Position numbers and translations under genes: made by a program. Below, piece by piece: positions 1 through 64,000 of a stretch of 64,000 nucleotides of DNA. Positions within the stretch are counted from its first letter, which is position 1. Every line of letters begins with the position of its first letter. The notes below the pieces were generated by a model. It did not search any database. It was not told the DNA's origin and saw nothing but the letters and a program-made list of their open reading frames with translations. The stretch is from Octopus vulgaris. Its lineage: Eukaryota. The stretch covers positions 16,864,001 to 16,928,000 of the forward strand of contig OX597821.1 in NCBI GenBank assembly GCA_951406725.2, in the 5' to 3' direction.

Positions 1-202
1 CGGAACAGTACTGAGGGAATAGTTTTCCGTTACAGACAAGTAAATTGTGGAAGACGGGCTTTCAAGTCTACCAGACAGATGGAAGTGCATTGTAGAAAAT
101 GAAGGAGAGTATATTTTAAATCTAAAAAGAACTTTGTTTATCATAATTTTGAAAAAAATAAAAGTAAAAAACAACGCATTATTATGGGCTGCCAAACAAA
201 TA
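1..202 (+). mobile_element. Mariner-like transposon 3' fragment (transposase C-terminus and terminal region)
   Basis: ORF 47..283 begins ..[20 protein letters not shown], matching the mariner C-terminal pattern G(I)xxLPxRWxxxxxxxGxY. The element ends at TA before a (TA)n tract. Confidence 0.7.
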
Positions 203-211
203 TACATATAT

Positions 212-262
<51 letters not shown>

Positions 263-311
263 TACATGCATATATATATATAATGTGTGCATCTATATAC
301 ATGTACATATG

Positions 312-346
<35 letters not shown>

Positions 347-359
347 ATACACATACATA

Positions 360-1075
360 CAGAGGGACAAAATAAAGGAAACACCTTAAAATGTCAAGCA
401 AATATATTTTAATATGGAGTAGGACCGCGTTTAGCAACAATTACACCGTGAATTCTACGAGGTATGGACTCATACAAAGTTTGAATTGTTTCCAAAGAAA
501 TTTTTATCCATTCTTCAGCTAAAACAGTCTCCAGTTCTTGTAGTGACTATGGTGGAGGATATCGATTCCTTACTTGTTATTCTAAAATGCACCATAAATG
601 TTCAATAATATTGAGATCTAGGGACTGTGTTGGCCAGATAAAATCTTCAACTTCACTGGAATGTTTCTTGTGCCATTCAGTATCAACTTTAGCTGTGTGA
701 ATTGGTGCATTATCATCCTGAAAGATTGCGTTTCCCTTTGGAAGCAGTTCCGCAACCATAAGATGAATTTGATCAGATATAATACTTAAATAGTCTTGAC
801 TATTTATTCTGCCACGAAGGGAAATCATTGGGTCAGCGGATTTCCAAGATACAGTCCCACAAATCATCACAGATCCTCATCCATGGTAACAGTTAAAAGA
901 AGGCAATCCTGGTTCAAATGCTTCGTTTTGCTGTCTCCACACGTATACTCGGCCAGTGGTCGGAAATAAGGTAAAAGGATGACTCGTCCGAGAAAGTAAC
1001 ATTCTTCCACAACTCTAGGGACCAATTTTGCAGGTTCTTACACCACTCGAAACGCTTTACTACGTTTGTTTTTGA
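360..1075 (-). mobile_element. Tc1-like (DD34E) transposon relic
   Basis: ORF 914..1111 has W.NVTFSDES (first D). ORF 577..870 has FQDDNAPIH and WPTQSLDLNIIEHLW (second D and E). TIR-like end CAGAGGGACAAAATAAAGGAAACACC follows TA at 358-359. Confidence 0.85.
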
Positions 1076-1865
1076 AAGATGTGGAATATGGACCACGGCA
1101 CACAGATACACAGGTAGTGAGCGAAATACGCTCAGGCAAATATAAAAATGGACGAAGAGACAGGAAAGTCGGAGGGAAAGAGAACTTGAAATAATCTATT
1201 GTTTTGTGAAAATGCGACACTTTAACCTCTGACTAGCCACGCCTCCTTATCTAAAAGTGGAACTAATTTTATTGTCTACAACTAACATTCTTGCAATGAC
1301 CCTGTCAAGAAAATTATTCAGCTGCATTCTCCATCACCACCTATGCATATCATATTAAACTGATTATGTAATCGTTGAAGAGTAAGTTTTCGATTTGATA
1401 TTAGATAAAACGTTGTGGTTAATATGAAGCCGTCTGAAATTATTATATCTAAAAACTCAATTAATCATTAAAAGTAAATCGGTTGTAGACTGAAATTTCA
1501 GATAAATCATGGCACTTCATTTCATTTTGACCAAAGCTGTATATTAGTAATGCCGATACGTGAAAGATGATCTCAGATAGTCCTATCAGTCATGGTATAA
1601 CTGAGAGAATTTATTAAATATGGTTCTTTATAATTACAACCTTCATCACTGGTTTATGAGAAAATTATTGTAATGTAAACACTTGCTTTCGTACTCACGA
1701 TGTTTCTAAAATGATCAGGGAAACTGGTAAAATTCCTTTCGTCTAATCTTAGAATGATGTTCATGTCTAAAGAAGTTGTCCGATTCCCTTGACAACACTT
1801 TGACCTTTTGTATCCAAAGCACATTTTGACTCAATATTTAGACACTAATATCTAGAGCTCTTCAT

Positions 1866-2140
<275 letters not shown>

Positions 2141-2154
2141 ATACGTTCATATCC

Positions 2155-2585
2155 ATGACTGATGGTTCCAGATTCATTCATACTGCGAGTTACCTTCGGC
2201 AGATGTCCTCTTCAATAGCCTAGGAACGATAAAAGCCCTGTGAGTGGATACCGTTGACGTTGTATATAGGTATGTGTGTCTTTGTGTGTGTGTATGTTCG
2301 TGTGTGTTTGTGTGTGTACGTGTATTTGTATGTGCGCGCGCATGTGTGTCTCTGTGCGTGTGTCTGTGTCTGTGTGCGTGTGTGTGTTCGTTAGCATCTT
2401 TATGTTTGTTTCCCATCACCGCTTTACAACCGGTTGTGGTTTGTTTGCGTACACATAAATTAGAGTTTCGGTGAGCGTGAGCGACATAGTAATAACAGGC
2501 TTTAAAAATGTATGTAGTGGGGCCAGTTTGAACTAAAATAGTCCTACAGTGGGCACCGCCTTATGACTGAAAGTAGTAAAATACT
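2155..2585 (+). mobile_element. Degenerate SINE family A copy
   Basis: Diverged match to the 5' half (gccctgtgagtggat) and 3' half (acaaccggt..atgactgaaagtagtaaa) of the copies at 44142 and 57184. Confidence 0.6.
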
Positions 2586-2603
2586 ATAATATATATAAAT
2601 ATA

Positions 2604-3388
2604 CGTGGTATGATCCAGAACTATCTCGACTATAGTAACGAAGCTAAAGCACGCAGAATGAAACCACTGTGCATGCGCACTAATATTTAACGTTTTAGCT
2701 CACTTCCGCTGTTTACAGCAGTACTTGGAAGTAACGTGTGTGGCGTGTGATTGCCGCACTGAACATGACAGAGAAATTTGAGCAGAGAATCTGCATCAAA
2801 TTATACCAAATGCTTGGAGATGACTGCTTAGAGTCCTACATCAAGTTTTCAACAAGTTTTCATCGTTCTCGACACAACCAAGGAGAGTGATTTTTTGATT
2901 AACTGAAAGCAGTTTTGGCACAGACTTGGCAGACACTCATCTCATACCCAAATCGTCAGTGATAATGGACTGAACTGAACTGTAACTAATCTGCACACGA
3001 CGATGTTCCCTGCATGCACATCTGCGATGTTTTTCTCAGTTCTTCTAGTTGCGGGTCTTCCATTACGTTCGTAAAAACCGACATTTTTCGGCCACCTTGG
3101 AAACGTCTGAGCAACTCGTACACTTGTGTGTGGCTCATACACCCTTCTCCATAAATGTTCTTAAGTTTGCGTTTTCCTCTGAGAAGGTATCGCCATGACA
3201 ACTTTCTCTGTCATGATCAATGGGACGATCACACGCTACACACCTACATTCTAGGCACTGCTGTAAACAGCGAAAGTGAGCTAGAACGTTAAAAATTAGT
3301 GCGCATGCACAGCTGAGCCCAAGGTCAATTCATGCCAAACAGCTTCACTCTGTGTGCTGCAGTCCGGATGTTTATTGATCAAGCCTCG
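2604..3388 (-). mobile_element. Mariner-derived non-autonomous element built from two inverted 5' ends
   Basis: About 170-bp inverted arms with TA flanks. Each arm contains the start MTEK.. (ATG at 2765 on +, 3214 on -). The minus strand encodes HTH-like YGEGCMSHTQVYELLRRFQGGR and SVQSIITDDLGMR*VSAKSVPKLLS (WVPxxL-like). Confidence 0.8.
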
Positions 3389-3450
<62 letters not shown>

Positions 3451-4285
3451 AAGATATATAGCCGTACCTGGTAACTTAAGATTCACACTCTATCACTTGA
3501 ATGAATTCATTCATCTTCCGATAGTACATACTCTAAGTACACGAGATGCTGTTTGTAATACTGTGTGCGGTGATGAAACTCATATATCTTGAAATGGAAA
3601 AGCTAACAGCTAATTCATATGACGGAACCTCTGCACGTCTTTATGAAGTAGACTGTAATCATTAAGATAAAAATAATTGACCCATCTTGATCGGAGTAAA
3701 TCATGTGTGGATTGAAATTTCTGATTATTTATGTCTCTTTATGTTGTCCAGACCATACCGATATTAAACATCAAAGCTGGCATGATATAAATTTATTATT
3801 CAAAGTGACGTCTTTTAAATTTAATTAAGCTGTCTGCTTCTTACTACGCGGTGAATTGGTTTAATTTGAATCTATTACTTATGGAAGTGTAACAGTATAG
3901 AATTAAGAAATTAACAAATTTCAATGGAGCAGTAATTATACTTGATTGAATTGATATAATAAGAGTCGAGGAAAGCGACAGCATGATTGGCAGATATGGT
4001 GAAAGATAACTAAGCTACCTGGTTAGATAGCAAAGAAAAACAAATGGGAGCAAACGATAAAGTACAGGGAGTGACACGAAAGGAAAGGGTCGGAAGAGAG
4101 TTCCAAATAATGATGGATGATATGAATAAAGAGATATTTAAAGAGAATGTAGGTTTATATATAGATACAGTTGTATAATGAAAGAAAGAGGTCGTTAAGG
4201 ACAGTCGGATAGAGAAAGAGAAACACTAATTTTCAAAATGAGAGGGAGAATAAAAGAAATGAAAGCTAAAGATAAAACATGATAT

Positions 4286-4474
4286 GGAAGCACTCCGTCG
4301 GTTACGACGATGAGAGTTCCGGTTGATCCGAATCAACGGAACAGCCTGCTCGTGAAATTAACGTGTAAGTGGCTGAGCACTCCACTGACACGTGTACCCT
4401 GAACGTAATTCTCGGGGATATTCAGCGTGACACAGAGAGTGACAAGGCCGGCCCTTTGAAATACAGGTACAACA
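4286..4474 (-). mobile_element. SINE family C 3' part
   Basis: gcactccgtcggttacgacga..gatccgaatcaacggaacagcctgctcgtgaaattaac recurs inverted at 7925-8012 and again at 62979-63044. Confidence 0.65.
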
Positions 4475-5245
4475 GATTTGCATCATTGTCTCGGACCCAA
4501 CAACTCGAGAAATACGCCTTCAAGACGTCAAAAAACACTATTACAACGCCAATATCCCTCCACACTCATATACTATGGAATAAAACGTGCCAAGGAACTC
4601 AACAATAACACACTGAAAACCACCCAACACAGTAACTTACCGAACCTCAAAATACCTCCATACATTTCCACCCACAACCCCCAAAATATCGGAGCATACA
4701 CCACAATCATACAAAACCTCCCCTTACTATCCATGGACCCAAAAAATGAATAATATTATCAATACACATAAAATCCTTAAATGCAAAAGGCAACATAAAT
4801 CATTGAAAAAACTCTTAACAAATGCCAAACTTCACACTACACATCCAGCCCATCAGTTAAAAAATGTGTACGCCCTAACTGTGGTGTCTGCCCCTTGAAG
4901 GCTCTGAATTTACTTTCAAACAAGGAACAAAGTTTAAAATCAAGACCAATTTCGCTTGTTCCTCCGAGAACCTCATTTACGTCCTTACATGCGCATGTTG
5001 CCAACGCAATTATATTGGACAGACGAGCCTTCCTTTACGCAGAAGAGTAGTAGTCCATAAAGAACAGATAAATCTCCCACAATACTGTCAAATTCCACTC
5101 AGTAGCTACATAGAATCTTGTGCTAGAAATAAAAATCCCAAATTCCGTGTATTCCCTTTCTATCAATGGGAAGACAAAATCTCTACACAAGAAAGAATCA
5201 ACTAGGAGAATCATTTTATTGAAAAATTCCAAACGCTTCTTAATA
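4475..5245 (+). pseudogene. Penelope-like element relic: RT thumb/linker and GIY-YIG endonuclease
   Basis: Frameshifted translation gives LLQRQYPSTLI..GIKRA, KKCVRPNCGVCP and NLIYVLTCACCQRNYIGQTSLPLRRRVVVH (GIY-YIG). Confidence 0.85.
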
Positions 5246-5787
5246 TACAAACTCCACGGTGACTGTATTCCTTTTTCTAGCATCTTGTTTGACAAAAAAT
5301 AGATATAAGCAAAATTCCAGCATTCCAAATAAAGAGTAAAAAATCCACAGAATTTTCTCCCCTAATTCACAGGAACTGGATAACTCCGACCTCATTTCTT
5401 GTTTTGACACATAAACATCCATCCTTCTCAAACAAAACACTACACTAAAACACATGCACCCTAATCCTCCAAAGATGTTATCTATGGAATAATATTGAAA
5501 TTTAAAAGCATAAAGATACTAGAATGTATTGGTATACTTACTTATTAATTTTCGTGTATATTTATTATCTTTTTGAAAAAACATTGTAAATGTTTTTCCT
5601 TTTCCTCATTTAAAAAAATGTTTTCCCCTTTCAAATCTTGAAATTTGCCTTGCCATGAAAGCCGGTTTCCCGGTCGATTTCCATTTTAAAATTTTTATTA
5701 CACCCATTTATATTAAAATTTACCTTCAATTTAGCATTCAACCGTATCATTATCATTTTTCCTATATATATACACATATATATATAT

Positions 5788-5832
<45 letters not shown>

Positions 5833-5875
5833 TATATATATAAATATATATATACATATTTATATATACACACAC

Positions 5876-5930
<55 letters not shown>

Positions 5931-5948
5931 AGAATATATATGTATATT

Positions 5949-6004
<56 letters not shown>

Positions 6005-6310
6005 CATGCATATTGGCCAGACCACGGCAGAATTAGGCTAAGTATTATCAAAAATTAGTGCATGAAAATTGGAGATTATGAGCTATTAACAATTATATGG
6101 ATATTATTGACCTTCTTTAGTACTGCGAAAAGACAGTGGCTGCTTATTTACATTAATATTTTCAGTTAGAGAACTGCATGTCGTAGAATTATCGGGTAGT
6201 TTGATAAAAGTGGCAGCTTTAGAAAATCCATAGATTCTAACAATTGTTTCTTAATGAAATACCGTTTCACGGTATGTGCTCGTGGTCATATGATTGTAAT
6301 AAAAATAATG

Positions 6311-6355
<45 letters not shown>

Positions 6356-6381
6356 TTAATAATAATAATAATAATAATAAT

Positions 6382-6429
<48 letters not shown>

Positions 6430-6433
<4 letters not shown>

Positions 6434-6820
6434 GAAAAAAATGCTTTCTAATTGATGTATCAATACCGGCTGATGACAACGTGTCTCTAAAAGAAATGGA
6501 GAAACTCTCAAAATACAAAGACCTGGAAATAGAGGTAACTAGAATGTGGAATCTGAAAACAGAAACAATTCCTATCATAGTAGGTGCATTAGGCATGATA
6601 AAAAAATATTCAGACAAATACATAACAAAAACACCAGGACTTGCAAACACATATAACATACAGAAAATTGCACTACTAGGCACTGCACACATCCTACGCA
6701 GAACACTTTCCATACAATAACCATCAGAGCATCACAACAAATCACAGCACATACCCAAGGCACACAGAGCTGTGCTCGGTAGTGAAGTGAAAGCACGCTA
6801 TAAAAATAAAACTACCGAAT
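6430..6820 (+). mobile_element. Heavily 5'-truncated R4/Dong-like LINE in (AAT)n
   Basis: Near-identical to 15305-15697 (CFLIDVSIP..K..KYKDL..PIIVGALG plus 3' UTR). (AAT)n lies upstream and (GAA)n downstream. Confidence 0.9.
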
Positions 6821-7379
6821 AATGATAATAAGAAGAAGAAGAAGAAGAAGAAGAAGAAAAAGAAGAAGACGAAGAAGAAGAAGAAGAAGAAGAAGAAGAA
6901 AAAGAAGAAGACGAAGAAGAAGAAGAAGAAGAAGAAGAAGAAGAAGAAGAAGAAGAAGAAGAAGAAGATATACGGGGGCGATACAATGACAAATACAAAG
7001 TAAGGGTTTACAATGAAATGATAGAAAAAAGGTAATTATGCTCAGTATACGTTGGAAAGGAAGGGACATATATTTATAGCATAGAAAGGTAAAAATATAG
7101 GGTGGGGAGAATGATAGAGATGTAGCCCTTCTGAAACAGGATGACTTCTAGGAATAATCGAGGAACCTCAGTCTGAGATTTTCCTGAATATCAACAGCAA
7201 GTGCCCTCACCAATTCTTTCTCTCCGACACACTCTCACAGGTCTACACTTAGAGGCGTAACATTCACCCTTGGCTTGTTTGCAACATTCACTCTCCTTTC
7301 AATAAACTCGCTCGAGGACAGCACTTCATTCTCCACTCTCAATTTCTTTCTCGGATGTAATAGGCTTCCAGCGAAAAGC

Positions 7380-7920
7380 TGAAGACATTAAAGCAAATAA
7401 AAAGAAAGAACCAAACCAGAGGAAGAGAATACGAATGAAACATGAAAATAGACGGGCAGAACTGGGGCAATTGAATAGGATAATGAGAAGGAAGCTCAAG
7501 AATAAAGCAGTTACCAGAAAATTGAATGGATAGAACAGGTTAGAAGAAAAGGAAAATAAAGAGTACATGAAGAATTGACAGAAAAGGAGACAGCATTTAA
7601 GGCCAAACTGAAAAGAGATGGTGCTAGATGCATAAGTTTTTTATAGAATAGACTGTTTCAATCAAATAGAAGGTGTATATTTGAAGAAACAGAGGGAGAG
7701 ATAAACGTCAGGAACTGATTCCAGATGCAAAAGAAAGTAAATGATTTTGTGGAGGGTTGTGGAACAGGCCGGCGAGACATAAAGAAAGCACAGAGTGTCT
7801 AACAAAGGTGGAAAGACAATGTACAAAAGAACCAAGACAAAAGGGCGTCACAATTAATCTGTATACAGCGAGATAGAAGTTTAAAAGAATATCAAATTGA
7901 ACAGGACTAGATGCGGATGA
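7380..7920 (+). mobile_element. Degenerate R4/Dong-like LINE fragment (region upstream of RT)
   Basis: Stop-riddled frame with IPDAKESK*FCGGLWN..HKESTECL..VTI, resembling the pre-RT region of R4-clade ORFs. Confidence 0.45.
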
Positions 7921-7924
7921 AGTA

Positions 7925-8012
7925 CAAGTCACTTCCATGTTAATCTCACGAGCAGGCTGTTCCGTTGATCGGATCAACTGGAACCCTCGTCGTCGTAACC
8001 GACGGAGTGCCA
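7925..8012 (+). mobile_element. SINE family C 3' fragment
   Basis: Reverse complement of 4286-4370. Confidence 0.65.
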
Positions 8013-8034
8013 CGGCAACTGTTGATGTTGTTGT

Positions 8035-8236
8035 CGAACTAGCAGAATTGTTAGCATGCCGGGCATAATGCTGAGAGGAATTTCGTCCGTTTTAATGTTC
8101 TGATCTAAAATTCCTCTGAGGTTAACTTTAACCTCTTTCCTTTGGTCGTCGATAAAATAACTACCAGTTAATCGACCCCGCTTTCCCTAAAAACTGCTGT
8201 CCATGTGCTATAAATCGGAAAGATGATTATTATTAA
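8035..8236 (+). mobile_element. Degenerate SINE family B (Meta/MESC-like core)
   Basis: Diverged match to 15728-15955. Confidence 0.6.
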
Positions 8237-8628
8237 CTAGCAGCATCGCCCGGCGTTGCTCGGGTTTGTAAGGGAAATAACTATATAAGCATTTTTAGAG
8301 ATGTAAAGTATAATAGCCATCTCAATATGGCTAACCACAAAGGGGGGTGTTACTGTAGCTTTTTACGTTCTGAGATTTAATAATACACTTTTAGAGAGTT
8401 ACTTCCCTTATATGATAGCAAAAAAATGCATTAAAATGGAAAAAAATTATGGTAATTTTTTTTAAATCGTAGACTCATCGTAGACGCGCGCTAATACCCA
8501 GAAGGGCTCGATATGAATCACGACTATAAGATACCCGCTTTTGGTTACACTGCACTGCAAAATGTGGGAGTAGTTAGGAATCTAAATCGTAGGAGACAGA
8601 CACACAACTTCACTTTTATATAAAAAGA
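8237..8628 (-). mobile_element. Non-autonomous Helitron
   Basis: The minus strand starts TC and ends with the hairpin CCCGagcaacgcCGGG followed by CTAG. It sits between A and T with no TSD. Confidence 0.85.
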
Positions 8629-9274
8629 TATTGCTGTTGATTTTGTAGCAGTTCTTATTTTAATTTTTTGGTTTTCCGTCATATGTTATTGGTATTTTCT
8701 GATTCACAGTCTTTGGTTTGTGGCCCGATAAAAAAACACTTGAGTTCTGCACCATTAACCATTGCTGATGCTTTTCTCATCCAGTTCCATTTTTTAAATC
8801 TTGTCAGCTATTGACCATGTAGTGGCTTTTCTTGTCAACGGCTTAACATAAGATTTTATAATCCGATTTTCAGTCTAGTTTTCTGCTTTACAGTTTTTGC
8901 TGTTGTTTATCAACTCTCCTAACAGCTGTCTATTATCTCATCCTTTGTTTTATATTTCTGGCATCTTTGAAGACGAAAAAAACAGGTTTCTTTGGAAAAA
9001 AAATGTTAATGATTTGTGGTTATTTCTGTTTGTTCACCTCTGCTCTTTAATAAGTATTTCGTAGTTTCACAACAGTTTATAATGCATGTATTTCTGTATA
9101 TCTGGCAAACACAAACTAACTCTATCGGCTTTTGGGCTATGTATTCTAATTGCGGTTATTAATTTTCCTTTTCTGCTTTGTCTTACTCATTTGCTTACGT
9201 TCCATTTGAGAATAGAAAATGACTAGGTATCTCTCTATTATCTACTGTATTGATACATATTTTAGTTTGCGATT

Positions 9275-9290
9275 TAATTATTATAATCAT

Positions 9291-9323
<33 letters not shown>

Positions 9324-9429
9324 TGACGTTGTCCTCGTCGTCATCCTCATCATCATCGACGACGTCGTCATCATCATCATCACCATCATCTTCACCAGCA
9401 TCTCCATTATTATTATTATTATTATTATT

Positions 9430-9468
<39 letters not shown>

Positions 9469-9484
9469 ATTGTTGTTGTTATTG

Positions 9485-9530
<46 letters not shown>

Positions 9531-9574
9531 CATTATTATTATTGTTAATATTATTGCTGTTATCATCATCATCA

Positions 9575-9663
<89 letters not shown>
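9275..9663. repeat. Compound trinucleotide microsatellite (ATC/ATT/GTT)n
   Basis: Seen directly. Confidence 0.95.
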
Positions 9664-9665
<2 letters not shown>

Positions 9666-9900
9666 GGTTTGGTTCAGGGACGGTCTTATTCCTGGTAGGA
9701 TTTATGTGGGTAGCGGGTTACTACCTGTAACCCTAGGTATCCACAAGTTTTCAACTGTCTTTCAAGTGGTTAGAACCTTCCTGATAATCCTTGCTGTTCC
9801 TGTAGATGCCCTGCCGGGCGTTCTATTCCAATCTCCTTCAGCAATTGGTCTATATCTTTGCTTACTTTTCCCAGTGCACCAATTACTACAGACACGGCCC
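9664..9900 (-). mobile_element. R4/Dong-like LINE 3' end (second subfamily)
   Basis: Minus translation VSVVIGALGKVSKDIDQLLKEIGIE..GTARIIRKVL, then a short UTR running into (AAT)n. Confidence 0.65.
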
Positions 9901-10274
9901 CTACTGATCTCACGCTCTAATTATTCCTATTTCAAATTTTAAGGGATCCTGGAATCAAGCGGGCATGATGGGCCGATAAATAAGCAACTTCGCTTCTCCT
10001 TATCTATAATTGTTATGTACGGTCTATTATTTCCTAACTTTTCGTCGGTTTGAATAGGAAAGTTCTACAAAATTTCACAGTACTCCAACTCCAGTACTCT
10101 TTCGACTTGATGATTGCACTATGTGTTTGCAGCTTCAAGTCCCTATTTCTGGCACGTAGTTCTCGGGGGTAATCCAGTGTGACACAGAGTGTGGCCCTTG
10201 GAATACACGTACAGAGAGAAACAGGAAGAAAGTGTGAGAGAAACTTGTGATGAAAGACTACAGTAGAGTTTGAC

Positions 10275-12395
10275 GGCAACTGTGCAGATGAGTAGCAAAG
10301 ATGTTGGTATGGAATTTGGGATTCAGAAATGTGGTGTAACGATTCTGAAAAGGGGGAAAATCAGTAAAAGCCATGGAATCAAGCTGGAAAGTGACGAAAC
10401 TATAAAGGAGGTCGGAGAGGAAGGATATAAGTACCTGGGTATAATTGAAAGAGATAAGATGAATGAACAAAAGATGAAAGAAATGTACAGGAAAGAGTAT
10501 TTGAGGAAAATTCGGCTTGTGCTCCAATTGAAACTATATCGCCGCTATAAGATTAGAGCAATTAACACGAGAGCGGCTGCTTTGATGAGATATGTGGCAG
10601 GAATAGTATCTTGGAAGTAGCATGAATTACAAGAGATAGACCGTAGAACACGTAACGTAATGACAATGAACAAGGAAAACACCTCATGAGTAGAATAGTC
10701 TGGTTTGATATGACAAGGGGAGTAAAGAAGAAATGATTGAGGGTGTGGAAATGCAGGAAACCTTAATAGTGAACGAAGCCGTTGATCCAACACAATTTAA
10801 GAAAGACCAGAGCGAGAGCAGAGGAAGAAAATTTGGCAGGACAAGAAAATAAATCTGGTACCTATTTAATCATCGATGGATGGATGTAAATCAAAGTCAA
10901 CAACAACAACGGCTTGACAGAGAACTGAGCCTAAGTAAAAGTTAACAATGGCTCTAAAGCCTGGATCAAAACCAGAAATGGAAAAACTGACTCTCGCTGC
11001 ACAAGCCCCAATGGCTAACCGCAAACAACTATGAATGCAAAATAATGAAAACAGGACCCAGCATCAAATGTAGAATGTGCGAACCAGCACAATGAGCAAA
11101 TAGGTAATAGCATCTTTGGCTGCACAGTCCTTTCCAGATCCAAATATATATACAGACATGACCGAGTATATGGTTATAGCCACTGGACTATATGCCAACA
11201 CAACAGCATAAAAGCTAACAAGAAATAGTCTAAACATGTTCGAAAGAAAGAACATGAGAACGACCAAGCTCTTATATCTGGGATATGCCTGTTCAAACGG
11301 ACAAACAAATAAAAGCTACTCGCACAGACGTAACAATCAAGGACTGGAAAAAGTACTTGCTTATTGATAGACACTACGGTCCCTTATGACCAAAATATTG
11401 TCCGAAAAGAACTGGAGAAATTGTCAAAGTACAAAGACCTCAGAACTGAAGTATTCAAGATGTGGAGCACGAAGGACAAAATAATGTCATTAATAATTAG
11501 AGCATTGGGTATGTAGAAAAACATTGAAGCCATACCTGGACCTTCAACATTATACAATATCCAACAAACAGCGCTACTAGGAAGGGTATTATCAGCATAC
11601 CGAGGTTACTACCCCAAAGAAGACGCAGATAGAATATATTTATCCCGAACAGAAGGAGGCCGTGGCCTGATATAGATAGAGAACTATTATAAAATAACGA
11701 CAGTTGGACTAGAAAAGTACGTAAAACAAAAAGAAAATAGAAGACTTCTACATGTAATAAAACAGCATGAGATATAGAAAACGCTATTTCTATACACATG
11801 GAGGCGACAAAATACAATACAAAAAATAAACTATGATACACTGACCTCAGATGACAACATAACAGAAATAGTGAAAGAGACAAAAATCATGAAAACGGAA
11901 CTACAAAACTTACTAAACAAGGAATGAAGAGAAAAATCGCTGCAAAGCTTGACAGAGAAGTGAGCCTAAGAAAAAGTGGAAAAATTGTCAAAGTACAAAG
12001 ACCTCGAAACTAAGGTGTTCAAGATGTGGACCATGAAGGGGGCAAACATTACCATTAATAATTGGTGCACCGGGCATGATTAAAAAAAAACATATGAACA
12101 ACAACTGAAAAGCAATAATTGGATCCTCGACACTAGCCACTATCCAAAAAATAGCCCTACTAGGAACAGCCCACATTCTAAGCACGACACTATCAATTCA
12201 ATAATACAACTGAAAACAATTTGCAAACATATGGCACACGCTACATAGCGGATATCCAATAAAATATACTACCACCAGCAGTTCTTTACGCAACGCATTA
12301 CACACACAACACAGTAATTCATCAAAAGACCACACCTCTGCAACAAGAAGGTGCAACAGGTAATGCGGTAGAAATCGCCTGAAACTATCAAATGT

Positions 12396-12400
<5 letters not shown>
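10275..12400 (+). mobile_element. Degenerate R4/Dong-like LINE fragments (at least two pieces)
   Basis: DVGMEFGIQKC..YKYLGI..KIRAINT (RT thumb), LAAQ, CRMC, LIWDMPVQTDKQIKATR, EKLSKYKDL and PLIIGAPG..IQKIALLGTAHIL, ending in (AAT)n. Confidence 0.75.
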
Positions 12401-12455
<55 letters not shown>

Positions 12456-12456
12456 T

Positions 12457-12836
12457 GATTGAGGTAACTCCTCCAGAAGATATAGAAGCAAAAAAAGAAG
12501 AGTGCTATTGTCATCAAGTGAAAGATATTTCAACATCTCGTGTGTCTTCCACAAGTTCAGAAAATAAACGTGTCAGTGTATTTCATTTTGGTTAATATTT
12601 ATAGGACTGAAGTAACTCCCCCAGAAAATATAGAAGCAAAGAAAAGATGGCAATGACAATGGCATTCATCTTTGCTTTTTTTGCTTCAATATCTTCCAGA
12701 GGAGTTACCTCAATCCTATAAATCTTAACCAAAATGAAGTAGATTGACACGTTTATTTTTTTAACCTGTGGAAGATACACGAGATGTCAAAATATCGCTT
12801 ACTTGATGACAATGGCACTCTTCTCTTTTTTTGCTA
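12457..12836. repeat. Fold-back of a 148-bp repeat unit (about 1.3 units forward and 1.3 inverted)
   Basis: gattgaggtaactcctccagaagatatagaagc at 12457 recurs at 12605. 12653-12836 is the diverged reverse complement. Confidence 0.8.
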
Positions 12837-13358
12837 ATGATAATAATAATGAGAATAATGATGATGATGAGGAGTAGGAGGAGTAGGAGTAAGAGGAGGA
12901 AGAGGAGAAGGAGGTTTAAAGATATGTAGTGAGGTTGATATGCTAAATTGAGCTATGAAGTTAGTGGTTCAGTATGGTTGTAAATCTAATAACCACTAAG
13001 CTACAAAATAAATGAAAGAATTAATGTTTATCGCTACTTCAACATGGCTATTCCTTAGGAAACGATGTTACTACCATTTTTAACCCCAGGAGGACGTCTT
13101 CACCAGTTTGTTATTCGATTCATTCTGCACCCGATATATATATTACAATTCGGGAAGTGAAACCCCTACCATCTTCCAGATATGAGACCACCAGACAGTG
13201 CGGTTTCGAACTCTTATCAGTATAGTTACTGCTATCATTCATCTCTTATTGAGATTTTCCAACTAGCTAATTTTCTAGTTACAAGATCGGTGACTCAGCG
13301 TCACTTATTTTCTTAAGGCGCAGGAGTAAACTGCTGCTATCTCTGCGCAAACGAGTAT

Positions 13359-13407
13359 CCACCACCGAGAATGAGCATAAAGAGCTCGAAAGCCTACGGT
13401 CTGTCGG
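13359..13407 (+). ncRNA. Degenerate type I hammerhead ribozyme-like motif
   Basis: CCACCA-CCGAGAAT-GAGC/GCTC-GAAA-GCCTACGG-TC-TGTCGG. The inverted partial copy at 13157-13215 preserves GAAACCG..GTC-TGGTGG, the perfect stem I partner. Confidence 0.5.
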
Positions 13408-13642
13408 TCTCGTGGCTGGAAGATGGTCGGGATTCACGACAATAATTACAATAATTACATTAAAGCACGTGCATCAGTGATTGCTGATTATGAACGTTGC
13501 TTAAGAAAACACTGCATTTTTCATTGCCACCTTATTTATTACCCAATACTCCTACCAATAACAATGACCCCAGTTTAACAGCTGCTACTGTACTCAATCA
13601 TAAGTGTATGCGACTTCGTGTGATTATAAGTCCGTAATAATG

Positions 13643-13695
<53 letters not shown>

Positions 13696-13720
13696 TATTA
13701 TTATTATTATTATTATTATT

Positions 13721-15697
13721 GACTACAAAAAGGCGTTTGATAGCATCCCCCACACATGGATCCTCGAAACACTAGCCATTAACAAAGTAGCACCAACAAT
13801 CATAAAATTCATAGAGCACTCTATGAATAAATGGCAAACAGTCCTACACCTCCAAACAAAAGAGGGACTCATGAAAACCAAAGACATTCCCATTAGAAGA
13901 GGAATATTCCAGGGAGATACGCTCTCTCCACTCCTTTTCTGCTGGGCACTGTCACCTCTATCTGATATGCTAAATAGAACTGGATGCGGATATAAATGTT
14001 ACGGCAAAACGATCAGCCACCTTTTATATATGGATGACCTAAAACTATACGCTGCAAATGACAAACAGCTGGAAACACTATTAAAGACAGTTCATGGATT
14101 TACCAAAGAAATAGATATGAAATTTGGATTAGAAAAATGCGCCAAAGTAACCATGATAAGAGGAAAACTAGTTAAGAGTAACAACATCACACTAGATGAA
14201 GCAAATGAAATAAAAGAATTAGACCAAAGCCAAACTTACAAATACTTAGGAATCCATGAACTAGATAAGACACAACACACACAAATGAAAGAGAAAATAA
14301 AAAAAAGAATATTATAGACGAGTTAGATCAATACTAAACACAGAGCTCAATGCTAAAAACAAGATAATAGGTATCAACACTTTAGGTGTCCCAGTTATAA
14401 GTTACAGCTACAATATCCTTAACTGGACACGAAATGAACTGACCAAAATAGACAGGAAAACAAGAAAAATAATGACAGGATCTAGGATGCATCACCCAAA
14501 ATCTGACATAGAAAGACTATATATACAACGTATAGAAGGTGGTAGAGGCCTTATACAGCTGGAAAACTACTATAAAATAACCACCATAGGACTGCAAAAA
14601 TACCTACTTCAGAAGGAAGGAAAACTGATCCAGATAGCAGCAAAACACGAGCAAAACAAAAAACTGTTCTCAGTATTTAAGGAAGCTGACAAATACAAAC
14701 AAGAAATCATACCACCTAATAAACACAAAGAAGAAGAAGAAGAAGATGATGAAGAAACAACAAAAGCTATAAAACAAATGAAATCCAAACTAAAAATAGA
14801 ACAGCAACGAGCCATGATAAAACGATGGCAAGAAAAGCCCCTTCATGGTAAATACTGCACTAAACTAAACGCAAAAGAAATAGACAAAGAAAAATCCCAG
14901 CAATGGTTGAGAAGCTCAGGACTCAAAGCAGAAACAGAGGGATTTTTAATTGCAGCACAAGACCAAAGCCTCCCCACCAGAAATTACCAAAAACATGTAA
15001 TGAAAAGAAATATTACAAGTAACTGCAGAATATGTGGAGATGGACAAGAAACAATAAATCATATTATCTCTAGCTGCCCAGTCCTGGCTAAGAAGGAATA
15101 TATTCACAGACATGACAGAGTTGGAACCTACATACATTGGAAGCTATGCCAACATTATGGAATAACAATAGAAAAAAGATGGTATAGGCACACACCAGAA
15201 AAGGTCACAGAAAACGAGAAAGCAACCATACTCTGGGATATGCCGATACACACAGATAGAGAAATTAAGGCCAACAGACCAGATATAGTTGTCAGAGATC
15301 ATGAAGAAAAAAATGCTTTCTAATTGATGTATCAATACCGGCAGATGACAACGTGTCTCTAAAAGAAATGGAGAAACTCTCAAAATACAAAGACCTGGAA
15401 ATAGAGGTAACTAGAATGTGGAACCTGAAAACAGAAACAATTCCTATCATAGTAGGCGCATTAGGCATGATAAAAAAATATTCAGACAAATACATAACAA
15501 AAACACCAGGACTTACAAACACATATAACATACAGAAAATTGCACTACTAGGCACTGCACACATCCTACGCAGAACACTTTCCATACAATAACCATCAGA
15601 GCATCACAACAAATCACAGCACATACCCAAGGCACACAGAGCTGCGCTCGGTAGTGAAGTGAAAGCACGCTATAAAAATAAAAATAAAACTACTGAA
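13721..15697 (+). mobile_element. 5'-truncated R4/Dong-like non-LTR retrotransposon (RT, CCHC zinc knuckle, restriction-like endonuclease), frameshifted
   Basis: DYKKAFDS, GIFQGDTLSPLLF, YMDD, YKYLG, CRICGDGQETINHIISSC, RHD and RPDIVV motifs. Frameshifts lie in A-runs near 14300 and 15310. Flanked by (TAA)n, the known Dong target. Confidence 0.95.
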
Positions 15698-15727
15698 TAA
15701 TAATAATAATAATAATAAAAATAATAA

Positions 15728-15955
15728 GGCGGGCTGGCAGAAACGTTAGCACGCCGGGCGAAATGCGTAGCCGTATTTCGTCTACTGTTACGTTGTGAGT
15801 TCAAATTCCGCCGAGGTCGACTTTGCCTTTCATCCTTTCGGGGTCGATAAATTAAGTACCAGTTACGCACTGGGGTCTATGTAATCGACTTAATCCGTTC
15901 ATCTGCCCTTGTTTGTCCCCTCTATGTTTAGCCCCTTGTAGGCAACAAAGAAATA
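15728..15955 (+). mobile_element. SINE family B (tRNA-derived head, Meta/MESC-like core)
   Basis: Head ggcgggctggcagaaacgttagc..gagttcaaattcc (B box); core gactttgcctttcatcctttcggggtcgataaattaagtacc; multiple copies in the window. Confidence 0.8.
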
Positions 15956-16349
15956 TATAAGTCCGTAATATTCTCTTCGCTCTATTTTCTTCGATACAAA
16001 GGATCTTCCACTAAATATTCCTTATTTCTTTACATATTTCTCTACCTCTCCCACTTCCTCTCGCTCCAATTTCTCTCTCTCCCTCTTTCTGGCATCCTTT
16101 TCAGTTAACCATTTCAACACATAACATAGTTACACGAGGATATCTATATTTTCTAACAACAACATGAATGATGACCATATTCATGATCATGAGGATTTCT
16201 CTTTGTGCCACTGGGTCATAGATGTGCCTGTTGTACCCTTATCATACGGTAGTTATGATGAGTATATTGGATTTCGTATATATTGTATTACTATGATGGC
16301 ATGCGCTGCTCTCTCATTCAATAATCATAATAATAATAATCTTTTCTAC

Positions 16350-16552
16350 TCTAGGCACAAGGCCCGAAATTTTGGGGAGGGATCCAGCCGATTTGATCGA
16401 CTCCAGTACGCAACTGGTACTTAATTTTTCAACACCGAAAGGATAAAAGGCAAACTCGACCTCGGCGGAATTTGAACTCAGAACGAAAAGACAGACGAAA
16501 TGCCGCTAAGCATTTCGCCCGGCTTGCTAACGTTTCAGCCAGCTCACCACCA
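16350..16552 (-). mobile_element. SINE family B
   Basis: Reverse complement of the 15728 copy. Confidence 0.75.
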
Positions 16553-17605
16553 TCTGATAATAATGACACCAACAACAACATCGAACAAGAAGCAAAGGAA
16601 AAAGGGTGGCAAGCTAAAGGAATACGATGCGTGTAGTTAAGACGGTAAGTACTAAGGAGTAAAAGATATGTTGACACAAGAGAAGCTCTACGTCTTATGT
16701 AATATATTTTTCGTCATGGAAAAAACGAGAAAAGAACTGTTTTACTCCTTTATCTATTCACAACACTTTCGTCTCATCTTTTTCCAAGTAGAGTTGTAAG
16801 TTATCAACTCCTTGATGCGTTCTTTGAAATAAAAATGAAGCGCATGCATACACAAGTATATTATAATATTAATAGATTCATACATTTTCTAGACTTCAAT
16901 AAGCTTAGAGGATTCTTTCATAATGTATTTCCCAAAATGTTTCTTTATGTTGTCTGTGCCTTGAGTGAAGACTCATTTTCATAAAGAAACCCATTTATTT
17001 GTTGATGTTGTCGTGTCGTCATCGTCGCTTTTGTTGTTATTGTTTTTATAACTTTTTACATTATATCATTTCACAATCATTGTACATGATAAAAACGTCA
17101 AAACATTGTAACTTTGAAAGTCAAATACAATCTAAAGTAAGATTTTATAACTGTACAAAGAAAGAAAGAACATAAAGACATAAAGACACAGCACAGTTTC
17201 TATGATTTTGCCGTAGTATTCACATTTAGTAGGTCACGTTTGCAAAGCAACGAACAAAATATTTGTAATGTAATCCATCATGTTCAAGTTAATTCAATTG
17301 AAATGGAACAAACGACATCTTATTCAAAATCTGTCTAAAACACCTATAACTATTCCGTTCTTTAAATCAATTTTGTTTACCTCTCTCCAATACTGAAATT
17401 CTGATATCTTCTTTCCGTTTCACTGAAAAGAAAAATATCCCACAGATGATTATGTTTCCATTGTATACCTGTGTTCTGTGCATCATTGTCTTCTCCGCCT
17501 AGCTTTTTAATGTATAAGACTACACAAGCACACTCATACAAACACACATACATCATACATACATGCATATATATAGATACACATTGATACACATATATAT
17601 ATAGA

Positions 17606-17689
<84 letters not shown>

Positions 17690-18656
17690 CAATTATGCCT
17701 CTTAATCATTTCTATATTGAACGTTTTTCGGCAGTATAAAGCAGTATATTTGATACTTAAAGTTACTCAACTTACTTACTAACGTCTGCACAATAGTTTG
17801 GAGACATGTTATTTCCCAAACGTATATTGAAATACAGTATGCCTCTCTGTGTGAAAAGATTTTGTTTCTGCACTGTTTGATATAAATACTACGTGATAGT
17901 TATTTTAATTAGGTTGTCCTGTAGTGTAATCTGTTTACTAATAGTCGTTTGCTTTGTGTCAACATTACCACTGGGTTATGCATTCGGAATGATCTCAGTG
18001 TCGCAGCCACTGAACAGTTAAGTACTTCATATAAATACTGCATATATATATATATGTAAGAAATAGATATAAAGTAAAGAAACAGATATAAATACGTGCA
18101 TATATATATATATATATATGATGGTTGTCTATTCCTTATGCAGAGCTTGACTACCTCGTGCACTTATATCTTAGATCCATCACGGCGTCTGATGTCGCTG
18201 CTTAAACCAGACGATGTAGCTCTTGTGTGCTATTGGTAACATGCAATCCACTACAACTTGCTGCATGGTCGGTTCGTTGGCGACTGAATTGGCAATCCCA
18301 CCAGGCTTCCTTCGTGAGAAGAGTGATTATTGGACACCCTGCGGGGCAAAAGATGAAACCTGTTAAAGGTCAGACGAACTCATTAGTAGTCAACGGCCAT
18401 CCAACAAATATGTGTAAATATGTATATATCGTTTTATATATTCTTATATGTATATATATTTACATCCTATTTTATTTATATTTAAATCTTATTTTATTTA
18501 TATTTTAAAATTACATATCTTTTACATATTTTTTATTCATTTATTTTTGTTTGTAATGTATGAACTGCTCCACGTTGGATGCTGGAATGATATTAAACCA
18601 CACTGTGTAGCGTTGGGTGTCGGTTTAATGTCTACCTAATGGGCAGGTAGAAGTAG

Positions 18657-18704
<48 letters not shown>

Positions 18705-18721
18705 TTATACAGAAATATATA

Positions 18722-18758
<37 letters not shown>

Positions 18759-18907
18759 GGGGAGAATTAATTAAACTCAGTTGAATTAGGAGAGAGAGTT
18801 ATTTCAAAATGATGTAACGCTTGCATTGATTGATTAAATGGAGCCGTTTCAAACGAGCCATACTGCAGTAATACCTGGACGTTCTTGTTACGTATTTGCT
18901 CTTAATG

Positions 18908-18939
<32 letters not shown>

Positions 18940-19030
18940 TACATATAAATATAAATATATGTATATGTATGTTTGTACATGTATATATGTATATATTTAT
19001 ATCATATAAGTGTGTATATATATATATATA

Positions 19031-20710
19031 AACTTAGATAAACTTAGATATGTTTCGACCAAAGATTGGTCCAGGCCATGTCTAACTTAATAGCACCACC
19101 TGATAGGATTATTCGAATCCTGTTTAAGTCAAGTTTTGTTTAAGTCAAGTTTTGTTCAAGTAGTGAGTTCTTGTTGGGTGAGTTGTATCCAATTATGGGT
19201 GGCTTATCTGGTATTCTTTGAAGGAATCTATCCAGACTCTGTTTAAAGTTGATGGGATCCTTTTCCTCTTTGATCTCCCTCGGGACAATGTTAAATAGGG
19301 CAGGCCTGTTGAGGAAAAGAAATTATGTTGCAGTGTACATGTATGTTGTGATCTTGAATTGTGCAGAGGACGTATAGCCCGTGGTCCAAGTCTTGGATGA
19401 ACCTTGAAGCTAATGTTTAGGTCGTTTGGGCAAAGTTGGCGGTATATTTTCCACATCGTACAAATGATGTACCGCTCACGGCGACGCTGGAGGGAGTAAA
19501 GTTTCAAGGCTTTAAGGCGATCCCAATAATCGAGAGAAGCCATGCCTTCAATTCGTTTAGTGAGTGCCCTCTGGGGTGACTCAATTCTGGAGATATTTTG
19601 TCTTGTGTGAGGAGACTACAGTGGGCAGCAGTATTCAAGGTGTGGCCGTACAAAGGAGGAAAAAAGTGGTATGATGACACCTTGTTCTCTGGACCGAAAG
19701 TTCTTAAGATCCAGGAACTCATCCTACGAGCTATATCGACCTTCTTGTTGATGTGTGTACTCCAACTGAGATCGTCATCAACAATTACACCCAGGTCTCT
19801 GATATTGTTAGAGGCTGTGAGCGGTTCCCCTGAAGAGAGTATGGTTGTTTTAGTGAGGAATTTCTTCCAAAATGCATCAGCTCAAATTTTCCCTCATTCA
19901 GTTGCATTTTGTTTCTGTCTGCCCGTTGACTCACAGCATATAGATCAGACTGGAGTTGAGTTCGGTCTGCTTCTTCATTGACGATTTGCTGGAGCTTAGT
20001 GTCATCAGCAAATATTTTCACTTTGCAGTAATGTACGACCCTGGAAAGGTCGTTTATGTAAATTATGAAGAGTAGCGGACCCAAAACAGTTCCCTGGGGA
20101 ACACCGCTGGTGACTTTTGCTGGGTTTGAGTGGACTCCATCAACTACAACATGTTGTGTTCTATTCGCCAGGAAATACTTCATCCAGTGTAGAACTTTTC
20201 CACGGATTCCAACATTTGCCAATTTTGAGAGTAGGATATTATGGTCTACCCTGTCGAACGCTTTACTGAAGTCAAGATATATGACGTCAGAGTTCGAACC
20301 TGTTCCCAAGGCTTTGAGTACATCTTTAATGTGGTGTAAGAGCTGTGTTAGACAGTCCCTGCCGCAGCGAAAGCCATGCTGATTTGCATTTAGGAGTTTG
20401 TGGGTCTCCAGGAAGTCAGCTATCCTTGATCTTAACACTCTTTCAAACACTTTAATGATGTGGGAGGTGAGTGAGATTGAGCGATAGTTGACTGCGAGAG
20501 ATCTGTTTCCCTGTTTGAAAACCGGGATGACCGACTGGGATAGAAACTGTTTCGGTAAATAACCTGCGTCTAACGAATTTCTCCAGAGGTTGGTCAGAGG
20601 GACTGCAAGTTGGTATCTACATTCCTTCAGGAGACTAGCGGGAAATCTATCAGGGCCTACAGCAGAGTAATGTTTGACCTCATTTATTGCTGCTACGATG
20701 TCAGTGGCAG
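19031..20710 (-). mobile_element. 5'-truncated CR1-like LINE (RT and C-terminus), frameshifted
   Basis: GPD, YRSISLTS, NQHGFR, YLDFSKAFD, GVPQGTVLGPLLFIIYIND, FADDTKL and YWDRLKALKLYSLQRRRERY. The 3' end has a hairpin and a tandem TATCTAAGTT tail. Confidence 0.95.
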
Positions 20711-23091
20711 TATGTATATATATATATATATATACATACATATACATATATGTATATGCATGTTTGTACATGTATATATGTATTTTATTTATATCATATA
20801 AGTGTATATATATATATATAGGTATATAGGTATGTATGTATGTATGAATGTATGTATTAATGTTTTCGGATGTATTATGGAAGACATACACCAGCAGATA
20901 CAACTATAATTTTGCTGCGAGCAGATTCACTGTTCGAACGGATCCAGTGATCCATTTTACTTGGAGAGTTAATATGAAATGTGTTTTAGAGAATATAAGA
21001 AACATGAAAGTGCTAAGCCTGACAATAACGCAATTCTATGGTACAAAACGAAAGCTGAAAATATCAGTAACCAGAGAAAGAATAACAACATAAACAGCAA
21101 TGGTAGAAACAAGACCAACTGCTGTGATAGCAATCGTAAAAACGATGCAGAAATAAATAATGCAAAGAAATCTAAAATTGATGTACATGTTACCATGGCT
21201 AAGACGAACAACAAACATTGTTGAGAATACCTGCGAATATTTAAAAGAAATGTGTAACGCAATTACTATTATCAAGAGCAGTAACAAGAACAATATCAAT
21301 AACAACAGCGGCAGAACAGACAGCAAATAACACATCAATAACAGTGACAAAAAGAAAATTTCAGATTAAAATATCAATAACAGTGGTGGTGCCCCAGCAT
21401 GGCCGCGGCCTTCGGGCTAAAACATTTTTGAGGATTTAACTAACTATGAGAAGAATAATAAAAACAAGAGATACACAAGTGACTGTAGCACATTTGCAAG
21501 AGTTACCAGCACCGTGGTTTAGCACTGCCATACAAAAGTGAATATGTTCTGAGGTGATCGTAATTCCAGAAGACGAATTAAATTTTTCATTACGAACAAT
21601 TTCATAAAAAAAATTATGTAAAGCGATTTTTTGCCTCAGGAAGTAGAATGTGTGTTAGAATGCATATGGTACCACAGTTATGCTTCACGTGTGAGTGGAA
21701 ACTTTATTCCGAAGTGAGGAGGAAAAAAGTCTATATTTTGGGGGAATTTCGCTAACCTAATTCCAAAAATATTTACAATCGCTCCACCAAAATTCCAAAG
21801 TGTTGCTAAATTGACCCCGGTAGATTTTGATCACGACAGTGTAATAACCGTGGGAAGGTGATGGAGTTTCCGTCTTCCTCACACGTAAAATGGCCGGGAA
21901 CTTAAGTGGTGATTCAGATGTTAATGACACCCAAAAATACAGTAAAATTTCTGAATCAGTTCAATACTGAATGTATATAATGAATTAAAACATCAGAGAA
22001 GTGCAAACAAATATGCTTCAGTTGATGTTGTACGAATTAATCAGCCCTTGGCTATGAATCGAAATCAACAATAATCGAAATATTTAACATAAAACAATGA
22101 ATGAAAAACGTGCGAATTTATGCATCAAAATTGAAGAAAGAACGACATAATTTTCGAGGGTTTCTTCGAGTTCGATTCTATTTTCCGTCCGTCACAGGCT
22201 ATTGAAACGAGAACCAGTCACCGTGTTAATATAATCCATTGTTGTGTCCAGCACACAAAATATTTAGCCTTGTGTATATGTTAGATATCATTACTATATC
22301 ATTTGTATTGGTGGCAGTCGTTATTTCGGCATTAACGTATAATTTAATTGTGTAAATGAAGATAGACACCAGAGAGTAACAATATTCCACAGTATTAACA
22401 CTGCCAAGAGAGAAGTAATACGAAATGCATTGCAGCTAATGAAAGATAACAGCTGCCTTCGGTGTGTGTGGGTGGGGGGTTCATGGTACAAAGATTGTTT
22501 ATAGTCATTAGAAGGGCTAGACTAATTATAGCTGATAAGAAACACGCAAAATAAGTCAAATCTCTTGGGTTATTTTCTTCTAACATTGCGTTTATCAGAC
22601 ACTTGTAAACTACATTGAGAAGCTAATGATAAAACAGCAATGACCTAAATAAAATTCACGGAATTACTTTTATTGATACGTAATCGCAAAGACTAAGGTA
22701 CACATAAATACATGCATATATACATGTGCATGCTCACACACATGCTCAAACACACACGCTCACACACACACGCGCGCGTATAAGCTTCGATATTTCCTAT
22801 TTCTTATTGGCTTTGTGTAGTATTTCGCAGGGAGTCGGAAAAGTATTTGCAGGAGCAAAAATATTCCGTGTTACAGGAAAACATAGATGATAATTGGTGA
22901 GAGGGAAAATTGTAATTGAATTGTGTATAAGTGTTAGTAAAAGGTAGAGAAACATTATTTTGTCATGCTAAAGTGTACTATCTTACCTTGTTTTCTGCAA
23001 TCTCCCTGTCTCTGAATGCTAAAACATTCACTTTCACTCATCACCACTCATTATACACGCATGCATCTACATACAGGTATATCTATAAATA

Positions 23092-23418
23092 TGGATGTGT
23101 GGTAAAAATCTCGCTTCCCAACCACATGGTTCCGGGTTCAATCCCACTGCGTGGCACCTTGGGGATTTCTTACACTATAGCATCAGGCCGAAAAAACCTT
23201 GTTAGAGGATTTTGAAGACAGAAACGGAAAGAAGATCGTGGTATATATTTACACATATGTATATCCCTGTGTGTGTGTAACAAAAGAGAACGATACAACA
23301 AGTATTAGACTTGACAAGTAAGTCATAGTGTCTATTTGTTCAACTATAATCCTCTAACCGATGCTCCAGCATGGCCACAAATGACTGAAAGAAATAAAGA
23401 ATAGAAGAATAAAAGAAT
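23092..23418 (+). mobile_element. SINE family A (internally deleted)
   Basis: Head gtgtggtaa..ccaaccacatggttccgggttcaatcccactgcgtggcacc and tail gctccagcatggcc..gactgaaa. Confidence 0.75.
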
Positions 23419-23419
23419 A

Positions 23420-24431
23420 TGCAGACGGCAATGATACACCGGTCGCGCGCCATTTCCGCTCTACGAGTCATTCATTGCAACACCTGTCCGTGTTCGGATT
23501 GTCTTCGCACAGCGGCCGTCAGGACTTCCGTTTGAGCCGTGAACAGGGATTAATCTTCTCTCTTCGCTCCTTTGCGCCACATGAGCTCAACTCTCCTCCC
23601 CTCTTCATCTAACCTCTCTCCCCCTCACACCTATTTCCTTCCGTCACCTTTCCTCTCTTTCTCCGACTCATACTTCTTTTCATTTCTACTCTTTTCTGTT
23701 CTCTTCCCTCCTACCCACCTTCCCCCTTCTCTTTTCATCGTCAACCCTCCCTCGTAACCCCACCCACCCCTATACAATCCATCTCCACCTTCACTATCCA
23801 TCCCATCCCAACCCAACCCATCCCTTACACTCACCCACACGTACTCCACCCTCAGCCTACACACACATACCCCACCTCTACCTCCGCCCTCAGCCTAACC
23901 CACACCCAACTCTTGCTTTCACCACTCTCGCGTCCCCCACCTCCTAACACCTTCACACCACATCGCACACCACTACACTATACACTACCATATCACACAA
24001 CTCATCACATCACAACACACCACCACCCACACACCACCACCCACACACCAGCACTGACCCCTTCCCAGCCCCCCATCCACACATACCCACACGCACACGT
24101 CAAGGTCACCAGCCCTCCTACATACGCACATACATACTCTCTTATACACACTCACGCGCACCTTCGTTTTGGGATCACTACTACTTTATTATCTCCCCTT
24201 CTTCCTAGCTCTCCTGTGTGACCCCTCGGTTCGACATACGCCATGATAGATCACTAGCCACAACACATGTTTTACTTTCTCTCCTTGCTTCTTTCTGTAT
24301 TCCTTTCTGTGGAAGAACGTAAGCTCGAAATATTAAAGACGTTTTCACTTCCCGAGCATTAAACTAATACATATGTTTATTGTCTACACCACCTGTCTTC
24401 GTCTTTTTTTTTGTGTGAATTCTCCCCAATA

Positions 24432-24432
<1 letters not shown>
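23420..24432 (+). mobile_element. Penelope-like element 3' fragment (GIY-YIG C-terminus, CT/CA-rich UTR, terminal repeat)
   Basis: Translation DTPVARHFRSTSHSLQHLSVFGL..RLSREQGLIFSLRSFAPHELN matches PLE endonuclease C-termini. The terminal segment has a decayed HHR-like GGAAGA..GCTCGAAA. Confidence 0.7.
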
Positions 24433-24464
<32 letters not shown>

Positions 24465-24509
24465 CATTATTATTATTATTATTATTATTATCATCATCAT
24501 CACCATTAC

Positions 24510-24560
<51 letters not shown>

Positions 24561-24583
24561 CATCATCATCATCATCATCATCA

Positions 24584-24614
<31 letters not shown>

Positions 24615-24631
24615 CATCATCATCATCATCA

Positions 24632-24680
<49 letters not shown>

Positions 24681-24742
24681 CATTATTATTATTATTATTA
24701 TTATCATCATCATCACCATTACTATTATTATTATTATTATTA

Positions 24743-24778
<36 letters not shown>
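24431..24778. repeat. (ATT/ATC)n microsatellite
   Basis: Seen directly. Confidence 0.95.
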
Positions 24779-24779
<1 letters not shown>

Positions 24780-25426
24780 ATATTCAGGGTACGTCAGGTT
24801 TTTGCGGTCACTTGTATGGATTTTGAAAAGACGTATAGCCCACAAAAGAAAAGCTGCACTGGAAAACAAATTGGTTAATCCATCATCGGACTGTTATGCA
24901 TTAAGTTAATCTTCACTTTGTATATTGTCAGTTGTGATATAATTTTGACTTGGTAATTAGGCTGTAGCGTGGGTTTTGATGGAGAGGTGCTGCAGTGAAG
25001 TTTTTATTGATTAAATCTGGGGTCGCGTTTTTGCTGAGAATTTATACATGTGCGTATCTTTAGGATTGTCACCTTCATGTCATGGGGTAGATTTTTAGCT
25101 GTTCACAAAAAGAAAGTAGGTTGGTATAGAAACATTGTATTCTGTGGGCATGTTATTACTTTTAATTATTTTAGGTGTAATTGGATTTAATATTTTGTCT
25201 TGGCAAAGTAACGCTCGAAATTCAAAGTTCAGTTCAGTTCTTAAAAATACCTTAAATATGGATGTCTAATTTTTTTTTTTTTGTAATGGAATTTTTAAGG
25301 GTTAACGGAAGAATGTAGGTAAGTGGCATGGTTTTACTGTTCAGTAAGTTTCTTTATTTGCTGTAGATGCTATTTAGAGTATCTCTTGTTTGTACACGCA
25401 TATACATATGGTACAGGATGTATTGT

Positions 25427-25469
<43 letters not shown>

Positions 25470-25504
25470 GTACATGTGTGTGTGAATGTGTATTTTTTTC
25501 CTTC

Positions 25505-25787
25505 TCGAGCCATCCCTGGCTCATTAGAGCCAGTTTCCCGGTTTCCTTGGCGTATAGGTTCCCCACCTGGACGGGACGCCGGTCCGTCGAAGGTGAGCTA
25601 CAAGATGCAGGAGGAAAGAGTGAGAGAAAGTTGTGGCGAAAGAGTTAGCAGAAGCTAGCCATTACCTCCTGCCGGAGCCGCGTGGAGCTTAGGTGTTTTC
25701 GCTCATGAATACACACATCGCCCGGTCTGAGATTCGAACCCGAGATCCCTCGACCGCGAGTCCGCTGCTCTAACCATGTACCTCCAC
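25505..25787 (-). mobile_element. tRNA(Arg-like)-derived SINE family C
   Basis: Minus strand has A box tggttagagcagcgg, anticodon-like ctcgcg and B box ggttcgaatctc; same head as 53761. Confidence 0.75.
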
Positions 25788-26459
25788 GAATGTATATTAA
25801 AGTAAAATAATAAGTAGATGCATATAATAATGGAAGGTAAGAAAGCTACTACCGATGCATGGAACCCTTCATCTACATGCAGACCCTGATCGCTTACACA
25901 TGAAGAAACAAATTGGAGGAAAGTACTGATAAGTATGGAAGACTGCGTGCATATGGAACCTGCTGAGGTGTCTATCCAAAACAGAATAAATTAGCTTACC
26001 TTATAATCAGTTCAAATATACCTTTAAATTTGATTCAATTGACTCATAAGCACTGTCGACTATAAGTACAGAGGAATCACAGCGAGTCGCCTTCATTCCG
26101 TATTCGCCAAATTAGCAGCTTTGTATAATTCAATTTACACCCTACCGTGCTAAGCAAAAGAAGAATACACGTCAATGTGGTCAAAATACAGTTGGCTATA
26201 ATAAAATGTTGAGCTGGACATTAAGCAACAACATTATTCGTTAGAAACAAAGCCGTTGAAAAAAGGCAATATATCTATATATAGCAGCATTGTAGTTTTA
26301 AAAAACATCGGATATGTTTTGAGACTACAAAGATAAATGAAAACAAAACACGATATTCCATCCAAAACTAATGGTACCTTAAAAATAATAATAATAATAA
26401 GCAACTAACTAGATTATGGTTAGGAGATATCAGTTTACTCAAAGTAACAGCTCTTAGGT

Positions 26460-26870
26460 TCCTCCACAGAATCAAGATGGCTCCGGAATCTAGTGCATGG
26501 ATTCCTCACTATGCCCCTGGGAAGATTTTCGAACTGCTTAATCTTTGCCACTAGCTCAGCCTTTGTGTGGCACGCAGAGGACATAGTCTCTCTCTTGGTG
26601 GGGTGTCTTTCTCGGTTGGCGTATTTCTCAGCTGTGTTCTACACATAGTAATCTCTGTGATTACTATTGGGGAGAATTAGGAAGCCAGAAACTGGAACTA
26701 GTGAAGTCGTACAAATTCTCTCATAACCATTTCCGACTCTTTCCGGAGATATGGCAAGCATCCGAATATTGCTGCCATATATGGCCTCACTGCAGCAAAT
26801 TTTCCAGTCAGGGATTGACACAGTTGATAAAGCCCTTTAGATTGAGTCTAACGCTTGGCTCGTCGGTTAT
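26460..26870 (-). mobile_element. Tc1/mariner relic, probably DD37D (maT-like)
   Basis: Minus translation HIWQQYSDACHISGKSRKWL*ENLYDFTSSSFWLPNSP..DYYV and KAELVAKIK..CTRFRSHL. Confidence 0.7.
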
Positions 26871-27360
26871 TGGTTGCACTCCAACATGCTGACACACTCA
26901 GAATGCCTGTACTGTCTCTCTCTGCCGGTCACAGCTTTGTATCGTTCGTTGCAGCTGGCCATGTGGCTTCGTACTGTCTTTAGAGTGTTCAGAGAGCATT
27001 GAATAACAGTCATGATGTCAGCATTTAAATACCCGGCGTGTATAAAAAAACCAGATAAATGTTTTTGTAATATTCAGATGTTTTCCCTGTTCAAATTGTC
27101 AGCTAATTTTTTTCTGAACTACAGTTTCAATCGTTATCCTCTCAAACGCCGTTGACTCTTCAACAATACATGAAGCTGTTTCTGAAAAAAAGGAGGCATC
27201 AGAAATCGTCAAATTCCACCCAAACATTTATCTCTTACATTCTGCAGGTTTGTACTATAAGCTATACCAACTGCAAGTAAGAACACGTGTACCAAATTTA
27301 AACAATATAACCAGTATCAAAACTTTAAAGAACAAAATTTAAACAACATAACCAGTATAC

Positions 27361-27420
<60 letters not shown>

Positions 27421-28000
27421 TTTACAATTATATATATATTAAACAAATGCAACGCTCTTCTATGAATTTCTAACAGTTTCTAAGGATGGTAACTAAATAC
27501 TGAACTGTAATTATGAGTGGCGTTTGGTCGCTGCATAGCAATGAACACCATTCTCAATGACTAACACTAACAGCATGAATGATGTATTCTTCACGCATAA
27601 TTTATAACTAAAGACCAATTACCTTCTAGTTGTTTATGACGGCCAAGGTTGTTTTCAGAATCAAAATATAAATGTTACTTGAAGTAAAATCAAAATGTCT
27701 AATAAGAATTAAAAAACAAAAGAAAAAAAAAACAAAGCTAGTCACATCTTTTAAGAAGCAGATACTGTAAAGAGAACAGCATCAAATGTATTCCATTCAA
27801 CATAACCTTTCATTCACTTCATCTAGAATTATAGAAGCCATCGTTTCTCTTCATAGTAAATCTTCACATATACGGTACTCATATATATATATATATATAT
27901 ACATACTTGTGTGCGCGTGTGTGTATGTAGTTATGCAGAAATGTATGCGTATGTATATGTATAGTATACACATGTAAGTACTCGCATATATGTGTGTATA

Positions 28001-28061
<61 letters not shown>

Positions 28062-29524
28062 TGTATATTCATCCTGAAATATATTTTTCAAAGAAAGCAA
28101 TCGCCCTACATGTCTATATTCATCAATACACATGACATAGAAACATCTATACCAAACACACACATTCACACGGACACACACACATGCATACATACACACT
28201 TGCATACATATATACATACATATAAGCATGCATGCGTACATACAGCACACATATATTGAATGTGGGATAATAAATTCTGTGAAGCTAGAACTACAAAGCG
28301 TGCAATAAATAATGTAGAAATATTCACCATAAAACCAGACTATGAGAGAAATAGTTAAATAAAATTTAAAATATATAAAATAGTAGAAATTATCTTTCTA
28401 CCGATCACAAAACATCTAACGGATCCGGGTAGCTTACCAAATTATAGAGAATTAGGTGCCTACCTAACTAAGTTAAAAATGCATTCGATTTCATTACTAC
28501 ATTGAAAATACATTTAATATTTTGGAAGGTATGTAATTATTCGTAATTAAGGAATGTGCTCTGCCTTCATTTAAACAGAAATATTGCAGTCGCAAGAGAA
28601 CAACTCTGCTGTTTACATGTAAAAATGGCGTAGTTTTATCGTCTGCAATGTTTTTGTGCTTAATTCAATGAATTATGGCGATTTTTATGGGAGGAAATGA
28701 GAGAGTGAGTAGGAGAGATGGGAGAGGTAACTGTTTAGCGTGAGTAGGAAAGTAAATGAAAAAGATGAAGACGTAAAGGATAGAGAAGATATGATACTTA
28801 GAGAGAGAGAGGGGGGAGAGAAAAAGAGAGAGAGAGAATGAATCAGAGAAATAAGGGAAGGATAGGAAACGATAACAAGAAAGAAACCTGAGAGAATTTA
28901 GAAACCAAGCTATGAACGATTTCTGTATTTTAAAATACCTACATACTTTCATAACTACCTACCTACAAATATACATACCTACAAACATGTAGGCATACGT
29001 GCATGCACATATACATACATACACACACAGGCACACGCGCACGCACACACCCACAGAAAGACACATACACATATATTTTCACGCATACTCATCAATCTGT
29101 ATATCTGCATAAATGTATGCAAGCATGCATTTGTGTATAGGTATGTAAGTGTATATATATATATACATGCATATATATGTATGTATAATATATAGTGTAT
29201 AACAATGTGTACATATACGTGTCTATATATACATATATGTGTATATATATATATATATGTATGTATAATATATAGTATATAACAATATATACATATACGT
29301 GTCTATGTATATATTCATATATATGAGTGTGTATGTATATATACATATATATACATATAAAATATGGGTAATATATATGTAAACAAAGATACACAATACA
29401 AGCATATGTCCATACAAGCATATATATGTATATATATGTATATATATAAATATATATATACATATAAATACACATAAATATGCATATATATATACATATA
29501 TATACATATATAAACATATATATG

Positions 29525-29557
<33 letters not shown>

Positions 29558-29561
29558 CTAG

Positions 29562-29609
<48 letters not shown>

Positions 29610-30116
29610 GGATACATATAATTCATACCTACATAAAAGTATAAGGGTGTCCAAATATAATCATATGAAAAGCATCACCTAATTGAAAATATTCTTGCAA
29701 TTTAAAGACAAAGACCCCACTCCAAGTATATTTTCAATCAATAAAAAGCAATTTTTTTTTAACAATAAAACATTGCAGTTATGTGTGAGATTTATTTTCA
29801 AAGTTAAATCATGAAAGCAACATGTTTCACGCTTATTTTTAATTCTTGTCATCGAAACATATTTAACTCCAATGCCTAGGCTGTGAAGAGATCAAATCTA
29901 TATAAACTATGTAAATCAGTAATACGACTGAGGGCAATCAGAAATTATTCTACCATATATATACATTTTATTTATTATTATTTTGCACATTACTTAATCA
30001 TCGGTTTAGTATTTTTATTTTTATCTTATACTTAATATTTCTATTATATGTAATTTTCTAGATGGTGTAATTTAATTTTTCATTTTGAATTGATAAAAGG
30101 TGGGGTTTTTCTAATT

Positions 30117-30165
<49 letters not shown>

Positions 30166-30199
30166 TGTATATATATATATATAATTATATATGTATACG

Positions 30200-30430
30200 T
30201 TAACTTGTTTCAGTCGTTAGACTGTGGCCGGCTATTGTGTAGAACCACCTTGAAGAGTTTTTAATTAATTTAATACTTATCTTCTGTTAAGCCTGGTACG
30301 TACTTTGTCGACTTCTTTTGCCGAACGGCTAAGTTAAGAGGACGTAAACGCATCAACACCGGCTGTCAAACGGTGGTGGGAAACAAACGCAGATACGAAG
30401 ATATTCAAACATTCATATATAGATACGTAC
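30200..30430 (-). mobile_element. SINE family A 3' half, running into (ATGT)n at 30430-30750
   Basis: acttgtttcagtc..tgccgaacggctaagtt..gacgtaaac matches family A. Confidence 0.65.
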
Positions 30431-30847
30431 GTACGTATGCATGTATGTATGTATGTATGTATGTATGTATGTATGTATGTATGTATGTATGCATGTATGT
30501 ATGTGTGTATGTATGTATGTATGTATGCATGTATGTATGTATGTATCTATGTATGCATGTATGTATGTATGTATGTATGTATGTATGTACGTATGTACGT
30601 ATGCATGTATGTATGTATGTATGTATGTATGTATGTATGTACGTATCTATGCATGCATGCATGTATGTATGTATGTATGTATGTATGTATGCATGCATGT
30701 ATGTATGTATGTATGTATGTATGCATGCATGTATGTATGTATGTATTTATGCATGGTTACAGAAAAATATTTCGTTTTCTTTAGGTTTCTGTAAAGTCGA
30801 AATCCGGCAAAGTACTATAAGTACCACACATAGAAAATTAAATGTGC

Positions 30848-30907
<60 letters not shown>

Positions 30908-30908
30908 T

Positions 30909-30943
<35 letters not shown>

Positions 30944-30965
30944 AAACTATAATAATTATTTAAAA

Positions 30966-31097
30966 TTTTTGCCACAAGGGCAGCTTGGAAAAGGTGGGAA
31001 TGAGTCAATTACATCGAATCCAGTGTTCAACTTGTACTTATTGTTTCGACTTCAAAAGAGTGAAACGCAAAATCGACCTCGGCAGAATTTGAAGTAG
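30966..31097 (-). mobile_element. SINE family B fragment
   Basis: gcaaaatcgacctcggcagaatttgaa matches the family B core. Confidence 0.55.
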
Positions 31098-32104
31098 TAT
31101 AGAATGATTTGAGTGTGATTTAGCTGCTATTTCTGCTACCATATAGAGTCTTTCACATGAAGATGTTGTTGTTATAAAACTGTAGTGGTGGTAACATCAT
31201 TTGTTTGTGGATGTTCTGTCTACTGTAGATATGTGATTGAAATGTGTTCTCACTTTCATCTGTTATATTCCTTCTCAATTTATATCGCTACGTGCTGTGG
31301 TTATTCATGAAGTTGTTGACACATTTAGTCTTCTATATTCTGAGTTGTCTATCATATTCTAGGTGTGGAATAGAGTGAGAGCTGTTGGATAGTGTGAACG
31401 CTCTAGAGTAGCTTCGATCTGCTATCTTGTTTTGACTCCGTTTCCAGGTCTCAGTGTATAAATGTATTTTTTGTTAATAAGCATACATTCACTTTACGAA
31501 CCACGAATACAAGGCAATGATCCGGTGAAAATCGGAACAAATTCTGACCCAATGATGGAGCCCCAACATTGTGGATTTAGGTTGCGGACGAAGAATTACA
31601 CGTTATGTGCTCAATAACACGTAATGTGGCGTTTAGATTTAACAGGAATCGGTTCAGAAGTGATTCTGTTGCTACTTACAGATTCAGGTCCCTTGATTTT
31701 AATTACGCCTTAAGAAACGTATAAGTACGCATACGCACACTCGTGCACACACACACACACACACGTCTGATATTTACCTATGTTCAGTCCCCTGACCTTC
31801 AGAAATCTATATGGTCATCAAGTCTATCAATGTCGTCCCATTTATACTCACATTTAATTTTCCCTCTTTTTTTTTTTCACTTTACTCCATTTTCATTGCC
31901 CTCTCTAACATTTCTTTTCGGCCAATTTCTCTTGCAATCACTTCTGGAACTTTTAGCTTTCTTTCGCTCGCTTTCCACATCCTTATCAGCTTCTTATCTG
32001 TTTATTGTTGTTCAGCAAATAATAAAAATACAATTTAAGATTCATTTTAAGAGAACTTGAGAGACTTACTCTACATAGTTTTAATGCTTCTCAGTGCTTA
32101 TACA

Positions 32105-32430
32105 ATTGCAGCGTGGAAGGTGTTTGTAAGCCATTTAAGAAACACAAAAGCCGTTCGATTCACTTCAACATTTAAGTTTAATTTGTTAAAATATTTTCGT
32201 CGCTTTAAGACCGCGACCTGTTCACTGACAAAAGTCCGTGCTTTGTCAGTGAACAGGACGTGGTCTTAAAGCGACGAAAATATTTTGACAAATTAAACTT
32301 AAATGTTGAAGTGAATCGAACGGCTTTTGTGTTTCTTAAATGGCTTACAAACACCTTCCACGCTGCAGTTGTTTTCGTTTTAGCACACGATCTCAGATCA
32401 AATCTCTTGCTATGCAAGTACATCTTCGTA
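32105..32430. mobile_element. Fold-back element with 126-bp arms, a hammerhead-like motif in each arm and a 12-bp TSD
   Basis: Arms 32107-32232 and 32242-32367 with a 9-nt loop and a 63-nt tail. AGTGCTTATACA occurs at 32093-32104 and 32431-32442. Confidence 0.85.
32182..32232 (-). ncRNA. Type I hammerhead-like motif, G3-C8 core variant
   Basis: TTTGTCA-GTGAACA-G-GTCGC/GCGAC-GAAA-ATAT-TT-TAACAAA. The mirror copy on + at 32242-32292 has a perfect 7-bp stem I. Confidence 0.6.
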
Positions 32431-32581
32431 AGTGCTTATACAGAATTTACTAAATCACCGCGGATATAATGTAGGAATATGAAAAACACCCCTCCCTTTC
32501 TCACTTCTTTCTCTCTCTTTCTCTGTGTCTCTCACTCACTCTCTTTAAACATACATACACAATTGCATATATATATATATG

Positions 32582-32629
<48 letters not shown>

Positions 32630-34704
32630 CATATATACATACATACATGCACGCACACACACATACATATACACACGCACGCGCGCGCACACACATATGC
32701 ATTTGGTTATATTTAAATCCTTCATTCTTGAAGAACTTCGACAGTTTACGAAACTTCGGCTAAGACAATTATATAAATTTATTGCCCTGCTACTTTGTCA
32801 TGCATGATATATTTTTTCTGCTATGATTATACTTGTTTCATGCAAATCTATAATATAAAAAATGTATTTCATATCAGTTTCCCCAATAAAATATATCACG
32901 GACAAATAAATTTTAACTTAAATTTTTCAGATTTTCATTTGATTTTTCTGCAGAAAAAATATTGATGAAGAAACTTTAAGCTGATATATTTATTTTTTCA
33001 AATGCATTCTTAGTGTTATGACGTAATCTTTTCATTTCATGAATGTTGTCGTTGCTCTTTTTGTGGTGGTGGTGGTGTCGGGATTGGTAGTGGCGGTTAT
33101 TTTTAATTGAAGCCAGCATCTAACCTTTTGCACCACGTGATTGAAACCTTCGTAAAACTTGAAAGCAACGCCATTTGCTGTTGTCATAGCTGCTATTGTC
33201 CTTGTTATAAAGTTTCTAACTGTATTATTATAGCGGTCGTGAGGGATTTATGGATGGATCTTCGTTTTATGGGTAGCTTGTATTTTGTTATATTTTAGTC
33301 ACAGGTAAATTAAAATTAGATACGCAGACTATTGGTCAAAGTTGTTCCACATATAAAGATCGCTCTTTCTATGTCAAAAACAGATCCATTACCATGATCT
33401 ACATTTTCCAATGTATCATTTTTAGTGAGTCGAGATCGATTTGAATGATATTTGGTCGATCATTTTAGCATGAAGAATAACCACATGTAGCCGCTACCTC
33501 TTGACATATCTGTCACCTTCGTTACGTCATGCTCTCATTTATTTATGATAAAAGCAAAATGGCAGCCGTTGCATACTTGCGTGTATAACTTAGAAGTAAA
33601 TATCGTGATAATTATTTCAGTTGACTGCATAGTCATGAGAATAGATGTCATCTCACCCGCTCTCGATTCAGCACATCAAGGATGTTACAGGTGGAAAGAT
33701 AGAGGGATGCTCCAGCATCGGCTGATACTCATTTTCAAATGAGTAAACAGGCGCATCTTGAAATGATGTGTTTTGCTCAAGGATAAAAAATGGTTGCGCG
33801 GTCAAAGAATTAAACACAGGCTCTTATAATCATGAACATAATGCCATAAATACAAGTCACACGTCTTCGAGTTAATGATATAAATTTAAAATAATATTCT
33901 AAAGCCACTGAGTTCGATATATATTTCAACCATTTGTAAATCGATTCAATTGCACTAGTAGTACAATCATAACAATGTAGCAGATGTTCAAAAAGAAATT
34001 GTGAAAACATTTTGTTTAATCAGTATTTGATATCGAGACAACTATTGGTAAAATAAAGAAATGTATTAATATTCACGTAGTAAGATTAATCCTTTTCTTT
34101 CTTTCTTTGTCTTGAAAATGCTTTGAAAGATTGGATACAGATAGAATAGAATATGAGAGTAATTGTTTTCATAGAGTATTGTGATTAAAACAATAACAAC
34201 TTATGTTTTTAACTCCTGAATATATTTGTAACTATTATTTTATTGAATTAGTTGTGACGTCTTTTGACAAAGTGGTTAGAGCAGTTATGCAGTTTATCTA
34301 CAATACAGCGTTCGAATCCCCAATGGGATTCGAATGCTGTTAATGAAGTAAGGTAGCGAGCTGGTAAAATCATTCGTACACTTATTGGCATTTCGTCCAC
34401 CTTTACAAACTGTGTTCAAATTCTTACTAGGTCAACTTTCTTAAAGCTTGCATCCATATCCAAATTTACAAACTCACTAACGTTGAAACATCGAAAGGAA
34501 ACCGAAATATTTCATTCTTCAATCTAGTTTTATTGTTTCATGTGTTTCGCCCTAAATTTTCTGGAAATGGTGGAGCACAGCCTGTATGATTATCTTTTCA
34601 ATGGCCATTCCTGTGGGTCTGGCTTTTAGTTTAGTTTACTACCCTCATTTGAGCTTGTTGCAATGATGTAAGTTCATATGGGATAGTAAGCAGCAGAAAG
34701 TTAA

Positions 34705-35320
34705 AGTTATTCTTGAAAACATCTACCCACTCCATGTAGATCACTCGGATTTTGGGGGAAGATAATTACGGTGGCCCTTTTAATTCCATGCTCTTGAAGT
34801 AGCTGGTCCTCAGTGTATATGGGATAGGCGGGACCTTTGGAGTAGAGCTTTGGTGTCCTATTCGGGGTCTGGTATAGCAGTCGACACCAAAGTTTCGCAA
34901 CAGCCTCTCTAGTATCTTCCATATATATGTCATGGAATACGTCTCCCGTTTTTTCTCTTGAGAGTACAATAGCTCAAGTTCACTGAAGCAATCTCCTTGG
35001 AGTAGTACCACGGAACTGCCGGGAGTTTTGTTTCTAATATGTCACTCTGGAATAACCATAGCTGAGAGTAGTATTCCAGACAACTGAGGGCAAATGTCCT
35101 CCAAGGAACAGTACAGTTTCCTGGACTGTTACAGAAGGTTCTCAGATTCCATGCAGCCATTCATCAGCACATGGCCACATGGTTTGGTTATATTTCCATG
35201 ATACAATGCACCGTTACTCATATTAATCTCCGGGTCATGCACTGTGTTCGATTCCGATATTGCCGTCCTTTACCTTAAAAGTATCTTTCTTGCGACGTGT
35301 TAGCACGTGCTGCTTGATAG
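34705..35320 (-). mobile_element. Degenerate CR1-like LINE fragment
   Basis: MAAWNLRTF..LSCLEYYSQLW and ELELLYSQEKKRETYSMTYIWKILE, homologous to the C-terminus of the 19031-20710 element. Confidence 0.7.
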
Positions 35321-35816
35321 CGGATGATTTGACATAGTCCTGCTGTAAATCACGTGCTGTTTTCTTCAGCTCATTTACATATGACATCTAGATGTTTCTG
35401 TGGAAGATTAGTATCATAAAGATTTTTGACTGCTTATTCAATAATCTGATTGTCTTCAAAGATTTTGAACGGTATTCAAAGGATAATGATACATTGACCT
35501 TCGTGCTTCCTTTGACGCTCTTAAGATTTATGTGGTGAATACTCGTCATGAATACAAACTGGGTTGTTTTCTTAATACTTTTTTACTCAGTGATAAATAG
35601 ACAGCAATTAAGACGTTTTATCTTGCCTGGTCAACCAGACTGTTGGGTTCAAGATATATAAAACTAAGTATTTGGCCGGAATAATTGTTACAAAGTAATG
35701 ACACAAATATAAATTCATGGTATTTAAAATCTGTGGCACGTTAAGCTTAAGCTCAAGCTCTGGAATATACACTTTAAATGCTTAATCTATAGAAGAAATT
35801 GACCGAAGAATATATA

Positions 35817-36037
35817 CTCTTACTCTTTTACTCTTTTACTTGTTTCAGTCATTTGACTGCTGCCATGCTGGAGCACCGCCTTTAGTCGAGCAAATCGACC
35901 CCGGGACTTATTCTTTGTAAGCCCAGTACTTATTCTATCGGTCTCTTGTGTTGAACCGCTAAGTGACGGGGACGTAAACACACCAGCATCGTTTGTCAAG
36001 CAATGCTAGGGGGACAAACACAGACACACAAACATAT

Positions 36038-36074
<37 letters not shown>

Positions 36075-36237
36075 ACAGGCTTCTTTCATGTTTCCGTCTA
36101 CCAAATCCACTCACAAGGCATTGGTCGGCCCGGGGCTATAGTAGAAGACACTTACCCAAGATGTCACGCAGTGGGACTGAACCCGGAACCGTGTGGTTGG
36201 TTAGCAAGCTACTTACCACACAGCCACTCCTGCGCCT
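35817..36237 (-). mobile_element. SINE family A, full length, with 52-bp flanking duplication
   Basis: tRNA-like head, internal (TA)n/(TG)n and (AAAAGAGT)n tail. 35765-35816 is identical to 36238-36289. Confidence 0.9.
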
Positions 36238-36664
36238 ATATACACTTTAAATGCTTAATCTATAGAAGAAATTGACCGAAGAATATATATATCTATTTGA
36301 AAAGCACTGTGTACATATTGCAATATTAACAGAAAACATATACCTTATACATATAATCATAGTTCACTCTTCCATCTACAAAAATTCATAATACATACAT
36401 ACATACATAAACATACACACACACATATAAACATATACATAAACATATGCGACTTGATCACAATACTTATCACATTTTTAAGCCTTGTACTTACGCTGTC
36501 GCTTTCTTTGACCTAGCTGCTGGGTTACAAGGACGTGGACACACAGACACCGGTTGTCAACAATGCTGCGGGAGAAACACAAACACAAAAACTTACACGC
36601 ATGCTTAAATAAGTGTATGCGACGGGCTTCTTTCTGTTTATGTCTGGGTTCGAAATTCCACCAG

Positions 36665-36710
36665 AACACCTGATGCAGGCTGGAGAGTACCTCAGCTGAA
36701 ACGTTGTGGT
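36665..36710 (+). ncRNA. Minimal type I hammerhead-like motif (mutated)
   Basis: AACAC-CTGATGC-A-GGCTG/CAGCT-GAAAC-GTT-GTGGT, with a loopless palindromic stem III (AACGTT). Confidence 0.6.
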
Positions 36711-36813
36711 AGGAACAAACAAGGTAAGGACACTTATCCGTCCATTGCAAATAATGTATATGAAATTATTAGTAGCACTTATAAACATGTATTGTGTCCT
36801 TTACATTAATAAT

Positions 36814-36853
<40 letters not shown>

Positions 36854-36854
36854 G

Positions 36855-36929
<75 letters not shown>

Positions 36930-37064
36930 AAAATTATGCATACTTACACTTATATGTATTTATGTTCACATGCACAATACTTGACTAGCATAACAGCAAT
37001 CACAAAATCTTTTCCCACCCTCTCTGTCTGTCTGTCTCTCTCCCTCTTTCTCTCTCTGCATCGG

Positions 37065-37122
<58 letters not shown>

Positions 37123-37799
37123 TATATGTATATATATATATATACACATATATATATACACGCACACACATATATATGCATATATATAATATATATATAT
37201 ATAATATATGCGTATACATAACTATGCATATGTATGTATATATATATATATGTTTGTGGAGAGAGAGAGAAGGGGAGAGAGAGATATCATAAATGTATAA
37301 GTTCATAAAAGGACATATATATGTATATAGGTTTCTCTGTTTAGGCAGACATAAATCTGTGTGTGTTCGTATATATGTATAAGTGTGTACATATCGGTGG
37401 GTGTTACTATGAGCATTTCTCAGAACTTATTCCAAGCACATTTACCTATGAGATATATTTATGAAAATGTATGTTGCTAAATGAAAGAAGACGTGCTATA
37501 TTTCTGCCAGTTTCAATTTTTTTGTTCTTAGTCTACTGGAATGTCGCCACGGAATATATGTTTAATTCAGTAAATGGCGCCCTTTTATCAGAGAAAAATA
37601 ACACCGTTAACAAAGAAACCACATCTAAGATGATGGATACTCTGAATAAAAAAATGAGACGGAATCAAACCAACATATCTAAACATGAACAACTTTTTTA
37701 GTTTAACTGCTTTTCGGTAGATTTCACTAAATATAAACTATTTGAATGAAGCACATAGGCATATGCATACACACAGTATCTAAATACATAAAGGTATAA

Positions 37800-37830
<31 letters not shown>

Positions 37831-37856
37831 CATACATACATACATACATACATACA

Positions 37857-37890
<34 letters not shown>

Positions 37891-38250
37891 CCCTGGTTAT
37901 GAATTTTCATTTGTATCTGTCATCATAGGTGCATTAGGCCATGTAACAATAAATTTGCACAAAGACCGAGAAATACTCGATATCGTGGATAATGAGCAAC
38001 ATAAACCAAAGCGGATTCTTCAGATCCAATCTATTGGTGGTATAGTGAAAGTTTGCGTGGCATTCCCAAAATTCTCCGTATAAGACTCTGGTGTTGATAG
38101 ATGTACACACTTAGGTGTATGCATTAACAGTTCAACCACCACACCAACTCAACCACATACGTACATATACATAGTAACACCCACCGACATATACACGCTT
38201 ATACAGACACGCATACACACAGATTTATCTCTGCCCACTTATACATTTAT

Positions 38251-38294
<44 letters not shown>

Positions 38295-39159
38295 CATAAA
38301 ATGGCTTGTTCCTTTGTTAGGAACTAACTTGAACTCTCTCGAGAAGAAATGAAACTCGAAGGAAAATCACACTATACATACACGCTTCCATATAGTCAGA
38401 TACGAACATGTACCTATAGCTTTTAACTTTCTTACAATTATAAGCCTATAATTTCATTACAACTGTAGGGATTATTACAATATAACGGCCACCTATAAAC
38501 GTCTGCCTGCTTGCTTGACCTGCAACAAAGAGCAGATATATCTTGCTCAAACCATGTCTTATGTATTTTTTAAAGCAGCACATCGAATACCGTAGTCCTT
38601 AATATACAGTATTTAAATAGATATCGGATCATGTAGTTGATGGGTGAGGCCTGTAATCATAGGTGTACTTTCTCACACCAATCCTAGATTGAATCAAAAC
38701 AAAATGGAATAGATATAAAATATATTACTTTACTTTTAAATGATATTCAAACTTAGTGGAATTATTATCTTTGAAAAACAAGGATATACGATCAACTAAA
38801 TCATGTTTGTGCGGAATAAACTAAGATGCATGTACCGAATATAAACTAAAAGAGAATGATATATGATACATAAAACAGAACGAAGTATAGGGAACTAAAC
38901 TACGTTAGGGTGTCTGTTTATAACTTGAGATGAAGCAATGGTATGTAAAGTTAGATACAGGAGCATGTTTGTGTCTACTCTTGTAACTGTTGTATGAATC
39001 AGTCACTATATATTATGCCATGGGAAAGCTAAATAATAACTTCAACTACGTGTTGTGAATATCAATGTATCTGCATTGGCATTAAGGAGTCCTCTGTGAG
39101 AATATTTGACGGTAATTGAAGTAATTATAAAACGTTATTCTATGGAAACGAGAGAAATA

Positions 39160-39214
<55 letters not shown>

Positions 39215-39882
39215 ACGGACGGACAGAAAAAAGTAAGAGAATTAGAGGTATTAAGAGAAACAATAGGATTTGAAGTGAAATAGATATTCTGAAATTATAG
39301 AGAGTGTATAACAGGGAGGCAACAGCAAAATAGAAATCGTAGCACAAGACAAACGGTAAAAAGTTATGAAATATTTTTTATTAAAAGACAACAGAAAGAG
39401 AGAGAGAGAGAGAGGGGGTGAGACAGCGAGAGACAGAGACAGACAGAGAGAAAGACAGAAATAATCAGACACTCAGACAAACATACAGAGAAAAAGAAAA
39501 AGAGAGAGGGAGAGATTATCTAAATGGTAAAATAAAAATCAAGAAAATGAGGTGGATAAATGGAGAGACACTGAGAATGTGAGACAGATTTGATAATAGG
39601 AAGTGAAGAAGTAGACGAGGGTTTGGTTCAATAAACGGATGAAAAAAGGATGACGAAGAAATGAATTTGTTGAGTAGAAACAGAGAAAAATATTTTATGT
39701 GATTTTAATATGAAAAGATGGCAAGTATTTTGGTTACTTTATTTTTAAAATGAAAATCTCCAATAATGCAGCAGATTAAATGAGACACGTCTTTTCTACC
39801 AGTTATGGTTGCAAAAAGTAAATCAAAAGGAAAGAAAAAAAATTGCACACACGCATACATACATATACATACATATGTGTGC

Positions 39883-39970
<88 letters not shown>

Positions 39971-40022
39971 GTGTGTGTGTGCGTGTGTGCGTGTATGCGT
40001 ATGTTTTTATGTATGTATATAT

Positions 40023-40057
<35 letters not shown>

Positions 40058-40185
40058 CATATCTATACAATATGTTACATTACTCGGTAGTCAAGATAAA
40101 ACTCTGAGTTTCAGATGCCGAAGTGGAAATCCACAACACCATCTCTTCGGCTATTTGAAAACGTTATGAAAAAATACCGTTAAAA

Positions 40186-41556
40186 ATGAAGGGAAATTAC
40201 TCTGTCTCTAAAGAACTGCTAGATAAAGCCATAATCTTCGCTAGTGACTTCATAGAAATTAGTACCAATGATAAGGATATAATCTTCCATGCTAGAAAGA
40301 CATTACTTTTCAGTGAGAATGCAAAGTGGGTAAAAAACACCGACACGGAGGGCGCTTTCGATGTGAGCATGGGTTCATACGATGGGGCAGGCATCTGTGA
40401 TCTAATTGGACTCTTTCTCCTAGATACCTTCAGTAAGACATTCCCTAACGTACATTTCGCCATCTACAAAGATGATGCCCTCGCCTTAACAGCTAATACA
40501 AATGGACCAGCACAAGATCGTTTTAGGAAGGATATTATCCAGTTAATGAAACACTTCGGACTTAGTATAACTATAGACACTAACCTGACGGTTGTCAATT
40601 TCTTAGACGTTTCCTTAGATCTTAATAATAATATTTATAAGCCTTATAGGAAGCCCAATGATAGACTAAGTTATATTAATGTAGGTTCATGCCATCCCCC
40701 TATAGTATTCAAAAATTTAGTTAAAAATATTAGTAAGAGGATTTCTAGCCTCTCATCTAATGAGGACATCTTCAATAGCGTTGCCCCAGTTTATAATAAA
40801 GCTTTAAAAGATAGTGGTTTTAGCGAAAAAATAAAATATACACCTATCACCAGCCCAACAATAAGGAAAAGGAATAATAGAAATAGGAAGGTCATCTGGT
40901 TTACGCCCCCTTACTCACCCGAGGTGGCCTTCAATATAGGTAAATATTTCCTAGCACTGATAGATAGACATTTTCCAGTTAACCATGCTTATAGGAAACT
41001 CTTCAATAGACACAATTTAAAAATTAGTTTTAGTTCAACTACCAATTTTAAAAACATAATCAATCATAACATACAAAAAACACAAGAAGAAAACAGCTGT
41101 TCATGCAGGAATAAAGAATTGTGCCCGCTAAATGGAGCTTGCATGTCCAAGACCATCATATATGAAGCTACCGTAAACTCTATAACCACTAAAGACACCG
41201 TTTCGACGAAGAAATACGTGGGCCTGACAGAGGGTAATTTCAAGGCCAGGTTCAATAACCACACTTTGAGCTTTAGGCACTGGAACAAAAGAAAAGCGAC
41301 ACAATTATCCAATCATATTTGGTCTTTAAGAGATAAAGGTGTCGATTATAACATACAATGGAAGATTTTGGCCAGATGTAAGCCCTATACTAACGGCAGC
41401 GGAAGGTGCGGTTTATGCGACATGGAGAGATGGCTTATCTGGAAAAGCAGCTTAGACCCTACCACATGTCTAAATACAAGGACAGAGCTTTTCGGATCAT
41501 GCCCACATGTGACTAAATTTCTGTTACGTTTTTGGTCCCCTAAAGAAAACGGATAG
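40186..41556 (+). CDS. Penelope-like reverse transcriptase / GIY-YIG endonuclease, N-terminally truncated (456 aa)
   Basis: MGSYDGAGICDLIG, YKDD, VNFLDVSLDL, SCHPP, CSCRNKELCPLNGAC and IIYEATV..KKYVGLTEGNFKARFNNH. RT motif A is missing and the ATG comes from the inverted pLTR. Confidence 0.85.
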   Translation: MKGNYSVSKELLDKAIIFASDFIEISTNDKDIIFHARKTLLFSENAKWVKNTDTEGAFDVSMGSYDGAGICDLIGLFLLDTFSKTFPNVHFAIYKDDALALTANTNGPAQDRFRKDIIQLMKHFGLSITIDTNLTVVNFLDVSLDLNNNIYKPYRKPNDRLSYINVGSCHPPIVFKNLVKNISKRISSLSSNEDIFNSVAPVYNKALKDSGFSEKIKYTPITSPTIRKRNNRNRKVIWFTPPYSPEVAFNIGKYFLALIDRHFPVNHAYRKLFNRHNLKISFSSTTNFKNIINHNIQKTQEENSCSCRNKELCPLNGACMSKTIIYEATVNSITTKDTVSTKKYVGLTEGNFKARFNNHTLSFRHWNKRKATQLSNHIWSLRDKGVDYNIQWKILARCKPYTNGSGRCGLCDMERWLIWKSSLDPTTCLNTRTELFGSCPHVTKFLLRFWSPKENG

Positions 41557-41750
41557 AACATGCTTTCTGTGTTATGTCCCAAGAAGATTTTATATATTTT
41601 TATATATTTTTATATATTTTTATGTATTTTTATATAATTTTTATGACGAAAAATGCGAGCGATGTATAAGTACGCAGGCAAAGCAGAGTTATAACAGAGT
41701 AATTTCCCTTCATTTTTAACGGTATTTTTTCATAACGTTTTCAAATAGCC

Positions 41751-41813
41751 AGATAACCGAAGAGATGGTGTTGTGGATTTCCACTTCGGCATCTGAAACT
41801 CAGAGTTTTATCT
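41751..41813 (+). ncRNA. Type I hammerhead ribozyme-like motif in the PLE pLTR (C4 variant)
   Basis: AGATAA-CCGAAGA-GATG/CATC-T-GAAA-CTC-A-GAG-TT-TTATCT, with a 6-bp stem I. Confidence 0.65.
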
Positions 41814-41943
41814 TGACTACCGAGTAATGTAACATATTGTATAGATAAATTTCCTCTATTTACATAATATTGAGGTCTCTTTCTTTCTTTTGTTATCTTA
41901 CCGTTTTATCAATATATATATACATAGATATATATATATATAA

Positions 41944-41995
<52 letters not shown>

Positions 41996-41999
<4 letters not shown>

Positions 42000-42420
42000 C
42001 TTGATATAATTAGGGTTCAGCAAAAAGAAATTGCTTTACCGCATACCGAACTTTTAGAAATAGCAGCCAAAGAATTTAGCTATTTCTTCTACTATAAGAA
42101 GAGTCTCCCAGACAATGTATACTCAAAAACAATTCACGTAGGCATAGAGGGAAAAATAACGAAAGTTCACTCGAAATTTGATTACTTGTGAACACGTTTC
42201 TGGGTTAGTCAGATATAGAGATGCTAGAAATACATCCCTATTCTAACATTCCCGTCATCAACACAATGATTTCATTAAATTTGAGAGCACTAAAAATCGA
42301 ACATACCCAACTGATTTGAATGACTTCAGACAAACCATCTTCCACACCCAGTACTAACGAATTCAAACCGTACGAATGAGGCTCCGCATCGTCCCCTGTC
42401 CACCCAACATTTATAATCCT
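41996..42420 (-). mobile_element. Non-coding HHR-bearing element, same family as 55224-56002
   Basis: Shares taattagggtt.agcaa..ccgaa.tttagaaatagcag.caaa..tagctatt..tctacta with 55333-55417. An HHR fold lies at 42186-42266. Confidence 0.7.
42186..42266 (-). ncRNA. Type I hammerhead-like motif (U3 variant)
   Basis: TTGTG-TTGATGA-cGGG..CCCa-GAAAC-GT-GTT-CACAA. Confidence 0.6.
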
Positions 42421-43282
42421 CTCTCTCTAGATAATATTCTTGTTGTTTATTTTTTTATGTTATAATTGCTCTCGTTATAACTGTTTTTGTGGTTGTAGTT
42501 ACTAGTGTTGGTATTGTTGGATTCGTGTTCTTCCTCTCACATGCATTCAGTATTAAATAAATTCTAAAACAGACCGGTAGCTTGAAAATTTATGAGAATG
42601 TAATTCGCATATGATGACATTAATAGTTTGCTGACATATTCAAACATTTAGCACTATAAAATTTCAAGTGAAATAATTTCAAACAGAAATAAGATCCTGT
42701 CTGGAGTTTACTGACTGAGATGACAACATAATGTTGGATCAAGCGTTTTTACAGACTTCTGATGTATTGAATATATAGGCTATCTATTTTGTTCTATGCT
42801 TTCCTTTTCCTTGAACTTGCTTAGATAAGCTTTCAGGAAAGCACAAACTCACAGATACGCAAACAGTTACATAGACACACACAAACACACAGGCACACAC
42901 TCACACACTTTAACTCGCTTACACACACATACATTTGTCTAGCTACGTATCTATGAATCAATCTCTCTCCCTCTCTCTTCATCTCCTCCCTCTCTTTCTC
43001 TCTCTCTTACACATACACAGACACATACACACGTACTCTGACTTTATATATGTGTGTATACAAATATATATGGAATTTCTGTCATTGCCGGTCAGAACTC
43101 ATTTACATTAAAATACTTCCATCATTTTGTTGCATAGCATTTCAGTGTTAAATGCGAGGGTGTATATAAAGGTGTTTATGCGTGTGATCAGACATATGTG
43201 TGGCGGTGGAGTCATAATATGTAATCAATTGCAAGTGTGTATGTTTCTTAGCGTGTCTGTATGTCTATGTATGTTTTAGTAT

Positions 43283-43440
43283 GTGACTATATGGTAAGAA
43301 GCTTGCTTCCCAACCACATTTTTCCTGGTTCTGTCTCAATATGTGGCACCTTGTGCAAGAGAATTCTACTATAGCCACGGACCGACAAAAGCCTTGCGAG
43401 ATGATTTGGTAGATGGAAACACAAAGAATCCCGTCGTATA
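43283..43440 (+). mobile_element. SINE family A 5' half
   Basis: Matches the family head up to ccgtcgtatata. Confidence 0.7.
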
Positions 43441-43445
43441 TATAT

Positions 43446-43997
43446 CAAAGAGTTAAGGAATAGAGTAGTTAAAATCCGGTCTATATATGTTTCATAGCTA
43501 GCGGAACCTCGGAAGAAGATAAATATCCAAGCGAGGTGTATCTTTACCGGTCAAAGATATCTTGGTTATATGAAGTTTACTTTGTCTTTGAGATTACATT
43601 CTGATCAAATTTTCCACATACTAAAGCGGGCCTCCTAATGAGAAAACAAAACTTCAGTTTATCATGATACCCTAGGCCTGAACATAGCCTACGGTATATA
43701 CCTCGCTTTTATGATTACTACTTCTGAGATTTTGCTCGCTATGAAACATACGCAGCCCGGATTTTATCTGCTCTATTCCTTAAATCTTGGGGTTTTTTCG
43801 CATACCCGGTAACCCTGGGTGCCAACCGCGAATATAATTTTTTTGTTTATTATCACTTTATCGTACTTCGGTACGGGAAAAATTCGCAACTTTCCACACC
43901 AATAAACCACTATTGTTCCTGAAAGTTGTTATTTTATATTATGTACGGATTGTTTCAAGCTCACTTTCTTCCTACACCTTGATCCTTGGATATGACA

Positions 43998-44000
<3 letters not shown>
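43446..44000 (+). mobile_element. Old non-coding element with an inverted partial duplication and a decayed HHR
   Basis: 43446-43541 is a diverged reverse complement of 43696-43790. GGC-CTGAACA-TAGC..GCTA-T-GAAAC-ATAC-GCA-GCC lies at 43675-43757. Confidence 0.55.
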
Positions 44001-44056
<56 letters not shown>

Positions 44057-44141
44057 AAAAGGGAATATCAATTCCGGCGTCACAGGGATGAGATATTCAA
44101 GTTAAGAATATTAAGTTGAATTTTTCTCAATAAATAAATAC

Positions 44142-44298
44142 AGTGGCTGTGTGGTAAGTAGCTTGCTAACCAACCACATGGTTCAGGGTTCAGTCCCACT
44201 GCGTGGCATCTTGAGCAAGTGTCTTCTACTATAGTCCCGGGCCGACCAATGCCTTGTGAGTGGATTTGGTAGACGGAAACTGAAAGAAGCCTGTCGTA

Positions 44299-44385
<87 letters not shown>

Positions 44386-44610
44386 GTGTGTGTGTTTGTG
44401 TGTCTGTGTTTGTCCCCCTAGCATTGCTTGACAACCGATGCTGGTGTGTTTACGTCTCCGTCACCTAGCGGTTCGGCAAAAGAGACCGATAGAATAAGTA
44501 CTGGGCTTACAAAGAATAAGTCCCGGGGTCGATTTATTCGACTAAAGGCGGTGCTCCAGCATGGTCGCAGTTAATGACCGAAACAAGTAAAAGAGTAAAA
44601 GAGTAAGAGT
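44142..44610 (+). mobile_element. SINE family A, near full length
   Basis: Head, internal (TA)n and tail as in the other copies. Confidence 0.9.
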
Positions 44611-44623
44611 ATATATATCAAAG

Positions 44624-44933
44624 TATCATTAGAGACAGAAAACCCCATAAAATTCAACAAATCAGAAGATAAATTCAACCATGTCATAGAATATTACATT
44701 TAATACTTACTATTCATGTTCAAAGTTGTCGACTACACGTGTTTCATGAGGTTGAATACGATTATAAGGGGAGATTCTGTTATAGACTGCGTGTCTCAAG
44801 AACAGTATACAACCTCATGACACGTGTGGTCGACAACTTTGAACATGAATAGTAAGTATTAAATGTAATATTCTATGACATGGTTGAATTTATCTTCTGA
44901 TTTGTTGAATTTTATGGGGATTTTTGTCCCTAA

Positions 44934-44938
<5 letters not shown>
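44624..44938. repeat. Fold-back palindrome (about 135-bp arms, 45-nt loop) containing half a hammerhead
   Basis: Arms 44624-44759 and 44805-44938. The minus strand has GAAAC-ACGT-GTA at 44734-44745. Confidence 0.85.
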
Positions 44939-44978
<40 letters not shown>

Positions 44979-45499
44979 ATATTTGTAATTGAGAGAGGAT
45001 GGCGCAAGGCCTACTACTTAAGAAGTTGCACTTGCGAAATCGTGTATTCGATTCCCGGACCAGGCGGTGTGTTGAGTTCTTAGGCATAACACCTCATCGC
45101 AAATAAAATTTCATTTCAAGTTGCTCTGTGATCGCTTCGACACTTATTGTGTGACGCAACACTGTGCACCTGCAAAAGTAGTTTCGATTTGGTGTATGTA
45201 GTGCAGATTGTTCAACAAGAAATTACAGAAGTGTCTTTCTCGGAGTCAGGAGACTACAATTACTTATATAATTGAGAATATATTTTTCTTAATGATATCA
45301 GAATCTAATTTTCGCAATAAGTGTGCTGACCGATTACATGCCTGTCAAGAGAGAGGAACTCTGATTTCATAGTCATTTATGGGTAAACATGCTCAAGTTC
45401 TGAGGAAATTAGGAAACGCAAGCGAGTGAAATTTTGCAAGGTGTCGCACTACACTAAGTTTAGAAAATAGTCTAATATTATGGTTTATAAAAACGCGGC

Positions 45500-46153
45500 A
45501 CACTGGCAAAATCATCACTGTGTCAGCAAAATGCTTAGCGATATTTCGTCCACCTTTAGTTTCTGAAATCAAATTTCGCTGAAGTCGATTTTTGCTTTTC
45601 ATCAATTTGGGGTCGATAAAACAAGTTTCATTTGAGCACTGGGGTCGATGTAATCGACTTACCCAATCTCCCAAATTTGCTGGTCTTGGTTGAAAATTGG
45701 CCGTATAAGAAGGCAGTAAGTTGGCCGAATCGTTAGCGAAGGCGGCGAGCTGGCAGAAACGTTAGCACGATGGGCGAAATGCTTAGCATTATTTCGTCTG
45801 TCGCTACGTTCTGAATTCAAATTCCGCCGAGGTTGACTTTGCTTTCATCCTTTCGGGGTCGATTAGATAAGTACCAGTTACGCACTGGGGTCGATATAAT
45901 CGACTTAATCCATTTGCCTGTCCTTGTTTGTCCCCTCTGTGTGTAGCCCCTTTGTGGGCAGTAAAGAAATAAGGATCGTTAGCGCAAGGGGCAAAATATT
46001 TGCGGTACTCCATCCTCCTTCAGATTCTGAGTTCAAATGTTGTCGAGGTCGACTTTGCCTTTCATCCTTTCGGAATCGATAAAATAAGTAGCAGTTGAGC
46101 GCTGGGGTTTGATGTAATCGACTTACCTCCTTCCCACGAACTTAAAGCCTTGT
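45500..46153 (+). mobile_element. Cluster of three SINE family B copies, one nested in another
   Basis: Copies at 45500-45700 and 45739-45974, plus a split copy at 45711-45738/45975-46153. ATCGTTAGCG is duplicated at 45729 and 45975. Confidence 0.85.
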
Positions 46154-46432
46154 TCCAAAATTTGAACCTAATTTCATGGCACATAAATCCCTGTAAGGTG
46201 AAGGAAACGGGCAGTGGTACACGTGCGAACTAAACTTAGGCGTGAGCACATAATGCCCAATAATGAGAAAAAAATGTGAGTATGTTCGTGTAATTGATCA
46301 GCATACTTATCGCGAAAATAAGAGGTATGGATTCGAGACCTATTTACGTCTATTTTTACTGTTACGGGTGTTGATAAACTCTAATATTAGACTATTTTTT
46401 ATAGTGAAGATACGGTGCTGTCTCTATTAAGG

Positions 46433-46707
46433 AATTTATTCCTGTTTTAAGCGTCTGCACTCTTATTTTCATGACTAGAAGACTAATTTAATTCTAACCG
46501 ATTTGTGCATGTTATAAATAGCTACAAGTGCTGTTCCATCTGTGATCGGAGCAATTAGCAACCGATCACACATGAAGTGGTTATAAATAATTCAACCTAT
46601 TAGAAACTAGCGCCGTTTCTTTATTTGCGTATATGTATGTATATATGTATGTATATATATATACACACACACAAACACAGAGAGAGAAGAGAGAGAGACA
46701 TGTGTGT

Positions 46708-46740
<33 letters not shown>

Positions 46741-47269
46741 TAATAAAAGCACTAAATACGTTGAGATAAACTGAGATGTAAGGTAAACACCTAACTTTTA
46801 ACATCGTTATGAAAGGGACCCTATAGTTAACATTTATTTGTCTCTGTCACCTCGGAAAATATCTATATGATTAGTTTTGCTAGCTATATGTTGCAGTCTT
46901 CTCTGACGGTCTGAAAACGAGTAAATTATCTCTGATGAATACGCAGTAACTTTAGAAATATACAGTTTGTACATGTTATATCGTCGAACAGAGAAAGGGA
47001 AACATGTGGTTTTTCTTTTAAAAAATGTGTTTTTATTAAAAGTACATAATCGTAATTTTAACTTACATCACCCCTATTCTCACCCCGTGCGTTGTCTCAA
47101 TCAATTTAATCCCGTTTTAAGCGTCTGCACTCTTATTTGAATTACTAGGAAACTAATTTAATTCTAACCGATTTCCGCATGTTATAAATAGTCACGAGAC
47201 GTAGTTCTTTCTGTGATTGGAGCAATTAGCAACCGATCACTGATGAAGTGGCTATAAATAATGCAACCT
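46433..47269 (+). repeat. Two diverged copies of a 166-bp element (46433-46598 and 47103-47269) with a conserved hairpin
   Basis: Shared gttttaagcgtctgcactcttattt, actaatttaattctaaccgattt and tgtgat.ggagcaattagcaaccgatcac. Confidence 0.85.
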
Positions 47270-48694
47270 GTCAAATTAATCTCTTCTTATGGCTACACAG
47301 AAAAAAATAATGTGGTCGAAACACAGCATCTAGCTTTTTTACAAGCCGAGACTAAAAATGTGTGTTACTGAAAACACACACTCCTAAGTTTTGCTTATGG
47401 GCTCATATTCCCCTTCACTTTTTCCTTCCTATCTCTACTCTCCCACACTCAGTATAGACAGAGACATACAGGGAAATTTACATAGATATAGATATATATT
47501 GATATACATATATACACACACACTTGCGCACACATAGACACATATACACAGATGCATTGATACATAGATAAAGACAGACACACACACACACACTCATATA
47601 TACATACAATAAAGGTGCAGGCATATGCCAATAAGAGGGTTCACGGTGTACATTTCATCCAATAAAAAAACACACACATACACCAGGAAATAACCAGCTG
47701 AGGTTTATGGCTGATCTGTAGCACCCCAATCGATTACAATTGCTTTGAACTATAAGTAACGGCTCTCTTTTTATTGCTCACCCTCTCTTTTCGCTCTCTT
47801 TCTCTCACAGTTTCCGTGGTTTTATGAATGCATTCTGTTTCTTTTGGTACAAATCAATATATACATTGGCTTTTAATATCGATAATTTGCTCCAGTATAA
47901 AACCAAGCAGAACCAATAGAATTGAAGAAAGGTAGATGTGACAGATACTATGTTAAACGCTCGCGCTTATCTGTAGATCTGTTGTATTAATGCGCATCAT
48001 TAAACAGGAAAGAGTAGAGGCAGATACACAGGAAATAAACAGGAGAGAAAATAAAAGCAGGAATGTTTAAACTATGCGGGTACGAATATGAAGCGAGTTT
48101 TTAATTGAGATATAAACGTAGAAGACAAAACATACTGATTGTCAATAGCTATGCAGGGGTATCGATTAAAAATCACGTGGTAGTTTAACAATGGACTGGT
48201 GTTTAACTTGACATATATTTTGTATAGCTGGAAGTAACGACAAATATTTTGAGTATAAATCGTTATTTGCACGGTGAACAGAGAGAATTGAAACGATGAC
48301 GAGGATATCTATCCTGAATAAGTTCTGGCAGATTCGAACGAAAATATGTTGACTTCGTTAGAAGAGAGCATCTCCTTTACGACAGCTTTGTGTTTATAAG
48401 ACACTAGATTCATTTGTGGTTTATGAACAAATGGTCGACGACTAACACAACAGCGATTAGCATACTTCTGTTCGTACGAATCTGAATGTATTAGGAATAA
48501 ATATGAATTTTATCGTTATTTTCAGTATGTTTTGTAACAAAGTTTTAAGAAACCATGCTTAGAATTAATGTGGATAGAAAGAAAAGCAAAACAAAATATC
48601 TTTTCTTGCATGGTCTTCTGACTCCCCTATTTGATTGGCTGTGTCCAGACACATGCACACATTCATATTAACGCATACACACGGACATATACTT

Positions 48695-49096
48695 CAATTC
48701 TTATACTTATTCCAGTCATTTGACTACGGTCATGCCGGAGCACCACCTTGAAAGCTTTTATCGAACAAATCGACCTCAGGACTATTTTTTAAAGCCCAGT
48801 ACCTGTTTTATCGATCTTTTTGCCGAACCGCTAAGTGGCGGGGACGTAAACACACCAACACCGATTGTCAAGTGATGGTGGTGGGGGGACAAACTCAGAC
48901 ACAAAGACACACATAAACATATAAATGTATACATACGATGGTCTTCTTTCACTTTCCGTCTCCCAAATCTATCCACAAGGCTTTGGGTGACCCGAAACTA
49001 TAGTAAAACTCTTGACCAAAATGGCACGGAGTGGGATTGAACCCGAAAACTTGACTGGAAAGCAAGCTTCTTACCACACAGCCACACCTGCGCCTA
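48695..49096 (-). mobile_element. SINE family A
   Basis: Reverse complement of the family sequence. Confidence 0.85.
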
Positions 49097-49541
49097 TATA
49101 TGTATGTACATGTATTTAACTCCCCATTCCTACAGTAAATTCTAGTATAACAACAGAACATTCACCGACGGAGAGATTGCATACTAAAATACCGTCAAAT
49201 ATACGAAAAAAATACTTTTACAGTTTTATACAATCAATCAGGACAAAGGAACCCTTAGGAGAACATTTTAGTCTCACTTGACGCGAATAACATGAATATA
49301 AAATCATGTTTGGAATATCCCGAAGCATACTCATAAGGTTATATACATAATAGCATGTAAGTATTGAGTCGAAGAATACTTTTGTATAAGAAAATGTCGA
49401 AAACTAACTGTGAAACACGAAGAAATATGTGTACTTATGACAGGCGTTCAACCAGTGAACCCAAGTAATTGTTCGTATTTCTGTATCCATATTAATAAGT
49501 TTATTCTTACTTGCGAGCACTGTATAATAATTTTTTTCTCT

Positions 49542-49930
49542 TGGCTGTGTGGTAAGTAGCTTGCTAACCAACCACATGGTTCCGGGTTCAGTCCCACTGC
49601 GTGGCATCTTGGGCAAGTGTCTTCTGCTATAGCCCCGGGCCGACCAATGCCTTGTGAGTGGATTTGGTAGACGGAAACTGAAAGAAGCCTCTCGTATATA
49701 TGTATATGTATGTGTGTGTTTGTGTGTCTGTGTTTGTCCCCTTAGCATTGCTTGACAACCGATGCTGGTGTGTTTATGTCCCCGTTACTTAGCGGTTCGG
49801 CAAAAGAGACCGATAGAATAAGTACTGGGCTTACAAAGAATAAGTCCTGGGGTCGATTTGCTCGACTAAATGCGGTGCTCCAGCATGGCCGCAGTCAAAT
49901 GACTGAAACAAGTAAAAGAGTAAAAGAGTA
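49542..49930 (+). mobile_element. SINE family A
   Basis: Close match to the 44142 and 57184 copies. Confidence 0.9.
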
Positions 49931-50469
49931 TATTGCAAATTTTCGAGAAACCTAACATATTCGGTTTTTGGATTATCTTGGAGCACAGTCATAAAAGTCA
50001 TGAAAAATAGCATGCAAAACCTGGGTTGAAAAACGCACTTGCATACAAAAATACGAAGGTAGCCCACAGGATTCGAACTCACACGCGTAGGCATGACAGG
50101 TGTTCTACCATTGTACCAAAGCAATATTCTGCGTGTGTGTGTGTGTGTCTCACCTAGCTGACAGTATGACACGGTAGAAACGGCTGCACAAACAACCGGC
50201 TGGTACATGCTTCAGCTGAGTAGACTGGAAAAAAGTGAAACGGTGTCCAGTGCTGAAGGGTACACATCGTCGTCTGATATATGATTCGAACCTACGACTT
50301 TATGATCGGAAGCCTAACACCCTAACTATAAGTATTTGCTTCTACATGTATACATGCACATAAATATGAATGTATATATGTATTTACTCGATCATACAAA
50401 GACCCAAAGAAAATATCATTTCGAGAATTTGGTAGATGGAAACTGTGAAGAAGCTATTTATGAGTGTGT

Positions 50470-50513
<44 letters not shown>

Positions 50514-50781
50514 ATATACGACAGATTTCCGCACAGTCTCCGCGTTTCGAATCTGCTCAGTCATTCGCTAGCCTCGGACTGCAGTAGAGAACACTTTCCC
50601 AAGACGACCTGCCTTCGGACTGAACACTAAAGGCTGTGATTGCAAATTGAGCTTAATACATATATAATTACCGATGTTTATGGTCATTTTTGAGACACAT
50701 CGTTGACAAGATGTTGACGCAAGAAAACACGCAGCCTCCATCAGCAGCTTACGAAAAGCGAAGTATATATATATATATATA

Positions 50782-50848
50782 GGTGGTGCTATTAAGTTAG
50801 ACATGGCCTGGGCCAATAATGGCCGAAACCTATCAAAGTATCAAAGTA
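50782..50848 (+). mobile_element. About 65-bp 3' tip of the CR1-like LINE, inserted in (TA)n
   Basis: ggtggtgctattaagttagacatggcctgg.ccaat..gg.cgaaac.tatc is the reverse complement of 19047-19100. Confidence 0.8.
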
Positions 50849-50875
50849 TATATATATATATATATATATTTATAC

Positions 50876-50906
<31 letters not shown>

Positions 50907-51540
50907 GTGAGAAAGAGAGAGAAAGAGACATATATATACATGCATGGGCGAGGATATAATTCGTGTATATGTTATTCGGCCCTTCACATATCTGAGATGT
51001 GACGTTATAACACTTTCACGTACACGTATGCGCACGCACACGTACGCATGAACGAATGCATTATCATCCATACAAATCGCTACACTCACGTGCCACTATG
51101 TTCCTAAACACACTCAAATGTAAGCTAAACATGCGTGTGTACGTAAAACACACACACACACATATATACTACATACAAGTGACACAAGCATACATACACA
51201 TACAGAAATATACACAACTATATTACACACGTATACATGAAAACACATTTTCATGTTACGTGCCCATTCACACAAACACTTGTTGAAAATGCGAATTGAG
51301 GCAGAGATAAAATGCCGAATAAATTGATAAAGATGGTTTTATTCTATTAAAATCAAGGAAAAATGCATTCGTTGTATGTTAATTCGACTGTGAAAAGTCT
51401 GAGTAACGAGATAAAATTATTGTTAAAGATAAAAGACCTTCGATTTTGGCGCCAAGGAACATTAAACCAAACACGGTGAAATGTTACTGAAAATGAAAAG
51501 AATTTCTATAATATACACTCACACACATACGCACACACAC

Positions 51541-51577
<37 letters not shown>

Positions 51578-51610
51578 CGTGTGTGTGTGTAAAGGAATAT
51601 AGGATAGCTG

Positions 51611-51611
<1 letters not shown>

Positions 51612-51705
<94 letters not shown>

Positions 51706-51710
51706 TGATA
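51612..51710. repeat. (AGAT)n microsatellite
   Basis: Seen directly. Confidence 0.95.
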
Positions 51711-51731
51711 GAAACTGAAAGAAGCCTGTCG

Positions 51732-51762
<31 letters not shown>

Positions 51763-51970
51763 CTGTGTTTGTCCCCCTAGCATTGCTTGACAACCGATGC
51801 TGGTGTGTTTACGTCCCCGTAACTTAGCGGTTCGGCAAAAAGAGACCGATAGAATAAGTACTGGGCTTACAAAGAATAAGTCCCGGGGTTGATTTACTCG
51901 ACTAAAGGCGGTGCTCCAGCATGGCCGCAGTCAAATGACTGAAACAAGTAAAAGAGTAAAGAGTAAGAGT
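51711..51970 (+). mobile_element. SINE family A, 5'-truncated
   Basis: Runs from gaaactgaaagaagcc to the tail. Confidence 0.85.
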
Positions 51971-52007
51971 ATAAATGTGTGTGTGTGTGTGTGTGTGTGC
52001 GTGTGTC

Positions 52008-52195
52008 AAGCAAAACGCTTAGCAGCCTTTCGTCTGTCTTCACATTCTGAGTTCAATTTCCACCGAGGTTGACTTTTCTTGTCATCCTTTCCGGGTCGAT
52101 AATATAAGTACCAGTCTAGTACTAAGGTCGATGCAATTGACTTGCCCTCTTCTCTGAAATTGCTGGCCTTGTGTCAAAATTTAAAGCCAATCATA
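52008..52195 (+). mobile_element. SINE family B
   Basis: Core gaggttgactttt..catcctttccgggtcgataa. Confidence 0.75.
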
Positions 52196-52824
52196 ATATT
52201 TAAAAGCAATAGTAGAACAAAAATAGTGAAATGACACATGATGCATTCTTATTTTGTTGACCAAATATGGATCAACAACAAACTCACCTCAGCCATAATT
52301 GAAATCTGAGTTTCGTTAATTGTATCAAACACACGCACAAACTATTTTCTCCAGTCCCGACCAGTTCTGTTACCATCTCTTTTATAAGCATAAGAATAAA
52401 GATTTTCTTTCTAAGTAAGTATCACATCATATCCTTGTGAATGAATGAAAGACAATTCGTGACATTTATGACTCTCCAGTTTTGGAATAAAGTAAAGCTT
52501 ACTCTCTTGTGGGAATAAAAATCGATTTTCTGATTTTGTTGACCGTGAAAGAATAATCGAAATAGAACAATACTTTTTGAATACACATAAGGGATCAATG
52601 ACTGAAAAGACTCTGGAATATTATCACCAAATACTATAACAATCCCGAATAGATAAGGACAATGGCGTTCTCTCGCGAATGGATTTTTAATAGGCTAAAG
52701 GAAATTAAGCTCAGCACAAACGAGGGTGTCTATTAATGGAAACACACACTGCGAGAAACAGCACCTTAAAATCACACGTACAAGGCTTTCTAAAATAACG
52801 ACCTACAGTCGTTGAAAATACAAG

Positions 52825-53279
52825 GATCGTGGTTGCATGATAAGTGGCTTGCTTCCCGACGACAAGGTTCCAGGTTCAGTCCCACTGCTTGGCATCTAGG
52901 GATAGTGTCTTCTACTATAACCTCGGGCCGACCAAAACTTTGTGAGTGGATTTAGTAGACGGAAACTGAAAGAAGCCTCTCGTATATGTGTGTGTGCGTT
53001 TGTATGTGTGTATGTGCGTGTGTATGTGTGTGTGTCTGCGTGTGTTTTTGTGTCTCTGTGCGTGTCTTTGTGTCTGTGTTTGACCTTCTATCACCACTTG
53101 ACAACGGGTGTTTGTGTGTTTACGTCCCTATAACTTCCACAAAAGAGGCCAACAGAATAAGTCCTAGGCTTAAAAATTAAGTCCTGAGGTCAACTTTTCG
53201 ATTATAACCCTTCATGGGAGGAGTGCCCGCATTGCCGCAGTCAAATCATTGAAACAATTAAAATCAAAATAAAAGAATA
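52825..53279 (+). mobile_element. SINE family A (diverged)
   Basis: Head, TG-rich middle and tail. Confidence 0.8.
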
Positions 53280-53760
53280 TCAAACAACTAGTCTGATATA
53301 AGATGGGGGTGATTAGGGTTAGAATTTCTTTCGTCATAAAGAGGATGAGGTTTGCCAGGGTTTGACAGGGGATAAAGAATAACAACAGAAACCAAATATT
53401 TGTATTCTTTGAGATAACATTTTGTACCTCATTACACTTTTTCCAATATTTTCTACTCACTGACGACGTAGACAGATTTGATTTATTTTAGTGGAGGATT
53501 AAATAGCATTGCTCACAGAACTAGTGATTGAAGCTTTATCTTGAGTAGCCACCAACAAATTCTGTTTTCCCCCTCCAATTCAGAGCTACACTCTCGATCA
53601 GTCAGGATTATTTTCCTGCTGGTTTTCTTATATATCTGCACCTTTTCTTGCGCTTCGACTTTTTAGCACATTATCCTGATTACTATATTTTATTTTCCTT
53701 TCCGATGCATAGGAATATAGATGATAGTCATAGCACCAGAAGCAGCAGCAACGGCGGAGT

Positions 53761-54098
53761 GGAGGCGCAATGGCCCAGTGGTTAGGGCAGCGGACTCGCG
53801 GTCGTAAGAACGCGGTTTCGATTCACAGACCGACATTGTGAGTGTTTATTGAGCAAAAAGACCTAAGCTCCACGTGGTTCCGACGGGGGGGGGGTGAACC
53901 TCGGTGCACTCTTTCTCTCACTTTCTCTCACTCTTTCTTCCTACTTCTGTCACAATGCAGAGGGACCATGGTGTAACTCACTATGGTGTGGTAAACTTTC
54001 AGACCCTAGTCTAGATTGCGAATCTTCTGTACCCCAGGATGTTTCAGCTCGCCACCCGTTAAAAGCCACCGTTTACGGAATGAGGATAACAACGTAGC
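53761..54098 (+). mobile_element. tRNA(Arg-like)-derived SINE family C
   Basis: ggaggcgcaatggcccagtggttagggcagcggactcgcgg..ggtttcgattc, followed by a non-tRNA body shared with 25505-25787. Confidence 0.75.
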
Positions 54099-54240
54099 AT
54101 TCGCCACACGCATTCTTAGTAGCTTAGAATAGGCTTGAATTAGAGAATATTCTTTGTTGGCGTGAGAATGGCGTGAGTCCTGATTAGAAGAAGAAGAAGA
54201 AGAAGAAGCAACGGCGGTGGCAGCATGATCAGCAGCAGCT

Positions 54241-54288
<48 letters not shown>

Positions 54289-55015
54289 ATAGCAGCAGTA
54301 GCAGCCAGCCGTCACATCACTAGAGGATATGTGTAGGAATGTGATTTTTCTCAGTTCATTTACCAAGCAATGCTTGCTTACAATCGATTTTAACATATTA
54401 GAGATAAGTAAGCACAAATTAAATAAGATCTTCGCTGACCGATGATTTAACGACGGACATATGTCTAGATTTCAGTTGGTTTTAATAATCACTTTATTGT
54501 TTATTGCGATATTATATATTGTTTATTAGAAAGAGCTTTCTTTTCTTTCTTTTTATTTTTACCCTAGAGTAAAGTGTCAATTTTCTTATCGACACTAGCC
54601 TCTCTTGGCCTTCTTATTGTGTTACCATCTTGCTGATTTATAGCAAATCTCAAATGGAATATTAATGGCAAAGAAAGACTCATAAATAATTTTAATTGAC
54701 GTTCATTCTGTTCTTTTGCTTATTATTTTTATAATTTCATATTACTTCTTTCGACTTCCGTTGTGGAAAGTATAGATTGGTGTGCTAGGTTAGACGACTT
54801 TTCTTTATGCAGTATCATTCAGAAAGCAGTGATCAATATATATGAGATGGCACCCATATAATACATACGCTCTCACACATTTAAGACACACACACAAACA
54901 CATATATATATGTGTGTATGTATGCATGTATGTATGCGTGCGTGTGTTTTGTGTCTATATATACATATATGTGTGTGTTTGTGTATATATCTGCACATAC
55001 ATACATGCCTCTCCC

Positions 55016-55058
<43 letters not shown>

Positions 55059-55183
55059 CATACACACACATGCATATATAAACACATACATACATATGTT
55101 TATGTGTGTATACATATATATATATTACGTACTAGTATTATTCACAGTGAAGCTATATATATATATGTACGTGTGTATGTATA

Positions 55184-55223
<40 letters not shown>

Positions 55224-55226
<3 letters not shown>

Positions 55227-56002
55227 TAACAATATAGGGTGAAATTAATTAATTTGGAATAATCATTAATTACACCAAGTAGATCTCGGCATGTAAAAGC
55301 CTCATTCGAAGAAAGTTTAAGTAATACTAAGTAATTAAGGGTTTAGCAACGAATTGCCTCACCACACACCGAATTTAGAAATAGCAGTCAAATAGTTATA
55401 GCTATTATTTCTACTAAAAGGGAGATCCCAGTAAAAACACAGCACTTGAAACGCAAACACAGACAGGTAAGAGAGAATGAAATGACGGCAATCTATCATA
55501 CACTTTTAAGTCACCTACGGACGTACGTTTCGAAATTAAGTTTTAGGAAAGCATAAGAATTAGATAATCATGTCTTACCCAACTTCTTTTCTCATCAGCG
55601 TAGGACACTACAATTATGAATAATTGTATATTAAATTTCGAGATACTAGAAGGCATCATCTCAACTCAGTATCAGAGCGAGCTAAAGCCGTTACCAGTAT
55701 CACCAAATTCAAAGTGTGAATGAAAGTTTGTGTCACCAACCCCTTCCCACCCGCGTGTAGCCAAGACAAGATGCTGTGGTCATTTACTGGGATGAAATAT
55801 GGTTATCAGTAACAATATAGGGTGAAATTAATTAATTTGGAATAATCATTAATTACACCAAGTAGATCTCGGCATGTAAAAGCCTCATTCGAGGAAAGTT
55901 TAAGTAATACTAAGTAATTAAGGGTTTAGCAACGAATTGCCTCACCACACACCGAATTTAGAAATAGCAGTCAAAGAGTTATAGCTATTCTTTCTACTAA
56001 AA
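55224..56002 (-). mobile_element. Retrozyme-like / PLE-derived non-coding element: 583-bp unit with a 196-bp terminal direct repeat
   Basis: 55224-55419 is nearly identical to 55807-56002. Central HHR, (TA)n flanks and no ORF. Confidence 0.8.
55514..55604 (-). ncRNA. Canonical type I hammerhead ribozyme (GUC)
   Basis: CCTACG-CTGATGA-GAAA..TTTC-GAAA-C(GTAC)G-TC-CGTAGG. All core nucleotides match and stem I has 6 bp. Confidence 0.85.
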
Positions 56003-56041
56003 TGTATATATATATACATATATATACATATATATATATAC

Positions 56042-56076
<35 letters not shown>

Positions 56077-56158
56077 CATATATATATACATACATATATT
56101 TATACATATATATATGTATATATATATACACATATATATATACGTATATATATATATA

Positions 56159-56190
<32 letters not shown>

Positions 56191-56215
56191 CATATACATA
56201 TACATATATATATAC

Positions 56216-56251
<36 letters not shown>

Positions 56252-56470
56252 TTATATGTATGTATATATATATATATATACCTATATATATATGTATATG
56301 TATATGTATATATATATATGTATATATGTATGTATATATATATACGTATATATATATGTGTATATATATATACATATATATGTATAAATATATGTATGTA
56401 TATATATATGTATATATATATATGTATATATATATATATGTATATATATATATGTATATATATATGTATA

Positions 56471-56508
<38 letters not shown>

Positions 56509-57183
56509 CACACGTACATATATATAGCTTCACTGTGAATAATACTAGTACGTAATATATATATGTATACACACATAAACATATGTATGTATGTGTTTAT
56601 ATATGCATGTGTGTGTATGTATGTATGTATATATATATATATATATATATATGGGGGAGAGGCATGTATGTATGTGCAGATATATACACAAACACACACA
56701 TATATGTATATATAGACACAAAACACACGCACGCATACATACATGCATACATACACACATATATATATATATGTGTTTGTGTGTGTGTTAAATGTGTGAG
56801 AGCGTATGTATTATATGGGTGCCATCTCATATATAAAGAGAGAGAGAGAGAGAGAAAGCGAGTGAGAGAGGGAGTGAGGAAAGTGGGAGAGAGTGAGAAA
56901 TGAGAGAGAACTGAATATTCACATCAATACATTTACTATTCCTACAACCTTTACTGCGTGATATTCCGTTCATATATACGTGTAACAAACAAAAACAACA
57001 CTTGCAAGAGGGGGACCGGTGTATTTACAAATGATTACTTTTAAACTATATCAGGTATAATCAATGATTTATTAGAATTTTCATCAGATCCTTTGGGAAG
57101 GTTTAATACCACAAATCTTACGTAACTTTCAAAGATCACCAACGTATTCCATGGCCAATCGGATGTTTAGACTTTATTTTCTA

Positions 57184-57581
57184 GGTGTAGGAGTGGCTGT
57201 GTGGTAAGTAGCTTGCTTACGAACCACATGGTTCCGGGTTCAGTCCCACTGTGTGGCACCTTGGGCAAGTGTCTTCTACTATAGCCTCGGGCCGACCAAA
57301 GCCTTGTGAGTGGATTTGGTAGACGGAAACTGAAAGAAGCCCGTCGTATATATATATATATATATGTATGTGTATATGTTTGTGTATCTGTGTTTGTCCC
57401 CCCCAACATCGCTTGACAATCGATGCTGGTGTGTTTACGGCCCCGTAACTTTGCGGTTCGGCAAAAGAGACCGATAGAATAAGTACTAGGCTTACAAAGA
57501 CTAAATCCTGGGGTCGATTTGCTCGACTAAAAGGTGGTGCTCCAGCATGGCCATAGTCAAATGACTGAAACAAGTAAAAGA
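57184..57581 (+). mobile_element. SINE family A, full length, with 40-bp flanking duplication
   Basis: 57144-57183 matches 57582-57621 with one mismatch. Confidence 0.9.
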
Positions 57582-57949
57582 GTATTCCATGGCCAATCGG
57601 ATGTTTAGATTTTATTTTCTAATAAGTAAACTAACTCTATTCATCAGATCATTTTAGATACTACAAATGCCAAAAAATATTTAGTCGAGGCAAATGCAAC
57701 AACACTACTTCAATGTAGATTAACAATATCCCTGATATATCCAACTCCAGATTATCGAGTCCCATATTCCAGAATCCTAATCGTTCAATTCTAATGGTTT
57801 TCTCACGAAAGCATAATAAGTAGGAGCAATGGAACATGCAATATATTTATATGCACGGATATCAATATGCAATAACTAAATTAGCGAATTAGTGAATGCA
57901 ATAACCTAATTATATCTTCTCTTTCTGCATTGTTTATCCACGCACTTAT

Positions 57950-59360
57950 ACAGCTATAAATAATAACATATAAATATTGGGCCGAAAAACGCTTTTGGAT
58001 AGAGACGTCGAACGGTTCCATGGGCAGCCTTTGATTTTTTTCTGCCTAAAATATATTCTCTACCGAATATATACATACTATTATTCATAGCTTTGTATGT
58101 ATTTCCAGATACAATTTTAAAACAGAATTATTCTAGGTCCTGTCGAAAATTTATAAATTCTTATGACCAACTTAGTAGTTTTATAACAGAACCTCCTGAA
58201 TTCCTCTTATGAAATATGTAAATATTTTTTCTATAGAACAGAAAATTCGAGTTTGGTTTGATTTTACATCGTATATACTCTGAAATGCAGAAACAGGATT
58301 TTTCAGAGAGAACATACTTGCTATAACTCATAGTCTGAAGAGAAATTACTCCGACAAACTGAAAAAGAAACTCTTATCGGCATGTTTAGTGAACTTCACC
58401 GAACTGAATATTCATATTTTCCAAAATGCAACGTTAAACTTAGACCCCTGTACAATAGATCCAAGAAAGGAAAATATACAGTATTGGAGACTCCAACCAT
58501 TCTCTCAGGTTTAAACAACATATCACGGGTATATCCAAACTCGAAACAAGTTGGAAATATATATCAATACTGCCTAACACTACATTACAGAGGTGAATCA
58601 TTTTCCAAGCTGAATTATATAAATATAGTAACCTATATGAAGTTATATTCACTTGTAACTTTCCTTATAGCTTAATGAAGTAATTAAACACCTTTTGTTA
58701 AGTTTATTTCTTTTGAGGACAAACATTTCTTTCTTTTGAACTTTCTTAAAGTCTTCAAGGCAAATTCTGTTAAGGCCAGTTACACTTCCAGGAATAACAT
58801 TGGATTACATATATTTAATCACAACTAAAACATTATAAACATCACGTAAACAACATAACCGGAGTTCAGCTTCCCCCAAAATGTCCAAGTGTCCTTCAAA
58901 TAGAAAACAGGAGTCAGAAGAATTGCTATTGAGTGCAGGTATAGGATCGATAGACTATTGATGAAAGCGTGCACTGAGTAACTGAAAAAAACATTTAAAT
59001 TAAAGTCGTATACTAGACAGATTCATTTAGGCAGAAGAATGTACAACGCTACATCCCTTTCAAAATACATTTGGATCCTCAAAGTCAGAAAAGAAAGCCA
59101 CTCCATAACAAAAGACATAGAAATAAACGTCTAAAACGATCATGACAGTCATTGCCAACTAATGGCAACTAAAAACATTCACTAAAAAACTTGCAATAAA
59201 ACAGCAAAAGAATTTCTCTTAACCCTTTCAAGCAACGCTATAAGGACTTCAAATCTCGAAATATATTTCTGCAGTTCAGAATTTGAAATAGTAAATTTGA
59301 TTGATCTACCGTGAATCTCCAAATTACTAAGACATGAAGCACATGAAAACAGAAAAAGTT
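57950..59360 (+). pseudogene. Highly decayed Penelope-like element related to the 40186 ORF
   Basis: Fragments such as NATSLSKYIWILK (compare KATQLSNHIWSLR) and LNFTELNI..KLRPLY (compare VNFLDVSL..YKPY). Confidence 0.5.
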
Positions 59361-59547
59361 TTCTAAAAGCTTGCAGTTAATTATAAGTCGTTTAGGGATA
59401 ACTCCGCCCCATCAGGAAGACAATTACTGTATGCACTGTGTGACAGTAATTGTACCAATAAATCTAACATGAAAACCAAAATGTTATGACAAACAAATGC
59501 AGACACACACGAACATATACACACGAGACATACACATACGTTTATAC

Positions 59548-59597
<50 letters not shown>

Positions 59598-60219
59598 GAA
59601 GAATATACACATAAAAATACAAATCATATCGATGCAGATACACAGACGTATATCCATACATACCATGCATAGTGATATATATGTATATATACATTCGTGC
59701 CGTACATATATGCACACATATATAAATACATACATGCATACGAACCATACACACAACTATTATTGCAAACAGGAGACCATATTGTTTTACAAATGTTCAG
59801 ACACATGCAATACATTTTAATTACAAACGGTGCGGGTAACACGACAGAGTTAATATAATATTAAAACATAAATATATATAAATGTAAGATTAAAAATAAA
59901 CAATTACGAACGGAAAACCACCCATAAAACATCACAATAGGTAAAGTTAATTTAGTACGAAATTAATTAAGTCTCTGATTAATTTGTTAGATAAATTGAT
60001 CATCTCAAATGAAGCAAGTTTAATATTTACTTGTAAAAGTTTTTAAACTAAACAAGCATAAAAATACATACAAACATACACTCAAGCAAGCATAGCAAGC
60101 AGTACATATTTGTGAGTGTGTGTATGTATTTGTGTGTGGGGTATATGTGTACGTGTGCGTACGTATTCTGGAGCACTATCTAGATCTGTGTCTTCATGTT
60201 TTTGCATATGCACGTCTGT

Positions 60220-60258
<39 letters not shown>

Positions 60259-60362
60259 GATCAAACTACAAGGGAAATTCTCTAGAGGAAGAATTCAGCG
60301 AACACCAGAACCAACTTTGGCGAGCACAGGACATATGAAAAATTAAATAAATAACAGACTTA

Positions 60363-60438
60363 AATGCATACCTCGGTTTCGGTCTTAACAAAAGAATTAC
60401 TTGCATAATTCAAGTGTCCGTGACTTCATCAGTACATT
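60363..60438 (-). ncRNA. Type I hammerhead ribozyme (GUA), copy 1
   Basis: AATGTA-CTGATGA-aGTC..GACc-GAAA-CC(GA)GG-TA-TGCATT. Confidence 0.75.
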
Positions 60439-60908
60439 CGGTCCTCGAGATGCAAACCGCAAGACTAACCCCAGCTCTCTGTGTCAAGACAGACACGTGC
60501 TTAGTCTTACTGATTACATCGGGAATAAAATTTCAAATGTCTTGGTTCTGGCGCGCTGAGAGACTCCTGAAGCGAAGGGCTGCAGTGAATAATTCACTGC
60601 GGGTAGTGCTTACAACTAGGGAACGTATTTATTTAAATATTTAAAAATTGAGGGAGATAAATTAATATTAATTTTAATATCAATTTAAAACCAGTAGTCC
60701 AGCATTCAAAAAATCTGAGGAGTCAGAGAAAATTCAAATATATGTGTATATTGGCAGGGCTGGCCTGCTAGGTAGCCGGCCAGAATGCTAGAAGAAGATC
60801 ATCAACGATCAAACTACAAGGGAAATTCTCTAGAGGAAGAATTCAGCGAACACCAGAACCAACTTTGGCGGGCAGGACATATGAAAAATTAAATAAATAA
60901 CAGACTTA

Positions 60909-60984
60909 AATGCATACCTCGGTTTCGGTCTTAACAAAAGAATTACTTGCATAATTCAAGTGTCCATGACTTCATCAGTACATT
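60909..60984 (-). ncRNA. Type I hammerhead ribozyme (GUA), copy 2
   Basis: Same fold as copy 1, 546 nt away. Confidence 0.75.
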
Positions 60985-61163
60985 CGGTCCTCGAGATGCA
61001 AACCGCAAGACTAACCCCAACTCTCTGTGTCAAGACAGACACGTGCTTAGTCTTACTGATTACATATTTGAATTTTCTCTGACTCCTCAGATTTTTTGAA
61101 TGCTGGACTACTGGTTTTAAATTGATATTAAAATTAATATTAATTTATCTCCCTCAATTTTTA

Positions 61164-61207
<44 letters not shown>

Positions 61208-61210
<3 letters not shown>

Positions 61211-61378
61211 CGTAGGAGTGGCGGCGTGCTATGTAGCTTGCTAGCAACCACATGGTTCCGGGTTCAGTTCTACTGCGTGGCACCTTGGGCAAGTGTCTTC
61301 TACTATAGCTTCGGACCAACCTAAGCCTTGTGAGTGGGTTTGGCAGACGGAAGCTGAAAGAAGCCCGTCGTATTTATG

Positions 61379-61469
<91 letters not shown>

Positions 61470-61675
61470 TGTGTGTGGTGTGTGTATTGTGTGTGCGTAG
61501 TATATGTTTGTGATGCTGGTGTGTTTACGTCCCCGTAACTTAGCAAAAGAGACCGATAGAATAAGTACCAGGCTTACAAAGAATAAGTCCCGGGGTCGAT
61601 TTGCTTGACTAAAAGGCGGTGCTCCAGCATGGCCACAGTCAAATGACTGAAACAAGTTAAACAGTAAAATAGTAA
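61208..61675 (+). mobile_element. SINE family A
   Basis: Head, expanded (TA)n(TG)n and tail. Confidence 0.85.
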
Positions 61676-61740
61676 ATGTATACATGTATTTGTATAAATA
61701 TATATTGATATGTATCTTGTGTCGTAGTGGAGTTATTACT

Positions 61741-61838
61741 CCAATAATAATAATAATAAACCACGCCAATAATAATAATAATAAACCACGCCAATAATAA
61801 TAATAATAAACCACGCCAATAATAATAATAATAAACCA
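61741..61838. repeat. Minisatellite, about four copies of a 22-25-bp unit CCAATAATAATAATAATAAACCACG
   Basis: Seen directly. Confidence 0.9.
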
Positions 61839-62143
61839 TTCGCTTATGTTGCAAATTGTCTCACAATAATGAAGTGATATTAAACTAATGAGAGTAATTA
61901 TCCTCCGAAGACCCAACAAAATTTGTTTCGACACACGAATTCAAATCATGAGTCTTGCAAACCAATTACGATACATATTTCTATTTATATAAATATGATT
62001 CTATAACTGTTTAATCATGCACGTGAGATGCGTTTGTTAAATTTCATAAGCACAATTTGAATCTGACATAAAGTGATGCACGGCATTGTAGGGATTAGAT
62101 ATTTTTGATTTTTGAAGATGATACATGGAATACAAGATAAATA

Positions 62144-62218
<75 letters not shown>

Positions 62219-62223
<5 letters not shown>

Positions 62224-62752
62224 AAATAAGAAAATGGAGAAACACATCCTAATCAATGATCAGCTACCAGATAATACCCAATCACATAATTTATTAAACC
62301 ACTACATATGAACATTAAGATCAAACATAATAATATAGAACAAAACAATGTACATGAAAGAGTACCCACTATTGTATGGGTGTACCTCGTCTAATTTTCA
62401 TATTTAATTTAGTTTGTTCTTCATAATCTCTGAAGAGGCCTTGGGATATTTTTGTAAGTGTCTCATTTATAACTACATATTAACCTATCACACATGGCTA
62501 ATATGAGCATAATGAGGCACCCATATCTGCATGGCTGATGTAGTTTATATTTATATTTTTATTTATTTATATTCACTTATACATACTGTACTTATTGTAT
62601 CATATTACTCTTTCATGTACATTGTTTTGTTCTATATTATTATGTTTGACCTTAATGTTCATATGTAGTGGTTTAATAAATTATGTGATTGGGTATTATC
62701 TGGTAGTTGATCATTGATTAGGATGTGTTTCTCCATTTTCTTATTTTGTATA
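62219..62752 (+). mobile_element. Non-coding element with 146-bp inverted repeats and a decayed HHR in the spacer
   Basis: 62219-62364 is the reverse complement of 62606-62752. ATAATCT-CTGAAGA-GGCC..GGCT-GAtgt-AGTTTAT lies at 62423-62548. Confidence 0.7.
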
Positions 62753-62915
62753 ATTAATTTGTGTTAAAATATTTTACCTTTGCCCATATAATACAGTAAA
62801 TGAATTAACTGCATCGCAGTTCTTAACATTTATGTATTAACTTTGTTGTATATATAGCAGTATATTGGATATATGTTATCCATGGAGGGTTGCACTTGCA
62901 ACCCCTATCTCAATT

Positions 62916-62976
<61 letters not shown>

Positions 62977-62978
62977 TA

Positions 62979-63210
62979 ACTGGTACTTCGCTGGTTACGA
63001 AAAGGGTTCTAGTTGATCCGATCAACGGAACAGCGCGCTCATGGTTTTTTTTATCTCATTCTGAAAAAAATTTCCGTTGCTCCAGTCCACTCAGCTAGCA
63101 AAAATGTGTAATCCTGCGATATACCAGCGTCATGTCCAGTTGGGGAATATATTACACCATTGAAACCGAGAAACCGGCCCTATGAGACTAGCAGAAGGAA
63201 CTTTTTCCTA
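62979..63210. mobile_element. Two oppositely oriented SINE family C fragments
   Basis: 62979-63044 matches the 4286 segment. 63071-63210 has CORE-like ttgctccagtccactcagct and a tail homologous to 25505. Confidence 0.55.
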
Positions 63211-64000
63211 CATATTATAAACAGCTTAAAATTTATAACCATTTGTACATGTGAAAGAGTGGCGTTAGAAATCGCTGCACAATCAATGGCACGAGAAACA
63301 GCTGCATGTGATACAATGAAACTGGAGAATCTAGAGAAGATTAATGGTTTAATAATCATTATGCTTGGTCAGAACTCAGCATTCTTCTGCAGCTAATTGA
63401 AAATTATTTCAATGCTGTACTAGCGGCATCGTTGAAGCGTACTTCGGCAGTGGGGAAATCGTCTTTGACAAGTTACTCCGGTGAATATAACCCAGGTTTT
63501 AACATCATTACTACTTCACTAAATTTAAAATATATGCTCTGGTAGGAAGAGAATCGGAACATGTGTGACTGTAGATGAATGTTATGGATCGAAGCGTATA
63601 AATAGATTTTGAAAAGAAGTTTGAGGTTTCGTGATATATTGCAGTAATTAAGATATTTTATAGCATAACTCAAGCTCATATTACGAAACCTTTTATAAAT
63701 ACTTGCGACTAATTCCCATTGCCAATCTCGTATTGGTACTGAGCTAAGATGGCCATATGAAATGGTCGTGTGGTAAGAAAGTGTTGTGAGTGTCACTAAC
63801 GTTGGAAAGAGTGTGGGGCGCGAAGGTAACAGCATACTCTACTTTCAACTACGATGCAGAAACATGGATTTGTATCTAGATGGACCATGCGCAGCAGGCT
63901 TAAGAAGCCAAGCAAAAAGTTATTTGTGAAATAGCAACTGTTTTATATTGGATATAATAAAAAACATGTGAAAGGAGCAGCAAAGAAGGGGTGGCGGAGT

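Follow-up and report, generated by a model that had tools for sequence, protein, structure and literature searches.

A 583-bp repeat lies in the 64,000-nucleotide stretch of Octopus vulgaris DNA analysed here (the window). It probably belongs to the non-autonomous Penelope-type retroelements, as one of the non-LTR retrozyme kind, copied from a template longer than one unit, and we hold the assignment to this class with considerable confidence. The repeat is a high-copy family. Its element class is already known, and the variant is the form of its hammerhead motif, in which stem II is drawn out into a long arm.

The insertion and its hammerhead motif

The insertion spans 55224-56002 on the minus strand and measures 779 bp, or 1.34 units of a non-coding 583-bp repeat. 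One full unit of 583 nt (36% GC) occupies 55224-55806. An upstream (5') partial copy at 55807-56002 resembles a pseudo-LTR and matches the downstream (3') repeat at 55224-55419 in 193 of 196 positions, at a period of 583. The inferred start of reverse transcription is 55224, which lies 296 nt 3' of the predicted ribozyme cut; the two ends of the insertion are 296 and 483 nt away from that cut. These measurements bear out the initial annotation, which had described a terminally redundant, non-coding unit of 583 bp, present in 1.33 copies and with its ends away from the cleavage site.

No stop-to-stop frame lying wholly inside 55224-56002 exceeded 69 aa, and the longest ATG frame on the unit read as a ring was 46 aa. 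A reading frame for reverse transcriptase (RT) and GIY-YIG nuclease, the mark of an autonomous Penelope-like element, was absent from the unit, and no continuation into an ORF was seen in the family contigs. The unit was also searched for the A/B box pattern of Pol III, which was not found. It shares with retrozymes a non-coding sequence, a GC content below 45% and a high degree of self-pairing.

The insertion sits between (TA)n-rich tracts, with the target on the 3' side at 55018-55223 and the tract on the 5' side at 56003-56460. Both the pseudo-LTR partial tandem of non-autonomous Penelope-like elements and a microsatellite or AT-rich target are present. A partial-tandem layout and a microsatellite target site are the defining marks of insertions by Penelope-like elements, and the Hydra and Naiad elements insert into (TA)n (PMC8557442).

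The left flank of the insertion (54837-55223) recurs as an inverted repeat at 56461-56835 (391 columns, 94%), and the differences between the two copies are almost only in microsatellite length. This inverted flank could stem from snap-back repair at (TA)n, from inverted copying of the Penelope type that took the flank along, or from a misassembly. The window holds eight local inverted duplications in total, of which one flanks the insertion; the others include 32102-32372, 44610-44952 and 62218-62752. The seven other inverted repeats weakened the case for the inverted flank as something special to 55224-56002, and the eight together indicate that the region rearranges or misassembles readily.

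The minus strand of the unit contains a type I hammerhead motif with an intact core at 55514-55604. Stem I consists of six Watson-Crick pairs (55604-55599 with 55519-55514), and helix I is open, as in type I. The two core strands are CUGAUGA (55598-55592) and GAAA (55531-55528). Stem II begins with four pairs from G10.1-C11.1 (55591-55588 with 55535-55532) and passes into a 52-nt paired extension (55587-55536), which leaves 60 nt between the core halves. Stem III is a palindrome (55528-55521). Every conserved hammerhead base was present (CUGANGA, GAAA, the UH site, G10.1-C11.1 and A15.1-U16.1). The helix sizes of 6 bp (I), 4 bp (II) and a short palindromic III are canonical by the standard of PMC4209133. 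All the parts named earlier, namely a perfect core, a 6-bp stem I, an extended stem II and a palindromic stem III, were located at 55604-55514. The cut that had been placed between 55520 and 55519 coincides with the position predicted from the sequence (55520|55519), where C17 is 55520.

In the predicted fold, the pair probabilities were 0.92-0.97 for stem I and about 0.7 for stem II. Internal loops follow the 6 bp of stem I and the 4 bp of stem II, which in this model are the right positions for a candidate contact between loop 1 and loop 2. A hammerhead descriptor search of the window returned 55514-55604 as its single match, and the chance level of the descriptor was one match in total across 300 block-shuffled windows. 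The Rfam search of the motif gave no match at the gathering score, and no hammerhead family appeared among the 150 matches listed, out of 154, at E<=10. The matches at that threshold were dismissed as microsatellite-driven miRNA noise. Rfam probably misses the hammerhead because 60 nt separate the core halves. A published core search used a spacer of 7-17 nt (PMC8557442), and the long stem II is a form of hammerhead that both Rfam and such a search would miss. Within the family, the spacing of the core halves is 54-60 nt. A scan of viral contigs with the long-armed core pattern gave 0 matches. Twelve matches in metagenome contigs were put down to chance, as none had a stem I of 6 or a stem II of more than 2 pairs and none resembled the unit.

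The circular fold of the minus-strand unit was predicted at -159.9 kcal/mol (z -6.4), with 0 of 60 shuffles as stable, and that of the plus strand at -112.7. It is the non-repeated part of the unit that accounts for this stability, with z values of -6.5 on the minus strand and -2.7 on the plus strand, and the repeated part folded unremarkably (z -1.5); for comparison, 30 control folds taken from the window spanned +1.5 to -4.3. On the minus strand, a long rod of about 370 nt (55425-55793) is predicted, which is contained within the unit and bears the hammerhead at its tip. In the unit monomer, mispairing across the cleavage site is predicted between the core positions 55596-55593 and 55523-55520 (P 0.72). 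The palindrome of stem III is predicted to be stable only as an intermolecular duplex (self-duplex -9.8 kcal/mol vs +1.7 for the lone hairpin). As modelled, a mispaired monomer with an intermolecular stem III is the dimer-dependent design reported for animal hammerheads (PMC4209133). The family variants broke 14 predicted pairs against 18.8 expected (P about 0.05), a marginal result only slightly below chance.

The repeat family and the ends of its copies

Part of the unit was contained in 20 of the 24 listed sequencing runs, from 9 studies and four organism codes. Four runs (X1, X3, X5 and X7) were aligned to the unit in the frame 55330-55912, which was chosen so that both insertion ends fall inside. 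The two DNA runs yielded 1,940 and 1,692 contigs and the other two 74 and 37, and all 30 bins were covered in 4/4 runs. No run containing the unit was on record as RNA; X5 and X7 may be RNA, and the runs speak neither for nor against expression. Summed contig depth was not equated with copy number.

In X5 and X7, which belong to one study, three contigs each made up the whole depth over the 5' part of the unit. All six crossed 55806|55807 with at least 31 letters on each side; they carried up to 38 differing letters, and some were about 10% diverged. The share of family contig sequence that continued into unlike sequence was 0, 0, 0.03 and 0.03 in the four runs. Given that diverged contigs cross the junction, the 583-bp unit is a family trait in X5 and X7 and not a truncation peculiar to this locus. 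Continuation of copies into a Penelope-like ORF, a possibility raised in the initial annotation, was not seen in these six contigs. The contigs of the DNA runs were too short to bridge 55806|55807 under the 31-letter rule. In X1, the summed depth at 55803-55818 was about 2,000-3,000, compared with 70,000 and 400,000 nearby, and was lowest at the junction. This dip could hide copies that leave the unit at 55803-55818.

Among the 40 of 100 variants listed, the core varied only at N7 (55594), and a variant at 55604 kept stem I as a wobble pair. A core so nearly invariant across the family suggests selection for cleavage. Both repeats of the insertion carry C at 55285/55868, a state that made up 0.01% and 0.14% of the summed depth in the DNA runs X1 and X3. 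In all, variants at 55813, 55818, 55847, 55850 and 55868 are rare or minor in the family and common to both repeats, which points to one template lineage and not to two random family RNAs. The window-type base at 55868 reached 12% and 25% of the summed depth in X5 and X7, far from its share in the DNA runs; this contrast may reflect RNA from few loci, a low-complexity library or another population. The wrap joint from 55912 to 55330 was set aside as proof of a ring, because the repeat of the locus itself generates it.

The window also contains a diverged, shorter relative on the minus strand at 41998-42405, which adjoins (TA)n and aligns to 55335-55752 of the unit (nhmmer E 1.5e-9, 216 of 406 columns identical). 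Its decayed hammerhead (42186-42266, minus strand) has a 5-bp stem I and a 46-nt paired extension, both of different sequence. Its core has U at positions 3 and 17, and the first pair of stem II is mismatched. The long-armed layout was kept in the relative despite the other stem sequences. The region 42100-42440 folded no better than shuffles (z -0.3).

Left ends flanked by (TA)n (3' on the hammerhead strand) were found for four copies: 55224 here, 55810 (equivalent to 55227) in X5, about 55325 in X7, and the left end of the relative. They group at two sites, 296 and about 195 nt past the cut (193 nt from its cleavage position in the relative, 195 in X7). Two end pairs within 3 nt have a chance probability of 0.0004-0.002 (4 ends; 21 of 192 loose ends listed). 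Should the X5 end belong to an allele of the present locus, one pair among three is left, and the chance is 0.04-0.07. Right ends are known for two copies. Summed depth, which is a weak measure of ends, rose 1.5- to 7-fold across 55810 within two bins in 4/4 runs. By the same weak measure, it dropped across about 55410 in 3/4 runs (ratios 0.57, 0.37 and 0.52; 1.7 in X1). The clustered ends favour preferred start sites over random permutation. Circular permutation of other copies, which had been singled out earlier as worth checking, was thus not what the few ends seen displayed. In the anole, the RT of a Penelope-like element nicks AT-rich targets and begins synthesis at two internal positions of its RNA (PMC11167929), and by analogy the two clustered end sites fit internal initiation by a Penelope-like RT.

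A small hairpin is predicted at 55797-55818; it spans the unit junction, and the 3' end of the insertion falls in its loop. It recalls how the anole element initiates in a stem-loop, but it is a weak lead, as pairs in it are broken by two common variants of the family.

Template of the copies and rival explanations

The anatomy of the insertion, its family, the shared junction and the (TA)n setting are established; the sequence of events from transcription through cleavage and ring closure to copying by an RT and GIY-YIG nuclease from another element is what we infer. The minus strand would be transcribed, and the RNA would fold into the rod with the ribozyme at its tip. With its short palindromic stem III, cleavage would work best when two copies pair, and the unit-length RNA thus freed could be circularised by a host ligase. 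The RT and GIY-YIG nuclease of a partner element would then nick (TA)n, and the RT would start internally at one or other of the preferred sites (about 195 and 296 nt beyond the cut). It would pass the intact ribozyme junction, complete one lap and halt 196 nt into the second, just before the rod base.

Since the insertion crosses the cleavage site, the ribozyme junction of its template was intact, having been either re-ligated (a circle) or never cut (a read-through RNA). We give the circle about an even chance, and a linear read-through RNA is a possible template to which we attach a smaller probability. With a single hammerhead and less than the two units of a tandem, the locus could not set a monomer free on its own by being cut twice; the contigs cannot show two-hammerhead tandems or circles, nor the strand or level of expression. 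Accordingly, we describe the copy as retrozyme-like in its working and do not file it as an active retrozyme; on its testable features it fits a non-autonomous Penelope-type partial tandem. Only one of nine Xenopus retrozyme dimers cleaved in vitro (bioRxiv 10.64898/2026.07.22.740005). The anole element, also in vitro, inserted without need of hammerhead cleavage and used mainly unprocessed RNA as its substrate (PMC11167929), an argument for a linear template. The initial annotation had proposed reverse transcription running more than once around a circular or tandem RNA. The part of this claim that is supported is the more-than-unit template, which fits the junction in diverged copies and the 55285/55868 variant shared by the repeats; the circle is not separable from linear read-through of a partial-tandem donor. 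Only tentatively do we put forward the full proposal, namely abundant 583-nt ribozyme RNA circles that form a family with a long-armed stem II and are copied by a Penelope-type enzyme from fixed internal priming sites.

The closest rival keeps the same element class and derives the copy, in the manner of an LTR, from a linear read-through RNA whose start lay in the upstream repeat of a donor that was itself a partial tandem, the hammerhead being incidental or serving only to trim the RNA. Penelope promoters sit in the pseudo-LTR (PMC8557442), which together with the use of uncleaved RNA by the anole element speaks for this reading. The depth drop near 55410 in 3/4 runs might mark a common 5' end near 56002, but the same drop is expected from stalling of the RT at the rod base (55425). 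A rare variant common to both repeats is compatible with a linear RNA too. On the other hand, the near-invariant core across the family suggests that cleavage was selected, and a Pol III promoter pattern was not found in the unit. On balance, we consider an origin of this kind rather unlikely.

Two further explanations were considered. The repeat might be a gutted or 5'-truncated copy of an autonomous Penelope-like element and so a by-product of an abundant parent. Its layout is that of a pseudo-LTR partial tandem, and the X1 depth dips at the junction. However, the junction is crossed by 6/6 of the X5 and X7 contigs over the 5' part of the unit, some of them variants with about 10% divergence; hardly any family sequence continues into unlike sequence, a coding remnant is lacking, and the rod is self-contained within the unit. 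We therefore regard a truncated parent as very unlikely. The terminal redundancy might instead have arisen when the RT jumped between two family RNAs, by a local DNA duplication, or by an assembly slip in this microsatellite-rich region. The eight local inverted duplications in the window, one of them flanking the insertion, lend some colour to the latter two. All three are highly improbable, as the junction recurs in other, diverged copies, and a jump between two random RNAs would seldom leave the same five rare or minor variants in both repeats. Copying of a more-than-unit template by a Penelope-type enzyme remains the reading that we prefer.

Related systems and Penelope-like remnants in the window

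The nearest known relatives in kind are the metazoan non-LTR retrozymes (PMC7229834; bioRxiv 10.64898/2026.07.22.740005). Like the present repeat, they have a non-coding unit of low GC content that pairs extensively with itself, and a canonical type I hammerhead with a helix I of 6 bp, a helix II of 4 bp and a short palindromic helix III. They likewise coexist with Penelope-like elements, and copying of their circles into more-than-unit cDNA by Penelope-like RTs has been proposed (PMC7229834, PMC7761336, PMC4209133). According to Li et al. 2026 (bioRxiv 10.64898/2026.07.22.740005), non-LTR retrozymes derive from pseudo-LTRs, their units range over 51-972 bp, and solo monomers are numerous. The 583-nt unit falls within that range, whereas the invertebrate retrozymes of the 2020 study measured 170-400 nt (PMC7229834). 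Metazoan retrozymes are described as arrays with at least two hammerheads, whereas ours is a dispersed 1.34-mer with one; of the classes in the 2026 preprint, it corresponds only to the derivative 'monomer' class. Circles are formed by animal retrozymes (PMC7229834) and are a proposal for the present repeat, whose stem II also differs in its 52-nt extension.

Penelope-like elements (the Hydra, Naiad and Neptune clades and the non-autonomous MRC1 of Chlamydomonas; PMC8557442, PMC11167929, PMC4209133) are alike in the pseudo-LTR partial tandem, the (TA)n target, a hammerhead upstream of the 3' end and two apparent 3' end sites. They differ in that our unit has no ORF and its end sites are about 100 nt apart, compared with a tail of 30-40 bp. 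Their hammerhead is minimal, whereas that of the unit is canonical with a long stem II, and a sequence link to a partner element was not found in the window. The Schistosoma SMalpha and W-elements (PMC8490949) and the newt and axolotl satellites (PMC7229834) are also repeats with type I hammerheads and a very short stem III, and cleavage of the amphibian satellites is dimer-dependent (PMC7229834). The present repeat differs from these in lacking a Pol III box pattern and in its longer unit and long stem II. Hammerhead variation is treated in PMC3088659, and the Schistosoma repeats in PMC8490949.

The circle model was already published for Penelope-like elements and retrozymes (Cervera 2014, 2020; PMC4209133, PMC7229834), and the idea is accordingly less new. 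The proposal that such elements are copied from RNA circles dates from 2014 (PMC4209133), a demonstration was not found in the literature examined, and cleavage was dispensable in one in vitro study (PMC11167929). Among literature titles and the openings of abstracts, neither the 583-bp family nor a long-armed version in such a repeat was found; supplements and repeat databases may contain the family. In a family as small, high in copy number and dispersed as this one, whose ends can be measured, the choice between circle and linear RNA becomes testable by counting laps, ends and shared private mutations. If the circle proposal is true, each of thousands of dispersed insertions would preserve its lap length and start site, and together they would form a direct genomic footprint of rolling-circle reverse transcription. 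It would also point to overlooked long-armed hammerheads, for example among the 'half-core' motifs noted in Naiad elements.

Host genes were not recognised in the window. By their motifs, several segments are presumably broken frames of RT-bearing retroelements and a DDE-transposase-like fragment (13604-15592, 6241-6720, 10267-10620, 19785-20903 and 577-876). A remnant of a GIY-YIG nuclease at 4879-5205 (Pfam E 0.002) lies between (TA)n tracts, and we take it to be Neptune-like from its motif. A 5'-truncated Penelope-like element occupies 40060-41912, also between (TA)n tracts and 14 kb from the insertion. Its 465-aa open frame (40159-41556) covers RT and GIY-YIG and carries a CxCX5C linker motif and CxxC and CxH motifs as in the Hydra clade. 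The coexistence with Penelope-like elements that characterises retrozymes is thus found in the window (40159-41556 and 4879-5205), with both Pfam scores below the curated cut-off. The unit had no similarity to the ends of these two remnants in a comparison with the relative at 41998-42405 as positive control, and a PDB sequence search with the neighbouring ORF gave no match. At its 5' end, the element at 40060-41912 bears its own 3' region again in inverted form (40060-40205 vs 41694-41847). Inspection by eye of its 3' region suggested a decayed hammerhead-like motif on the plus strand at 41751-41816, with a 6-bp stem I, an altered core and a near-palindromic stem III.

Follow-up and report, generated by a model that had tools for sequence, protein, structure and literature searches.

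The octopus insertion described here belongs to a non-coding 546-bp family that is probably moved in trans by a Penelope-like reverse transcriptase (RT) and endonuclease, which would start at two priming sites and go round a circular monomer more than once; we give this reading a probability of about 0.6. Support for the circularity of the template is indirect and comes from copy-level patterns. Judged by sequence, the element has the features of both a non-LTR retrozyme and an element moved by Penelope-like elements (PLEs), barring the canonical 10.1–11.1 base pair of its hammerhead. How animal retrozymes spread and how the tandem and inverted insertions of Penelope elements originate are open questions (PMC7229834, PMC8557442, PMC11167929), and a young family with hundreds of 98–99% identical copies allows a quantitative test of the long-proposed circle-template model.

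One copy of the family lies in the window, the 64,000-nucleotide stretch of DNA that was analysed. Monomer positions m1–m546 correspond to window positions 60914 down to 60369, from cut to cut. The features of this copy are as follows:

60257–61166, no single strand: whole insertion, an 807-nt minus-strand arm and a 103-nt plus-strand arm joined 5'-to-5'
Long minus-strand arm of the window copy: 807 nt, from m396 round to m110, 1.5 units
61064–61166, plus strand: short inverted arm, m174–276, ending at E2; 103/103 match to 60639–60741
60369–60914, minus strand: predicted cut-to-cut monomer, 546 nt (m1 = 60914, m546 = 60369)
60909–60984, minus strand: upstream type I hammerhead, predicted cut between 60915 and 60914
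60363–60438, minus strand: downstream type I hammerhead, predicted cut 60369/60368; A10.1·C11.1
60735–60750, minus strand: E1, m165–180, AT-rich; putative RT initiation site
60623–60653, minus strand: E2, m262–292, AT-rich; putative main RT initiation site
60457–60514, minus strand: strong predicted hairpin, about m401–458
60224–60257, no strand: left (TA)n flank, target microsatellite
61169–61208, no strand: right (TA)n flank, target microsatellite

Anatomy and hammerheads of the window copy

A scan of the full window on both strands recovered two minus-strand motifs of type I hammerheads. Their starts are at 60984 and 60438, and A17 of the predicted cut sites lies at 60915 and 60369; both the pair of motifs and their 546-nt spacing agree with the first-pass annotation. 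The direct repeats that it put at ~262 bp span 60257–60519 (263 nt) and 60805–61065 (261 nt) and lie three substitutions and one 2-nt indel apart. Its view that the monomer holds no credible open reading frame (ORF) stands as well, the longest stop-to-stop frame entirely within the element being 97 aa and on the antisense strand, and the predicted monomer fold is better than those of shuffled sequences (z = −4.2 linear, −4.5 circular). (TA)n is present to the left and right of the element, as had been reported. The 103-bp inverted segment is indeed perfect, and can be refined: it is not arbitrary, ending at the main 3' terminus of the family, E2. The window copy is of the E2-plus-other type, with the short arm stopping at E2 and the long arm at m110, an atypical end.

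Each window hammerhead comprises stem I (AAUGUA/UGCAUU), the core CUGAUGA...GAAA, stem III (A-CC-GA-GG-U) and the cut triplet GUA. Chance is not a plausible source of the motif, because a 26-nt hammerhead word has 330 exact matches in the genome and its reversed control has none. Rfam returned no hammerhead match, either at the gathering score or at E ≤ 10. Stem III had been thought suited to dimers, and folding prediction concurs: stem III (ACCGAGGU) is unfolded alone and self-pairs as a dimer (−6.6 kcal/mol). Hammerhead base pairs were counted from motif anchors; the MAFFT alignment shifted stem I out of register. Within the 546-nt family, position 7 (U/A) is the sole common core variant and the remaining core is intact; position 7 is described as the only variable core position of hammerheads (PMC2837043).

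An older sister family (L154–L189 and L240–L269; about 70% identical, unit about 520–530 nt, at least 147 exact word matches) shares its ends with the young family and has a homologous hammerhead with a self-complementary stem III, and two insertions, L091 and L153, are intermediate between the young and sister families (87–91%). The sister hammerhead keeps the core and shows compensatory changes in stem I (U-A to C-G and A-U to U-A). Given that the core of the young family commonly varies only at position 7, and that in its sister the core persists while the changes in stem I are compensatory, we conclude from the sequences that the hammerhead of this family is under selection. Between two widely spaced inverted sister-family ends we recognized no PLE ORF.

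The A–C mismatch at the base of stem II, which had been raised as a caveat, proved to be family-wide, with position 10.1 differing in 0/86 insertions and position 11.1 in 2/90. The canonical G10.1–C11.1 closing pair is thus absent from the young family, and is G-C in the older sister family, where 10.1–11.1 is paired in 24/24 copies (chosen by a core-plus-GUCC pattern). Since the sister family pairs these positions, the A·C is probably a derived change that became fixed during the expansion of the young family. A G-C pair at 10.1–11.1 has been called highly conserved (PMC4209133). The axolotl hammerhead HHR_Amex2 carries a U·U mismatch at the stem II base, where the 546-nt family has A·C, and still cleaves (PMC7229834); by analogy with Amex2, in which the mismatch is tolerated, we regard the canonical pair as a variant feature and not a strict class criterion. 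Our literature search found nothing on the effect of A10.1·C11.1 on hammerheads.

Folding predictions put the local cost of the active hammerhead fold at 2.6 kcal/mol. When the two-hammerhead transcript is folded to equilibrium, the stem I pair probability is at most 0.08; two active folds there cost 13–16 kcal/mol, as calculated for monomer folds. Retrozyme and PLE hammerheads in print are often weak (PMC4209133; bioRxiv 10.64898/2026.07.22.740005): only one of nine Xenopus retrozyme dimers cleaved in vitro (bioRxiv 10.64898/2026.07.22.740005), and for an anole PLE in vitro cleavage was dispensable, the main template being uncut RNA (PMC11167929). Contigs from four sequencing runs, presumably of RNA and possibly of DNA or intronic origin, cover most of the 546-nt unit.

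Family size, insertion ends and coding relatives

The genome searched comprises 2.8 Gb in 227 contigs and is microsatellite-rich. Two further words from the unit have 457 and 371 exact matches in it, with none for their controls. Our unbiased sample takes in all sites listed for contigs C1 and C2 and for C3 up to 83.5 Mb, 69 in total or 68 without a segmental twin; an additional 38 sites are biased towards long copies and bring the whole sample to 107 sites (106 without the twin). The segmental twin (L115, of L114) was dropped from the end, junction, haplotype and variant counts, and L153 and L084 additionally from the recurrence and A>G analyses. The first-pass annotation had suggested counting genome copies; 68 sites in 525 Mb extrapolate to ~360 insertions, a lower bound. 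Full units are 97–99% identical and spread over many contigs, and the pairwise difference within insertions is 0.9%. Two complete hammerheads share one arm at 9/68 unbiased sites and 25/106 overall, as they do at the window locus.

The anatomy of the family is of the PLE type: 5' truncation, partial tandems, an inverted 5' arm, an optional tail and a microsatellite target. Together with several hundred copies at 97–99% identity and the lack of an ORF, such ends uphold the earlier description of a young, non-autonomous hammerhead retroelement with Penelope hallmarks. Outer 3' ends fall at E1 (about m177) in 58/167 cases and at E2 (about m278) in 86/167, together 144/167. Both main ends are far from the predicted cut, and the gap between them constitutes a tail of ~100 nt. 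A microsatellite lies within 30 nt of 158/167 outer 3' ends (a raw count, without a genomic background). The 5' truncations bunch around m440–464, near the strong predicted hairpin.

Inverted insertions make up 61/106 and pair the ends in a restricted manner: 42 are E1+E2, 15 are E2+other, one is E1+other and three have neither. None of the 61 is E1+E1 or E2+E2, and all 42 E1/E2-ended inversions have one end of each kind. In 13/37 two-arm E1/E2 insertions each arm extends outside the span of the other, which argues that the arms are mostly independent cDNAs. The same 13 rule out snap-back (fold-back) as the general origin of the inverted arm; it may account for some insertions, the arms beginning at most 12 nt apart in 7/37.

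Features of PLEs include a tail, inversion, partial tandems and the targeting of (TA)n (PMC8557442), and the unit might therefore be no more than a pLTR belonging to a coding PLE, with copies that are extreme 5' truncations, an outcome that the first-pass annotation had named as contrary to its reading. The loci speak strongly against it. At none of the 107 family sites does a PLE ORF adjoin the unit at a fixed position; where PLE protein matches do occur nearby, hundreds of bases separate them from the arms and their position varies. The sequence upstream of a unit is a further unit, (TA)n or unrelated flanking DNA. Nor did the sampled PLE loci yield a pLTR homologous to the unit, the 20 PLE-flanking stretches among them showing no similarity above shuffles (150 of 6136 GIY-YIG candidates were scored, and a rare coding parent is possible). 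We consider a pLTR origin very improbable.

Coding PLEs are nonetheless at hand as candidate helpers. PLEs of several families occur in the genome. At least two are very young, with RT+GIY-YIG frames of 781 and 775 aa that are intact and many near-identical copies in (TA)n:

L220–L235 PLE (for example L233:1289–6535): very young; upstream 479-aa frame and 781-aa RT+GIY-YIG frame; 510-nt pLTRs, tail of about 35 nt
L236 PLE family: extremely abundant; 76 scored copies, each 100% identical at the protein level; a 775-aa frame is open in many

In the two PLE families inspected tails are about 35 nt, against ~100 nt in the 546-nt family. By eye we spotted a U3-A8-type minimal hammerhead-like motif in the L220–L235 PLE. 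The L236 family includes some full-length tandems, and no canonical hammerhead is visible in its 3' region. A partner search with a motif from a long contig of the presumed-RNA runs gave no genome match. The window itself holds decayed PLE RT/endonuclease remnants at 4452–5250 (plus strand) and 40552–40962. A 546-nt RNA whose start sites have been mapped, together with several candidate RT/endonucleases that are intact in the same genome, would make a ready in vitro system.

A third hammerhead family, unrelated to the others, has a 583-nt unit with a canonical type I hammerhead, a palindromic stem III and 544 exact genome matches. It too has a copy in the window:

55222–56003, minus strand: copy of the 583-nt family, hammerhead starting at 55604

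Across 26 merged C1 sites the two ends of this family lie about 105 nt apart, and 12/13 inversions have one of each; as read from these sites, the family replicates the two-end, inverted layout of the 546-nt family. In a single case (L300, C1:155320500–155328500, minus strand) a 583-nt family arm stops at its own E1 site and abuts a co-oriented, 5'-truncated PLE ORF of the L211 type; this junction could be an RT template-switch chimera that hints at the helper, or a chance nested insertion.

Template of the insertions

The lengths and junctions of the arms bear directly on the template. A linear cut monomer would limit arms to 177 or 278 nt; 101/146 E1/E2 arms run beyond the cut, and 25/146 beyond two cuts, which argues against such a template. 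A piling up of 5' ends at the cut, as a linear cut monomer would leave, was hinted at by a few copies and showed no enrichment thereafter: 1/90 unbiased arm stops fall within 3 nt of the cut (background 0.018), and 4/162 overall. Passes over the cut carry no indels (0/153) and 145/153 are exact. Arms span 0.05–3.9 units, with at most four hammerheads in one arm (107 sites), and their lengths fit an exponential (KS p = 0.11), arms above two units being scarcer than it predicts (3 vs 7.7).

We also compared the copies within insertions. Scored polymorphic sites agree fully in 41/48 tandem arms and 42/48 arm pairs, as against 2287/14233 random pairs (16%); discordance at one or more sites is found in 7/48 tandem arms and 6/48 arm pairs. 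This scoring omits the recurrent sites 455/457 and a few indel-prone or homopolymer-adjacent ones. Variants private to one insertion and found in every one of its copies number 25, in 21 insertions, none of them CpG-type, while recurrence alone predicts about 0.1 (calculated on a slightly wider variant set). In L018, for example, two private variants are each present in 6/6 copies. Judging by these patterns, copies within one insertion behave as if they came from a single template molecule. The insertion-private variants coexist with 152 single-copy variants, which look post-insertional. There are 20 haplotypes in 38 long insertions, and for a mutation in a single unit to reach all units, or for an array to lengthen, the monomer has to be re-multimerised. 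No clean parent–daughter pair was found among the analysed insertions.

One double change departs from this concordance. 455T+457A (equivalent to window 60458–60460) is present in 19/127 passes, a count that leaves out five older-subfamily insertions; it is mixed in 12 insertions and fixed in none, and recurs linked, in single units and across many haplotypes, at the base of the strong hairpin. We infer an RT error made anew in individual passes over structured RNA, possibly arising from a template switch at the hairpin base. Template variants show no ADAR-type A>G excess (2/38).

Seamless multimers could also form without a covalent circle if an uncut linear RNA with terminal redundancy served as the template and RT made a homology-guided jump between its ends, in which case the hammerhead of the young family may be weak or act at another step. 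Such a jump likewise predicts neither scar nor stop at the cut, suits the A·C mismatch and the poor equilibrium fold, and matches the use of uncut RNA as the main PLE template in vitro (PMC11167929). It sits less well with a unit length fixed at the cut-to-cut 546 nt in every arm, with a hammerhead fold kept by compensatory changes across about 30% divergence, and with three unrelated or distant families that each have one hammerhead per unit. To our knowledge PLE RTs are without RNase H, which would make strand transfer harder than rolling. We regard a linear jump as unlikely, if the more serious of the alternatives.

Alternatively, the copies might derive from linear transcripts that read through long master arrays of tandem units, or the multimers might be a later product of unequal crossing-over or gene conversion at the inserted copies. 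A master-array, DNA-level route has been proposed for vertebrate retrozymes (bioRxiv 10.64898/2026.07.22.740005), multimeric transcripts exist in axolotl (PMC7229834), and DNA-level homogenization is a general trait of tandem repeats. However, no long master array was seen at the 107 sites, where arms hold at most four hammerheads, and the listed positions do not cluster (collapsed arrays are possible); moreover, each of the 20 haplotypes would require its own master. Gene conversion is opposed by private variants that are common to inverted arms and partial units beside the 152 single-copy ones, a coexistence that suggests two epochs rather than ongoing conversion. These routes appear improbable to us.

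Rolling reverse transcription of a circle, the reading we prefer, would proceed in four steps. A locus with at least two tandem hammerheads would be transcribed, and dimeric hammerhead cleavage would free the 546-nt monomer, which a host ligase would close as in other retrozymes (PMC7229834). Having one hammerhead, the circle could not dimerise by itself and would hence be stable. A PLE enzyme would then nick both (TA)n strands and prime cDNA at E2 and E1, the ends being observed and the enzyme proposed after PMC11167929. Each cDNA would circle the same RNA with a near-constant chance of stopping, yielding 0.05–3.9 units, and the two would be joined 5'-to-5' by a presumed route into the inverted insertions that we observe. 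If transcription started upstream of the inverted arm, it would leave the monomer of the locus in a 103-bp duplex.

More tentatively, and at somewhat less than even odds, the insertions could be a fossil record of rolling-circle reverse transcription, in which a dimeric Penelope enzyme uses two fixed sites ~100 nt apart on a hammerhead-made circle and lays down one cDNA per target strand. The record would extend over at least three families (546, about 530 and 583 nt) without pLTR homology to a helper, and might explain the pLTRs, tails and inversions of PLEs generally.

Relation to known retrozymes and PLEs

The family has head-to-tail, non-coding units and not the layout of LTR retrozymes. 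With the metazoan non-LTR retrozymes of Cervera & de la Peña (2020, PMC7229834) it shares tandem units that are non-coding and have a single type I hammerhead each, a GC content below 50%, a structured predicted circle and a weak stem III that needs dimers. The retrozymes described there are about 170–400 nt, form long arrays and have demonstrated circles, whereas the octopus unit is 546 nt, occurs in dispersed insertions of 1–4 units with fixed internal 3' ends and inversions, and has a putative circle. The same paper proposes that RT copies the circle into tandem cDNA and names PLEs as the likely mobilizer; PLE-driven copying of hammerhead circles has also been put forward in PMC4209133 and PMC7761336.

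Li, Clavereau and Pollet (bioRxiv 10.64898/2026.07.22.740005) present animal retrozymes as non-autonomous PLE derivatives. Their vertebrate retrozymes are of the same class as the octopus family, with a size range (51–972 bp) that includes 546 and with PLE co-occurrence. Their argument uses co-occurrence and pLTR homology and favours local tandem amplification, whereas ours uses insertion anatomy and within-insertion haplotypes; they find pLTR homology, in contrast to the PLEs sampled here, which have none to the unit, and molluscs are outside the groups that they list.

EN+ PLEs, including Anolis Poseidon PAc (PMC11167929, PMC8557442), resemble the octopus family in their partial tandems, inverted 5'-truncated arm, often one-ended tail, two internal RT starts and AT-rich or (TA)n targets. 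Experiments in vitro trace the PLE tail to RT starting at two internal sites, the nicking and extension affecting each of the two target strands (PMC11167929), and by analogy the E1/E2 two-end pattern is the PLE tail. EN+ PLE tails are 30–40 nt (PMC8557442) as against ~100 nt here, and the octopus unit is ORF-less with a larger, canonical-type hammerhead. Chlamys non-autonomous PLEs, such as MRC1, are likewise non-coding, multicopy head-to-tail elements that use PLE machinery; as described in PMC8557442, however, that clade is without canonical hammerheads and its elements have 3' sequence in common with an autonomous partner.

The retrozyme class and the circle-template model are thus already in print, and the copy-level insertion evidence is apparently new: a literature search over titles and abstract openings, with little coverage of subscription papers and supplements, found neither the 546-nt family nor such evidence.

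Two further repeats lie beyond the right flank of the window copy. At 61738–61837 there is a 25-bp tandem repeat of about four copies with AAT runs inside, and 62218–62364 and 62606–62752 form a 147-bp inverted repeat (99%) with (TA)n to its left, which is MITE-like or an inverted PLE end.
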